Assembly (NCBI GenBank): GCA_937625935.1 | Contig: OW569348.1 | Span: forward strand, 372,001 to 436,000 | Direction of reading: 5' to 3' | Source of the DNA: Tetramitus jugosus | Taxonomy: Eukaryota; Protista; Heterolobosea | DNA length: 64,000 bases | Shown: piece after piece, positions 1-64,000 of the stretch | Layout: each line of letters opens with the position of its first letter | Position numbering within the stretch: the first letter of the stretch is position 1 | Position numbers and translations under genes: made by a program | Notes under the pieces: generated by a model | Databases searched by the model: none | What the model was told of the DNA's origin: nothing | The model's input: the letters and a program-made list of their open reading frames with translations, nothing else

Positions 1-871
<871 letters not shown>

Positions 872-914
872 TTAGATTTTCGAGTGTTGATTTTTATTGT
901 ACCAGATACGACAT

Positions 915-2297
915 TTAGAGTACGTATGGAATGTAAACGTATGGAACGATCTTGCAGTACTTGACCCAATCTTCCTTGTACTTGGCAGCACATCTGGTTT
1001 GATCTCTGTGGTTTCTGTGAATGATCATACCAGTGAAGAAGCAGAAGTAGAAGTATGGGATGAAGGAACTGAATCCACATACCAAACCCCACAACAGAGC
1101 CATAACGATATCACAAGTGTAGTGAATCTTTCTGGCGTATGCCCACCATCCATCAATCAACAACTTGCTTCCAACCTTGGTGTCCAAGCTCTTTGGGTTG
1201 TGCAAAGTACTCCATGGCAATTGTGGGAAAGTGTTTCTTGGCTTGTATGTGTTGTTCAACATCATACGGAATCTGTTACGTTGAGCTTGAGCAGTATCCC
1301 AAATGTAGTAGACAAAGAACAAGACAAGGAAGCAAATGGCCAAGAATGGGAATCCAGGAACATAGATCTCACCACCCTTCTTCATCAAGTACATGGAACC
1401 AAAGCAGTAGACGAATGGAACACCAGCCAAGTTCCAGAAAATGAGCAACCATCCCCACTTTTCATAAAAGATATCCCAAGAGGTAATGACACACTCTTCA
1501 CCCTTCATGATGGCATTGGCGTACAAAAAGTGAGCAGTCATCATGAACATCATGGAACCGCTGACGTAACCTTGTTGCTCATACATTTTGCATGCAGCAG
1601 AGCATGTCAACAAGAAGAGAACAATCCAAGACAATCTAGCCTCAGTGAACATCTTCAAATCGACAGTACCGATTCTAGGGTTCAAAGCAGCACCCATGAA
1701 ATAATCATAGATAAAATTGCCGCTCATTCTGTGTTGTCTGCCCTTTGCAATCGTAATGGTGTACACCAAGAAGGCAACAATGTTGGAGAAGATCATGGCA
1801 ACGGTCAAAATAGGAGCAAAGTGATCCATCAAGACAGTCAATGGCAAAATACCGGTAAAGTGGAGAGCAGGCACAGTCACCAATGTAACGTACCACACTT
1901 GAATGGCATTACAATTGTACTCCAACTTTTTTCCGCCTTCGTGAGGCAATGGCAATCCATAGTGCTTGAATCCTGGGAGCCAAGCAGCCAACAGGTATTG
2001 GAAGAGGATGAAACCGAGGTAGACCTTGGCAGCGAACCAAGTTGGCCAAGCATGTTGAATAATGACAGAAATGTTTGGTGCAAAGGAGATCTTGGCATCA
2101 TTGAATTCGAGGCAGTACCACAGATAGTATGGAATGACGTGGGAAAAGATGAGAATCATGAGGCAACCGATTGGACCACCAAACTCCATGTCTTCTCTCT
2201 TGGCATCAGACTCGTAGGACTTGACAGTGAGTTGAGTCTTCTTGTCGACGTCAGTGTTGCCACTGGCAACTGCAGGTTGGGCAGTCTTTTTGGACAT
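915..2297 (-). CDS. ERG4: Delta24(24(1))-sterol reductase (ERG4/ERG24 family, ERG4-like)
   Basis: EFGGPIG, YNCNA, YANAIMKGEECVITSWDIFYEKWGWLLIFWNLAGVPFVY, RNTFPQLPW, LLIDGWWAYARKIHY, HRNHRDQTRCAAKY; multiple TM segments. Likely ATG at 2297 (MSKKTAQ). Confidence 0.92.
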   Translation of the reverse strand: MSKKTAQPAVASGNTDVDKKTQLTVKSYESDAKREDMEFGGPIGCLMILIFSHVIPYYLWYCLEFNDAKISFAPNISVIIQHAWPTWFAAKVYLGFILFQYLLAAWLPGFKHYGLPLPHEGGKKLEYNCNAIQVWYVTLVTVPALHFTGILPLTVLMDHFAPILTVAMIFSNIVAFLVYTITIAKGRQHRMSGNFIYDYFMGAALNPRIGTVDLKMFTEARLSWIVLFLLTCSAACKMYEQQGYVSGSMMFMMTAHFLYANAIMKGEECVITSWDIFYEKWGWLLIFWNLAGVPFVYCFGSMYLMKKGGEIYVPGFPFLAICFLVLFFVYYIWDTAQAQRNRFRMMLNNTYKPRNTFPQLPWSTLHNPKSLDTKVGSKLLIDGWWAYARKIHYTCDIVMALLWGLVCGFSSFIPYFYFCFFTGMIIHRNHRDQTRCAAKYKEDWVKYCKIVPYVYIPYVL

Positions 2298-2481
2298 TGG
2301 TGTTGTTGTTCTGTTGTGTGTTTTGTTCTTGTTTCTTGAAAAGGTGTGTGGCGAAATGATCATTTTTAACGCGCTTGGGGACTGTTGGATGACAGCAGGC
2401 GGACATACCGTTCGGACGAACCGGATTTTAGCGCCAAAAATCGTGTTCCTCAGGAAAGTGCGATCTACTGAAAACTGAACA

Positions 2482-3468
2482 ATGCATTCCAGTGAGAGCC
2501 AGGAATCAGGACAGGTGTACCTGGACAAGAGTGGAGTGACAACTTATCTGAAAGATGCAATCACTCTCATGCTCGAAAACAGACCGAATAATCCAATAGA
2601 GTTCCTTGCTGAATAGTAAGTGACACCATCTGTCATAGCTCATGATTAGCATACTAAACCAACTAACATGATTGCCAAGAATAGTTTTAAACATATTGTG
2701 ATGGGTTCAACTCCCATAGTTCGATCCTACCGATACATTTGTCTCAGTGATCGAAATCGTAAAGAATTTATCGACAACTTGACTTCTGCCTTTAATTCGG
2801 TGGCCTTTTCGAGCTCGTATAGCTCCTTAAAGTCTCCCAGAAGTGGTTTAACATCTCCAAAGGGCGAAGAATCCCCTTCCAACTCTTTTGGAACCTCGTC
2901 CAGGTCATTTTCGACTCCTCCTTCATCTACTCACTCCTCGCAAATAACCAAGGCAACCATGAGCGCTGAGGAGTTGAGAAAGTTGGTACGCATGCTGTGT
3001 TCAGATTTTCCTCTCGAATTACTGGACGGTATTTTGCACATACTTCATCTTCAGCAATCAAACCCCTCTTCTGGGAGTAGTGATGCGCAAGTCAGACAAG
3101 ATGTGTTGTCCAACAGATCGTTGATCAACTTTCCTCAGTTTGTTGCAGCTGTCAATACGTGCTTGCTCTACAAGGACTTTCTATCTCTTGTCGAGAATCT
3201 CTTCTCTGAGTGTGGCGGTCAGAAGGGTGGTGTTCTGGATATTGATTTGTTCGAAGAGCAGCTCAAGCATCAAATAGCTATCCACAAGGAGGAGGTGGAC
3301 TCGACATCAATTTCATTTCCAAGAGATTACCACATTGGATTGGTAGTTGACAAACTTCGAAATATGCAGTCAGCAAAGACAGCAAATGAACCTAACAAGT
3401 CCGAGGTAAGTCGAACAGGAGTATCATATGATGAGTTCGTCATGGTAATGTTCGACCTCATTCGATAG
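2482..3468 (+). CDS. CSTPP1(C11orf49)/TPGS1-like tubulin polyglutamylase complex regulator; exon1 2482-2615, intron 2616-2684, exon2 2685-3468
   Basis: Exon 1 (not in the ORF track) reads MHSSESQESGQVYLDKSGVTTYLKDAITLMLENRPNNPIEFLAEY, an RIIa/Dpy-30-like dimerisation motif. GTAAGT donor, ACTAAC branch, TAG acceptor. LCSDFPLEL resembles C11orf49 LCPDFPLEL. Confidence 0.75.
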
Positions 3469-3502
3469 CTGAATTTCTCAAGCACAACAAGTTTATTGGC
3501 CT

Positions 3503-5101
3503 TTACGTTTGAGAGGTTTGCTGAGCATCTGACACTGTCATGTCTAAGAGCGCGCTCTTTGTTGCCTCGTAGGAAACAAAGGCTATACAATGGGCAGGAA
3601 CTGCCTTGAGTAAGCTTGGAACATAGCCCTTGTACATGCCCCAGAATCCTTCATGCTTTATCGTCTTGGCTACCACATCCCATGTATTTTTATATGTTCG
3701 AGTCGATAATTCACCAAGACCATGATTCTGTATGATCAGTCTCGCCTTAATGGTGTGCATCGGATAGAATAAGGTCTGAGAGAATGTGGAGCTGATGGAA
3801 CCAGCAGCAAGTAAACCCAATACGCCAGGTTCCTTTCCTGGTTGATCATCCACAAAGAATCGTTTCACCATTTCATAAATTGCCAAATTTACACCAGATA
3901 GAGGCACTACTGATGCCAATGAAATGCTCAATCCCTTAAAATAGGGCAATACTCGTCCTTCCTCCACATTGATCTTCCGTATCGTTTTGAATAGACCCAA
4001 CGAGCTCTCCGACGCCGTAATTCTCGTCTTGATCACCTCCAACGGATAGAGTGCCGTATGTGAGATAAATCCAGCAACGGATCCTGACAAAAACAACTCG
4101 TAGGGCGTTGGTGGCCTTTGAGCTTCACCAGACGCTTTTGAAAAATAAGTTTTTGCTGCTTCAAACAACACCCACCGAAGTGCGCTCTCCGGGACAATTT
4201 TTAACACGTTGACGCCGTTGCCTCTCCACAGTCCCCACATCCCTCCGTCCTTGTACATGAGTTTGAATCCTTGCCACAGACTCGGTGGTACCTTTGTCTG
4301 TATCTGATAAAGAATCTTTAATCGCTCAAACGGTGCTGTTCCAGTCCTTGAGGCCGCACCAGACAATGCACCAGCCACCAAGTGAATCATCACAGATGAT
4401 GCATTGGTTACACTTGCAGGAGCAATCACACCATCTTCAATATCAAATGCCGCGGCTTCCATCCACGACTCCAACAATTGTTCCACGTTTTGAACAGGAA
4501 GAATCATTAGGAGATCACAAAATTCGCTAAAGCCAATTGTTCCATCATTGTCCCTGTCCATGAGTTTCATGATCCGTTTCACATCATTCGAAGTGTGTTT
4601 CACATTGAGTTTCGTCAGCATACTCTCCACTTCATGTCTCTCAATCTTACCGTTCCGATTCGTGTCAAACTGATGAAACAAATCTTTGAGTTGCTTGTAC
4701 TTTGTTTTGACATAGGTCTGAAATTGATCATAGGTTATAAATTTTTGTTGTTGTTGTTGTTGTTCGAGTTGAGATGTTGTGGTAGTTGATGTTTGATTAT
4801 CGTTATTGTTATTATTGGTGTTGTTAGTGACAATGATGGAGTCAAACACTTCCTTGACATAGGTATCAGTGTACGGCAGATGCAATGCACGGAGAGAGTG
4901 TTGAATGTCCTGTGGTGTCAATATACCATCTCGATTGATATCAAGGAATTGAAACAAGCGACGATCAATGTCTCTCTCGTACTGAGCATCATTATCTTCA
5001 TAAAGTGAGTCAATACTGGTTGGACCATGATGATGATCATCATTTGATAGCAAATTTGTGTTTTTGTTGGTTGTCATGATCGTTGTATCATTGTTGTTCA
5101 T
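3503..5101 (-). CDS. Calcium-binding mitochondrial carrier (SCaMC/SLC25A23-25-like ATP-Mg/Pi carrier)
   Basis: N-terminal EF-hands (DINRDGIL, DTNRNGKI, DRDNDGTI) followed by three carrier repeats (PFERLK, PLEVIK, PMHTIK; WRGNGVNVLKIVPE). Likely start MNNNDTT at 5101. Confidence 0.93.
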   Translation of the reverse strand: MNNNDTTIMTTNKNTNLLSNDDHHHGPTSIDSLYEDNDAQYERDIDRRLFQFLDINRDGILTPQDIQHSLRALHLPYTDTYVKEVFDSIIVTNNTNNNNNDNQTSTTTTSQLEQQQQQQKFITYDQFQTYVKTKYKQLKDLFHQFDTNRNGKIERHEVESMLTKLNVKHTSNDVKRIMKLMDRDNDGTIGFSEFCDLLMILPVQNVEQLLESWMEAAAFDIEDGVIAPASVTNASSVMIHLVAGALSGAASRTGTAPFERLKILYQIQTKVPPSLWQGFKLMYKDGGMWGLWRGNGVNVLKIVPESALRWVLFEAAKTYFSKASGEAQRPPTPYELFLSGSVAGFISHTALYPLEVIKTRITASESSLGLFKTIRKINVEEGRVLPYFKGLSISLASVVPLSGVNLAIYEMVKRFFVDDQPGKEPGVLGLLAAGSISSTFSQTLFYPMHTIKARLIIQNHGLGELSTRTYKNTWDVVAKTIKHEGFWGMYKGYVPSLLKAVPAHCIAFVSYEATKSALLDMTVSDAQQTSQT

Positions 5102-5818
5102 GATGATGTATGTGTTGTTCTTCAATGGCAATAATGGATGGTTGCTGCTGAGTGATATGTAAGCTTGTTTCCAACACACTCGCTCAACAGTCGATCAATC
5201 AAAAAGCTTTTTGTCAAATTTGCGCGGTTTTTGTTGTGTTCATGGCGGAACTTTGGTGTTTTGAGGCTTTCATTTGAAAAATGATTGGATTGACCAGGCC
5301 TTTGGTGCGCATGACGTCGACCTCTATTTTGAGAGAACAAACCAGCCTTGTGACAACTCACAAAATATTTCAATCGCACGCAAGAAACCTGTAGTCACGA
5401 TTCACAACCGGAAGTTCTGAATTCACCCTATTCCTGGAATTCGTTTTCATGTCAAAATATCCTTCTCCGACGCAAATGCGCGATCGCATCCATAAAAACC
5501 CTCCAAACCACACACCAAAAAGAAAACCCATTACTCCTCCATAATCCACTCAGGTTTATACAAACAGACAATACTCTCAGTTGTGCAACCAGTTTCAGCA
5601 ACGTGCATAACACAACAATCTTCAACTTTTCTGAAGACATCTTCATACATATTCCTTTTGCCTTAGACAAAAAAAGTCCTTCTCCAAAAACGAACTCGAC
5701 TTTTTTTTGCAGTTAGTTGAACCGACGCCGCAATATTATTTTTTTCTTCCAACCAGAACAAGAACAACAACTCCTACAATAACAATACACAACAACAACA
5801 ATAACAACAGCAACAAAA

Positions 5819-8683
5819 CTGTCGGCCTCAACCTCTACTCACCTCCCATTTAACAACAGTGGTGGTCATCATCACCAACGTCCTCTCCACCAACTACAAC
5901 CTTCCTCATCTTCAACAAGACAACAACAACAACAACATGGAGTCACGTCATCGTCATCGTCATCATCATTAACGACGAGAGCTTCAAGAAGCAAGAGTGA
6001 TTCTCAACATGCCCCCACGTTATCTTCATCCTCTGCAGCTGCTTCCTCTCATCACAATAACCACCATCATCATCATAACAGCAAACAGCAGCATCAGCAT
6101 CATCATGTGAAGCAACATTCAAGTGAGCATAATAGGAAACGTATTGACACTGCAAAGCAATTCTTGTCGAATATACCGACGAGTACGAATCATCAACAAC
6201 AACAACAACATGTGAATAAGAAGAGAAGTGCACCACCACCAACCAGTACACATGTGCACCATCATCATAATCAACAACAACAGTCATTGGTTTCTAATGA
6301 TTTGAATCATGTGGATAACAACAATAACAATACTAATGATGATGCAGCCATTACTCACACCAGAAAAAAATTACATCTTTCTGTTCAAATACCGAATAAC
6401 AACAATAGTAGTGGACAACAAGTTGCCAGTTCATCAAGTATCGTCACATTCAATAGTGAAGATGCCACGAGTAGCAGTAGTAGTACGAATAGTAATAGTC
6501 CACGAAATGTGAATCAAGGTGTATCACCACAAAAGAGCAGCAGTAATAGTAGTAGTAGTAGCAATAGCACAAGAATGCCAATGTTTCGATCAACGAAACA
6601 GGGCTCTAGCAACAGCAGTAACAACAATAGTGGTAGTAGTAATGAGTCAACACCGAAAAAATTGCACAACACTGCTTCTTCTTCTTCTTCTTTGCAACAA
6701 TCAAAGAAATCAAAAGCTCTACAATTCTTGTCGAATATTCCGCTCAAGAAGAAGACTGGCACAGCAACAACAGCGTCAACATCCACTACCTCACTCAACA
6801 ACAAACAACCTACGAATCACACCAGCAGCAATAATAATAATAATACGAACAATACAAATAAGAATAGTGGTAATGAAGCTGTGAACATGATGAATAGTGG
6901 TACGAGTAGTAGTAATAGTACTAATAGTAGTCCTATTGCAAGTGGTGGTACTACACTGGATGGTGTTGTTTCCTCCGAGTCTGAAGATGGGGGGTCTTCT
7001 GAGCCGTCTCCCTCAAACCCGCCGGCGAACAATAATAAGCAGCAGCAGCAATCACCACTCAATCATCGCACCACTGGCAATAATGGATCATCATTGTCGA
7101 CTAAACAGAAAACTGTTCATCATGTACCACCACCATTGTTCAGTGGTTCGATGACAAATGGAGGCAGTGGTGGCAATAGTGCTCAAAGTGACCAAAGGTT
7201 ACGCAAGCCATCCATGGATCGACCTCCATTGACGAACAAGACTCATCCAAAACATCAAAATGGACAACAACAGATACCAATGTATGCTCCTGCTGCTTCT
7301 GTCTCTGCTGCCATGGTTGTTGCAATTGAGCAGCAAGACCATACCATTCCATCACAGGACATCTTCACAGATGAAGACAATGAAGACAGTTATATACGAA
7401 GATGTCATTTGACGACTAAGACTGGTCGACTGCCTATCGTCTCCTGCACTTACATACCCTACAACAGAGGTGTGGTCAATGAGAGCAAGAGTGTGGTAGG
7501 TAGAAGGCGAAACGGTGCTGCCATGGTTGCTACGTCTGTTGCTGCTGCTACAGCTTCTTCTTCTTCAATGATGAACAGCAACAGCAACTACAATAGCAAT
7601 CATAACGCAAGCAATTACAACCACAACAGTCATCAACATGTTGGTATGATGATGATGACTGATCCATCTTACTCGTCAAATGACAGATTAAACAACGCAA
7701 ACAACAACGATCATGCCGATTATAACATGAACGCACATGTTGCCTCATCCGTCAATTACAACAATAACAATGGTAGTTCAGCTCAGATGGTGAACAATGG
7801 TGTTGGTCCCTCACTCGTACCCATCTCTTTTGCCAAGAATGGAAAGACATACACGAGTTATGAAGGCTGGTTCATGAACAGCGGCATTAACCAATCGCAC
7901 GTGGATCCAAGCATGTTGGGTGTCAGCAGTGAAGGTGATTCAAGCTCCGACACGTCTTCGAGCACGAGTTCATCGCCGAGTGATGACGAATCCGTGTATG
8001 ATCCACTGTTTCTTGATGATCCAAAGATTCGAAACGCCACCAACAGAAAAATTATGCATCTGCCTGGTCTCATTAGCTCTACTGTGCCATTCATTAAGAA
8101 GAGAGAACTTGAGATTGATTTGAATGAACAGTTTAGAGAGAAGCACCCGAACATTAATCTCACATTGTCCAAGATTAGAAGCTTGAAGAAGAAGATGCTT
8201 CGTGTGTGCTTCCCACCAACACCATTTGTGAACGCCTTGATATTCAACAACAGCAATCAGGAGAATGCTTTTATTGAATGCTCAACAATTGCAATGGCTA
8301 TTGTTTACTTGGAAAAGTTGATTCTAAAGAATTGTGTCAACAATCAAAACAGAAGATTGATTGCAGCCACATGTCTCTTCGTGGCTTTCAAGTTGAATTA
8401 TGAAGGTGGAGGCTCCAACCTAACAAAGAATTTTTCTGACTTTTGGGATGCAGTGGAAGACAACTTTTCGTCCGTCAACAGAAAGCAAGTCTTGAAATTT
8501 GAGTTCCAGCTGTTTGCTATGCTGGACTTTGAGATCAATGTTCCATTGTCTGACCTCTATCCACATATGAAGCGATTGCTCAATCAGGTGAATGGACTCA
8601 AGGCTGTTGATTACATGGGTGAAGACTTGTTCCACAGATACATTGGTTCCAAGTTGCATCACGATGATCATCACCATCATTGA
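5819..8683 (+). CDS. CABLES: CABLES-like cyclin-box protein (CDK5 and ABL1 enzyme substrate family); start uncertain, possibly CUG at 5819
   Basis: C-terminal YDPLFLDDP...DLNEQFREKHPNINLTLSKIRSLKKKM...AIVYLEKL...NRRLIAATCLFVAFK matches CABLES. Two N-terminal QFLSNIP motifs. The frame is open from 5783. Confidence 0.85.
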   Translation: MSASTSTHLPFNNSGGHHHQRPLHQLQPSSSSTRQQQQQHGVTSSSSSSSLTTRASRSKSDSQHAPTLSSSSAAASSHHNNHHHHHNSKQQHQHHHVKQHSSEHNRKRIDTAKQFLSNIPTSTNHQQQQQHVNKKRSAPPPTSTHVHHHHNQQQQSLVSNDLNHVDNNNNNTNDDAAITHTRKKLHLSVQIPNNNNSSGQQVASSSSIVTFNSEDATSSSSSTNSNSPRNVNQGVSPQKSSSNSSSSSNSTRMPMFRSTKQGSSNSSNNNSGSSNESTPKKLHNTASSSSSLQQSKKSKALQFLSNIPLKKKTGTATTASTSTTSLNNKQPTNHTSSNNNNNTNNTNKNSGNEAVNMMNSGTSSSNSTNSSPIASGGTTLDGVVSSESEDGGSSEPSPSNPPANNNKQQQQSPLNHRTTGNNGSSLSTKQKTVHHVPPPLFSGSMTNGGSGGNSAQSDQRLRKPSMDRPPLTNKTHPKHQNGQQQIPMYAPAASVSAAMVVAIEQQDHTIPSQDIFTDEDNEDSYIRRCHLTTKTGRLPIVSCTYIPYNRGVVNESKSVVGRRRNGAAMVATSVAAATASSSSMMNSNSNYNSNHNASNYNHNSHQHVGMMMMTDPSYSSNDRLNNANNNDHADYNMNAHVASSVNYNNNNGSSAQMVNNGVGPSLVPISFAKNGKTYTSYEGWFMNSGINQSHVDPSMLGVSSEGDSSSDTSSSTSSSPSDDESVYDPLFLDDPKIRNATNRKIMHLPGLISSTVPFIKKRELEIDLNEQFREKHPNINLTLSKIRSLKKKMLRVCFPPTPFVNALIFNNSNQENAFIECSTIAMAIVYLEKLILKNCVNNQNRRLIAATCLFVAFKLNYEGGGSNLTKNFSDFWDAVEDNFSSVNRKQVLKFEFQLFAMLDFEINVPLSDLYPHMKRLLNQVNGLKAVDYMGEDLFHRYIGSKLHHDDHHHH

Positions 8684-8804
8684 AGAAATGAGTGATGATG
8701 TTTTATGATACGCGGACGGCAGCATTGTGCGTTGATTGTATAGGATCAATTTATGAACTATCCACTCTCTGTACAAATCTTTTGCTGTAAATAATAAAAA
8801 CATT

Positions 8805-10616
8805 TTATTCTTCGAAGAACATTTTGGTGTCCTCTACAATGTCCCATTCATCGTACACGTGATCTGGCATTGACGGGCTGCTTGGTTCATCTTCCTCGGC
8901 TGAGGAAGCTTGGAGCTTGTAGGCCAGTAGTCGTTGTTCTCTGGTGGTTAGGTTGACATTCTTGTCCAACAGGGATTCACTATCGAAGAGCCAGCCCTCT
9001 TTACCACCAAAACAGCTTGAAAACATGTGTGCAATAGTATAGCAATCCTCTTGAGCGCAGTGGAAATGAGGCGAAGTACACTGATGATAGCTGCACTTGT
9101 CCTTGTAGTTGAGATACTTGCCAAGCATCTTGTTCACTTTTGACAGTGTCTCCGCAGGAAGATCCGCCTGGTGCAGAGATAGGAACTTTGGCAGGTCAAG
9201 AATCACATCATAGAGAGCAATGTGATTGAAGTAAAATGAAGTGCCTTCCATTTGGTCAACCTTGTCTTGGAACCACCTGAAACAGCCATTTTCTGCAATT
9301 GGATTATTTGCCAACAATACACACTGCTGTGCTTCCTGTTCTGACGTGACCGACACGAATTGCAAGAAATCTTTCCACAATTGCACATAATCTGTCACAC
9401 CCATATCAGATGGTATACCATGAATGAACCTTCGAGTATAGTCCTCTGTTTTTCGCAAGTAGAGTGGTACTTGATCCTCCAGATTGATAAAACGATGAAA
9501 AGTGTCCACAATTGACTTGCTACTCAGTGAATACTTGATAACAGCCATCTCCAGTGGAAAATAATCACCATTTGACACAACGGCCATCTCAAAATCAACA
9601 ATATGAACAATGTCCAACAATGATCCAGCACGATTGTCCTCAGCACATGAGTTCTGTTGTTCTTCTTGAATGGTTTGATTCAACAGTGGATGAATATCAC
9701 GAATCGAGTAACCCAAACCTCCGTTTGCACCTCTTCCTCTCGATGACTTGCCCTTCCTTTTCATAAAATGAGGAATATCATCCAGTGTCATCAATCGAAC
9801 TTGTAATTCTTCATTTGTGTACTTTGATTTGATCATTTCTCTCAATTGTTCCAATAGTAAGTAGCTATTGTCGACACTACCACCACTATCATCATCCTCT
9901 TTTCCTAATGATGATGATGGTGACTCTACCTTGCTAGATATCTTATTCTTGCTGTTTTTGGATGATAGAGGCAATCGACAAACGACAGGGTGACCTACTC
10001 CAAAATCACCATCATCATCACCATTAGTGGTTGTACGACCACTGTGATACGTGTATCCATAGTCGCCAACATCGTCGTCATCTGAAAAGTAATCCTGATC
10101 TGTTTTCTTCAAGTATTCTTCAAAGGTTGGATACTGTTGTACAAAGCTATTCGTTGTATTACTGATGTTAGTAGTATGATCGATCGAGCTTGTTGTTATT
10201 GTTGTTTTTGTTGTATTGTCATTGCTATCAACATCTTCAGGAGACAATGGTTCCGCTTGCTTGAAGAACTCTTTTTCCTGTAAATCAATTCTTCTTGCTG
10301 TTCCCGCCAATAGATCATTCTCCGATTCGGCGCTCGAAAGAATCGGAACGGAGAATTGAACTGAGCACATGCGTGGGGTGACTTTCTTGCTGTAGACGAT
10401 GCGAACCCTCGTGATGTACTGTGATAGTCCACACGAGTGACATAGCAGTGAGAGCAGAGAAGAGTTTGTGTCCTTGTATTCCAAGTGTTGCATCACTAGA
10501 TAGTGATTCAAGTAGCGTTGCATGTGACGAGTGACATTGTTGTGTCGTTTGTTGTCTGTCATGTCAATGTTGTTGTTTGCATGTTGTTGTATTGTGTTGG
10601 TGATGTTGGATTGCAT
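8805..10616 (-). CDS. MAEL: Maelstrom-domain (DnaQ-H/DEDDh fold) protein
   Basis: IVDFEMAV...YFPLEMAVIKYSL...DTFHRFIN...FIHGIP and KCSYHQ...FHCAQEDC match MAEL-domain blocks (PxE(I/M)A..FSL, FHxFINP, THxIP, CxxH...CA). Confidence 0.8.
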   Translation of the reverse strand: MQSNITNTIQQHANNNIDMTDNKRHNNVTRHMQRYLNHYLVMQHLEYKDTNSSLLSLLCHSCGLSQYITRVRIVYSKKVTPRMCSVQFSVPILSSAESENDLLAGTARRIDLQEKEFFKQAEPLSPEDVDSNDNTTKTTITTSSIDHTTNISNTTNSFVQQYPTFEEYLKKTDQDYFSDDDDVGDYGYTYHSGRTTTNGDDDGDFGVGHPVVCRLPLSSKNSKNKISSKVESPSSSLGKEDDDSGGSVDNSYLLLEQLREMIKSKYTNEELQVRLMTLDDIPHFMKRKGKSSRGRGANGGLGYSIRDIHPLLNQTIQEEQQNSCAEDNRAGSLLDIVHIVDFEMAVVSNGDYFPLEMAVIKYSLSSKSIVDTFHRFINLEDQVPLYLRKTEDYTRRFIHGIPSDMGVTDYVQLWKDFLQFVSVTSEQEAQQCVLLANNPIAENGCFRWFQDKVDQMEGTSFYFNHIALYDVILDLPKFLSLHQADLPAETLSKVNKMLGKYLNYKDKCSYHQCTSPHFHCAQEDCYTIAHMFSSCFGGKEGWLFDSESLLDKNVNLTTREQRLLAYKLQASSAEEDEPSSPSMPDHVYDEWDIVEDTKMFFEE

Positions 10617-10873
10617 TTTTGGATTCAGTGTTACTTCTCACCAAAAAACTTTGGGACTTGGCGCGAAAAAGCAATGACTGGAGATTTTTCAAACTACAGT
10701 GATCTAACCCTTAATCAGACAAGAAACGAGAGTTTTTACGGCGGGATTATCAAAACAGGGAGGATTAACATACATGGAACAATCCGGAGACGAGATAATC
10801 GTAAAACCAGAACATGCACTTTCTTGCTCTGGAGTGAAGCGGTGTTTGTCGAGGCCGAAAAACAAACTTAACA

Positions 10874-11848
10874 ATGTCTTATTATCAGGATAACTACCAT
10901 CCAATGAGCTTGGAAAGGAGCGAGACGTATGCCCAGAGGCATGCAGTCAACGAGCGCAATACATCAAGTTCTTACGACGGAGTACTCCGGAATCCTGAAA
11001 AAAATCAGAACTATCATCATTATGACAATTTGCTTGCTCCTGTCAATTGTTGTACCTCGTACACTAACATATCATTTGAAGAGCAGGATAATAGTGGCTG
11101 CTTGTTGAACCAAAGTTCTCCCACCGCTCAGCAGCACACCACGCCACGATATCGGAAACGTCCACTCTCTGCTCTGGAAGAGAGTTATGTGGGTACCAAG
11201 AATTCTCCATCCATCGCAAGTATCACACTTGCTCGGAATATTGATCTTGCTGTTTCCAATGAATATGCACATAAGAAGATGGAATTGGTCTCCAATACTC
11301 CAGCCGAAGCTCGGTTAAATAACCTCGAGGGTATCCCTGAGTCAACAGGGAGGACAGATTACGGTGTTTCATTCCAGGATAGAACTTTGTCAGAGAGGAT
11401 TAATTTAAAACCCCTACTTTGGATCGATCTAGGTGCTGTTTGTCCTAGTTTAGAGCCATCGATAAATGTCACGGACAGAAGGAGTAGTGGCTCTCTATCA
11501 CGCGTATCTCCAGAGAGAAGGGCTGGCAAACAAAAAGTATTTAAATTCAAACCTCATGTATTCAAAGACAAGCAAAGAAAGGTACCTTCATCATCCGAGG
11601 TGAAAGATACTGTTTCCGGTGAAGAATCAGAAGGTTTGTGGACAGGACCTTGGAGCGCTCAAGAGCATGAGTTGTTCTTGAAGGGCTTAAAAGAACGGGG
11701 GAGGTCATGGAAGGTTATTAGCAAGGACTACGTAAGAACGAGGAACCGAGTTCAGGTATCATCTCATGCTCAAAAGTTCTTTCGAAGGATGCACGAGCTT
11801 GGTCAAGTTGTAGAAGAAGCATCTGTGGAACCAATCTCAACAAAGTAA
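10874..11848 (+). CDS. Single-repeat Myb/SANT transcription factor, SHAQKYF class
   Basis: C-terminal GPWSAQEHELFLKGLKERGRSWKVISKDYVRTRNRVQVSSHAQKFF. Confidence 0.88.
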   Translation: MSYYQDNYHPMSLERSETYAQRHAVNERNTSSSYDGVLRNPEKNQNYHHYDNLLAPVNCCTSYTNISFEEQDNSGCLLNQSSPTAQQHTTPRYRKRPLSALEESYVGTKNSPSIASITLARNIDLAVSNEYAHKKMELVSNTPAEARLNNLEGIPESTGRTDYGVSFQDRTLSERINLKPLLWIDLGAVCPSLEPSINVTDRRSSGSLSRVSPERRAGKQKVFKFKPHVFKDKQRKVPSSSEVKDTVSGEESEGLWTGPWSAQEHELFLKGLKERGRSWKVISKDYVRTRNRVQVSSHAQKFFRRMHELGQVVEEASVEPISTK

Positions 11849-11929
11849 TCAACTCAAATTTCAGTTTTCCACAAAAATAAATTAGTTGGTTTTATCGTAA
11901 TAACGTTCGTTTTATCGTTTTGAACCTAG

Positions 11930-14900
11930 TTAATGGGATGAGTGCGTGGAGGAAGAGCTAGTAAACAAGTTTTGCTCACTTGAGGAATGATCTGCTATCC
12001 TGTTTGCTTTCACCAATCTCTTCTCTATCCTCAAATTAATGTTACCAAAAAATTGTCGTCGTGCATCAGTGGGGATAATGTTGTTTTGGGTTATGTTATT
12101 CTCGATGAGCGGCGAGTATGGTGACAAGGAGAAGGCTGCTGAACCGAATATATCATTCTGAGTGATAAACAATCCATGCTTCCTGCTTTCGAATGTCGCA
12201 TTAATGCCTGCTTCTCGGTTATACTTAACCGTATTGCTCGATATGTTGATATCATCTGAGATTGGATCAATGTTCACACCGAACCTTTGCGCATTAGTAA
12301 TGTGATTATTGATAATAGCTAACAAACCAGTGCTCTTCCTTGCGCGCTTGAGAGGTGAGTGGAATTTGATATAGATATTGTCGAGCAGAGCATCACTGAT
12401 AATATTCTCTGATATAATGGTCGTTCTCAATGTATTGGGCAGTTTGACAATACTTGTGGCATCTAGTGAATTATCCACAAAGATATTTGTATTGTTGCCT
12501 ACAATTTGGTTACCTTCCGATTCGATCGTGGACGATAGCTGGCTAATATGGATTCCATATAAGGAATTGTGCGATATGATGTTGTCTCTTAAGATACAGT
12601 AGCTACCCTGACGCACCATCACCCCCGAGAGTGCACTGCCCGATATCAAATTGCGTTGGAGAACTTCGCAGCAGGCGTTCTCAATTAGGAGATTGGGTCC
12701 TTGTTTAGTACCAATAATTTGGTTAGCAATCAGAGAGATTAAGGGATTCACCTGTTGCAAACTATCATTGTTCGAACCAAAAATCATGACTCCAAACTCA
12801 ACATTGTTGCGAATGGAGTTGCCCAAGAGTGTTACCCTCAACTCAGCGTTAGTAGGTGTCATCACTGAAATGCCATAACGATTATCAAACAGACGGTTGT
12901 TGTTTAGAAGAATCTTGTGCTCGTTGTGGGCTAGTAGTTCGCTGTTTGTCATCTCACAACGAGCGAAAAAGGCTCCCTCCTTATTGTCTGAGAGCGTGTT
13001 ATTAACAATGCTTACTCCACCATTCCAAACAAAAATACCTCTCCTATTCTCTTTGATTTCGTTGTTTTCAACGTGGCAACGCCTCTGTCCCTTGTATTTT
13101 TGGTTGAGTTCATTGAGCTGATCATCAAGGTACGTGTACTCAAAGAGAGCAGTTATCTTTGTGTCTACAAAGTTTTGTTCTTTGGCAACACAAGGCACCA
13201 TTTCACCCAACGAATTGACGTGGCCAACAATATGAATATCGATGGCCCTTACGCAATCAGTGAGCAAATTTTCGTAAATATAAGCCTGTCCATACTCAGA
13301 ACAATAGATACCAATCGCCTTGGCTTCACTTGCTCTGTCTCCATAAATCTTATTTTGATCGATTCGACAGCAAGCATAAGAATGGACATGAATCCCAATA
13401 ATACCATGAACTTGTCGAATGGTATTCGTGGAGATGGATGCACTTGATCCCAGATGTTCTATCATGATATTAGACTTTGAATTATCTTCGAAATAATTAG
13501 AAGAGATGGTCGCGTGTCCACAATTTCTAACCACAATACCATAGTCCACAGCGTTGCTTATAGTATTGTCATGAACGTGAACCCTTGCCATCTCTATGAT
13601 CACTATGTTGTTGGAATTGTCAAATAATCTATTATCGCTAATTTCAGGCGAGCATTCTTGTGAGCAGAGGAGCCCATTTGAGCAGCGCGATAACTGGTTA
13701 AAAAAGAGACAACCAGAGGTTCCTTTGCCCTGAACCAGAATACCGGTATAAGTAGATGCCGATCGCTCATCAGCAAATAACTGACTAAAGATACCAATAA
13801 TATGGTTGTGTGTCACAGTGCAGCGCGAGCCGTCGCTTAGTATGATACCAGCACCCATATACTTTGGATCATCTCGAGTTACAGGATTCAACACATCATT
13901 CTTTTGAATGATGGCATCGAGAAACAGGGCTGCCACTCTAATTGCACAGTATTGAATTCGTTGAAACTTGTTGTATCTAATTTGGACGCTGTGACGGAAC
14001 CACCTGGCCTCTAGCTGACCTGCATTAATTCTTTCCTCCATTGTCAACTGATCAGGTATGCATTCAATACCTTGATAACATCCAACAAACAAATTGTTCA
14101 GAATTTTGACATGAGAGCCGAAACCGAGCTGATAAGAGATTTGGAGTCGAATAGCAGTGACCCGAATATCATCTCTGCGATCTTCAAAGTGAAATTCGTT
14201 ATTCTCAATCTCTGCTTCACAATTCTGTTCCACATGGATACAGTAATATTCCTCTCGTTGATTTAGAGTAGATCTAGGCACCAGAGAGATCCGATTATTC
14301 ACAAGTGTTAACTTTGATTTCTGAGTAGCAAAAATGGTGCAATTCACTACTTCGCATCCAATGATTCTCAACTGTGAAAACCCACTGCAAACAAAGTGGA
14401 TATTCTCCAGCTTGCAATTCTCTAGAGTAATTTTCACATCGCTCTGTATATCCCATCTCATCAACGATGTGAGTCTCTGAGATTTGCTACTTTGGGGACT
14501 GATTGCTTGATTTTCAAACTGGTTGACAAACAATCCACTCTGGTTGCTACTTCGGCAGTGGTGATGATAGAAGGGATGAATTTTCATCGGTCTACCAACA
14601 AAGTACATGTGATGATAACTTAGTTCTAATCCAGTGACCAGGAGTGTCGATCGAATCCGAAAGGGCTTGCTGTATAGATCAATTCTAACGATACCCTCAT
14701 TCTCAGCGACTCCAACACCACTGTAGCGGCCCACACTCGCGACACTATTCCGATGATCATAAGGAACGGATGACCTAATTTTACTGTCAGAGTCGTTTCC
14801 ACCATCGTCGTCCTCCACATCCTGAACAGCTTCATCCTCATTCATATTATAAGCCTGGTCATGTGAAAATAATTCATCACTGGAAGAGGACTGCATCGAT

Positions 14901-17116
14901 GAATGAAAGAACCTATTTCTCTTCACAGCATCATTCACATACCACCACCAGCGATACTGACTTGCATTATTCTTGTATTGATCCACGTGTGTGCATATTA
15001 ATAATATGTTGTTGATTGTCAAGTGATGATGCGAGGAGGCACCGACACCACGAGAGCTACTACTGGCGTCATACGTAGTATAACCACCACTGCCGCGACT
15101 ATCAACAGTCGAAGAGACAGAGAAGGCTTGTATCAACTGAGATCGCATCACAGGATAGTATCGTATGGAGTGAAGGATCGATGAGTTCACAGTTGGTTGC
15201 AATCGAGATCCATGAGATGAACAATTGCTCTTGCTGCACCGATCGTACTCATCATCTTCCTCATTGTCGTCATCACCATCATACTCATCATCAAAGTGAT
15301 CACTCCTTTCGCTGTCAGTGTTTGCAACCGAACGCAATGATTCGGTGCTGTTTATCTGAGTCAGTCTCTTTGATGACAGACTTGGAGATAGTTGAGTTGC
15401 GGGTATAGGAGGATTCATTTGCAAGTCCAACGTACCATAATCAACACTGTTACTACCAAGGTTAAAGGAGTCATTGGAAGCGATGCCAGGGGTCGGAAAT
15501 GATTGATTTCTCAATGACAACAGCTTCGATTTAAACTTTTGTGTTCTTAAGCGCTCATTTCGATAATAGCGATAAAAAACCTTGTGATCAGGATTCATAC
15601 ACGGAATATGAACAAGTAGTTGAGTGTTCATTCGAGGAGGATTGCGGCGACTACGACGATGATGATGATGTGGCACGAGTCCTCGATGATTATGATGAAT
15701 ATTCTGCATGTGATGATGATGATCATCGTCACCATCACTGCTTTGATTCATATTGCCACTAATGCCACTGTTATTGTTATTGTTGTTGTTATGAAAAGAA
15801 GTGGACATCATTGATGTGAGTGTATCCCGATACGAATGATTCATGAATGGTGGACTACTGGCCAAACTTCCCATACTGTTCACATCAAAACTATGAGGAG
15901 CAAACCTGTTGCTTGTTGCTGCTGATGCCGATGCTACTCCAGTGTTGGCATTGACTGTCAGTGGATGACCAGAGTTTGGTAAACTACCAGTGTGGTGCTG
16001 TTGTTGTTGCTGTTGCTGTTGTTGTTGGTGATGATGTGACAATGAACCATGATCCGAGTTCATTGTCGTTGACAAGAGAGAGGAATACGATGCAACACTC
16101 ATCGTATTTATCATGTGAGTCGCTGGTGTACCGACCATGTAAGCCGGTGTAGCAGTCGATGACAATGCTGTTGTCGTTGTGAATGATTCACCTGAATGAT
16201 GATGGTGATGGTGATGATGATGAGTGCTGCTGCCAGTGATACTACCACTACTATCACTACTGCTGCTACCAGCGATACTGCTTTGGCCAATCGGATTAGG
16301 ATTCAATAAATAATGACTATTGTTATTGTTGTTTTCAGTAGTTGTTCGATTGGAATTCCGTTGTTGATGTTCTTGTTCTCGTTGTTGTTGTTGTTGTTGT
16401 TGTGAGTGATTCACATGTTGAGCATGTTGTTGATGTCGTTGTTGTTGTTGTTGTTGTTGCCTGAGAGTGGATGATGATTGAGAGGGAGAAGGTGTGGATG
16501 AACCATACACTGGCACCACGCCTTGTTCCACGAATATTGTTATATTGTATTTTTCCTTGTGATGATACGATGATGTTGATGACAGTGTTTGTTGAGGTAA
16601 CCAACACAATAACCGATTCATGAAGCATTGAATGGTCGGAAAACAAACAATGACTGCATCATCACCACCACCCATCATCGTCATCCTCACTGTACTTTCT
16701 TCTTCTTCGTCATCATTTTGATGATGATGATGATTGAACAAGTCTGAGAAGAGTGGTACTTTGTTATTCATGTCATTGTCATATTCGTCATCGTCATACT
16801 GATCGTCATCTACGTATTCATCATCATCATCATCCTTATCATCATCGTCATTGTATTCTTCTTCATAGTCACCATCATCCTCATCATCATCATTGTTGTT
16901 ATCGTTGTGATAATAGTTGGGATGGGATTGGATCGCACGTTGAATGAGTGGATCACTGGTCACGAAACAGAATATGGTTGCTGTTTTGAGAAGTGACAAT
17001 GGTTTTGATAATGTTGATTTGGATGATGATGTTGATGTCTTTGATTTTCTTCTTGTTGTTGATGTTGATGTTGTTGTTGTGGAGAATGGTGAGTGTTTCT
17101 CTGGTTGGTACCGCAT
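11930..17116 (-). CDS. Large right-handed parallel beta-helix (PbH1/NosD/CASH-like) protein with a low-complexity N-terminus
   Basis: About 850 C-terminal aa of repeating I..N.I..N...GI.V units. The N-terminal half is rich in D/H/Q/S tracts. No signal peptide seen. Confidence 0.8.
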   Translation of the reverse strand: MRYQPEKHSPFSTTTTSTSTTRRKSKTSTSSSKSTLSKPLSLLKTATIFCFVTSDPLIQRAIQSHPNYYHNDNNNDDDEDDGDYEEEYNDDDDKDDDDDEYVDDDQYDDDEYDNDMNNKVPLFSDLFNHHHHQNDDEEEESTVRMTMMGGGDDAVIVCFPTIQCFMNRLLCWLPQQTLSSTSSYHHKEKYNITIFVEQGVVPVYGSSTPSPSQSSSTLRQQQQQQQRHQQHAQHVNHSQQQQQQQREQEHQQRNSNRTTTENNNNNSHYLLNPNPIGQSSIAGSSSSDSSGSITGSSTHHHHHHHHHSGESFTTTTALSSTATPAYMVGTPATHMINTMSVASYSSLLSTTMNSDHGSLSHHHQQQQQQQQQQHHTGSLPNSGHPLTVNANTGVASASAATSNRFAPHSFDVNSMGSLASSPPFMNHSYRDTLTSMMSTSFHNNNNNNNSGISGNMNQSSDGDDDHHHHMQNIHHNHRGLVPHHHHRRSRRNPPRMNTQLLVHIPCMNPDHKVFYRYYRNERLRTQKFKSKLLSLRNQSFPTPGIASNDSFNLGSNSVDYGTLDLQMNPPIPATQLSPSLSSKRLTQINSTESLRSVANTDSERSDHFDDEYDGDDDNEEDDEYDRCSKSNCSSHGSRLQPTVNSSILHSIRYYPVMRSQLIQAFSVSSTVDSRGSGGYTTYDASSSSRGVGASSHHHLTINNILLICTHVDQYKNNASQYRWWWYVNDAVKRNRFFHSSMQSSSSDELFSHDQAYNMNEDEAVQDVEDDDGGNDSDSKIRSSVPYDHRNSVASVGRYSGVGVAENEGIVRIDLYSKPFRIRSTLLVTGLELSYHHMYFVGRPMKIHPFYHHHCRSSNQSGLFVNQFENQAISPQSSKSQRLTSLMRWDIQSDVKITLENCKLENIHFVCSGFSQLRIIGCEVVNCTIFATQKSKLTLVNNRISLVPRSTLNQREEYYCIHVEQNCEAEIENNEFHFEDRRDDIRVTAIRLQISYQLGFGSHVKILNNLFVGCYQGIECIPDQLTMEERINAGQLEARWFRHSVQIRYNKFQRIQYCAIRVAALFLDAIIQKNDVLNPVTRDDPKYMGAGIILSDGSRCTVTHNHIIGIFSQLFADERSASTYTGILVQGKGTSGCLFFNQLSRCSNGLLCSQECSPEISDNRLFDNSNNIVIIEMARVHVHDNTISNAVDYGIVVRNCGHATISSNYFEDNSKSNIMIEHLGSSASISTNTIRQVHGIIGIHVHSYACCRIDQNKIYGDRASEAKAIGIYCSEYGQAYIYENLLTDCVRAIDIHIVGHVNSLGEMVPCVAKEQNFVDTKITALFEYTYLDDQLNELNQKYKGQRRCHVENNEIKENRRGIFVWNGGVSIVNNTLSDNKEGAFFARCEMTNSELLAHNEHKILLNNNRLFDNRYGISVMTPTNAELRVTLLGNSIRNNVEFGVMIFGSNNDSLQQVNPLISLIANQIIGTKQGPNLLIENACCEVLQRNLISGSALSGVMVRQGSYCILRDNIISHNSLYGIHISQLSSTIESEGNQIVGNNTNIFVDNSLDATSIVKLPNTLRTTIISENIISDALLDNIYIKFHSPLKRARKSTGLLAIINNHITNAQRFGVNIDPISDDINISSNTVKYNREAGINATFESRKHGLFITQNDIFGSAAFSLSPYSPLIENNITQNNIIPTDARRQFFGNINLRIEKRLVKANRIADHSSSEQNLFTSSSSTHSSH
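16205..16460. repeat. Coding trinucleotide microsatellites (poly-Q, poly-N, poly-H)
   Basis: (gtt)n and (gat/ggt)n runs on the + strand encode QQQQQQQ, NNNNN and HHHHHHHH in the 1728-aa ORF. Similar tracts occur throughout the window. Confidence 0.8.
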
Positions 17117-17474
17117 GATTTATGATGATGAAAGAAAAAGTGTGCTCTGTTTGGTGTTTTATCTCGTGTGTGCTATGAGCGATGGATATTTCTCTGTTTA
17201 GGTAAAAAGAGGAGAGTGGTTGAATTATTGTGTTGTTTGTTGTTTGTTGTATGAGGTGTTGTGGTGATTGTATGTTTAGAGGAGGTGCCGAGAGCGAACA
17301 CAATCATCATACACGATGTGTGCGTATAAAGTAGTTGTGAAAGCTTTGCTTCTATTTTTTGTCTCTTTTTTTTGATGGTCAAGATTTTTTTTTTACAGTT
17401 GGAAGTCGAAGTTTTTTTGTGTTGGTGCGACGGCGGCTGACAGGATCGCGGCAGGTGACGGCGGAGTTGTATGA

Positions 17475-17870
17475 TCAGTCAATGAGGTTTACGTTGTCTT
17501 CGTTGATGCCCTCTGGAGGAGGGTCAATCGTTCTGAATTCAAACTTCTCTGAAGGGGGTCTGGTTTCCATTTCTTCCAACCATTCCGGTGTTTCCCCTTC
17601 TGGGTAGTAACCTTCAGCCGTATCGGCACCTGGCATGTATTCGTCATACGGGTCGTAATTGTTATCCATGAGTAATGCATCCGAATGTATTTCTGGGTAG
17701 GGATAAGGTGGTTCTCTGTTCAAGTATTCTGCTACCTTTCCGGGGTCGATTTCTTTGTGTGAGGGACGAGTCAAGGAGAACTTTCTGTGAAGGGGAGGAT
17801 ACAATAGGAGAGTTCTCGGCTTATTCACGATGAAAGTCTGCGTCAAAAGGGATCGAGATGGAAACTTCAT
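17475..17870 (-). CDS. Hypothetical 131-aa protein, basic N-terminus (possible mitochondrial presequence) and acidic Pro/Tyr-rich body
   Basis: ATG preceded by an A-rich leader; fills the gap between Hsp70 and the beta-helix gene. No family recognised. Confidence 0.55.
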   Translation of the reverse strand: MKFPSRSLLTQTFIVNKPRTLLLYPPLHRKFSLTRPSHKEIDPGKVAEYLNREPPYPYPEIHSDALLMDNNYDPYDEYMPGADTAEGYYPEGETPEWLEEMETRPPSEKFEFRTIDPPPEGINEDNVNLID

Positions 17871-18034
17871 GTTTTTGATTGTTCTTTTCTTAATTGTATT
17901 TCATGATCAATAACGTCAAGGTTGCAAGGTTCTCACAGTGTATTCATAGATCGAAGAAGAAGTAAAAATAGGACCTATTGGTTTTGCATCATTTTATCAT
18001 ATTTATTTACAAGGAGTGTTTTGATTACTATCCC

Positions 18035-19963
18035 TTAATCGACGTCCAAGTCTTCAAACTTTGGTTGTGAAGTGCTCTCACCAGTTGCACCGCTTGATGC
18101 TCCCATGTCTGGCATACCGCCGCCACCGCCACCACCTTGGTACATCTTAGAAATGATTGGATTGGCAATTGATTCAAGATCCTTTTGTCTTCTTTCATAT
18201 TCTTCCTTTGATGCATCTGGGTTGTTGTCCAACCAGTGAATGGCATCATCAACAGCCTTCTTCAAGGATTCCTTATCATCTGTAGAGAGCTTGCCACCAA
18301 CATTTGGATCTTCCAAGGTGTTTCTCATTTGGTATGCATAGGATTCCAATCCGTTCTTTGCATTGATCTTTGCCAGGTTCTCTTCATCTTCCTTCTTCAT
18401 CTCTTCTGCCTTTCTCAACATGTCGTCGATTTCCTTTTGGGACAATCTACCCTTGTCGTTGGTAATAGTGATCTTTTCTTCCTTACCAGATGAGGTATCC
18501 TTGGCGGAAACGTTCATGATACCGTTGGCATCCAAGTTGAAGGTGACTTCAATCTTTGGAACACCTCTTGGTGCTGGTGGAATGCCAGACAATTCGAACT
18601 TACCCAAAAGGTTGTTGTCCTTGGTCATAGCTCTCTCACCTTCGAAGACTTGAATCAAGACACCAGGTTGGTTATCAGCATAAGTGGTGAAGGTTTGGGA
18701 CTTCTTGCAAGGAATAGTTGTGTTTCTCTCAATCAACTTGGTCATGACACCACCAGCGGTCTCAATACCCAAAGACAATGGAGCAACATCGATCAACAAG
18801 ACCTTGTCTTGCTTTCCGGTCAATACAGCAGCTTGAACGGCAGCACCATAGGCAACAGCCTCATCAGGGTTGATGTTCTTACACAGTTCCTTGCCATTGA
18901 AGAAATCCTTCAACATTTCTTGGACCTTTGGAATTCTGGTGGAACCACCGACCAAGACGACATCGTGGATTTGACCCTTGTCCAACTTGGAGTCAGTCAA
19001 AACCTTCTTGACTGGTTCCAAGCAAGATCTGAACAGATCAGCGTTCATTTGCTCAAACTTTGCTCTGGTGATTGGGGCCTCAAAGTCGATGTTGTCCATC
19101 AGAGAATCAATTTGAACAGTAGTCTTTGCAGCAGCAGACAGGTTTCTCTTTGCTCTTTCGCAGGCAGTTCTCAATCTTCTCAAGGCTCTTGGATTGTCTG
19201 CCAAATCCTTCTTGTACTTGCGCTTGAATTCATCTCTGAAGAATTCAACCATTCTGTTATCAAAATCTTCACCACCCAAGTGAGTATCACCAGCAGTAGC
19301 CTTGACTTCGAAGACACCATCTTCAATGGACAAGATGGAAACATCGAATGTACCACCACCCAAATCAAAGATCAAGACGTTTCTTTCCCCCTTAGTTTCC
19401 TTGTTCAAACCATAAGCGATAGCAGCAGCGGTTGGTTCGTTGATGATTCTCAACACTTCCAAACCAGCGATTGTACCAGCATCCTTGGTAGCCTGTCTCT
19501 GAGAATCGTTAAAGTAAGCTGGAACAGTGACGACAGCCTTCTTGACAGTTTGACCCAAGTAGCTCTCAGCGCATTCTCTCATCTTGACCAAGATCATGGA
19601 AGAGATTTCTTCTGGGGAAAAGACCTCTTGCTTGCCCTTGAACTCAACTTGAATAAATGGCTTTCCTTGTCTATCAATCACCTTGAATGGCCAGTGCTTC
19701 ATATCTTGTTGTACGTGATGGTCAGAAAAGTTTCTACCAATCAATCTCTTGGCATCGAACACAGTGTTATGTGGGTTCATAGCCACTTGGTTCTTTGCAG
19801 AGTCACCAATCAATCTCTCAGTATCAGTGAACGCAACATAGGATGGAGTCGTTCTGTTACCTTGATCATTTGGAATAATTTCTACAGTATCGTTTTGCCA
19901 TACTCCAACACATGAATATGTGGTACCGAGATCAATACCTATAGCTCCTTGATATTCAGTCAT
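18035..19963 (-). CDS. HSP70: Cytosolic Hsp70
   Basis: [49 protein letters not shown]; no targeting peptide; intronless with strong codon bias. Confidence 0.98.
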
Positions 19964-20080
19964 CTTCTTGTTTGTTTAGTTTTTGTCTGTACAGGTAGTT
20001 TGTTGTTTTATACAACTCTTATGTTTCTTTTGTTCTAGTGGTTTGATTTTTTGGTTCATATCGCAAGTGACGACCAGTTG

Positions 20081-20088
20081 TATTTATA
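20081..20088 (-). promoter_or_regulatory. TATA box of HSP70 (TATAAATA)
   Basis: + strand tatttata, about 118 nt upstream of the ATG and just upstream of an AC-rich leader. Confidence 0.65.
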
Positions 20089-20109
20089 GTGGAGGTATTG
20101 TCTGATCTC

Positions 20110-20160
20110 TTCCTGCATTCCGGATTTCCGGTGAGAATTCCGGAAAGGCTTCCATGAAAG
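20110..20160. promoter_or_regulatory. Heat-shock-element-like GAA/TTC cluster upstream of HSP70
   Basis: attccggatttccggtgagaattccggaaaggcttccatgaa contains TTC-CG-GAA (20138-20145) and several more GAA/TTC units just upstream of the TATA box. Confidence 0.55.
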
Positions 20161-20197
20161 TCAAAGCGGAATACAATCGGAATTACTCCAAGTTCCT

Positions 20198-20830
20198 TTA
20201 CTCCGATTGATGTTTACGGTTCAGTTCTTGGATGAATTCATCAACTACACGGCCATTGAACGGTGTTTCGTTGTTCAGGATCGTATAGTCGGCATCCCTT
20301 TGACTCAACTGAATATTGTCTTGCACATTCTGGATATCTGATCTCGTGATCCACACGACAGACACATCATCAAAGCACTTTTCTCCAGCTTTTTTCATGT
20401 ACGCTACCTCAGAATGCAATCGACAATCAGCAATCACAAATTTACTCCAATTCTGTTCCTTGATCTCCCTTTGGATATCATTGAGAACAATCTTGGTCCA
20501 ATAATCAGGATCTTCCTTCCTGGTACGAGCAGCCAATGAAATCAACAGATCTCTCGGTGTGATCTCCTCTGGGTTAGTAGGAAACTGTCCGAATTGAGGA
20601 GGAGAGGAATAATGGGGCAAGAATGAACGGATCGGTGAGTCCTTCTTATCTCGATCATAGAAAAAGCTTTCGTCCAATTGGCTCTCACGTGCGCACACAT
20701 TTTTCATTGTGGTAGCAAAGTTGAACTTGTGGAAGCCATGGTGAGCCACGAGATAATCTGCGATGGTGTCTTTGCCTGATCCGGCTAAACCTGTGAGCAT
20801 GAGAAGCACAGAATGAGATCGCTTGTGCAT
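20198..20830 (-). CDS. Deoxynucleoside monophosphate kinase, phage T4 gp1/T5/giant-virus type
   Basis: LTGLAGSGKDTIADYL P-loop, FNFATTMK, TPRDLL, DPDYW, FVIADCRLHSE (compare DVRFPNE), WITR. Likely ATG at 20830. Confidence 0.8.
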   Translation of the reverse strand: MHKRSHSVLLMLTGLAGSGKDTIADYLVAHHGFHKFNFATTMKNVCARESQLDESFFYDRDKKDSPIRSFLPHYSSPPQFGQFPTNPEEITPRDLLISLAARTRKEDPDYWTKIVLNDIQREIKEQNWSKFVIADCRLHSEVAYMKKAGEKCFDDVSVVWITRSDIQNVQDNIQLSQRDADYTILNNETPFNGRVVDEFIQELNRKHQSE

Positions 20831-20955
20831 GGTCTTTCGAATTTCAATTTTGTTTTTTGATGAACCCAAAAAAAGTCCATTTTGATACAAGTTCATTGGG
20901 TGGAATACAATAAAGAAAATACTACTAATTCGCAAAACTGTGAGCTTAACTTCAT

Positions 20956-23937
20956 TTACTCCAATTGGGATGATGCTTGTGGCTCATAAACACGATAAAT
21001 TACGTCAATGTTGGTTTCTGTCTTCTGCTTGCTTCCCACCCAGACTGATACAAGATTGGCATAGTGTTGCTGAACTTGTTCGTCTTCAAATTTGTAACCC
21101 TGTTGGAACATGTGGCTGATTCGAGCCACGATCTCTAGAGTTGGCTGCCTGTCTTTTTGATTCTCCAGATCCTTTAAAATGGTTGGTAAGTGATGCCTGT
21201 GTTCTGGATACTCCTCACAGATTGCCACTAATTTGTTGTACACTCCTTGTAGTACCTCTCCAGTGACTTTGGCAGGTGTTTTACGCAACGCAAAGAAAAT
21301 GTCCAATGCTAACTGAGCACGAACAGATGTGAAATGATGTGGTAGACGTCGCAGCATCTCTCCATCCTTGTTCTTTCTGTGGTAAATCGTCACTGCTTCT
21401 TTGGTGAGTCGATCACCTGAGGCAGTTCTTGCGTCAGGTGTAAATATCGTTCGTCTCTTGAATAAGAACGAGTATCCATCATAATCAAAGTTGAATGGGT
21501 CTCTCTTGAAAAGAAGTGATGCCAGAGTCCAAAGTCCATCGAAGTCTGCCATGACATATAAAATTCGCAGTGCGAGAGCAGCAAGGGTACTGCTAGGAGC
21601 TGAATAGTAATTGGTGAATAGATTGATAATTCCAGCAGAGTCGTTTTCTTTTTGCAGACCACTCAACACTTTCTTCACAATCAAAATGGGTGGTGACTCT
21701 GGTTTCATCTTTGCTAGTATTGGGATGGAAGAAGATGAATAGCCCATGGATGAAAGCACACGAATACAGTAGTAGCAGGTCTGAAGAGACAACTTGTGTG
21801 AAGGGAATAGGCGCTCATGTATCGTCAACAAATATATCATGACATCTGGCGACTTGTACTGATAGCAAGACAATAATAAATATTCCAGATGAGAAGGCTG
21901 GGCTATTATCTTGTTGTCTGCCATTTGTTTGATCAGATCATAACATCCCATATTTGGATTCACTTTGAATCGCAGGTACGCACGGAACAAGTACTTGTAA
22001 TATCGGAATGTTATCTTTTCAGGACCCAATAGTGACATTTCTTCTTCAAATAGTGCTGTAGCATGGCGTATACTGTAGTATGTTGAAACATAGAATACTT
22101 CAAACCGAGTAGACTCTGTGATTGGCAATCCCTGAAGACTCATGATATGCAATATTTCATTCACTCGCTTCAGATCCTTTGCTGACGCAAGTGCTCTAAT
22201 ACTGGTATTGAATTGTTCAATCTTCCTCTCAACACTTAATTGATCTTCGCTCTTGAGTTGCTCAGGTGGTATATTCTTAAATTTGCTCAACAGGTCTTTC
22301 AGGGTATTTCTATTCAAATCGGCTTTATCCAGCGATTGAATCAATGTTTGTGTCAATGCTAATGTTAGTTCCATATTAGGATACATTTTGTACACAATCA
22401 ACAGCCATTGAACACACTTTTCGACATCGCCCTCCTTTAGTTGCTTGTAAATTGCGGGAATGGTTTGTGGTCGAGGAGTATAACCGTACTTGCGCATCGA
22501 ATATAATAAAGCAATGGATTTGGAGTACTCGCCTTCACTAACCAATACATTTAACATGGTTGAAGCTACCTCCTCAGATGGAACAATATTGTTATTAATC
22601 ATTTGTCTGAACAACATCTCAGCTTGAGCAATATTGAGCTTGGCACAACATGCTTCAATTACAACTCGATATAGGTAGTCACTCTGCATCTGAGTGTTGT
22701 ACTTGTGCAGAGTATTAATAAATTCGATGGCACTCTCAATCTTTCCCAATCGCGTATAGGACGACACGAGCACATAGTAAGTGTTTGGCCACCACAAGTG
22801 TGCCTGCGAGGAATCAGATAGCAGTTCAATCACCGATTCAAATCGAAATAGTTTAAACAACACACCAGCAAACACTGCCAATGAATCAACATCTACGTCA
22901 TGCGGGAAGAATCGTTTCCTATTTTGTTCAAACACTTGTTTGGCTCGGTCCACATCTCCCACTTGTCCATATGCAAAAATCATGGCATCATGATCCAATT
23001 TCGTTGGTTCCTCAATGCTATCAAAGTACGCCTTTGCGGACTCAATTCCACTCTTTTGTGCCAAACAAACAGTTTTTGAATCGTATAATTGAGATTTGAG
23101 AGAAGCAAATGGATCAGGAGAGTGTCTCCTGTTGCTTGAATGTTCGGTTCGATTGCTGGTTGCCAATGTCAATGTCGATGATGACGATAATCTCGACTTG
23201 TGTGGATCAGAAGCTGCCATGACCCACGGAGCACTCAAAATGTCACTTCCTTCACCATGTTGAAGATTCATTCCATTGCGCACAACTGCCATTTTTTCAA
23301 TCTCATCCAAAAATTCACTTTCATCTTCATCCGTCTTGTGCTTCTTGATACTCTGTTCATTGTACTCTTCATGCTCTTCGAACCAACTATCAAACATGTC
23401 AAAATCTTCACCTGTTCCATCATCAATCATTGGAATCGCATCCTTCTTCTTCTTTTTTGTTTTATTGTTGTTATTTTTATTGTTATTGTTGAGTTTGCTA
23501 TTGTATGGTTTGTTGCTTTGTTGTGGTTGATATTTTGTTTTAATGTCATTGCTATTGTTTTTGTTCATATTGTTATTCTTATGATTATTCTTGTCATTGT
23601 TGTTGTTCCTTGAGTGATTGATGGTCATCGTGTTTGGATCAACTAATCCTGTTTTCTTATTATTCACATTCTTTTTCGTATGATTATTCAACGTTATGTG
23701 CTTGACATCCTCATCAACAATATCAGCTGCAGAATCATCATTCTCTATTCTAATAATGTTCCTTTTCTTTTTCTTGATTTTTGTTGAATCATCATTCGCA
23801 GTAGTTGGTTGCAGAATAGAGAAGGAAGAATGATAGGATCGAGTGGTAGCTATGTGGTATTGAGGATGACGATAATGAGTATGATGATGACTCAGACACC
23901 ATTGAACAATGTTTCTCGAACCCACTTGCAATTGCAT
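20956..23937 (-). CDS. Pentatricopeptide-repeat (PPR) protein, probably mitochondrial
   Basis: 35-aa-like repeats (HDAMIFAYGQVGDVDRAKQVF, TYYVLVSSYTRLGKIESA, LYRVVIEACCAKLNIAQAEMLFRQMINNNIVPS). Presequence-like N-terminus (TRSYHSSFSIL). ATG at 23937. Confidence 0.85.
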   Translation of the reverse strand: MQLQVGSRNIVQWCLSHHHTHYRHPQYHIATTRSYHSSFSILQPTTANDDSTKIKKKKRNIIRIENDDSAADIVDEDVKHITLNNHTKKNVNNKKTGLVDPNTMTINHSRNNNNDKNNHKNNNMNKNNSNDIKTKYQPQQSNKPYNSKLNNNNKNNNNKTKKKKKDAIPMIDDGTGEDFDMFDSWFEEHEEYNEQSIKKHKTDEDESEFLDEIEKMAVVRNGMNLQHGEGSDILSAPWVMAASDPHKSRLSSSSTLTLATSNRTEHSSNRRHSPDPFASLKSQLYDSKTVCLAQKSGIESAKAYFDSIEEPTKLDHDAMIFAYGQVGDVDRAKQVFEQNRKRFFPHDVDVDSLAVFAGVLFKLFRFESVIELLSDSSQAHLWWPNTYYVLVSSYTRLGKIESAIEFINTLHKYNTQMQSDYLYRVVIEACCAKLNIAQAEMLFRQMINNNIVPSEEVASTMLNVLVSEGEYSKSIALLYSMRKYGYTPRPQTIPAIYKQLKEGDVEKCVQWLLIVYKMYPNMELTLALTQTLIQSLDKADLNRNTLKDLLSKFKNIPPEQLKSEDQLSVERKIEQFNTSIRALASAKDLKRVNEILHIMSLQGLPITESTRFEVFYVSTYYSIRHATALFEEEMSLLGPEKITFRYYKYLFRAYLRFKVNPNMGCYDLIKQMADNKIIAQPSHLEYLLLSCYQYKSPDVMIYLLTIHERLFPSHKLSLQTCYYCIRVLSSMGYSSSSIPILAKMKPESPPILIVKKVLSGLQKENDSAGIINLFTNYYSAPSSTLAALALRILYVMADFDGLWTLASLLFKRDPFNFDYDGYSFLFKRRTIFTPDARTASGDRLTKEAVTIYHRKNKDGEMLRRLPHHFTSVRAQLALDIFFALRKTPAKVTGEVLQGVYNKLVAICEEYPEHRHHLPTILKDLENQKDRQPTLEIVARISHMFQQGYKFEDEQVQQHYANLVSVWVGSKQKTETNIDVIYRVYEPQASSQLE

Positions 23938-24082
23938 TTTCACACAAAAAAATGTTGTTTGTGCAATTTTCTCCCCAACAACGAGAGATTGAAAAAACCA
24001 AAGTGGTTGTCATTGAAGGCTCAATCTCACACTCTCACCACCAAGAAAAAAAAAAATTATCCACCACGAACAACAAACAACC

Positions 24083-25432
24083 ATGTGGAATCAAAGGAAT
24101 CGATTTCTCAACAAAGCTCTCTCATTGCAACTGTGCAATCAGTCAACCACAACTATACGAACATTCCAATCATCATGCAATAGTAACTCTCTACGATTAC
24201 AACAACAACAACCATTTTTGCAATCTTCTTGTGCAGTGAGACACTATGCCACCGCAACACCAGCAGCATCCTCTAAACCTTCTCAACCTTCTAAACCTTC
24301 CAAAATTAAAAAGGTTGATTTTTCATCGAATAGCTCTTCTGATGACTCGGATTCATCATCAGGCGAAGAACGATCATCACGCTTCTCCACTACGAAAATC
24401 ATTGTGATTGGTTCGATTGTTCTCGTAGCATTCGTCGCACTATCAGAGGTTAATTATTATATGATGCCAGAGGCGAGTCTAGGTAACATTTGGAGAAAAC
24501 TTGTTTATGGTGATCCATTTAGGAATTATGTGAGTATGATTCGTGGTAGAGTACTGTACATGACACTGCCTACAAAGTATCACATTGCAGAGACTCCGGC
24601 AGAGATGGCTGGTGTGACTCATTCATCAGTAAATGGTGGTGGTGTTGATGGTGATAGTCATGTTGATGATGTTGATGATGAGAGAGTTGTGTTCATTTCG
24701 GTCGAAAGAGGATTTCACTTGGTTGTGCCAAAGCACTTTGTACCACTGGGGTTGGAAGTCAAGGAACAGAACTCTAACATTAGAGGATATGGTTCCGTGA
24801 GTGCACGAGATATTATTGGTAATGGATTGAGTGTGGAGTGGCAGCGTGCGGCACCATTGTTTGACAAGACTCAATTGTCTGTCTATACACCAAAGAAGGA
24901 AGCACTGGAGCACATTGCTCACTACTTCTTGGATCAGTTGAATGGTGTCATGGACAGTGTTCATGTCCAAAGAATTGAATACTTGCCATCTTCTGCAAGA
25001 GTTGCCAAAGAGAATGAAGAAGCAACTTCACCACAACCATTGGATTCTGTTCCCTATTTCAAGGAAAAGAAGCGTCACCATGATGACTTGTTGATTGTGG
25101 TGACCAATTCCAAGAAGGGATCCATGTCTGGATGGCAAGGTCATTTATTCTCCATGGAATATCCCTATGTCTACCGAATGACTCTCGATATGTCTGCCAA
25201 TGTATTACAGTTTGGACAAAACCACAAGATGGACAAGGATGGAAAGTCTATTGCGACGAGGGAAGAGCTGGACAAAGTTGCTTCATCATTCACCAAAGTG
25301 AAGAAACTTCACCCAATTATCAAGGAAAACTTTGAGTATGCTCCTTCGGATCCGACACAAATCAGCAAGCAACTTCGTAACGAATTACTGGCTGCTCACT
25401 TCAACAGCTTCCACACAATACCATCCAAATAA
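24083..25432 (+). CDS. Hypothetical mitochondrial single-pass membrane protein
   Basis: Arg/Ser/Gln-rich presequence ending VRHYAT, one TM (IIVIGSIVLVAFVAL), then about 320 aa of soluble domain with no recognised family. Confidence 0.7.
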   Translation: MWNQRNRFLNKALSLQLCNQSTTTIRTFQSSCNSNSLRLQQQQPFLQSSCAVRHYATATPAASSKPSQPSKPSKIKKVDFSSNSSSDDSDSSSGEERSSRFSTTKIIVIGSIVLVAFVALSEVNYYMMPEASLGNIWRKLVYGDPFRNYVSMIRGRVLYMTLPTKYHIAETPAEMAGVTHSSVNGGGVDGDSHVDDVDDERVVFISVERGFHLVVPKHFVPLGLEVKEQNSNIRGYGSVSARDIIGNGLSVEWQRAAPLFDKTQLSVYTPKKEALEHIAHYFLDQLNGVMDSVHVQRIEYLPSSARVAKENEEATSPQPLDSVPYFKEKKRHHDDLLIVVTNSKKGSMSGWQGHLFSMEYPYVYRMTLDMSANVLQFGQNHKMDKDGKSIATREELDKVASSFTKVKKLHPIIKENFEYAPSDPTQISKQLRNELLAAHFNSFHTIPSK

Positions 25433-25582
25433 GCATCAAACACATAAAATGATAGGGGTAATGGTTCCAGAGCGAGTTTTTTCTGGAAGTCAAAATAAAA
25501 AGCAGCGTCGACTTCAACAAAAACACACACGGTATTCATCGAGGAATCAAAAAAAACTGGTGAAAGCTTTTGGTGTTCATTC

Positions 25583-28500
25583 ATGTTCAACAATCATCCC
25601 ATCAACAACAACAATAACAACAACAATAATGCTGCCCCCAACAGCAGCAACCACACAACTGCCTACGAGGATGAATCTCACTTGCTCAACTCTGATCTCG
25701 TTCGAACTGTTCATCAGAGTGAAATTGAACGAGAAGTGATTCAACAAGTGGAAGAACAGGAGAGAGAAGCACGTGAACAACAAATCACAACGTTGAATCA
25801 ATTGAAACAACAAGAGTCCATTCTCAGACAACAGATTGTTGCCATGGAAAATGCAGAGATCTTATCGGGACGTAACAAGCCATCTGCAGAGCACAGAAAG
25901 AAGCGAAATCGGTTGAATGAGTTGCAAGATCGAATCAAAGACTTGGAAATTAGTGTTGATTTGAGTGGTTCTGTCTCATTGACAACACCAACAACAAGCG
26001 ACATGACCATCGGTCAAGCGAGTGGTAGTAGTAATCGTAGCAGTGGTATTGGTGATGCAAGTCGTACTGGTAGGGGAGGAAACGCATTACAGCAACATGT
26101 TTTACAGCAACAACTCAGCTCGGAGGAACAATTGGTGAAGAGAGGTATGATGACTCCATTCGACATGCAAAACATTAGAAGCAGGATTACACAGGCAACA
26201 CAAAGCATTCCCGAGAAGAGATCAGTAGTTTTGTTGGATGAAAGCGCAGAGCCTAATGCTGGTACGAGTATTATGCACATGGATCAACATCGAAGCAGTT
26301 CGAGCCAAAAGGAACTCTTGAAACAAATGCAGATGCTGCGGAAGAAGCAGAGTCGTGTACAAGAAAAGTCGAAAAAGCAAAAGACTCGAACGAGAGAAAT
26401 GACCATTGATGTGAGCAAGGCACAATCCAAGCGAAGAAAAACTGAGTCATCGCCTTCTTCTTCTTCTTCGGCAACAACACCGATGAGTGATGAATACAAT
26501 GATAATGGAGACCAAGAGTACACACCAGTTTCAGCATCTTCGCGAATAACAAGGGGTAGAGCTGCTGCAACAGCCAAGAGTAACTATTCTGAATCAGACG
26601 ATTCAGGCGACAAAGAAGAAAAAACAGGAGATGATGACTATACTTATGATGAAGAGGACGAAGATAACGACATGTATGCAAATGTTGATGATGATGACGA
26701 CGATGATGACGAGTATGATGATGAAGATGATGATGTTGAATCACCCAATTCAAAAAAACGAGGCAAAAAGCGAGTTGGAAAGAAGAGAGGTGAACCAATT
26801 GATGATACCGATGATTATGTGTATCTGAACAGAGTTAAAGTGTTCGATATGCTCAACTTGGGCAAGAATATTTATGTTGAGGGATTGTCCGTACCAGAAC
26901 TAATCTGGAATCGATTGTACGACTATCAGAAAACTTGTTTGAAGTGGTTATGGCAACTTCATCAGCAGGGTGCTGGAGGAATATTGGGTGATGAGATGGG
27001 CTTGGGTAAAACTGTACAGATATGCTCCTATTTGGCAGCATTGGACCACTCGGGTCAATTCAAGCCAACATTGATCGTTTGTCCTGCGACTGTGATGAAA
27101 CAATGGGTTCGCGAGTTTCACACATGGTGGCCTCGATTCCGCGTCGGTATTTTCCATTCGTCCTCTACACAGTCAAAGGAGCGAGTATTGAAAAAGATTC
27201 ATGGCAATCCTCATGGTATTCTCATTACGACATACGAGTCCATCCGTATCAATCAATCAGACTTGGTTGATTTGGAATGGGGTAGCGTTGTATTGGATGA
27301 AGGTCATCGAATACGTAATCCCGATTCGGAGATCACGTTGGCCTGTAAGCGTTTTGAAACACCTCATCGAATCATTTTGAGTGGAACTCCCATTCAAAAT
27401 AACTTGAAAGAGTTATGGAGTTTGTTTGATTTTGTTTTTCCTGGTAAGTTAGGTACTCTACCAGTGTTCCAAACACAATTCGGTATTCCTATATCTATTG
27501 GTGGCTACTCGAACGCATCTAGTTTCCAGGTACAGACTGCCTATAAGTGTGCTGTCGTACTTCGTGAGTTAATATCTCCCTTTTTGTTGAGACGTATGAA
27601 AAGAGATGTTCAAACTCAACTTCCACACAAGGATGAACAAGTATTATTCTGTAAGCTAACTGAGGAGCAAGTGATACACTATTACAACTATGTGAGATCT
27701 CAAGAGGTTAAGAAGGCGTTATCAGGACAACGACTTCTCTTCGGATCAATCCAGTACCTCCGTCAATTGTGCAATCATCTCGATCTTGTTGAAAAAGAAC
27801 CAAGTGATGATGATTATGGAGTTGCGAGCCGAAGTGGTAAAATGAAAGTAATCGAACAATTGCTTCCGTTGTGGAAACAACAAGGTCATAGAGCTTTAAT
27901 TTTTTCACAAAGCAGACGGATGCTCGATATTTTGGAAAAGTATGTCAAGAGTCAAAATTATACGTACTTTAGAATGGACGGTACTACGTCTGTTCAAGCT
28001 CGTATGCCAATGATTGACCAATTTAACGAGGATAGTAACGTGTTCCTGTTTCTGTTGACAACCAAGGTGGGAGGTATTGGTATCAATCTCATTGGAGCAA
28101 ACAGAATTATCCTGTATGACCCGGATTGGAATCCCTCAACTGATCTTCAAGCTCTAGAAAGAGCATGGAGAGTGGGACAAACAAGACAAGTGACTGTGTA
28201 TCGGTTAATGACAAGTGGTACGATCGAAGAGAAAATGTATCACAGACAAATTTTCAAACAATTTTTAACAAACAAGATTTTGAAAGATCCCAGACAGAGG
28301 CGATTCTTCAAATCGAACGAACTCTATGAATTGTTTCGCATGGGAGCTGAATATGATCCAATTATTAAGAAGTTGATTGGTTTGACGCCTGTTGATCCAA
28401 GTGAGAGTGAACGTCAAGCTGAAGATAAGCGAAAGAATCGATCGACGGAAACAGGTCGACTATTCGGAAGTTTTGGAAGTGAAATATTCACTACAAAGAT

Positions 28501-29377
28501 TAAAAAGAAGGACAAAGTGAATAGTACAGATGACGTGGCTACGACTCCTCAATCAGAGCAGCCAGGTAGTAGCAACACTGACTTGGTAGTAGTAAAAGAT
28601 GAACCACAACCTACGGATGATAGTGATGCACAAACAACCTCCAGCGCAACTGCTAATGAACCATTATATCGTGTTGAGAAATATCGAGCACCAAAAATGG
28701 AAGAAGAGGAAAAGGACGATAGACAATCAGAGACTTCTATCTTAGAAAAACTATTGCAGAGCGATAGTGTCAGCAGTGCTTTCAATCATGATGCTATCTT
28801 AAATAGTGCAGTTCCGGAGCATGCACTTGTAGAAAGAGAAGCTAGAATGATTGCAGCCCATGCTGCAGAGGAACTGAAGAAGAGTATGATGTCCGTCCAG
28901 TCTAGCAATAGTATCAATGTACCGACGTGGACAGGCAGGAGTGGATCTGCAGGAATGAGTGCACCCAAGCGATTTGGAACCAGTAATCGATTGCCGGTCA
29001 TTGCCTCGCAACCAAGCAGTAGTATTGCGTCCAGCAGTTCTGCTTCGAGTAGTGGGCTCGGGTCGTCGGTTGTACCAACATCTTCCTCTGCTCTATTGAA
29101 CCGTATCAGGAACAAGACAGCTGGAGATACAACATTAGATATTGGTGCCAAGAAGTCTGTGGAGAAGAAGGCAAACGAACGTGAACAGATGATGAGCGAT
29201 ATTGTGAAATTCTTGACAATGAACGGGAATGTAGTGGAGACAGGTGATATCACGAACCACTTTGGAGATCGTATTAAGGGCGAGAAGGTTATCTTGTTCA
29301 GAGAAATGTTGAAGACAGTGGCCACATTCAGCAAAGAAAGGAAGAATTGGACATTGAAGAATGAATTCAGGCAATAA
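25583..29377 (+). CDS. ERCC6: DNA excision repair protein ERCC6/CSB/Rad26 (SNF2 ATPase)
   Basis: GMMTPF, LYDYQKTCLKWLWQLHQQGAGGILGDEMGLGKT, LDEGHRIRNPD, QALERAWRVGQ, HRQIFKQFLTNKILKDPRQRRFF, VPTWTG, and a C-terminal winged-helix-like end. Confidence 0.95.
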   Translation: MFNNHPINNNNNNNNNAAPNSSNHTTAYEDESHLLNSDLVRTVHQSEIEREVIQQVEEQEREAREQQITTLNQLKQQESILRQQIVAMENAEILSGRNKPSAEHRKKRNRLNELQDRIKDLEISVDLSGSVSLTTPTTSDMTIGQASGSSNRSSGIGDASRTGRGGNALQQHVLQQQLSSEEQLVKRGMMTPFDMQNIRSRITQATQSIPEKRSVVLLDESAEPNAGTSIMHMDQHRSSSSQKELLKQMQMLRKKQSRVQEKSKKQKTRTREMTIDVSKAQSKRRKTESSPSSSSSATTPMSDEYNDNGDQEYTPVSASSRITRGRAAATAKSNYSESDDSGDKEEKTGDDDYTYDEEDEDNDMYANVDDDDDDDDEYDDEDDDVESPNSKKRGKKRVGKKRGEPIDDTDDYVYLNRVKVFDMLNLGKNIYVEGLSVPELIWNRLYDYQKTCLKWLWQLHQQGAGGILGDEMGLGKTVQICSYLAALDHSGQFKPTLIVCPATVMKQWVREFHTWWPRFRVGIFHSSSTQSKERVLKKIHGNPHGILITTYESIRINQSDLVDLEWGSVVLDEGHRIRNPDSEITLACKRFETPHRIILSGTPIQNNLKELWSLFDFVFPGKLGTLPVFQTQFGIPISIGGYSNASSFQVQTAYKCAVVLRELISPFLLRRMKRDVQTQLPHKDEQVLFCKLTEEQVIHYYNYVRSQEVKKALSGQRLLFGSIQYLRQLCNHLDLVEKEPSDDDYGVASRSGKMKVIEQLLPLWKQQGHRALIFSQSRRMLDILEKYVKSQNYTYFRMDGTTSVQARMPMIDQFNEDSNVFLFLLTTKVGGIGINLIGANRIILYDPDWNPSTDLQALERAWRVGQTRQVTVYRLMTSGTIEEKMYHRQIFKQFLTNKILKDPRQRRFFKSNELYELFRMGAEYDPIIKKLIGLTPVDPSESERQAEDKRKNRSTETGRLFGSFGSEIFTTKIKKKDKVNSTDDVATTPQSEQPGSSNTDLVVVKDEPQPTDDSDAQTTSSATANEPLYRVEKYRAPKMEEEEKDDRQSETSILEKLLQSDSVSSAFNHDAILNSAVPEHALVEREARMIAAHAAEELKKSMMSVQSSNSINVPTWTGRSGSAGMSAPKRFGTSNRLPVIASQPSSSIASSSSASSSGLGSSVVPTSSSALLNRIRNKTAGDTTLDIGAKKSVEKKANEREQMMSDIVKFLTMNGNVVETGDITNHFGDRIKGEKVILFREMLKTVATFSKERKNWTLKNEFRQ

Positions 29378-29410
29378 ATGTTGTGACAAATAATTTATAA
29401 TTGAAAAAAT

Positions 29411-31112
29411 TCAAATGTACCGATGCGATTGATGTTTGTGAATGTAACTTTGCAACCAAACACTCGTCAGACCACTTAGAGCAATTCCGATTGAATCAGC
29501 CACCGAAGCAACTCCAAGACTGAATTCTTTGTACTTTGGATCTACGTCGCATGAGATCCGATAGAAGGCCTAGAACATGGAAGGTGAGTAAGATTGGTCG
29601 AGAAGATAGACAATCACATAAAAGTGTAATCACATACATTCACGTAAGTAGAACCACCGAGTAAGCCCTCCCAAAATATAATAGCAAAGACAAACCAAAT
29701 TGCAGGAAGGATTCTGTAATGAGCATCTAAGAACAAGATGACAAAATTGATGACTTGCAACAAGGCAGGAACCCAGATTCTCTTGATTGGAAATACGCCT
29801 GTTTTTGTAAAGGTTGTTAAGGATTAGAAATCAACTGACTCCACATAACTGGCTCAACACACTATTAGTAAAGATACATACTCACTGAAGATCTACTAAT
29901 GAACACACCGATTTGGTACATGTTCGAATAATAGACATAGTTACTCTCTGTAATCAATCCTGTCTTGAATTTTAAGTTTGGTGCAACACTCTGATTGATC
30001 AAATATTCAGAGTAGTACACAAAGAATAGAGGAATCATGTACTTGAGCAGTGGCTACGAGACGTGAAACAAATTGGTCATTAACACATACTAAAAGTTCA
30101 ATAAAAACAGTCAACAACAACAACATACAACCAAATGCCACATTTTTTGTCCACAAGTCACAGGAGCATAATCATCCATCACCTTTGCTTCAGTCAACGA
30201 CTGAATATCATCCTCTGATCCTTCTTCCACACGTTCAGCAGTAGGTGTCATCACATTCATGGAAGGAGGAGAGATGGTTGTTTCTGTTTCCATTTCCAAT
30301 TGACCACCTCCATTTGATACCGTTGATGAATTGGGAGAGCTTGCACTTAACAACACTGCTTCCTCATCTTCATCTTCAACTCTAGTGGCAGAATGATTGT
30401 TTTTCCTATTGTTCTTGTTGTTCACATCTCTCACCAATCGTAGCGTTCCTTCTTCCAGAGCACTACTGTCTCTCTTTGCTCTTCTGTTGTTGTCTCTCTT
30501 GTTGCTCACACTTGTTCTATCATCTCTAGAGTCCTTGATGGCAGATAAGGGTGGCAAGCTACAGAATCCATTCTTTGCGTGTTCACCTGTCAATATCACA
30601 AACACGCTCAAAAAGATGAGCAGAGGCAGCGGAGTAACGAGCAACAGTGTTTGGAATGGTGTCAATCCAATCCACGAATGCAGCAGCAAGTAACTGAAAG
30701 CTCCAACAATACCAGCACCTCCCGTTCCACTGCTCCATGCTGATATCGTACTCGTTTCATAAAAGCTACTCATTGCCAAGAAGGTAACCTCTCCTATACC
30801 AGAGCTAATAGAGCCAAAGCACACACCAAGCATCTTGACCCAGACGACATCGAACCAAGCCACAATCTGAAAGCTAACACATGCGAACAAGACTACAACC
30901 AGCACTCTCACATTGTACGGGATGTAGTGAACGAAAAAAGGCGCCAAAATTTTCATGAGAAGAGCGGGAACAATGTTGCACAGGAGAACGACACCAGTGA
31001 AACCATGAACGAGATCTTCAGCTGCAGTCAGCATGAGAACATAGCAAAAGTTGTTCATGAGACCAATGATGAAGAAGGCTACATTGTTGCGCAGCGATGG
31101 TGACAAGAACAT
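29411..31112 (-). CDS. CLN3: CLN3/battenin (Btn1); exons 31112-30129, 30053-29882, 29798-29638, 29569-29411
   Basis: [41 protein letters not shown]. Spliced exons give [40 protein letters not shown] and KEFSLG. All three donors are GTATGT. Confidence 0.93.
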
Positions 31113-31337
31113 TGTACTCTTTTCGTTTCTGATTGAACAACCGAATATCTCCGATAAATGTGTTTTTTAAAAAAAAATCGTTTAATGAATACAAAAACAT
31201 GCACTTGGTACCTCTTTGACCTCTTTGACTTCGACGTTGCAGTTCTGTCCATGTATGGAAGGAATTACGCGTGTGCGCGTTCCTAAAAAGGGAATTTTTA
31301 ATTTGTGTGTCTGGAATTTAGGTTGAAAGGACATGAA

Positions 31338-31410
31338 CCTCTGATAGCTCAGATGGTAGAGCATGAGACTGTAGATCTTGTGGTCGCGTGTTCGAGTCAC
31401 GCTCGGAGGA
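31338..31410 (+). tRNA. trnY: tRNA-Tyr (GTA), intronless
   Basis: CCTCTGA TA GCTC AGATGGTA GAGC A TGAGA CT GTA GA TCTTG TGGTC GCGTG TTCGAGT CACGC TCGGAGG A folds into a cloverleaf with C1-G72 and A73 Tyr identity elements. Confidence 0.93.
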
Positions 31411-31412
31411 TA

Positions 31413-31417
31413 TTTTT
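31413..31417 (+). terminator. Pol III oligo-T terminator
   Basis: TTTTT two nt after the tRNA discriminator base. Confidence 0.65.
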
Positions 31418-31425
31418 GTGCAGTG

Positions 31426-34212
31426 TTATTTTATCAGGTTGTATTCGGTTTTCTCTTGCTCATCGATGATTCTGAGTAGAGTTCTTCTCCCATTTGAGTC
31501 GTATAGGCTGCTCGACCACAACAAGTTCAATTCTCTTTCTTCTGTTTCGTGACCATCTCTGCAACGAACGAATTGGGACTCAATCCTCACCGTTTTCTCT
31601 GGTTCTCTAGTCTTGGTTGATATCTTCGTTGGAGAGAGTGGGGATGTGCTAGGATCCCGGCCACTGTTCACAATGTCTAGGTGTAGGGACAAGTTCGCAC
31701 GTTCTGCTCGAATCATTTGACGCAACTCTCTAATATAGACAGTGACATCCAATTCCAGACTCTTTCCTAAGCTTTGATAGGGTATGAATCTATTCTGCTC
31801 AGTGTCATCTCCAAGATCCTGATCATTAGTTTCTAAGAATTCATTCTTACGAAGAAATCTTTGAATACTATTGACTAGTTGTCTGCTCCAATACTCTAGT
31901 TGTCTTCTATGGGGTCCAGGGAGCTTGTCAAATCGATATTGAAGTAATCTGAAAAACTCTAGAGTGTTGACAAAGTCAGTGAAAACTGATAGTTGTATGA
32001 CTGAATCTCCTTCATCTTCAATTCGAAGCTGCACAACCTGGTTAATCGCATTCAGCTTGTTGAAGAAGTTATCCCAATCAAAGTTTGAGGACCAACTACC
32101 CAGCGTTCTACTTAATTGTTCAAAGTATGTAGGGACATTAAACGTATGTTGGAGGAATGATTTCGCATTTTCTCTATTGATGTCGTTTGTTCTTTTGGGG
32201 GAAGACTTTGACTCTAATGAAGGGGCTGGAACCTTAATAGTTGAATGAGTAGAGGGTTCATGAATTACCAGTCTCTCTTTTGTTTCATTCCCTGGTATCA
32301 ATACCTTCGTCTTCTCAGTTTTGTCATTCGAAGTGTTTTGAACAGGGAATTCTTCCTTCCCCCCATCTATTGGATGTTCGACATCGGGAAGAGAACCTCT
32401 GTTACTTAGTTTTTCTTCGACTGAATCCTGCTTGATGAAAGGTGTCAAGTTCGATTCTTTCGTTACTACATTAAGCGGGAAGTGGTGATTCTCCTTACTC
32501 TCGAATTTTTCTTCGACTACTTCACTCTTCGGTCGAATGGTGGCCTTAAACAGTTTATCAGGTTGAGAAAATACGAAATCGTCCTGGGAGAGCTCTAAAA
32601 GGGTAGGAATGTACGGTTGAGGTATGTAATTGTCAAGATCAAAGCTCGAATTGGAATCAAAACTTTCGTCGTTCACGCTCAGATCAACTTCCCTGTTTTC
32701 TGTGGTTGGGTGTTGTTCTGCGACTGTGTCAAGGAGGACAGAACGTCGCTCTCCCACTCCTTTCTCTTAGTGAGAAAAACTTTGTACTTCATCTCTAAAT
32801 CTTTTCCTTTTTTCTCTTCCACTTCCAACGCTCGCATAAGACTTTGAAACAGACACTCTTCAGAGCAAGTTTTAATTTGATTGATGAACTCTAAGTATTT
32901 TGCGAAACTTACTAGTAGTCTTTGGTTTCTAATGCCTGGATAAGTATCTGTCTTATTACAGAGAGAATAATTACTACTTACTCTGTTGTGACGTTGCTCC
33001 CTAAGTTTCTTTCAAAAAAATCGAAGACTTTTTCGGTTTGAAGTTGATACCAATCTCCTATCTGATTTGATGGAATGTCCTCAATTTGAATGAGATTCAT
33101 GTTTCCTAGTTCGTTTATGATTGATAGTCCCTTCTGTACTGTCAACCTTGGGTCAGTATCGACTTCTTCACTAAGATTTTTCGTAAGATGATTAAGGTTC
33201 TCTCTATTCATTCCCGACGTTCCTTGGTCTGAGTTCTTTGTCGTGATGACAAGCAAGGCTCTGCTGCATACAAACCAATAGTAGGAAACCAAAGAAAACT
33301 CTCCAGTAATAAATTTACTGAACAACTCAACCTCCCAATTAGAGCTCCTATATCGATTGATTCCGACCATCATATCTAACCATCCCAAATCTGCTACACT
33401 CTTGTATTCATACTTTGTTTGTAATATGGTGTACAAGATAAGGGATACTGAGTAGCTATCCGCGAAAAATTCTTCCTTTGTACTCTGAAAGAGTGCATAA
33501 CTATACTCATACAACTTTTTTCTATCTTGTTCGTCAAACAATTCCCAAGTTTCATATTCAATTCGAAGAAAGACAAATGAAGCATACCTTGTTCATGAGA
33601 GTCCTCATCCATCGAATGGACTTTGCAGGCCTTAACTTATTCAATCCTGAAGGTAAATGTTCAATCATTAGTTGATTCACTTCATTTGTCTGTTGCCTCT
33701 TTCCTGATGGAGAGACTAATTGGAGCACTGTAAACCATTTCGAGCAAACGTTGTTTGGTCGATCGAACCAACTTACTCTGAGTGTCACTGCCGTTCGGTG
33801 TAAATTGCATGAAGTTTTTCTCTCGATACGGTGATTTCTCGAAACCATCTTTCCATATCCACAATTCTTCTTGTTTAATCAATGGACCCCTCTGATTAAC
33901 ATGATCGGATTCTTTTGATCGAGTATCTCCCATCCTCTGATTACCAATTTCAGATTTGCTTAGTGGTAAACTGCTCTCGGGCTTGGCTCGAACAAATGAT
34001 CCCTTAGCAATTCCTTTGTCTGTTATCAGGAATTCTGAATATTGAGGAGAAGATAACACAAAATTACTTCTTTGAGTTGTTTCTTTCGACTTTTCTTGAA
34101 GACCTTTAATCTTTAGATACATGTCTTCAAATCTTTGATCAGTCTCGCTATATTCACTATTTCCTTCACTCACCCACTCATCCTGGTCATTTTGTTTCCT
34201 TAAACTGATCAT
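31426..34212 (-). CDS. Multi-exon hypothetical protein with a TSNAXIP1-like (cilia-associated) segment; tentative exons 34212-33777, 33646-33588, 33514-32982, 32928-~32787, ~32692-31426
   Basis: GTAAGT (33776), GTATGC (33587) and GTAAGT (32981) donors join consecutive ORFs in frame. AKSIRWMRTLMNK..ILQTKYEYKSVAD..RYRSSNWEVELFSKFITGE resembles the TSNAXIP1-type motif. The last junction is uncertain. Confidence 0.55.
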
Positions 34213-34325
34213 TCTACTCTTTGGTTTTCTCGCGAACAAATTGTGCTCCAGAACTGTAGTTAGTCGTCCGTCGTTTTAGAAGCTTTTTCCCGAACACATT
34301 CCATCCGGAGACATCAGAAAAAACC

Positions 34326-35615
34326 ATGACAACAACAACAATTGCACAACCACTACGAGTGGCACAAGCAAAGCACATTTGGCTGCGAGATGAAGTGAAA
34401 CCAAACGAACAACGTACTGCTCTAACTCCACATTGCATCCAACAGTTGATCCAAGCAGGTTTCCAAGTCACTGTCGAAAGAAGCAAAACCCGCATCTTTC
34501 CAGATGATCAATATGAGCAGATTGAAGGTGTTCAACTGGTGCCAAGCAACCATTGGATTGACCATGCACCAAACGCACAATCTCTGCCTCACACATTGGT
34601 GGTTGGACTCAAGGAACTTGCCACTAGGAAACAAGAGCCATATTTGCTGTTGAACAATGAAGAAGAAGACGACAACAACAACAACAACAAGATGTTTTCC
34701 ATTGCACAGAGACATGTATTGTTTGCTCACTGTTACAAGGGTCAGAGCAACTGGAGAGAGAATATTGATCGATTTGCGAGTGTCAATGGTGAGATTCTAG
34801 ATCTAGAGTTTCTCAATTGGGACAATGGTAGAAGAGTGGCTGCGTTTGGAGTAGCTGCCGGTTATGCTGGAATGGCTGTTGGTCTCATTGTCTGGGCACG
34901 TCAGCAATTGGCTCTCAAGAATGGAACAGCAATGAGCATTGAAAAGTTGCATCCGTACCTTCAAAAGGAAGATCTCATTTCAGAGATTCGATCGTTGCTT
35001 GATCAAGTGGGCAGAATACCAAAGGTGTTGGTTATTGGTGCATTGGGTAGATGTGGCAAGGGATCGATCGATCTGGCAGAGTCTGTCGGTGTGTCAGGTG
35101 ATGACAATCTGGTCAAGTGGGACATGGAGGAAACAAAGAGAGGTGGTCCATTCCCAGAGTTGCTCAATGTCGATATTTTGGTGAATGACATTTATTTGAT
35201 GGGCAAGATTGCTCCATTCCTAACCAAGCAAATGATTGACGAGGCACCGCAGAGAAGATTAACAGTGTTTGTGGATGTAAGTTGCGATGTCGGCAATCCA
35301 AATAATCCATTGAATCTGATTGATGATATCACAACATTTGACGTACCATCGAGAAGAATTGTAGAAGCGAATGAATCGACACAACCACTAGATGTGATTG
35401 CCATTGACCATTTGCCTTCCTTGACGCCCAAGGAGAGTTCTATTGACTTTTGTTCTCAGCTATTGGAACACATTTTGAACTTGAAGGATGTAGATTTTTC
35501 GCTGCCAGTGACAGAAAGCAGTGGTAGTGATCTGAACGAAGGAACTGAAGCTCAGAGAGTTTGGACCAGAGCAAGAGCGCTATATGTCAAAAAAGTGAAC
35601 GAAAGCAAGAACTAA
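34326..35615 (+). CDS. LYS1: Saccharopine dehydrogenase (NAD+, L-lysine-forming)
   Basis: HIWLRDEVKPNEQRTALTP, VGLKEL, FAHCYKGQ, DLEFL..NGRRVAAFG, VIGALGRCGKG, WDMEETKRGGPF, DVSCD..NPNNP, IDHLPSL.P.ESS. Confidence 0.95.
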   Translation: MTTTTIAQPLRVAQAKHIWLRDEVKPNEQRTALTPHCIQQLIQAGFQVTVERSKTRIFPDDQYEQIEGVQLVPSNHWIDHAPNAQSLPHTLVVGLKELATRKQEPYLLLNNEEEDDNNNNNKMFSIAQRHVLFAHCYKGQSNWRENIDRFASVNGEILDLEFLNWDNGRRVAAFGVAAGYAGMAVGLIVWARQQLALKNGTAMSIEKLHPYLQKEDLISEIRSLLDQVGRIPKVLVIGALGRCGKGSIDLAESVGVSGDDNLVKWDMEETKRGGPFPELLNVDILVNDIYLMGKIAPFLTKQMIDEAPQRRLTVFVDVSCDVGNPNNPLNLIDDITTFDVPSRRIVEANESTQPLDVIAIDHLPSLTPKESSIDFCSQLLEHILNLKDVDFSLPVTESSGSDLNEGTEAQRVWTRARALYVKKVNESKN

Positions 35616-35665
35616 TACATTGTCAAATGCACTCACCATACTGATTATTTATGCTTTAATTTAAA

Positions 35666-36973
35666 TTATTGGGCTTCTGTCTTTTGTTTTTTCGTTGGTG
35701 GTTCGTTGCTATTGGAATCTGCTGATTCTTCTTGTTTCCTTGTGAGTACCGAGGAATTGCCTTGGTCAGTAGTTTGCTTCGTAGAAGGTTCTGACTGTGG
35801 TCCATATTGTTTCAAAATGTCAATCATCTCTGCATGTACCTTACTCTGTGACACTCTTTTGAACACTGGATTGTTTGACGTTGGATGCTCATACATTTTT
35901 GATATAATGTATTTGGTGTTGATATCGAATCCGCAAAATCTCTCCACATAACTAATCAACTTTAGGGCACAATCTGCTCTGGGGAGTGGATCGGGTTGGA
36001 AGATGGAAGGATTCCACAGTGCACCACGTGCAGTCATCACCGCATCGCACTTGTACAAGTTTCGAATCGTTTCAAAATCGTCATACTTGAAGCAGTCTCC
36101 ATTCGCAATCAACGGTATATTCACCACACTCTTAATTTGTTCCAGGTAGTGCAAGTGAGCAGGATCTCTCGATCTCTGATCAATAAATCTCGCATGAACC
36201 GCAAGTGCAGTGACACCAGTCTGTTCAATCGACTTGACCAAATCAATCGTATCACTCATATTGTCCAACAATCGAATCTTGCAAGTCACTGGCTTATCCA
36301 TACTCTGCACCAATCCCTTGAGAATGGAACAAAGACGTTCTCTGTCTTTCAATAGAGCTGCACCCATTCCTCCACTCACAGAAAAGTGCTTGGGACAACC
36401 ACAGTTCACATCAATCACATCATAATCCAAATACATGTGCTTTGCTGTCTGAACTGCCAAATCAACAGTCGATGTTCCAATCTGAAGAACCAATGGCTTG
36501 GTTTCCAGTGTTGGACTCGTTTGAAACACTGGTTTTGGTCTCTGGAGTAGCTTTGCTAGTTTTTTGTTGGGTTGGAACTCTGAAGAGTTGTTGCTGACAT
36601 GAGATTGAAACTTTGCCTTTTCAATTTCTAGTTGTTTTCGAGCTCGATTCACTCGTTCCAAATCACTGCTGTCCACATATTCGACGCACTGTAGCTCAGG
36701 ATGGATCACACGGTGCGTGCGGACCAATTTTTTGTCGATTAGCTCTTCGCTGTAGACGACATCGGCGCCAAAGTCGTTGGCGACCATGTAGCGAAAGGGG
36801 AGTTGGTTGACGCGGACCATTGGCGCCAAAATTTTGGTATGGTGATACATGTCGGAGATTTGTTGCGGCGTCAATTTTTGTCGTACCATTGTTTCATTGT
36901 CCGCATGAATGAGCTCGTCTATGGTTGGATCGTCATTGTGCGCATTATTGTTGTCAGTCGTTGATGTTGTCAT
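35666..36973 (-). CDS. DUS2: tRNA-dihydrouridine synthase 2-like
   Basis: ILAPMVRV..LPFR, ADVVYSEELID, LVLQIGT, IDVNCGCPKHFSVSGGMGAALL, PVTCKIR, AVHAR, IANGD, MTARGALWNPSIF. Likely ATG at 36973. Confidence 0.93.
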   Translation of the reverse strand: MTTSTTDNNNAHNDDPTIDELIHADNETMVRQKLTPQQISDMYHHTKILAPMVRVNQLPFRYMVANDFGADVVYSEELIDKKLVRTHRVIHPELQCVEYVDSSDLERVNRARKQLEIEKAKFQSHVSNNSSEFQPNKKLAKLLQRPKPVFQTSPTLETKPLVLQIGTSTVDLAVQTAKHMYLDYDVIDVNCGCPKHFSVSGGMGAALLKDRERLCSILKGLVQSMDKPVTCKIRLLDNMSDTIDLVKSIEQTGVTALAVHARFIDQRSRDPAHLHYLEQIKSVVNIPLIANGDCFKYDDFETIRNLYKCDAVMTARGALWNPSIFQPDPLPRADCALKLISYVERFCGFDINTKYIISKMYEHPTSNNPVFKRVSQSKVHAEMIDILKQYGPQSEPSTKQTTDQGNSSVLTRKQEESADSNSNEPPTKKQKTEAQ

Positions 36974-37306
36974 TTTGTGTTTTGTTTGTTTGAGTGTTTG
37001 TGCAAGACAAGAAGCCAAATTGAATTCGCGAAACAATTTTGCACTTGCCGATTGAAGCTTCATTTCTGAGTTTCTTGCATCCGATAATGCTGAAGCACTA
37101 TTGATTCCCATAATGATTCGGACTTGATTGTATTCACCCCAGACACGGATACTTTCGTTCTTTGGGTAAGTGATAGTCGAAATAAGGAAAAAGGAGGATT
37201 CATCATACTCCTCGGAAATGCTGAGTGACTCTTGGAACAGGAATGCAACCCGAGAGCTCGACCAAAAAATTCCACACATTCTTATTCCCAAACAACAACA
37301 ACAAAC

Positions 37307-37879
37307 ATGACTAACAACACAACAATGCAACAACAATCGTCCAGCAACAACAATACCAACAACAAAAAAGATGAACGAGTCAACAAAATACTTCATGACT
37401 TGGAGACACTCATCTATTTGGTCGATGACGAAACAGAAACGATGACGAATACCCAAAATGACAGCAACAATGCCAAGAACCCTGACGATGATATGTCATT
37501 GAACATTGTTGCTCCCACTCTCAATAGTAAGCGCCGATTTCACACGAGGCGAAGAAGTCAGAGCTTGTCACACTTTGGCGCCAACAACAATTCTGATAGT
37601 AGTTCAGACTTTGTTTCAAATGATAGTCAACAACAACAACAACAACAGCACGAAGAGTCACACAACAAGGTACAGAACAGCCAACTATCGTCTTCACCTT
37701 CTTCTACCATTAAGGAGCGAAAGGAGAATGCACTCAAGGCTGTGGTGAGTTCAAGAAAGAGACGATGGACAATTCAGGGAGGGACAGCAGCTGCTGTTGC
37801 CAGAAACAACCACGTGGACATTGAAAAGATTTTGGTCAAGCAGACAAACGGGAATGAAAGAGTGCTCGTGATCCGATGA
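37307..37879 (+). CDS. Hypothetical low-complexity protein (~190 aa)
   Basis: ATG after an AC-rich leader, N/Q tracts typical of real genes here, RRRSQSL and RKRRWT basic motifs. No family recognised. Confidence 0.55.
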   Translation: MTNNTTMQQQSSSNNNTNNKKDERVNKILHDLETLIYLVDDETETMTNTQNDSNNAKNPDDDMSLNIVAPTLNSKRRFHTRRRSQSLSHFGANNNSDSSSDFVSNDSQQQQQQQHEESHNKVQNSQLSSSPSSTIKERKENALKAVVSSRKRRWTIQGGTAAAVARNNHVDIEKILVKQTNGNERVLVIR

Positions 37880-38042
37880 CAATGGTCATTGAAGCATGAG
37901 CGAACAACAACTCACTTGTACATACGATCATCCATTTTGTAAATAGTAAACATAGCACACATTCCAAGACAGTGACACTGATAGTCTTATTATTTTTGCT
38001 TCGCCTTGCATCTGGAAAAATAGAAAACCAATTGATCAAAAG

Positions 38043-38342
38043 ATGAGCACGATAACAAACAATGCCCTGAGATCAAAAGTCATACGCTTGTATTTGGACT
38101 TACTGTTTACTTCAAAGGATGTGTACGCACAAATGCCTCTGTCCGAGAGAAGAAATCGCATCAAAAAAGCATTCCTGAAGAATGCAGATTTGAAGGACGA
38201 GAAACAGATCTCAGAAGCGCTGAACCGAGGATATTATGTACAGAAGGAGATGGAGGCTTTAATTGACTTGAGTAAATATCGAACCATGAAGCGTCGATAC
38301 TATAATCCATCGTCAATATTGGAAGAAGAGCTGAAATCATGA
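38043..38342 (+). CDS. ETFRF1: LYR-motif protein, ETFRF1/LYRM5-like
   Basis: LRSKVIRLYLDLL...IKKAFLKN..LKDEKQI...RGYYVQKEMEALIDLSKYRTMKRRYY closely follows LYRM5. Confidence 0.88.
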   Translation: MSTITNNALRSKVIRLYLDLLFTSKDVYAQMPLSERRNRIKKAFLKNADLKDEKQISEALNRGYYVQKEMEALIDLSKYRTMKRRYYNPSSILEEELKS

Positions 38343-38378
38343 TAGATTTCTCTTGCTCACGAATCATCCAGTTTTATT

Positions 38379-39987
38379 TCAGCTTGAAAATGTTTGGATC
38401 GAGAGAGAAGGTGACACGATTGAGGAGTCGGCGATACGTTGCTGATTCACGTACAGTTTCAATGGTACATAAACCCTAATTGTATGATATTGACACAAAG
38501 TATTGCTATCACTATTATTACTGCCGTTGTCGCTGCTATCGATTGTTGTTTTGTTTTTGTTGCTCTTGAATACGGATGAATCAAATGTGATTGACTCCAT
38601 TCGCGGATCTGGTATCGATATGAGGTCATTGTCTCGGATCGTTGTTCCATGCATGTTGTAGATTGAGAGAGTACAAAATTGAGCGTTTTTGTCCACTACC
38701 AAGTAAACGCTGCGCATGTGAAAGTGATAAGAACAGTTAGTCATTCAAGATCCTCTCTGAATCAAGTCAAATATTAGTAATAATGTTAAACAACACACTT
38801 ACAGTGGTAGAGAAGTCGGGGTACTGAGCATCCTGATGACTCTGACAGTGAGTACCTTGTTCAGACATGGAGATGATAAACACTGTTCCACTTCAGAAAG
38901 TGTGACATCTTGTAAGCGGTTCTGAACTGAACAGTTGATAGTCTTTGGGAACTTGGATAGTGTTGCCTTTAGCTCCTTTTGTGACAGTTTACCCTATTGA
39001 TATCATTGCATTGGCTACATTAGTGATGATGCTGAAGTTATAATGTTGCTGTACAATATCTCTACATACCTTTGATTGTATCAGTTGCACAGATTGAGTT
39101 ATCAATTGCTCAATTTCTTGCAACTGTGTTGTACATTGCACAAGTGATGGATCAAGCTCTAAAGCCTTTTGGAATCCATGATAAGCTTCCTCATATCTCT
39201 CCAAATGTTTCAAAATCGTGGATCGGTTATAGTGCAAGTCCGGATCAGTTGCCGTACTTGGGCTCATCTCTGCCTTCTTGAATGCAGACAAAGATCGATC
39301 CAAATCCTCAATGTTCAACGAGTAGGCAATGTAGTGACTCAGATATGCATTTGCCAAAACATACCATGACTCTCCGTCCGACATGTCCAACTTGATTGCT
39401 TCTTTTGCTTTGGCCACACTCTCTTTGAGATTCTCTACTCTCATCTTTTGTAGCAATTGTTGCCTGACCATGGCAGGCATATGTTTTCTTTCATCTGCAC
39501 TGATTTGCAGCGTTGGATCAATTAACCTCAGGACTCTGGACAACTCTCGTAATGAGATCTTGTTGTTACATAGGGATAGAGCTGTTGAATAACAATTCTT
39601 GGCGCCAATGAGGTCATTCTTCTTCCAGAGGCAATGACCAAGCACATTCCACGCGTCCATCAATTGAGGATTCAATTTGACAGCTCTAGACAGTGCTTCT
39701 TCAGCGTCCTTGTTATACTCTTGGAACACCTCTTGTGCCTTTCCTCTCAGATAGTAAATCTTGGCTCTCTGTTCACTGCTGAGCAAATCGGAGCTATGAG
39801 AAAGATTGCTTGGAGAGCTAGCTTGACTCCAGTCTGGTAATTGAACCAAGATGGCTTGAACTTTGTTGTGAAGAAACTTTTGCTTTTCTTCGACCGAGTA
39901 GTGGTGTGTTTGTTGGAGCCATTGATACAGTTCATTCACTTGTTGCTCAATTGAGTCGGAGGTGCCTGCATTGTTATCCATTGTCAT
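38379..39987 (-). CDS. TTC5: Tetratricopeptide repeat protein 5 (TPR + OB fold); exons 39987-39070, 38993-38803, 38709-38379
   Basis: AEEALSRAVKLNPQLMDAWNVLGHCLWKK, AKEAIKLDMSDGESWYVLANAY, PDLHYNR, SK|GK. C-terminal LSIYN...ISIPDP...IRVYVPLKLYVN. Canonical splice sites. Confidence 0.9.
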
Positions 39988-40410
39988 TTTGCTTTCCTAG
40001 TTCTCTTCTGCGTGTTTCGCAATCACAAGCAGAGAATTTTCAGCGGGAAATTCCATCCCGCCATAAAGTGGCTACAGTTCTCACCTGCAAGTTGCTGACA
40101 CAACGATCATCTCTCAGAAAGGAGTCAACTAAGGTGCCATGCACCTAGTACACATTTTCATTCCTCCACGCTCTTGCTCCTTATCTAAAAAAATCAAACC
40201 CAAAAGATAGTTTTGGGGTCTTGCTGTTTCACCGACATTCTCCCAAGCAAAAATCAACGACAACCACCAGAAAATCGCTTTCGATATTCTACATACACAA
40301 AGTGCCGCCGAATCAATCAAACCATCAGCATCATCAAATATCTCTCCCTATTCGATCTCAAACACACAACAACAAACAACAAGCAATAAACAACAAATAA
40401 AACAATCATC

Positions 40411-41877
40411 ATGATGAGCAGCAATGCCACCAGTAGCAACCCAACCACTCCCAAAAAACAATCATTGATTGGAAAGTTGTTCAAACGAACACCATCCACC
40501 AGCTCCTCAGCACTAGACAATACGATACCTCATGAGATGCAAGATGAAGAATTCTTGCGATTACAAGAAGAGAGTCGATTGCGTCAAAAGCAACTCATTG
40601 CTGAGAGTCTTCGGAAATCGAGTCACAACACTGATGCGATGCAACGAGAGAAGCACATTGCCAATTCGTTGAACACGATGAAGTCACTGGTCAGTCACTT
40701 GCAAGAAAAGTTTCCAGAGAGTGCCACTCTCACTGAAACCAATCTACCAGGCAATGAGATTGTTGGTCCATTGATATCCAAGGACGTTAGACATCAGATT
40801 GTCAAGGGAATACCACCATCTCTCAGAGGACCTCTGTGGAAATTTTTTATTGGAAACAAGCTCATGTTGAATCGAAATTTGTTTCAAATTTATTCCAATG
40901 TGGCGATCCCTGATGCGGCAAAGAATGGAATGGTGAGTCACGAGCCGAAGCGATTGAACTTTGATATTGATTTGGAGAGAACGTTTCCTGCTCTGAAATT
41001 CTTTCAAAAGGGAGGTCCCATGTATCATAGCTTTGTCTCTGTTTTGGAGTGTTATGTGAAGATGAGACCTGATGTTGGTTATGTACAGGGAATGTCCTAT
41101 CTGGTTGCGATGCTATTGTTGTACCTGGATGAGTTTGATGCGTTCATGTGTCTCGGTAATATGATACAGAATGGTTGTCTGTATGGATTGTACAAGATGG
41201 ACAGTGTAGATACAGTGGTGTCCAAGTTTGATCGTGTTTTGAAAGAGTTGTACCCTCATTTATCACAATGGGCCAAGAGGATAAAAGATGAGTACAATAT
41301 GAACATTATACAAGTAGTGATTGTAGATTGGTTTTTCACATTGTTTAGCAGGAGTTTGCCATTGGATATTGCTGCTCGATTATGGGACAATTATTTCCTG
41401 TGGTCATGCTGTGCCTATTGCAAGATGGGACTCAAGGACAATGCTCAAAAAATATCTCCAACAGTGAGTTTAACGATGCTAGGAGGCGAATATTACTTGT
41501 TTTCGGCCGCAATGGGAACGCTTCTTTACTTTGAGAAGAATTGTGAAATGTTGAAAATGGATCTGGACGTTGTTTTGTACTTTTTATCTCATGTAGCTCA
41601 CTTCCATACATTGAGTGATTTGACGGACGATGATGATCGCAATCGGTCCAGTCAAGACTCGAGTAGCACAGAAAACACAGCCCCTCCTAGATCCAATATG
41701 GAAACACGAGTCTTAAAGTTCCTCATGGATGGAAGAAGGGCAAACAAAGGCGGCAAATTATCAGGTAAGGATTACGAGTTGTTTGATGAGGCTGCATTGT
41801 TTGCTTCCATCGAGAATGTACAAAGCAAAATGACCCGAAAGAAGTTTTTAAAGTTTTGCAACGTCACGACTCAGTAA
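40411..41877 (+). CDS. TBC-domain Rab GTPase-activating protein (TBC1D12/14-like)
   Basis: GIPPSLRGPLWKFFIGN, IDLERTFP (R finger), RPDVGYVQGMSY (Q finger), DWFFTLFSRSLPLDIAARLWD. Confidence 0.92.
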   Translation: MMSSNATSSNPTTPKKQSLIGKLFKRTPSTSSSALDNTIPHEMQDEEFLRLQEESRLRQKQLIAESLRKSSHNTDAMQREKHIANSLNTMKSLVSHLQEKFPESATLTETNLPGNEIVGPLISKDVRHQIVKGIPPSLRGPLWKFFIGNKLMLNRNLFQIYSNVAIPDAAKNGMVSHEPKRLNFDIDLERTFPALKFFQKGGPMYHSFVSVLECYVKMRPDVGYVQGMSYLVAMLLLYLDEFDAFMCLGNMIQNGCLYGLYKMDSVDTVVSKFDRVLKELYPHLSQWAKRIKDEYNMNIIQVVIVDWFFTLFSRSLPLDIAARLWDNYFLWSCCAYCKMGLKDNAQKISPTVSLTMLGGEYYLFSAAMGTLLYFEKNCEMLKMDLDVVLYFLSHVAHFHTLSDLTDDDDRNRSSQDSSSTENTAPPRSNMETRVLKFLMDGRRANKGGKLSGKDYELFDEAALFASIENVQSKMTRKKFLKFCNVTTQ

Positions 41878-42141
41878 TAAATGACTGCACTAAAAGTTGG
41901 ATCACATTAAGCGAGTCCGTGGACCAATGTTATCATTTCTGATCTTGTCGTTTTTTGATATTCAATGCTTCTATTTCCCCTTCACCCACCCTCACCTGTC
42001 ATTATTGTCCAACGAAAACAAAGCGCTTTTTTGTTTGTGCTGAAAAACTGCAACCAACCTTCTTTTTTTGTTGTTATCAGAACAATCCTACAAACACATT
42101 GTACATCATCATCCTCAACAACCAAACAACCAATACATAAG

Positions 42142-44713
42142 ATGAAAGGTTTTTTCGCCAAAAAACCCTCCAACAACTCTACGACATCCAACAACAACAA
42201 CAACTCGTTGCGTACTAGAAATCAAAGCTTTGATGACAGTAACGACGAAGATTCGTATCCTCCACCATCCTCTTCATCATCAACGTCCAACAACAACAAT
42301 AATGCTAATTATCCCAATGTGAATGACTCCAATGATTCCAACAATAACAATGGTAGTAATCCTGCTTCTTCTGATCAGAGACAACAAAAGGGAGCCGTCA
42401 TGTCCATGTTCAAAAAGGTACAAACAACACACTTTACTCAATCATTCACTTCTTTTTCCATCCATCCATTTATTATTATTGACACGTTTGGTAACATTTT
42501 ACATTTTACTTTTCATCATCATCTATAACCTATCACCTCTATTGATGCATATGTATATGATAGGGTTTAACAGCAGGTAAGCACAAGCTCTTACAGTCTG
42601 TTGGTAAGGCAGACAAGATTGAACACTCGGAGGACTACAATGTTCACAACAACTTGTACAAGGACAATGTCATTCATTACAAGGCAGTGGACAGACTGGG
42701 AAAACGAATGATCAAGTCATGTGAACAAGTCGCAAACGATGAACAAGCTCGTACGTATTCATTTATTGTTGTTTTGTTGTTGTTGTTGTTGAACAAACTT
42801 GCTATTTTTTTAAATGTTTTTGTTTTTCACTCAAATGATGATATTAACCATGTGTCATGATATTCTTCTTATGCTTGTGGAAAAACACACACAACCGGTA
42901 AATAGTGGGAGAGTCATTGATTAAGCAATCAGAGGTGCTTCAGACTCATCAGCGATTCAATAGACAAGTGGCTTCAGAGGGACTCGAATCACTGACACTG
43001 CTCATGCAATCTGTGGGTCAAGCGTTCAACATGCTCGGTTCTCTGCGTGAAAATTTGCAAACCAACATCTCTGTCGACTATTTGCAACAGGTTCACGAGT
43101 GCATTGAAGAGGCCAATGTGTGCAAAGAGGTCAAGGACAACTTTAGAGAGTGTCTCATGGAACAAAATGTTGAATTCAACAAATTGAAGACACTAAAGGA
43201 CAAGAGTACTGATCTGGTCAAGGTTAAGAATCAAGAGATTGTTCATGAGAAGAGAGTCAAGATCTCGGAGACTGTTGAATCGATGGCCATGAAGGAATTT
43301 GATTATCAAGAGTTGATTTTGAAGCGCGAGTATGCACGATCCATACAAGAGCTCGTCAACGCCTACAGAAACTATTTTTTGTCTGGTGCAGAAGTGTTGA
43401 ACAGTTTGGAGCAGGAATTGTTGGCAACAACGCTGCCACCTGTGCAGGAAACGTCTCAGAGAGCGTACAGCCTGCGAGAATTGGATCAAGTCATGTCCAA
43501 GCAGAACAATAACGACAATGGAAAGCCTGTGGCATCGCGTGCTGAAGTATTGGAGAAGAGACGAGTGTTTGGTGTTGAGTTGGCTGTTGTCAACAAGAGA
43601 GAACACTCGTACATACCGAGAATTGCGATCGAATTGATACAGTATGTGGAGCAGCAGGCACTGCAGGTGGAAGGTATTTTCAGAATGGCTGCCGGTGTTG
43701 CTGGACTCAACACACTCAAAAAATATTACGATGGTGGAAAACCGGTCGACTTGGAAAAGTTGATTGCGACAAAGGAGATTGATATTCATTGTGTATCATG
43801 TCTGTTGAAGCTCTATCTCAGAGAATTGCCATCCCCATTGTTGACATTTGAGTTGTATGAGCAATTTTTGGCTGCTTGTGCACAGGAGGACGAGAATGAC
43901 CAAATGAGAGAGTTGGCATCGCTGTTGCAACAGTTGCCACACCATAATATGCTTCTCTTGGATCGTGTGCTTCGCATGTTGACCAAGGTTGCAGGACAGA
44001 GTCAAGTCAATCTGATGACAACTTCCAACTTGGCCATTGTGTTTGGTTTGAACTTGTTAAAATCAACAGACGGCAACCCACTCAGGATTGCAAAGGACAA
44101 TGCCGCTGTGAACAAGGTGTGTGATTGCTTGATCAAATCATATTCCGGAAAGTTGAGCGGCACGTTCGCTACTCTCGCAGCGATAGCCAAGCAGGAGCGT
44201 GACAGGGAAATTAAGCAGGAGATGGACGAAGAGAGAGCTCATCCTACTGAGGAACAACCAGAGTACAGAAACACTGCCCCAAAGGTGATTTCTCCAGAAC
44301 ACTATTTGCCTCCTCCACCAAAGAATGTTGTGGACAATGCAAGCAGAAGACTGCCTGTACAACCTTCTGTCGCTCCCTATCAACCACAACAACAACCACA
44401 ACAACAACCCCAACAAGCACCACCACAACAACCACAGCAACCACAACAATACCAAACTGCACAACCTCCAAGACCAAATCTCCCATCGCGTCCAGTTCAA
44501 CCTCCATCACCAAGATCGCAACCAGCTATGATCATACCTCCTAGAGCACATCAAGCACAACCACAAACAACCCAACCCCCACCAGCAACTCAAAACAACC
44601 AACAGCAACAAATCTATCCAACCATGCACCAAGATTACTATGACTATGAATATGAAGAACAGCAGAGCTTCAATCCATATTCCTCGCCCTCCAGCCCCGA
44701 CGAATTCTTCTGA
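42142..44713 (+). CDS. BAR-domain RhoGAP (ARHGAP17/44-like); exons 42142-42417, 42564-42750, 42906-44713
   Basis: Helical N-terminal region, then RVFGVEL, LQVEGIFRMAA (R finger), LLKLYLRELPSPLLTF, NLMTTSNLAIVFG, and a Pro/Gln-rich tail. GTACAA and GTACGT donors keep the frame. Confidence 0.88.
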
Positions 44714-44785
44714 GACTAAGAAGAAGTGAGGATAGTGTACAATTATTACAACAAAATTTGATTATAAAAACATAAGTTATGAGTT

Positions 44786-47700
44786 TTATTCTTCTAGGAG
44801 TACAATTTCTCTTTCAAGAATACTTTGATCAACTGGCAGATAATAGAGCATTCCATCAGTGGTAGTGGCAAGAATGTTGTTGACCTTGTCTTGTTTGCAG
44901 AACGTAATGCACTGAATATCATTGGACAGAGGTTCGAAAGCATGCAACTCTCTCAAGTCATAGAGCTGTCGAATGACTATCGTCTTGTTCATGCCACCAG
45001 TGACGACGTACTTAGCATCTTGCGTAATGGCACAGGCTCTCAGCTTGTCTCCGACATCCATCTTGCTCAGCATGCAGCCATTCAGGTTGAACACGTACAA
45101 CATCCTTTGTCTCGAAGTGTGAATTACAATATGTCCCTCTGATGAAATCTTAACGAAGTCGATTGGATGGTTGAATGAAATTGTTCGTACGTAAGTACCA
45201 CCAAGCAACGTGTGCAGAATGACATGTCCATTTGCATCTCCTGAAACCACTGTATCAATGTCACTATTCACATCAACACAGGTAATTTCAACTTCATGAC
45301 CATATAAAATTTGCAGAGGCTGAGAAGACAGTGGTTGAGTGTTGCTTGTAGTTAAAGAGCTAACAGTACCAGTCTCAGAGCTAATACCAGTGAGAGATGA
45401 GCCAGTCGAGTTAGCTGATGCATCAATACTGTTAATACTCAATCTGCGACTCTTTCTCGCGTTGCCAATAACATTACCAACAGTCTTTCCAGCCTTTCTG
45501 ATTCTATGACCTGGTCGTTGATCCAGCTCCACATGAACAACACTATATACATTGACTGTTGCATCGATGGAGCCGCTGACCAGGAACAAGCCATCTTCAG
45601 AAGTTGCCATACATGTCACAATGTCCTTGTGATGATAAACTGTTTGTTTCACTTGCAATTTATCACTGATGTTTGAGCACTTGATACTCTTGTCAAAGTG
45701 ACCACAACTGAACAACCATTTGCCATCCTTTGTGCATGAATACAGCTTGTTGCTTGGCACGATGTCTGTGGCCAATGCAGATCCGATCTTGGTGGAGAAT
45801 ACTGTGTTGGCTCTCGGTTTCATCCAGTTGAAGATGAATAGTTGTCTGTTGGCATTGACCACATAAATGTTATTCATCTTCATGTCAGGGAATGTGTGAA
45901 CGAACAAGGCAGGCTTGCCACGATCCATATCGGTCTCAAAAACGGGAGTTGAGTAGAAAGGAATGAAACTATTGTCCCTCCAGTACAATGGCGCAACTTG
46001 TCGAGTACGAACAGCACGCTGAGGATGTGGCTTATTGAACAGTTTGGTTGGTGTCTGGCCAAAGTTTGAAATCTGAGTTTCAATGGACTTCTTCAATAGT
46101 GGATCATCAACTTTGTCCAAGTCGACTGATCCCTCATAGGTCAGATAATAGTAGACGTTGTACGCTTTTCTAGCTTCCTCACCTGTCTGCTTATATCCAA
46201 AGATTAGATCAATCCAATGATGCAAGTTTTCGGAGACATAGTCAGATTCGAGAGCTTCTCTGTTGATTCTGATGAATTCTTCGGGAGAGGAGGCCCATGG
46301 TGGAAGAACAGCATCTCCGAGATATTCTCTGTTTTGTTTTTGACCCAGATTGAGTTTGTTCAAGTTTCGTAGGAATTCTGGGCAATAGAAGAATTCAGGT
46401 GTAAGTTCCTTGCAGTCGCTTGGTGCCTTCATAATATTATTCCAGGTTGAAGGAATTGAATGGAACAGACGATCTGCCAAATCAAAGGAGCCTCCCTGTA
46501 ATTTGATACCCAACTCAGTAAATGGTTCCATTCGCAGTAGATAGAAAAGGACAGTACCCACTGAGCTGTAATGACTTCCAAAGTGGAATGGTGGGATATT
46601 AGGATCAATGAAGGACTTGTATCTATCATCCAACTGTTTCAATTTCGAATCCATGAGTGCACCAATTGGTCTTGACAGATCTCTGTAGACACTAGGATTG
46701 TTCAAATTGATCGTTTGGGATTCATAGTCTCTAATGACCCAAGGGAACACTGGATACTGGGTGAGATCGTTGTAGGTTCTGTTAGCTAGTGTATTAAGAG
46801 CCATCAAATAATCAAAATTGGAGATTTCTCTACGTTGCCACTTTTGGGTCAGCTTTGTCTTCTTCAAGAGGACACTTGGTGTCGAATTATAGGCATGTAG
46901 CTTCATGTTCATTGGTGATTGAGCAATAATGGCAGAGATGACACTATTCAGTTCTCCATTCTCGAAGTTGAAGAAGTAATTTGTCTTGTTCAGGAAGAAG
47001 ATTTCCATGGCAGTGTGTCGCAATAAGTATCGTCTCTTATACAACTCACTGATATGATCAATGTGCCACTTCTTGTTGTATTGAGTTTCGTTTTGCTCTT
47101 TTTTGGTGTTTGTTACAGGTTCATTGTCGTCATGAGTCACTATGAAATAGATATAGCTATTCGTGATTTCCAGGTTGCCCTTCACAATATCTAGAGGCAG
47201 AACCATTTCGCACGGAGCAATCAATACAGTTCGTTCTTCTGACTCTTTTTGAAGGCCAGTCTTTTCAGCTGCTTCCTCCTCCTTCTTTGATATACTCTCC
47301 CAGTCTTCCTCCTTTATAATTTGCTCTTCTATGACAGCACCAAAATCTTCATCATCAAAGTCGTCCTCCTCTTCTATTATTTCTTCCTGATTTTCTGTTT
47401 TTGGTTGCCTGACAAATGAGCTAGCCAATTCACTTGTACGTGATAGTAAGTCGCTTGGATTATCATCAAACTGACTTTTCTTTGAGACTGCTTCAGGATG
47501 GTTTGTACCGTTTGGATCGACAACAAGACGCATTCTCATTCTATGTTTGTTTTCAGTGGAGTCTAGTTTCTGGAAGATCATCTTCTTTTCTGATTGCTTG
47601 GCCCAAACACCACCACCAGAGAACAAATCTTCCTCTACCTTTGTCCACTCGTTCAATGTGATAACACCTAGTCTTCTCTTGTAATGTCTCCAGTTGTTCA

Positions 47701-50700
47701 GTCGTTGCAATTCAGAATAACATAGTAAACTCTTGCTCTGTGCTGAATCTTCAACAACTTTCTTCAGAATAGGTATGTCGCTGCTACTCTTCTTCTCTAT
47801 GCGTTGGATAATCTTTGTTTGCCTGGCTGTTACTTCAGCTACCGCTTTTTTATACATGTTACTAATTTCAGCTGCAACTTCCTGGAGAGCTGTTGCCATT
47901 GGCTCAGACTCCTTGACACAATCCCACTCATCTTTCAAACTCAAGATAAATTCTTCTGTATCACTCTCTTGTTCTATTCCGGTCAATTCTTTTGACATAA
48001 AGTCCTTCGCTCTCGGATCTATGAGTGTAGTCGCGAAATGAGACTTCTTTTTTCTTACTACTGCTTGCGCAATTGGCACAAGGTTATATTGTTGATATGT
48101 CAGAATTCTGTGAATCAGCGACGCAAGGATGTAGTATGATCTTCTGTTAGTTGTATCAGCATCCGTAACTTCATTCTTAAATATCAATTTAGGCACTCGA
48201 GTATGGTCAATATCTTGACAAAGTAGAGCCATAGTTCTAATGAAATGTACCTCGGAAACGATAGTTTTTTCGTCAAGGTGTTTCAATAAGAATAATTGCA
48301 TTCTGAACAAAATAGAGAACAGAGTTCTCTCGGGAATGTAGCCCTTGTTGGCCGTCAGATCACTTGCAAGATTGATGATTGTTTGGAAACCAAACTTTGT
48401 AGATCTGCCAAAACCTGTATAGTGCAATATCTCCATCACCTTATATTCCTTCAAACTCATCTTAATCAAGTAGTCAAATCCAAGCACAATATATTTGATA
48501 ACCTGGATCTGTCTCTCAAATATTTGCTTTTGGTGATAGTCTTCACTCTCATCATACTTGCTATTCAAAGCCTTCACAAGAATGGTCTCCTCAACGATTC
48601 TGATAATGTGAAACAGATTTCTCCAGAACTCCTTTTCCTTATCTGCTTCGATTTTGTTGATATAGTTGACAACTACGGGCAACAATTGATTAAATAGATC
48701 AATATTCAACATATCAGCATCAATTTCCTTTCTCTCAGCTACAACAGAAATAAATTGAAGGGTATCACGAACAACCTTCCATCCATTTTTCACAAGCAAC
48801 TGTTCTGATAAAACAACGATAAGAGTATCAATTGTTAAGGTTGTGACAGTTTTCATCAGTTTTTCTTCATCCTCTGTAGGGTTGCCCTGTGGTACCATAA
48901 GTTGAAGTAACCAATTTTGCCATCCAAATTGCTCAGCGAATACCAAACGATTATCGGCATTTGATTTTAGTAGTACATTGAAAGTGCGAAGTGCTCTCTC
49001 CTTATATTTAACATGTTGCTCGCTTATCAGTTGGAAAAACGGATGGAGGAGTGCAGGACGACAAATTTTCACTTGTTCGTTCGATACATCTACAGTAAGA
49101 CCAGCACTAACTTTGTAACTCACTCTATCCAAAAGAATTTCGAAAAGAGCAGTGAAGGTTTCATTCGTAAAGTATTGTTCGTCAAGGAATGAATGTTCCA
49201 TAATTAAGTATCCTCCATTCGTCTCGAACTTATACTTTCGATCGTTTGTAGTTTTCTCAATAATCTTGCCTAACACCTTTAGGGCAAATATTCTAACTGT
49301 TTTCTGTTCGTGCTTGAGCATAGAAAAGAATGGTACATAGAACTTTTCGTCAGATACCTCGTTGATCAATCCACTGACTTCTTCATCCAAAAGAACGAGC
49401 ATCCATTTCAAGATTTCAACAACCTGTTGAGCATCTTGACAATCAATACAGAACAGAGCGATTGCTTGAAGTTCTTCCTTCTTAACACCACCAACAAGCA
49501 TTAACTTCATAATTTCAGTGAGATGTAGTCTAAGGGTATGCAATTGCACATCCGATGGTCTGTTAGATGCGTTGTACGTGGCTACTGAATCTTTCTCTGG
49601 TTTGTACCAGAAGTAATAGCGCAGATTATCTAAAAAGTATTGAATTCCAAAAATTTCATGGAAGTAGTCAGGGTTTCGCGACACTTCTTCCTTCATGAAG
49701 ATCAACATGCTTTCATGAACTGAGAAATCCACTTTGATCCACAATTCAAAGTTAGTGAATATATCATGATAGATGTCCTTCAGAATAGGGTCTTTTGGGA
49801 AAAATGCGCATTCAAGCATTCCTTGCAGTGATTTCAACGTATTGAGATTGATATGTCGCGGATCCAATTCTGATAAAATAAATCCTAAAGTACAGAAGCC
49901 ACTATTCTGAATCATAACTTCTTGATTTGTTCGGCTGTACCTCAACATCTCACTCAAAAGAGAAATAATACTAGCACACATATTGTACTTGATGGTCCAA
50001 TCATCTTTCAAAAGTTTTAACAGTGGGAAGATGACTTCAACACCACCAATACAGTTCAGTGTATCTCTAACATTACGAGCAATAAACACTGTGGTTCCAT
50101 TTAAAATTCTTGCATTACTCTGTGCAGTTCTCTTATTGACTGCATTGTCAATAACAAATCGATCCTTTGTACATGCTCTCGGATTGTAAAGCAAAGCAAT
50201 CTTGGTTCCCAGTGACTCATAAGGAGAGAGATCAAAGTATTGTGGTTGTGCCTCAGACTTCTTAAAATTGTATTGGAAATCTGGACCACACTTATAAATA
50301 GTAGAAATTTCATAATGAGCCAATGGTTTGTCGAAAAATACAATAGGACCACATTGACCACAGAAACTGAACACAGAAACTGTGGAGCCATGATGTGGAA
50401 TATTCGTACCGAAGTGGTTGAATGATACGCATGAGGCTAGTGGTGGATATCGCAAATCTGCCTTCTCCTTCAGTTCTCCATCCACAAAAAACTGCAACTC
50501 GCTTGTCGCAATAAATTTCTTGTTCTGAGTGAATGAAACGTAATACCATCGATTCGTATGGAAGAAGTGGTTCAACACAACTCGAGTGCTCTTTCTTCCA
50601 CTGTTCACTTGCACAACGGCGTGATTTCCCTTGAAGTAAAACTCGAGACCATTTCCCTTTGCGTCAAACAGAGAGAAAAAGCGATAATTTCCATTTTGTG

Positions 50701-51622
50701 TTGTTCTTTCAATTCGAATCCAGGAAGAGAATGTATAGCCAGCAGTTGGGAAATAGAATTCATCTGCCTGTAGTCCGCACTCGACACCATCAAAATTGAA
50801 AAAGCTACTAGGACAGCTGTTCATTGTCATCTTTCGAGTCACATCCAACAAGAATTGAGACAGGTCTGGATCCAGTCCACTCTCCTTTTCATCTCTCAAC
50901 AATCGTAACAAGGCTATGACAAATCAACAACACGATTGTGAGTCAATCCGTTCAATTGAATAGACGGGACACAGTGTGAAAAACAACATACATTTCAATT
51001 CTTTGACAGAGATACTGTACGATCCCAAAATACCCATTAATTGAATCAATTTGTGCTGAATACCAAATGAAAATTGATGATCTTTCCTTGAGAGCATGTC
51101 AATAATTCTGTGTGTCAATCCATTCATGAAACAAAATGCTCTATCAGTAGTGCACTCTTCCAATAAAATAATAAATCGGTCCAAAAGATCCATTTGACCC
51201 TGTTCTTCCAAAAAGAACAACATGTTGAACATGACTGACAGAGCTTTTGGATTACGGAAAATGTAATTGCTTTGTTCGTTGAATCGACCATTTACCAACT
51301 ATAAAAACAATTATAACAATCAATGGAACAATTGTTCACAACATGAACAAAAAAATGTTGAGTACAAAATGGCACACGTGCAATAAAAAAAAAGTCAAAC
51401 GACACTACGACACGCTGAAAAAAACACACTTACACAATCAAACAGAATCTGCAACAAGTAATTTTTCGCTTGTTCTGTTGGTGCAAAATAGGAAATGTAC
51501 TGGGAGAGTTGTGTTTCATCTGTACATGCCAACAACTGATTGATATCGATCGCATTGGCATTGGTAGCCAGTGGTCTTGCAGGTAGTTGTTGCTGAAGAC
51601 GTGGTTGAGAACGTGGGTCCAT
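44786..51622 (-). CDS. BEACH-domain protein (neurobeachin/LRBA/Lvs-like: ConA-like, PH, BEACH, WD40); exons 51622-51434, 51298-50992, 50913-44786
   Basis: GYTFSSWIR, RRYLLRHTAMEIF, KWQRREISNFDYLMALNTLANRTYNDLTQYPVFPW, FHFGSHYS, KELTPEFF, WIDLIFGYKQ, FGQTP, plus WD40 repeats. Confidence 0.94.
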
Positions 51623-52032
51623 CAAAAAATCAAAAAATTGTTGTTTTTGTTGGTGTTATGATTTGATTTTTTTGAATCAAAGCAGCAGAGAGGTGAGTGT
51701 GGTGTGGTTGGTTTATGGTTGGTGTTTTAATATTGTCGTGGTTGGGTTCACTCAAATTGAACTCAAATATGATTGTTGTTTGATGATGATGGGATTCTCG
51801 CTGAGTGTTGGATGTTTTTTGTTTCTCCCTCGGAGGAATTTTGTCGGCGCAAGAGAAGCGAACGGACCATTCACAAGAAAGATCTTTTAGCTGTTGGGAA
51901 GGGAAATGTCTCACAACGGAACACCTACCATGTCAAAGATGGAAGTGTCAAGACTCTCAGACGTGAGGTCAACTAGTGATGACAGTACTCTCAATTGATC
52001 CTCTGGTACCTTTCGGAGTTTGTTCTCTGGTG

Positions 52033-52597
52033 CTAGCATTCTCTTTCGATATGTGCGATTGAGTGGAACCTCTGAAAACTTGGAATGAAAGAAATCTTTG
52101 CTATACTCTCTGGTACTCCCTAATATTGACTTTCATCATGATTATAGATTATTTGTTTTGATAAGTATTACTCTAACAAGTGAGGGCCAGAAAGAGTTAA
52201 CAAGCACACTTACAACTTCGAGACCTGATTCAATCTCAGATCTGGTAATGTCTATCAAATCGACTTGTTTGGATAAAATAGTATCTACACTCTGATGAGC
52301 CACATCTATGGTTCTTACAAGTTTCTAAGTCAATTGTTAATACAGTTGTGTTCGTCAATTGTCGGATCGCATAAGATCAATACAAACCTTCAATCCATCT
52401 GGTATATAGGGCTGCAACTGCTTAAACAAGTAATTCTTGTCTCTGGTTACAGGAAAGGAGTGAACGGCATAGCTCACATGATCTTCCATCTCCTTGTCTA
52501 ACAGTTTTAGTGCTTCGATACCCCTTCGAATCATGTTTCGATTCTCTTCAATCTTCTTTTGAGCATCTTGGTATTCCTTTGTGGTCTCTGTGCTCAT
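52033..52597 (-). CDS. Small multi-exon hypothetical protein, divergent from SMCHD1 (3' end uncertain)
   Basis: ATG 52597 MSTETTKEYQ...DGLK, GTTTGT donor, TAG acceptor into KLVRTIDVAHQ...SGLEV, GTAAGT donor at ~52213. The frame of the last exon is ambiguous. Confidence 0.45.
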
Positions 52598-52769
52598 GAT
52601 TGATTCCAAGAAAAACTGTAGTTGTGATCAGCTGACGAAAACAAGTTTCTCCCACTTTGTTCAAAAAAAAAGTCGAACTCTTGTTGTGTCGCGCAAAATC
52701 GAAACAACATCAATCACCCAGTTTGAATATACAAAACAACAACGGTAACATTACGATAACAACAACACC

Positions 52770-55700
52770 ATGAGTCTCATGTTTGACGATGAAGATGACA
52801 TTACTCCAACAACAAAAAGAACGAATCATAAGAATCATGATGCTGAAGAAATGGGTGACGGGGAAGATGATCGCCTTTTCAACGACGTGGACGAAATCAC
52901 GAGCAGTATCCTCATGAGTCAACAAAAGAAGAAACGACAAGCATCCAAGAAATCAAAACCGTCACAGACTCAGAAATCATCATCGTCCACACAACAAAAA
53001 TCATCAAAGAGAAGGCGAAAGAACAGTGATGATGATGATGACATGAATTTGTTTGGTGAAGATGTTGCTAGTGCATCAACAGCAACAGCAACAACTAGAA
53101 CAGCAAGAACAACAACACAACATAACAATAATGAAAAGCATAGTAGTAAAAAGAGGAAAAAAGATGATGTGATTGTTGATTATGCACCTGATGTGATTGA
53201 TCTGGATGAAGTTGTCACAATGATTCGAATTGTCAATGCTCATACGAATCAGTCGTTTACCATTGAAAAACCAAGGCGATTCTCACAACTCGAAGAACAA
53301 ATGTGCAAGTTGTTCCAAATTAGACGAAAAGACATTGAACAGATTAGTAATTTGATGGACTGTGATGTGAAGAGTGATTCACAATTGATGAACGAATCAA
53401 CAAACACAATTTTATTGTATCTAAAGGGTGGTTCCTCACAGAATTCATCTCCTTCTACTGCGACTGCAGTCACAGCGACAACTACAGCAGCAGTTACGAC
53501 AACAGAAGCCAAAACAAAAGTGACAACAGAGGCAGACATTATGCCTCACGTCAATATTTTGATTCATGGTGGAGATGAATACGATTTTATTACTGCATTG
53601 GCGGAATTGATCGACAATTCCATACAAAACACTTGTATGAACAGTGGCGAGCGAATTATTGATATATTTATGGATAAAACTGTGAGAGAAAATGATCAAG
53701 AAGAGTACAAACTGCACATTTGGGACAATGGAAGAGGAATGGATTATAATGGAGTAGTGGAATGGGCCCGTATGGGAGTCACTCGACCTCCGCCCATCAA
53801 CAAGGACATGTTGCTCAGTATGCCCAAGAGCCGAACTGACATGTATTTAACCAATGACTTCTCTCGTTATGGTGTCGGAAGTAAGAAGGCCATATTTAAT
53901 CTGGGAGATCAAGTGACAATGTGCTCTCGGGCACGAAATCAAAGACTAGTTACAGAAACCACGCTATCGAAAGCCAAGCTAGAAGCAGACTTTGAGCGTG
54001 GAAAGCAAGCTCAGTGGAAAATCAATGTGGATTCACGTACACCGAGCGAACAGGAAGCAAATCGACCAAGTTTTACTCACATTACGATTTCCAATTTAAA
54101 GGAAGTGTATGTCGCAAAATACGATTCAGCTACAGTGAGAAGACAACTCGGTCATATTTATCATTATTATTTATTTGGTCCCAAAGGAAATAAGGGCCGG
54201 GATTTGGAGAACGATCACACTGAAGATGAAGAGGAGGAGCGAGATATCAAAGGGTATATGCGTAATGTTACGATACGAGTTGATGGAAAGTCTATAAAGA
54301 GCAAACCAGAAAACGATCTGGAGTCCATGTACTTGCAACTGGGTGCTAATCCTTGGACGTTCGATTTGAGAGTGACAGCTACTGTCAGAGATTTTGACAC
54401 GGATGGAATTACACAGGTGAGTCAAGCTAGGAATAAGATTCAAAGCAACGTAAAAGGGGTCTTGCTCTATTTCCCATATAGAAATGGCAAGGAGACTCTT
54501 CCAATCCCGAATCAATCAGTGTATGATGACAATCTTGATGAAATACCTCTCAGTGAAAGAGATCCCGGATTTGAATGCTTCTGGAACGGGCGTCTTCTGA
54601 GTGGTGAAAAATCAATTAAGAATTTTCCATTTATGATCAAAGACAAAACAAGGGATATACCTGATGTGTGCTATCGTCGTATCAAGGGTATGCTGTTTCT
54701 GGATTCTGCATTTGAAGTGTCTGCCAACAAGCTTTATCTATGTAAGCAAACTCCTCTGTGTCAAGCCTTAATACAATACGATGATAGAAAACTAAAGTCT
54801 GGATTTAAGAAATGGTTGAAGAGTTGTCATATGGAATATGACGAAGAAATCAAGTACGGTGAAATAGATTCCGAGGAAACAAATAAGCATCAACGAGGAG
54901 TCACATTCTACAGAGATGTTACCTATGGAAGTCAAAAATATCAGGTTGGAACAAAAGTCTCTTTAAGTACACGACCTAAGGTAATAGGAACTATCACTGC
55001 AATATTTCTTGATGCCTCTTCTCAAGATTATGGTTGCTCTGTTGTAATTCAAGAATATAATGGACAAGAGGAGGCAGAAGACGAAGATACTGTAACATCG
55101 ACCCATAATATATCCAAGATTGAGAAGATACTCAGTGCCGCAGACTTTAAAAAAGAAAAGGAGAAGATGTCGAAACGAAAACCTTCTCACATCGATTTGA
55201 TGGAAACAACCAAGGTTCCCATCAACCAAAAACTTCCACCAGTTTCGCCAGTGGAGGCCGGATTCGTACTCAAATATATTACTGTCGGCATTTTCTGTGG
55301 TGATAACAAAGTTCATACAAAAGATGGTGCCATTACCCTCAAAATCACCAATGAGACAACTCAAAAAGAATATCCAGAGATCACTTCTCATCAACCCATG
55401 GACAAAAGTGGACGCCATTGCTTCAAACCAACAGCCTTAATTCCAAAGTTTATTGAAGCTGGAAAGTATATCTTTGAATTTTCATCAGACAAATTGAAAT
55501 CCAAGCTCTATTCTTTGGTTGTCACTCCAGCTGCTCCACATCACCTATCCCCAACAGACTGTACAGATTTAGAATTAAGCTTAGGAATACCAAGCACAAT
55601 TTCAAGTCTTAACTTGGCTGATCAATATGAAAACAAAATCGATCTAGCTGATGTTTCTGTTAGTGCAAAGGAGGTTGTCGTCAATATTTCAACTGATACA

Positions 55701-58700
55701 CTAACTCTCAGCAATGAATATGTGGTATCAATTGAGGAGAAATGGATTGTTGTAAATAATGTAATTGTTACTGGTGGAACTCTCAACGGGGAATCGAGCG
55801 CTTCAGCTCAGCTTCTGCTTTCGTACGGTCAACTCGAGCAAAAGTTGCGTATTCCTGTCTCCATAAAGCCTGGAATACCAAAAAAGCTCGAGTTTACTGC
55901 AGCGACGAGAGATCAAGTGAGTAGTAGTCCTGTTGTCAGAGAAGTTATCAAAATGGAATTGTATGCCGTCGACTCATGGAACAACAAAATATTTAACTCT
56001 GGTAATGATACGTTGCTTAAATTAAGAGCAGAAGGTCCAGACCTGGAATCTTCTTGCGTTGTGTCATTGAATGAAAAAGGTTTATTCGAGTTTGTTGGTG
56101 AAAAAACGCTGGTCATTCGCGAGGATACAACTAAAACGGAGGAATACAACATTCAGTTAACGTTCGTACTCTTGGATAGCGATGACTCAATATGTATCTT
56201 TGATAACAAACCCGTCAGCTCGTCAGTCAGACTCACAGTCTCGCCTGGATCTCAACTAACTCCCTCTGCTATCAAGATATATCCCAGAAGTGGGCAGGAA
56301 TCATTTGTGAAATCTACAACAACGTTCAGCGCAAATATTGAAGCAGTTGTGAGTGAGGAACTCTCAGAATGGAGACTTCAGCTCCTGGATCACAATCGAG
56401 ATGTAATGACAAGTTTTAACGGAATCTGTTTACCTTCTTGGGATAAGAGCAAGTGCATTGTTACGAATGGCGAATGTAAATTGCCTGTGTTCGTCATTCC
56501 CACAGTTCACGATAAGAAAACAGAACTTCGACTTTCATTTCGTCCAAACGAAGAAGACGAAGACAACTCTTTCATATATCGAATGGAGGTGACCTCCATC
56601 ATCGGGAAGCCAGTTAAATTGAAACACAAGCAGAAAGGAAAGAAACAAAAGATAGTCAAGAGTTGTTGCGAGTCGTTCCATATTGACTTCACTCTCCAAG
56701 ATACGTTCGGTAATGAATACGATATGCAAAAGCATCATGAGAGTCATGAAGAGGTAGCACTGATAAGTCCTATTGTAACTCTTGAGCCTGTCGAGAAGGA
56801 TGCAGGAAGCAATGTTATCCCAATGAATCAAGAGAATATGGAGCTAAGAATAACATCAGAAGGTGTGTGGCGACTTCAAAATGTTCAGTTTAAGGGACCA
56901 AAAGGTCAATATGTGCTTTCTATTAAGGATTCGGCCAAAATTGCCAAGTCAGCGAAAGTGAACTTTGAGTTAAATGCCGGTCCTCCAGTATCCATCAAAG
57001 TGAATGATCTGTCTTCTCCTACCTTTTCTGTAATCAATTACGGTACGCTGCCAACATTGACTGTCGCTGCCTATGATGAATATGGTAATGTTGTGTCACT
57101 GGATGAATCAGCTGCCATCAATATGGATGACTCTAGTGGATTTGAGATATTACATTGCACCGGTAGCTCCGCTGCTTCAATGGAGTCAGATGATCAGGGA
57201 CGTTACGTGATACCACAACTCAGAGTAATTGGCGCACCAGGAAAACACAAGTTTACATTAGAGTTTGAAAAAATTGAACTCCAGATTGATATTGCGATCG
57301 ACCTTCAGCCATCCCCTTTCCATCCAACAACAATCGAAATTCTGAACAAGATCTCCAAGCAAGTGTGTGCCGGCACTACAATCGGTCCCTTTGAAATTAT
57401 GGTTAGAGCAGAGAACGGACAAAATACAAGAACACCTAGACCTGTTGTTCTGGAAGTAGAGGCTCCCGATGAAAAACGCATACATACATCCATACCTCCA
57501 CATACACAGGTCACACAAGACTTTACGTACAAGTTCCCGGACAGCGAGAAGTTTATCACAAAGTCTGGGCCATATCGATACAAGTTCTATGCTGATTTGG
57601 GTGATTTGCCTTATGGGTCCCAGTTGAACGAAGACAAAGTCGTTCAAGAAATGGCCTTCATTGTGACTAATGGTGCACCATCAAAGATTGATACCAGACC
57701 AACCGACTTCCAACTGCCAGCCGTTACGAACTCGGATGATCCTTCGCGAATGACATTTTTTGAGGAACTAACTGTCGTTGTAGTTGATGACTATCACAAT
57801 ATTGCTACAGATTGTACGGGAATTGTCAGCCTGTCTGTTGAGTCAACAAATGGTGAATCAGCAAATGTTCCGCTTCTAGAGGGACAACTACAAGTCGAGA
57901 TTCAGAATGGAAGAGCAAAGTTTAGAGATATCAAGCTGAAACCTAATAGTGGTAAATCAGGACTATACAAGCTGGTATTCTCGAGTGACGATTTGAACTC
58001 GAAAGAGCTCGAATTTTGCTTTACTGATGACAGTGTACTGCTAGAGAAGCAAAACAAGTTGCACCAAAAGAGATTAAAGATTCTCGAAAAGATAACTGAG
58101 CAGGAGAATACTCTAGAGCAAGCAAAGATTAGATATGAAGAAGCATCGAGATTACTTTCAAACTACGACAGAGAAGTCACTCATATAGGAGAAGAGTTGG
58201 AACAATTAAGTCCTGATTTTAAGAACAAAGATTGGCAAACAGAGAACATTGACAAATTGATTGTATCCGTGAAAAAGAAACTACTGTCCAAGAAGAAAAA
58301 GTCTCAAAGTATTCGTTCGGCCAAGTTTGGATTGGAGGACAATCCCTCTTTGCAACACGTCTTAAAATTGAAGGAGCAAGATGGCGAATCGAGCGATATT
58401 GTAGGTATTTTGGCTGATTTAGGCTTTGTCGAGGATGAAACATTGGACAAAATTATATCCAAGCAGTTTGGTGCATTGATGCAGCTCGTCATTGTGAATA
58501 ACCGTGTAGCAGCTGATAAGCTGAAGAAACAAATGGAAAAACTGCCGAAAATAACAATCTTGCCACTAGATAACATGGCGATGGAAGTGAAGCAGGACAA
58601 CAATGGTATGTGTTTGCTTGAAGATCTAAGCAAGTTCTCTCATAACGGAGAGGATGAGACAAATGATGCAGAAGAAAACGGATTCATTGGCTACGTGTGT

Positions 58701-59531
58701 AATATGATCCAACTACAGAGAGAACACATCCATCTACGACCTGCATTCTTTACCATTGTTAAGGACTGCGCAGTATTTAAAACATATGATCTTGGAATGC
58801 AGTTCCGTAGACAGAGACTATACGCGAAGAAGCGATGTCCAAAGATTATAACACTCGATGGTCAAACCATTGAATCCCAAGGTTTTATTTATGCAGGAAA
58901 GGACAATAGTGCGTTCCCATATCGCTTTGGACAATTGTCTCTGTCCTCAGATCCCTACTTCACGAATCTGAATATGAGAGAAGAAAAGCTGAATCAAATG
59001 AAGAAAACATTAGAAAAGCGCAGAATATACTTTGAAGGTGAATACGCTGAGGCCGAGAACGAATTTAAGCAGATTGAAAAATCTGTTCGAAAAGAGCTGA
59101 ATGATTGGAAGCAGAAGCATCACATTCTTCAAGAACGATTACGAAAACTGTCCATGGGTGGAACACACATTGAAGAAGTGGAAGACGACATCGAAGTTGA
59201 TGACTCCGACAAAATAGTTAACAATAGTATGAACGACGATGAACTACTGGACTCTCCACCTTCGAGTGCTAAAAGAAACAAGAAATCAAAAGCAAAGAAG
59301 GCCTCGCCCACCGAAAAAATATCAGGTAAGAAACGCTCGTCGCGCAGCCGTCCTCGCTCACCAGATCTGTTCGCTGAGGAGCCGGGAGGTGACGAAATTA
59401 CAGAATTCAGTGATGTTGAGGATCAAGTTGAGAATTGGAGTTCAGACGATGATCACAAAGCGCCATCCTTCACTCCTACGACTAAAGCCACAAGGTCACA
59501 ACCCAAACGTAAAAGATCAAGACAGAATTGA
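52770..59531 (+). CDS. SMCHD1: SMCHD1 orthologue (UBL - GHKL ATPase - transducer - Ig-like repeats - coiled coil - SMC hinge)
   Basis: IMPHVNILIHGG..ALAELIDNS, IWDNGRGM, DFSRYGVGSKKAIF, LGHIYHYYLFGPKGN, FECFWNGRL, CYRRIKGMLF..FEVSANKL, WLKSCH..YD. Hinge: GILADLGFV..KITILPLD..KIITLDG..I.SQG. Confidence 0.92.
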   Translation: MSLMFDDEDDITPTTKRTNHKNHDAEEMGDGEDDRLFNDVDEITSSILMSQQKKKRQASKKSKPSQTQKSSSSTQQKSSKRRRKNSDDDDDMNLFGEDVASASTATATTRTARTTTQHNNNEKHSSKKRKKDDVIVDYAPDVIDLDEVVTMIRIVNAHTNQSFTIEKPRRFSQLEEQMCKLFQIRRKDIEQISNLMDCDVKSDSQLMNESTNTILLYLKGGSSQNSSPSTATAVTATTTAAVTTTEAKTKVTTEADIMPHVNILIHGGDEYDFITALAELIDNSIQNTCMNSGERIIDIFMDKTVRENDQEEYKLHIWDNGRGMDYNGVVEWARMGVTRPPPINKDMLLSMPKSRTDMYLTNDFSRYGVGSKKAIFNLGDQVTMCSRARNQRLVTETTLSKAKLEADFERGKQAQWKINVDSRTPSEQEANRPSFTHITISNLKEVYVAKYDSATVRRQLGHIYHYYLFGPKGNKGRDLENDHTEDEEEERDIKGYMRNVTIRVDGKSIKSKPENDLESMYLQLGANPWTFDLRVTATVRDFDTDGITQVSQARNKIQSNVKGVLLYFPYRNGKETLPIPNQSVYDDNLDEIPLSERDPGFECFWNGRLLSGEKSIKNFPFMIKDKTRDIPDVCYRRIKGMLFLDSAFEVSANKLYLCKQTPLCQALIQYDDRKLKSGFKKWLKSCHMEYDEEIKYGEIDSEETNKHQRGVTFYRDVTYGSQKYQVGTKVSLSTRPKVIGTITAIFLDASSQDYGCSVVIQEYNGQEEAEDEDTVTSTHNISKIEKILSAADFKKEKEKMSKRKPSHIDLMETTKVPINQKLPPVSPVEAGFVLKYITVGIFCGDNKVHTKDGAITLKITNETTQKEYPEITSHQPMDKSGRHCFKPTALIPKFIEAGKYIFEFSSDKLKSKLYSLVVTPAAPHHLSPTDCTDLELSLGIPSTISSLNLADQYENKIDLADVSVSAKEVVVNISTDTLTLSNEYVVSIEEKWIVVNNVIVTGGTLNGESSASAQLLLSYGQLEQKLRIPVSIKPGIPKKLEFTAATRDQVSSSPVVREVIKMELYAVDSWNNKIFNSGNDTLLKLRAEGPDLESSCVVSLNEKGLFEFVGEKTLVIREDTTKTEEYNIQLTFVLLDSDDSICIFDNKPVSSSVRLTVSPGSQLTPSAIKIYPRSGQESFVKSTTTFSANIEAVVSEELSEWRLQLLDHNRDVMTSFNGICLPSWDKSKCIVTNGECKLPVFVIPTVHDKKTELRLSFRPNEEDEDNSFIYRMEVTSIIGKPVKLKHKQKGKKQKIVKSCCESFHIDFTLQDTFGNEYDMQKHHESHEEVALISPIVTLEPVEKDAGSNVIPMNQENMELRITSEGVWRLQNVQFKGPKGQYVLSIKDSAKIAKSAKVNFELNAGPPVSIKVNDLSSPTFSVINYGTLPTLTVAAYDEYGNVVSLDESAAINMDDSSGFEILHCTGSSAASMESDDQGRYVIPQLRVIGAPGKHKFTLEFEKIELQIDIAIDLQPSPFHPTTIEILNKISKQVCAGTTIGPFEIMVRAENGQNTRTPRPVVLEVEAPDEKRIHTSIPPHTQVTQDFTYKFPDSEKFITKSGPYRYKFYADLGDLPYGSQLNEDKVVQEMAFIVTNGAPSKIDTRPTDFQLPAVTNSDDPSRMTFFEELTVVVVDDYHNIATDCTGIVSLSVESTNGESANVPLLEGQLQVEIQNGRAKFRDIKLKPNSGKSGLYKLVFSSDDLNSKELEFCFTDDSVLLEKQNKLHQKRLKILEKITEQENTLEQAKIRYEEASRLLSNYDREVTHIGEELEQLSPDFKNKDWQTENIDKLIVSVKKKLLSKKKKSQSIRSAKFGLEDNPSLQHVLKLKEQDGESSDIVGILADLGFVEDETLDKIISKQFGALMQLVIVNNRVAADKLKKQMEKLPKITILPLDNMAMEVKQDNNGMCLLEDLSKFSHNGEDETNDAEENGFIGYVCNMIQLQREHIHLRPAFFTIVKDCAVFKTYDLGMQFRRQRLYAKKRCPKIITLDGQTIESQGFIYAGKDNSAFPYRFGQLSLSSDPYFTNLNMREEKLNQMKKTLEKRRIYFEGEYAEAENEFKQIEKSVRKELNDWKQKHHILQERLRKLSMGGTHIEEVEDDIEVDDSDKIVNNSMNDDELLDSPPSSAKRNKKSKAKKASPTEKISGKKRSSRSRPRSPDLFAEEPGGDEITEFSDVEDQVENWSSDDDHKAPSFTPTTKATRSQPKRKRSRQN

Positions 59532-59561
59532 TTCTTTATCAATAATTGGGAGTGAATTCCC

Positions 59562-60497
59562 TCAGAGAATAAATGGCACTACAGCCCACCTTCTCTTTAC
59601 TTTGCCTTGGGTTGAATCCTCTTCTAACTTCAAGTATGACTGGTGTGTCTGCCATCCTGTAAATGCCAAATTCGTACAGACGAATACAACCATCAGACAG
59701 AGTGCAACAGTTTGCAAGGACATAGAGAAAGGGAGCCCTACCAGAATTGCAACAACAAAGCAAGAATATAGCATAATCTCTGCACAGTAATGTGGGCATG
59801 ACAAATAATTGTACCAGTCGCCGTGACCAAACGGTGACTGATATTGTTCCTTCAATGTTCCATCACTCATCTTGACCTTCTTTTTCTCCAGATTTGCCAA
59901 TATCCAATGGCAGTTGTATTGATGCTTTGATATATACGCGAACACTACTAAGAACAAGCCGTACAAAACAATTCTGACAGGGCGTGAGGATACTGAAAAG
60001 TGCTCCTTGACTTCAAGACTTCCAAGAAGGATCGTTGGACAGGACAATACATAGAAACCAATTCCAGCAAGCGACACGAGTATTCGGACTCTGGAACCAG
60101 GTCCTTTACGGGCAAACTTGTGCACACAGAAACATTCGTACACTCTCCGTAATAAATGAGCTTGATAGCATAGTGAAAAGAAGGTGAAGCCATGTTGGAA
60201 CATGAGGCACATGTTGTAAACACTGGCTAACACGTACATGAATTGCCAGTGGAAAAACTTTGGAATGTGCAAGTCCCAGAGCAAAATTCGTCGAAGGAAT
60301 TGCTTACTTGAATTGCTCGCTGGTGTACTCTCATCAGTCGACTCCCTTTGACCATAGTTTAAGAATTGAGAGTAATCAGGCCACAGAAATCGCAGCAGAT
60401 AAGCACAAATAACAACAAGCCAACCAATCACAACCAAAATAGAGAATAACCTCTCCTCGATTCGAAAACAAAAGAGATCTTTGATTGACGATACCAT
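59562..60497 (-). CDS. SRD5A3: Polyprenol/polyprenal reductase (SRD5A3/DFG10-like, steroid 5-alpha-reductase family)
   Basis: FLNYG, HLLRRVYEC, HQYNCHWILANL, YQSP..GDWYNYLSCPHYCAEIMLY, NLAFTG..THQSY, RWAVVPFIL; hydrophobic. Confidence 0.88.
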   Translation of the reverse strand: MVSSIKDLFCFRIEERLFSILVVIGWLVVICAYLLRFLWPDYSQFLNYGQRESTDESTPASNSSKQFLRRILLWDLHIPKFFHWQFMYVLASVYNMCLMFQHGFTFFSLCYQAHLLRRVYECFCVHKFARKGPGSRVRILVSLAGIGFYVLSCPTILLGSLEVKEHFSVSSRPVRIVLYGLFLVVFAYISKHQYNCHWILANLEKKKVKMSDGTLKEQYQSPFGHGDWYNYLSCPHYCAEIMLYSCFVVAILVGLPFSMSLQTVALCLMVVFVCTNLAFTGWQTHQSYLKLEEDSTQGKVKRRWAVVPFIL

Positions 60498-60546
60498 TGT
60501 TTGAATTGCTTTTTTTCTCCGAGTATCCCAGATTTATTATTTTGGC

Positions 60547-63500
60547 TTAGAACAAATTGTCACCAAAGAGAGCATCGTCATCAAGTGTCAACCCATTCAG
60601 ATCCGATTGTTGGTTGTCTTCTACGTTGCTCGATGAATCAGTGGATTGTGGCATACCAGCGAAATTGAATCCAGGAATTGACATTGCTCCAGTGAAGAAT
60701 GCAGACATCAGATCAACAGCATCATTATAGATGACTGAACCCTCTTGGTTGTACTTTTGAGCATTGGACACCATCAATGAAATATCATTTTGCATATCCT
60801 GCACCGACGAGTATTGGCAGTTCACAATCTTGGAACGAACATCACCAAGGCATATTGGTTGTGAAATTACTTGATAATAATCCGCGTATGCTTTCTTATC
60901 TGGCAGTTCCATGAACATTCCACTCACCCAATGTCCATCAGTTGGACTCATCAGTTGTGTCAAGTTCTTGTACACTGCATAGAGTTTTCTCTGCATATCT
61001 GTGCTCAGTAATGGGTCGGCCTCTTCTTCAGTCTTCTTTTTCTTGCCTCTGGGACGACCTACACTCTTTGAACCAGTAGTTTTCTTCTGTCTCTTGCTGC
61101 TTCTTCTTGACTTTGAACCAAAATCTTCGTCTTCTTCTTCTTCCTCCTCTTCCTCTTCATCTTCGTCTCGTCTTCGCTTTGATCGAGAGGCTGAGGCTTC
61201 TGAGTCCAAGTCAGCAAATCCATCTTCATCATCAGACATTAAGAATTCGTCGTCCCGGAAGCCATCGTCATAGTTTGCGGTGGTTCGACTTCTTTGACCG
61301 CGACCCAAATCCACTATCCTTTCTTTAGTTGCCTCCTCAATCGTTTGATCTGATTTGGCGAGCCAATCTGGGAACTCTTTCTCTACTAACAGCCTTGGTG
61401 GGACTGGTTGATTCTTCTCCTTCCAATACGACTCTTCCTCCTTGGCCTTCTCGTCATCCATCTTTTGGAAAAGCTCAAACTCTTCCTCAGAACGAGCCAT
61501 CATCTCATTTAATGACTCATCACTCGGAATGTCATACTTGCGATCAGCATCCTCGGTCTCCATCAACTTTTGCAACAGTTCCTTACGCTCAGAATCTGTT
61601 GCATTCTGATTGAACTTACCAGCACCAATAATCTTGGCTTCAGTGTTACGCTTCTCGTTTGCTCGTGCCAACACTTCCTGCTCAAACAGAGTGGCAGTAA
61701 CAAGTGTGAACACTCTGACTGGATTCTTTTGACCGATACGATGAGCACGGGCCATAGCTTGCAAATCTTGTTGCGGATTCCAATCACTATCAAAAATGAT
61801 GACCGTGTCAGCAGCTTGCAAGTTCAATCCAAGACCACCAGCTCTCGTACTGAGAATAAAGATGTATATGTCAGAATCAGGATGATTAAACGATTTGACC
61901 AAGTGTCCTCTCTCATCAGACTTGACATCACCATCAAGTCTCATAAATTTCCAGTTTTTGTATCGGAAATAATCCTCCATGAGATCCAACACCTGAGTCA
62001 TCTGACTGAATATTAAGCTCTTGTGGCCAGTGTGGATCAACTTTGGTAACATTCGATCCAACAGCTCAAATTTGCCACTCGCACGAATCAAATCACGGTC
62101 AGAGAAATGAGCTGACCAATCATCAAGGAAGATGAACGGATGGTTGCACACCTTACGCAACTGAATCACTGGATTCATGAAATTCTTCACCTTTCTCTGA
62201 CCCGCCTTTCCATCATTCACTACTAGTGCCTTTTGCTTAATTTGTTGATAGTATTTTCGTTGAAGATCAGATATGTCTGAGCAAATCACCTTTTCGACCT
62301 TTTCTGGCAACTGGGACAGTACATCAGCCTTCTCACGACGCAACAAGAATGGCCGCAGAACTTGATGCAAACGATTAATAATAATGTACATCTCTTCATT
62401 TTCTACGTCGACCTTATCTGATAAACCGTCGCTAAACCATGTTTCGAACCCAGCAAACTCTCCGAAAACCTTTGGAGCCAAAAAGTGCAAAAGTGACCAC
62501 AACTCCTTCAAGTCATTCTGCAATGGCGTACCAGTCAACAACAATCTGTGCTTTGACTTGTACGTCTGCAAACTAGTCACCAACTTTGAATTTGCATTCT
62601 TGATACGATGACCCTCATCAATAATAATATAATTCCAATCAATCTTCTTCAGGTATGCCATATCCTTCTTTCTACTGATAAACTCGTACTGTGTGAGAAC
62701 TACATTAAACTTTTTTGTTCTAAACTGGTTCTGTTGAATCTTCTTTCGCTCCGCAGGCAATCCTCCATAAACTACAACATCCAACGATGGACACCACTTC
62801 TCAAACTCAATTTTCCAGTTATCAATCGTGGAGAGTGGCATAATGATCAAGTGAGGTCCCTTGTTGCCCTTGTATTCGAGCAAGTAAGAGAGAAGGGCAA
62901 TAGTCTGAATGGTTTTACCCAGACCCATCTCATCAGCCAAAATACCATTCAGACGATTGTTGTACAGAGAAACCATCCATTGCAAACCTTGCAATTGGTA
63001 CTCCTTGAGATCTCCTCCATTGAGAAATGAGGGTTGCTTGTCAATCACTTCGGTCAGCCTGTGAGCAATCTTGTAATATCCGCTTGACTCCTTGATCTCA
63101 TGTGGCTTATGCTCCTCAGTCTCCTCAACAGCTCGATCCTGAATCAACTGAGCACCAAGCTTTCTCAGCAAATCATCAGTCTGTGTAATCAAATCATTCA
63201 GTCTGTCATTCTTTGTATCCTTGATCGCTCTCTTATAAGCTTCAATATCATTGCCCTTCAACATGTCCAGACGAGCCTTCTTCTCTCTCTTCTCCTTCTC
63301 CTTTTGACGACGTGCTCTCTTTTCGAACTCTGTTGCCAATTGAGAATTGATCTTATCTACATGCTTCTTACGATTCTTGGTATAAAAGTCCTTAATTGTC
63401 TTCTTGTTGGCAGTCACATCAAGCAAAAACTTTTTCCTCTCCGCAATCTTTTTCTGTTGCTCTTCAATCTCGGATTTTCTCTTCTTTCGATCCGTTTGTC

Positions 63501-64000
63501 TCTTCTCCTTCTCCAATTGTTTCTTGGTTTTTTGAGATCTCGCACTTCCCATGCGATTCTGGTCCAGTGGTTCAATCTCTGATAAAATCTCACCTCGAAG
63601 TCGCTTCTGTGCTCTCAACAACTCCAACTGTTTCATTCCAATGGTGGCCTGAATTTTTTCATGTTGAGAAGTGTTTGGATTGATGATAATGTTCTTGTAC
63701 TCGAGATGCTTCACTCGAATCTTGAACTGGATACGCTTCTCACGCTCCTGATACAGATGCTTGAGATCCATTTGATTTGGTTTTATGAGCAACTGATTCT
63801 CTGCAATTTTTTGAGTGGAATACAATTGTTGAACTGCGTGTTGTGGTGGATAACCACTGCCATTCATTGGAGGAGCACCACCATTTGCTACACCTTGCTG
63901 TGCTGACATTCGATGCTGTTGCTGTTGTTGTTGAGCGAGTTGCTGTGGTGTGAGTTGTTGGTGTGGCTGTTGTTGTTGAAGAGTGGATCCTGGCATCTTT
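60547..64000 (-). CDS. SMARCA4: SWI/SNF ATPase SNF2/BRG1/BRM (HSA, SNF2 helicase, SnAC, bromodomain); N-terminus may extend beyond the window
   Basis: LKEYQLQGLQWMVSLYNNRLNGILADEMGLGKTIQTI, IDEGHRIKN, QAMARAHRIGQ, LNEMMARSEEEFELF, GRGQR, and FMELPDKKAYADYYQVISQPI...NAQKYNQEGS bromodomain. Confidence 0.95.
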   Translation of the reverse strand, partial: KMPGSTLQQQQPHQQLTPQQLAQQQQQQHRMSAQQGVANGGAPPMNGSGYPPQHAVQQLYSTQKIAENQLLIKPNQMDLKHLYQEREKRIQFKIRVKHLEYKNIIINPNTSQHEKIQATIGMKQLELLRAQKRLRGEILSEIEPLDQNRMGSARSQKTKKQLEKEKRQTDRKKRKSEIEEQQKKIAERKKFLLDVTANKKTIKDFYTKNRKKHVDKINSQLATEFEKRARRQKEKEKREKKARLDMLKGNDIEAYKRAIKDTKNDRLNDLITQTDDLLRKLGAQLIQDRAVEETEEHKPHEIKESSGYYKIAHRLTEVIDKQPSFLNGGDLKEYQLQGLQWMVSLYNNRLNGILADEMGLGKTIQTIALLSYLLEYKGNKGPHLIIMPLSTIDNWKIEFEKWCPSLDVVVYGGLPAERKKIQQNQFRTKKFNVVLTQYEFISRKKDMAYLKKIDWNYIIIDEGHRIKNANSKLVTSLQTYKSKHRLLLTGTPLQNDLKELWSLLHFLAPKVFGEFAGFETWFSDGLSDKVDVENEEMYIIINRLHQVLRPFLLRREKADVLSQLPEKVEKVICSDISDLQRKYYQQIKQKALVVNDGKAGQRKVKNFMNPVIQLRKVCNHPFIFLDDWSAHFSDRDLIRASGKFELLDRMLPKLIHTGHKSLIFSQMTQVLDLMEDYFRYKNWKFMRLDGDVKSDERGHLVKSFNHPDSDIYIFILSTRAGGLGLNLQAADTVIIFDSDWNPQQDLQAMARAHRIGQKNPVRVFTLVTATLFEQEVLARANEKRNTEAKIIGAGKFNQNATDSERKELLQKLMETEDADRKYDIPSDESLNEMMARSEEEFELFQKMDDEKAKEEESYWKEKNQPVPPRLLVEKEFPDWLAKSDQTIEEATKERIVDLGRGQRSRTTANYDDGFRDDEFLMSDDEDGFADLDSEASASRSKRRRDEDEEEEEEEEEDEDFGSKSRRSSKRQKKTTGSKSVGRPRGKKKKTEEEADPLLSTDMQRKLYAVYKNLTQLMSPTDGHWVSGMFMELPDKKAYADYYQVISQPICLGDVRSKIVNCQYSSVQDMQNDISLMVSNAQKYNQEGSVIYNDAVDLMSAFFTGAMSIPGFNFAGMPQSTDSSSNVEDNQQSDLNGLTLDDDALFGDNLF

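Follow-up and report, generated by a model that had tools for sequence, protein, structure and literature searches.

A full-length member of the ancient SMCHD1 family in the heterolobosean Tetramitus jugosus

SMCHD1 is a large chromosome-organising protein, known in mammals for silencing the inactive X. Several described protein groups share parts of its architecture. MORC2, MORC3 and MORC4 carry a GHKL + S5 module that dimerises on ATP, and they are without a UBL, an Ig-like array or a hinge. SMC1-6 and the plant protein DMS3 have the hinge fold with flanking antiparallel helices, but the canonical SMCs have an ABC-type head and DMS3 is without any ATPase. The plant GMI1-like proteins (Tarenaya, Lupinus), of 1369-1639 aa, have a detectable C-terminal hinge. 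An ancient fusion of GHKL+S5 to a hinge and coiled coil was already noted in a passage of Iyer et al. (2008). In this report, our results support the placement of a protein of Tetramitus jugosus as a full-length member of the ancient SMCHD1 family. Its domain order, from UBL to hinge, equals that of vertebrate SMCHD1 (ATPase module 6mw7, hinge 6n64), although there is no X inactivation for it to serve in an amoeba. The gene is probably a single, vertically inherited and intact SMCHD1/GMI1 orthologue in this Naegleria/Acrasis-related heterolobosean soil amoeba, and one that appears in RNA libraries.

The window that we analysed is a stretch of 64,000 nucleotides of contig OW569348.1. One ORF of 2253 aa without an internal stop spans its positions 52770-59531 on the + strand (ORF list and translation), confirming the intronless frame proposed in an earlier, sequence-only reading of this DNA. 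An in-frame TAA sits 7 codons 5' of the ATG. The gene lies on a long assembly contig among tightly packed neighbours and is single-copy, being the one match to PF22899 in the whole 26.35-Mb genome. Its features are as follows.

52770..59531, + strand: whole gene, one 2253-aa ORF including the stop codon, no intron detected
52770..53204, + strand: N-terminal low-complexity region, aa 1-145 (composition and motif scan)
53205..53429, + strand: ubiquitin-like (beta-grasp) domain, aa ~146-220 (AlphaFold model and HHalign)
53517..54179, + strand: GHKL ATPase domain, aa ~250-470 (Pfam HATPase_c_3 and 69-sequence alignment)
54267..54839, + strand: SMCHD1-type ribosomal-S5-fold transducer, aa ~500-690 (Pfam PF22899)
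54840..55178, + strand: BAH-like domain, aa ~691-803 (HHalign to SMCHD1 BAH 571-688)
55179..58022, + strand: array of ~120-aa beta-rich modules, aa ~804-1751 (Ig-like by homology)
58029..58394, + strand: ascending coiled-coil arm, aa ~1754-1875 (AlphaFold helices 65-124, 135-156 and 170-186)
58398..58952, + strand: SMC hinge domain, aa ~1877-2061 (profile, phmmer and Foldseek matches)
58953..59156, + strand: descending coiled-coil arm, aa ~2062-2129 (AlphaFold helix 373-440, 68 residues)
59157..59528, + strand: C-terminal tail, aa 2130-2253 (alignment of seven heterolobosean C-termini and motif scan)

The low-complexity extension of 145 aa and the charged tail of 124 aa set the protein apart from vertebrate SMCHD1. 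A motif scan finds the basic clusters KKKR, KRRRK and KKRKK in the former, which may act in the manner of a nuclear localisation signal, and KRNK and KRKR in the latter. An acidic motif of the tail, at ~aa 2205-2225, is kept across heteroloboseans in the alignment of seven C-termini.

The ubiquitin-like segment that had been proposed from the letters alone is well founded: AlphaFold models aa ~151-218 as a beta-grasp (strand-strand-helix-strand-strand) with a pLDDT of about 95, and HHalign pairs rodent SMCHD1 22-101, the UBL, with aa 146-216. A Pfam search gives no match there. The GHKL motifs that had been recognised likewise hold. HATPase_c_3 matches aa 271-405 (2.5e-12), and the catalytic E279, the Mg-binding N283, D319-x-G321-x-G323 and G368/G370/K372 are all present; in an alignment of 69 sequences they correspond to E147, N151, D184, G186, G188, G236, G238 and K240 of SMCHD1, in columns that are invariant or nearly so. 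The SMCHD1_S5 model (PF22899) matches aa 516-688 over profile positions 2-167 of 168, at 2e-36 and with 125.8 bits where the cut-off is 27. This transducer is modelled with a pLDDT mostly above 85, and its R608, R637, K654 and W682 are invariant across the family; the first three, like the catalytic residues, are shared with the vertebrate protein. The BAH limits of SMCHD1 and its DNA-binding lysines K591 and K668 have been described (bioRxiv 10.64898/2026.02.05.704097), and both lysines are kept, as K706 and K783, in the HHalign alignment. The N-terminal model as a whole (pLDDT 85.5, pTM 0.85) finds the four chains of 6mw7 as its best Foldseek matches, at 3e-29, and phmmer finds the same solved ATPase chain at 2.9e-33 over aa 254-696. 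Further, the four blocks that the sequence-only reading had named as nearly identical to human SMCHD1 were verified against 6mw7 (...HIYHYY..GPKGN, FECFWNGRL, F.VS.NKL, WLK.CH..YD); they are columns that are invariant across the whole family.

The middle of the protein contains at least five mutually homologous modules of ~120 aa, with module-against-module HHalign probabilities of 63-94% and a common D-x-x-G-N motif at aa 951, 1068, 1311, 1436 and 1673. A profile alignment places this array collinear with the middle of animal SMCHD1, and its last module appears as beta strands in the AlphaFold model of the C-terminal part. Of the Ig-like, beta-rich middle claimed earlier, the repeated beta-rich modules stand; the Ig fold is suggested by leads, namely atlas leads to Ig_SMCHD1_6th, filamin and invasin folds and the precomputed Ig_SMCHD1 Pfam families carried by close homologues.

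The hinge is real but divergent. The Pfam SMC_hinge model does not detect it in this protein. A profile of the seven heterolobosean C-termini matches the SMCHD1 hinge 6n64 (1.3e-13) in addition to SMC hinges, and phmmer, queried with aa 1810-2060, reaches the hinges of vertebrate SMCHD1 (3e-6). In the C-terminal model (pLDDT 90.7), two long helices surround the hinge; the ascending arm is made of a 60-residue helix and two shorter ones (pLDDT about 90), and the arms measure about 60-70 residues, as against about 50 nm in canonical SMCs. The modelled hinge gives TM values of 0.79-0.81 with SMC hinges (rmsd 3.2 A for the Thermotoga hinge), and its top 50 Foldseek matches are all SMC, DMS3 or SMCHD1 hinges. 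The hinge and coiled coil first seen in the letters are therefore predicted as folds as well.

Like that of vertebrate SMCHD1, this hinge is flanked by long helices, and it is predicted to homodimerise. Three runs yielded a score of 0.71, with 0.00 for the best control, a difference that may stem from solved hinges already known to the model. The runs had at least 98% of their contacts in common, with a partner pLDDT of 82 and predicted contacts at aa 1922-1939 and 2036-2046. Among eukaryotic proteins, 17 of the 29 solved as one-chain pairs attained that mark, as against none of 30 solved as single chains. Seven arginines of the mouse hinge are implicated in nucleic-acid binding (R1789, R1790, R1796, R1799, R1848, R1867 and R1869; PMC7458401). 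One of the seven is kept (R1848, as R2013), with Thr and Glu at the positions of R1867 and R1869, the alignment of the linker arginines being uncertain because of an acidic insert in the T. jugosus hinge. The hinge core has a pI of 5.97; for animals, a dictyostelid and a plant the values are 8.4-9.2. This acidity and the loss of arginines suggest that one mammalian DNA-binding mode may be missing.

Homology to SMCHD1 extends along the full length of the protein. A profile of it and its nearest relatives aligns with animal SMCHD1 in a single collinear stretch of 1740 columns (HHalign, E 2.4e-128) that takes in UBL, BAH, middle and hinge, and BLASTP against animal SMCHD1 is collinear at both ends. 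The plant GMI1-like proteins, which are shorter and whose branch is very long, can be aligned across 788 columns (E 3.7e-30) comprising GHKL, S5, the BAH-like domain and the first Ig-like part, with the UBL not among the aligned parts; phmmer finds them at 4e-12 to 2e-10 and the animal proteins at 1e-30 to 1e-34. In the family tree, whose groups follow taxonomy, the T. jugosus protein nests inside a Naegleria/Willaertia-type clade with 97-100% support. Amoebozoans, malawimonads, cryptophytes, a glaucophyte, a foraminiferan, a choanoflagellate, animals and the plant proteins also belong to the family, the last as a branch of their own (100% support). ATPase-module identity is 25-28% to animal SMCHD1 and 23-26% to the plant proteins, and an affinity of the heterolobosean clade with animals (p 0.341) or with plants (p 0.113) survives the AU tests. 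The idea of an ancient SMCHD1 is thus sustained by full-length homology and a eukaryote-wide family. The label "animal-like" was overstated, since the protein nests among heteroloboseans, animals and plants are about equally distant from it in the ATPase module, and the AU tests leave both groupings standing. The names SMCHD1 and GMI1 seem to designate two lineages of a single eukaryote-wide family.

We infer that the protein is an ATP-driven, hinge-dimerised chromatin or DNA protein. By analogy with the mammalian work on SMCHD1, two chains would be joined permanently at the hinge, and the N-terminal heads, helped by the UBL, would form a dimer once ATP is bound and separate when it has been hydrolysed, with E279 as the putative catalytic base. 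DNA would be held mainly by the BAH-like domain and the first Ig-like module, a region that retains two of the lysines with which the mammalian protein binds DNA. A smaller share may fall to the hinge, given its acidity and the loss of most of the arginines used for DNA binding in mammals. The protein could work in the nucleus by bridging or compacting chromatin under the control of ATP, and its likeliest targets would be repeats, transposon islands or damaged DNA.

The chromatin setting in which it would act was surveyed across the genome, as the earlier reading had proposed. Three Pre-SET/SET proteins, candidates for H3K9-type methyltransferases, and several chromodomain proteins were found. 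LRIF1, Chromo_shadow, DNA_methylase and Tet_JBP had no genome matches, in searches of which three out of four were also blank for their controls, so that absence is unproven. With HP1-type chromoshadow, LRIF1, DNMT and TET unmatched, the mammalian recruitment routes cannot simply be transferred to this organism. Further, the protein would act independently of cytosine methylation and LRIF1, both apparently missing from the genome.

A role in DNA repair has been proposed for plant GMI1 and reported for human SMCHD1. The main job of the T. jugosus protein might accordingly be double-strand-break repair or recombination instead of heritable silencing, a possibility that we entertain tentatively. 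It is favoured by the presence of GMI1-like proteins in the family, by the heterolobosean-plant grouping that the AU test left standing, by the accumulation of SMCHD1 at damage sites (PMC4004971) and by the missing mammalian-style silencing routes in a genome where neither cytosine methylation machinery nor LRIF1 was detected. Yet the sequence offers nothing that separates repair from silencing, and the two roles are not mutually exclusive. Given the H3K9-type methyltransferase candidates and chromodomain proteins, a role in heterochromatin is equally possible.

It seems to us very improbable that the ORF has lost its function and is decaying or silent. RNA-library contigs may include DNA; nonetheless, such contigs turn up in four independent soil metatranscriptome studies and are collinear with the gene over 52729-58599 with zero joints. 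The 40 listed differences between gene and contigs include 34 synonymous ones, and second codon positions show no difference at all. Indels between strains occur in multiples of three, and one environmental RNA contig has 3-nt in-frame indels in the region of aa 1-145. A stop-free frame of 6.8 kb and the retention of all catalytic residues also speak against decay.

We give as little weight to the view that a MORC-family protein, or some other GHKL protein, acquired a hinge on its own and gave rise to this one. The SMCHD1 and MORC GHKL cores are indeed related, and the family profile matches MORC4, MORC3 and MORC2 at 1.8e-9 to 3.8e-4. However, these matches extend over the GHKL core alone, and Hsp90 is matched at least as well. 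A single-sequence search of the PDB returns SMCHD1 chains alone, with no MORC chain at E <= 0.01, and in Foldseek the first match after 6mw7 is MORC3, at 2.6e-12. The score of the SMCHD1-specific S5 model and the 1740 collinear columns likewise contradict a MORC identity. Morc6_S5 has no match in the genome, and Pfam finds no MORC-type S5, CW zinc finger or other reader domain in the protein. A canonical SMC was also rejected as its identity: Pfam gives no SMC_N or ABC match, and a GHKL ATPase takes the place of an ABC-type Walker A/B head split by a long coiled coil. The genome holds six canonical SMC hinges besides this one.

Contamination by, or recent horizontal transfer from, an animal, which the short blocks nearly identical to vertebrate SMCHD1 could suggest, can hardly be entertained, since both the tree and the identity values refute it: the blocks are family-wide invariant columns, the ATPase module shares just 25-28% identity with animals, the protein is most closely related to those of Naegleria and Willaertia and to an environmental protein, all in that well-supported clade, and the gene sits on its long contig among close neighbours.

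Public databases already contain orthologues from Naegleria gruberi, N. lovaniensis, Willaertia, Cavenderia, Polysphondylium and Guillardia, those of Naegleria and the dictyostelids with automatic annotation. The sequence-only reading had held that prior description of orthologues would lessen the novelty of the gene; with these deposits and the fusion noted in 2008, it is lessened. The Naegleria and Willaertia orthologues, named "predicted" or "hypothetical", share 47-49% identity with the T. jugosus protein in the ATPase module and 33-35% along the entire sequence, and the environmental protein, P0001, shares 72% and 52%. The heterolobosean orthologues are collinear with it from the UBL to the tail, the acidic C-terminal motif included. 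Their hinges vary: that of Naegleria reaches the Pfam SMC_hinge threshold (1.6e-8), whereas those of T. jugosus and P0001 do not, and Naegleria retains an Arg corresponding to mouse R1867, a residue replaced by Thr in T. jugosus.

The 2253-aa protein of Tetramitus jugosus (the query) belongs to the SMCHD1 family from its ubiquitin-like (UBL) domain to its hinge. Its gene is located as follows:

Window 52770-59531, + strand: SMCHD1-family gene, one uninterrupted reading frame (2253 codons).

The frame is preceded, seven codons 5' of the ATG, by an in-frame TAA; the convergent gene downstream ends 30 bases beyond the stop codon. Head-to-head with the gene, ~160 bases upstream of its start, is an 84-aa ORF (window 52355-52609, - strand). 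When the genome (26.35 Mb, 56 contigs) was searched with the SMCHD1 S5 model, this gene was the sole match.

Pfam recognizes two parts of the query: HATPase_c_3 at aa 271-405 (2.5e-12) and SMCHD1_S5 at aa 516-688 (2e-36; 125.8 bits against a cut-off of 27). A phmmer search of 177,635 distinct solved chains matched only 6mw7, the ATPase module of SMCHD1 (2.9e-33, query 254-696), and the four near-identical SMCHD1 blocks named in the sequence-only reading are present in that alignment. BLASTP pairs the query with vertebrate SMCHD1 in two collinear blocks (256-830/116-717 and 1397-2050/1245-1882, query first). Further, a profile of the query and nine close relatives aligned with one of 13 animal SMCHD1s in one piece, over 1740 columns (E 2.4e-128, probability 100%) that span the ubiquitin-like domain, ATPase, transducer, BAH-like domain, middle and hinge; profile-profile alignment pairs the ubiquitin-like domain (query aa 146-216) with residues 22-101 of rodent SMCHD1. 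Separate scans of the N-terminus, middle and C-terminus returned nothing above threshold from a copy of Pfam that lacks the Ig_SMCHD1 families, and an ESM Atlas look-up of the middle gave sub-threshold leads only (best score 0.81). Five modules of the middle, centered on aa 951, 1068, 1311, 1436 and 1673, are mutually homologous in register (HHalign probabilities 63-94%) and share a D-x-x-G-N motif. Precomputed database annotation names Ig_SMCHD1 Pfam families on close homologs, and the middle of the query fits an array of putative Ig-like domains.

The N-terminal region could be modeled with confidence (aa 140-720; mean pLDDT 85.5, pTM 0.85) from a 69-sequence alignment, and the model has a beta-grasp at aa ~151-218. 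Its four best Foldseek matches are chains of 6mw7 (3e-29, TM 0.52-0.61), with a high rmsd because the domain poses differ; the next match is MORC3, at 2.6e-12. In the 69-sequence alignment, E279 corresponds to E147 of SMCHD1, the catalytic base, whose mutation to alanine (E147A) abolishes activity (PMC7458401). The query also keeps D282/N283, D319/G321/G323 and G368/G370/K372, as well as the family-invariant transducer residues R608, R637, K654 and W682. Conservation of these catalytic and transducer residues leads us to expect an active ATPase.

The presence of an SMC hinge, claimed in the sequence-only reading, is borne out by both a profile match and a modeled fold. Pfam SMC_hinge missed the query's hinge in the protein scan and in the genome search at E <= 1; it does detect that of the Naegleria gruberi ortholog (1.6e-8). 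A profile of seven heterolobosean C-termini matches 6n64, the solved SMCHD1 hinge, at 1.3e-13, and the query's hinge segment alone matches vertebrate SMCHD1 hinges at 3e-6. A C-terminal model (aa 1690-2130; pLDDT 90.7) runs from the end of a beta domain through a 60-residue helix, two shorter helices and a globular hinge to a 68-residue return helix. Its 50 best Foldseek matches are hinges without exception, from SMC proteins, DMS3 or SMCHD1; the Thermotoga hinge superposes with TM 0.79-0.81 (3.2 A), and for 6n64 the score is 1.8e-6. Pairing of two copies of aa 1819-2089 is predicted via aa 1922-1939 and 2036-2046, with a score of 0.71 in three of three runs against 0.00 for the best control, at least 98% of contacts in common between runs, and a partner pLDDT of 82. 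Of eukaryotic proteins solved as pairs of one chain, 17 of 29 attained this mark; of those solved as single chains, 0 of 30 did. Because structures of hinge dimers exist, the pass may show likeness only.

Closest to the query is an environmental protein, at 72% identity in the ATPase module and 52% overall; next come proteins of Naegleria lovaniensis, N. gruberi and Willaertia magna, at 47-49% and 33-35%, respectively. Dictyostelids (~31%) and animals (~29%) are more distant. HMMER, run exhaustively against 1.84 billion cluster representatives, found only 288 family matches at E <= 0.001. Named members include the malawimonad Gefionella, the glaucophyte Cyanophora, the cryptophytes Guillardia and Hanusia, the foraminiferan Nonionella, the choanoflagellate Didymoeca, Protostelium, dictyostelids, and the plants Tarenaya and Lupinus. 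In two unrooted trees (FastTree on 106 rows; IQ-TREE LG+C20 on 47 rows), the query joins its 72% relative (100%) within a Naegleria-type clade (97%), and each labeled group stays together in a single block, the pattern expected under vertical descent. A union of the heteroloboseans with the animal half costs 2.2 log-likelihood units (p-AU 0.341), and a union with plants costs 10.5 (p-AU 0.113); the AU tests reject neither affinity. Plant GMI1-like proteins sit on a very long branch and are shorter than the query. “SMCHD1” and “GMI1” do not pose a real alternative because both are lineage names within one family. The description “animal-like” in the sequence-only reading was therefore an overstatement for a query that lies in the Naegleria-type clade of a family bearing both names. 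Animal contamination or transfer is excluded by that same nesting.

Databases already show how widely the family is spread, a point remarked on in 2008 (Iyer et al.), and the gain from the query is modest. Deposited orthologs exist for Naegleria, Willaertia, dictyostelids and Guillardia, bearing the automatic names “SMC hinge domain-containing” or “SMCHD1 ribosomal S5 domain-containing”, which lowers the novelty of the gene. Our literature search found no paper treating protist SMCHD1 orthologs, and a 2026 preprint describes SMCHD1 as “conserved across vertebrates” (bioRxiv 10.64898/2026.02.05.704097). We regard the query as moderately interesting to those who work on SMCHD1; in comparative genomics it counts as ordinary. 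Conservation of the whole architecture makes small, intron-poor unicellular systems candidates for the study of SMCHD1.

A role in heterochromatin or repair had also been proposed, with a genome search for HP1/LRIF1, H3K9 methyltransferases and DNMTs as one check. Such a search found three large Pre-SET/SET proteins, which are candidate H3K9-type methyltransferases, and a dozen chromodomain matches. The SET proteins have 1089-1250 aa and lie on contigs C34, C24 and C17; Pre-SET is reported in two of them. One chromodomain protein is a candidate HP1-like reader:

Contig C48, 276658-277638: protein of 327 aa, with two chromo-type stretches and without a chromoshadow match.

DNA_methylase (PF00145), DNMT2 type included, had no match in the genome and did match control genomes. 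Tet_JBP, LRIF1, Chromo_shadow and Morc6_S5 also had no match, a weak result given that the control genomes were equally blank. Naegleria has a TET enzyme. The T. jugosus genome may lack cytosine methylation altogether. That the UBL-to-hinge architecture is kept in a Discoba amoeba apparently without this modification argues for a general ancestral function on chromatin or DNA. Six other HATPase_c_3 matches in the genome, stronger than five further ones, are not MORCs: they are MLH1, a PMS-like protein, an MLH3-like protein and three Hsp90s. Contig C13 has two open frames of ~2000 aa, 29 kb apart (360518-360820 and 389682-389954), both of which match HATPase_c_3 weakly and are interrupted by one in-frame TAG; candidate identities are sacsin-like proteins or other GHKL giants, and an intron or readthrough is an alternative.

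Architecture, catalytic residues and hinge fold were observed in the query itself, as opposed to its mechanism, which we transfer from mammalian work (PMC7458401, PMC8286825, bioRxiv 10.64898/2026.02.05.704097). The protein would be a homodimer with its chains joined at the hinge; ATP would bring about engagement of the two UBL-GHKL heads, and DNA held at the BAH and first Ig-like module would stimulate the ATPase. K706 of the query aligns with K591 of SMCHD1, and K783 with K668, the lysine of strongest effect in the human protein (bioRxiv 10.64898/2026.02.05.704097). Both ends of the query carry basic clusters, which suggest a nuclear location. Its biological role may be repeat silencing, chromosome compaction or break repair.

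The hinge core differs in charge between lineages:

Window 58398-58952, + strand (aa 1877-2061): SMC hinge core, acidic in heteroloboseans.

Its pI is 5.97 in the query and 5.9-6.7 across the heteroloboseans (mildly acidic), whereas it is basic (8.4-9.2) in animals, one dictyostelid and one plant. Of the seven hinge arginines implicated in nucleic-acid binding in mouse SMCHD1, the query keeps only R1848. The heterolobosean hinge may be a pure dimer joint. It is conceivable, if on balance rather unlikely, that SMCHD1 is an early-eukaryote machine whose core job requires no cytosine methylation, LRIF1 or dosage compensation, and that the acidic heterolobosean hinge, devoid of nucleic-acid-binding arginines, acts as nothing more than a dimer joint, DNA binding being left to the BAH and first Ig-like module alone. 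If so, the heteroloboseans would be a natural separation-of-function variant for the purpose of hinge DNA binding; their acidic hinge is, in any case, a testable natural variant. An acidic insert occurs in the inter-subdomain linker of the query's hinge, around aa 1955-1972. The otherwise variable C-terminal tail has a short acidic motif kept across heterolobosean orthologs (window ~59380-59450, aa ~2205-2225), which may be a docking or phosphorylation motif.

Many metagenome studies, on groundwater, soil, hydrocarbon, sediment and hot springs, contain DNA nearly identical to window 52500-59700; the organism itself, or strains close to it, is therefore widespread. Near-identical sequence also occurs in soil metatranscriptomes from four different studies. 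Contigs of these four RNA libraries, which can carry DNA, align collinearly along 52729-58599 (95-100% identity) without joints, and thus give no sign of an intron; the comparison covered 6,000 letters and stopped 932 bases before the end of the gene. Third codon positions account for 33 of the 40 best-supported differences and second positions for none; 34 of the 40 are synonymous, the other six being conservative replacements. Indels of the RNA contigs in the low-complexity N-terminus are multiples of three. These facts together amount to purifying selection on the SMCHD1-family frame. One soil metatranscriptome contig begins at window 52729, 41 bases 5' of the ATG, after 16 unmatched letters. 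It carries four in-frame 3-nt insertions within 52806-53140, in the low-complexity N-terminal region, where strains thus differ by whole codons.
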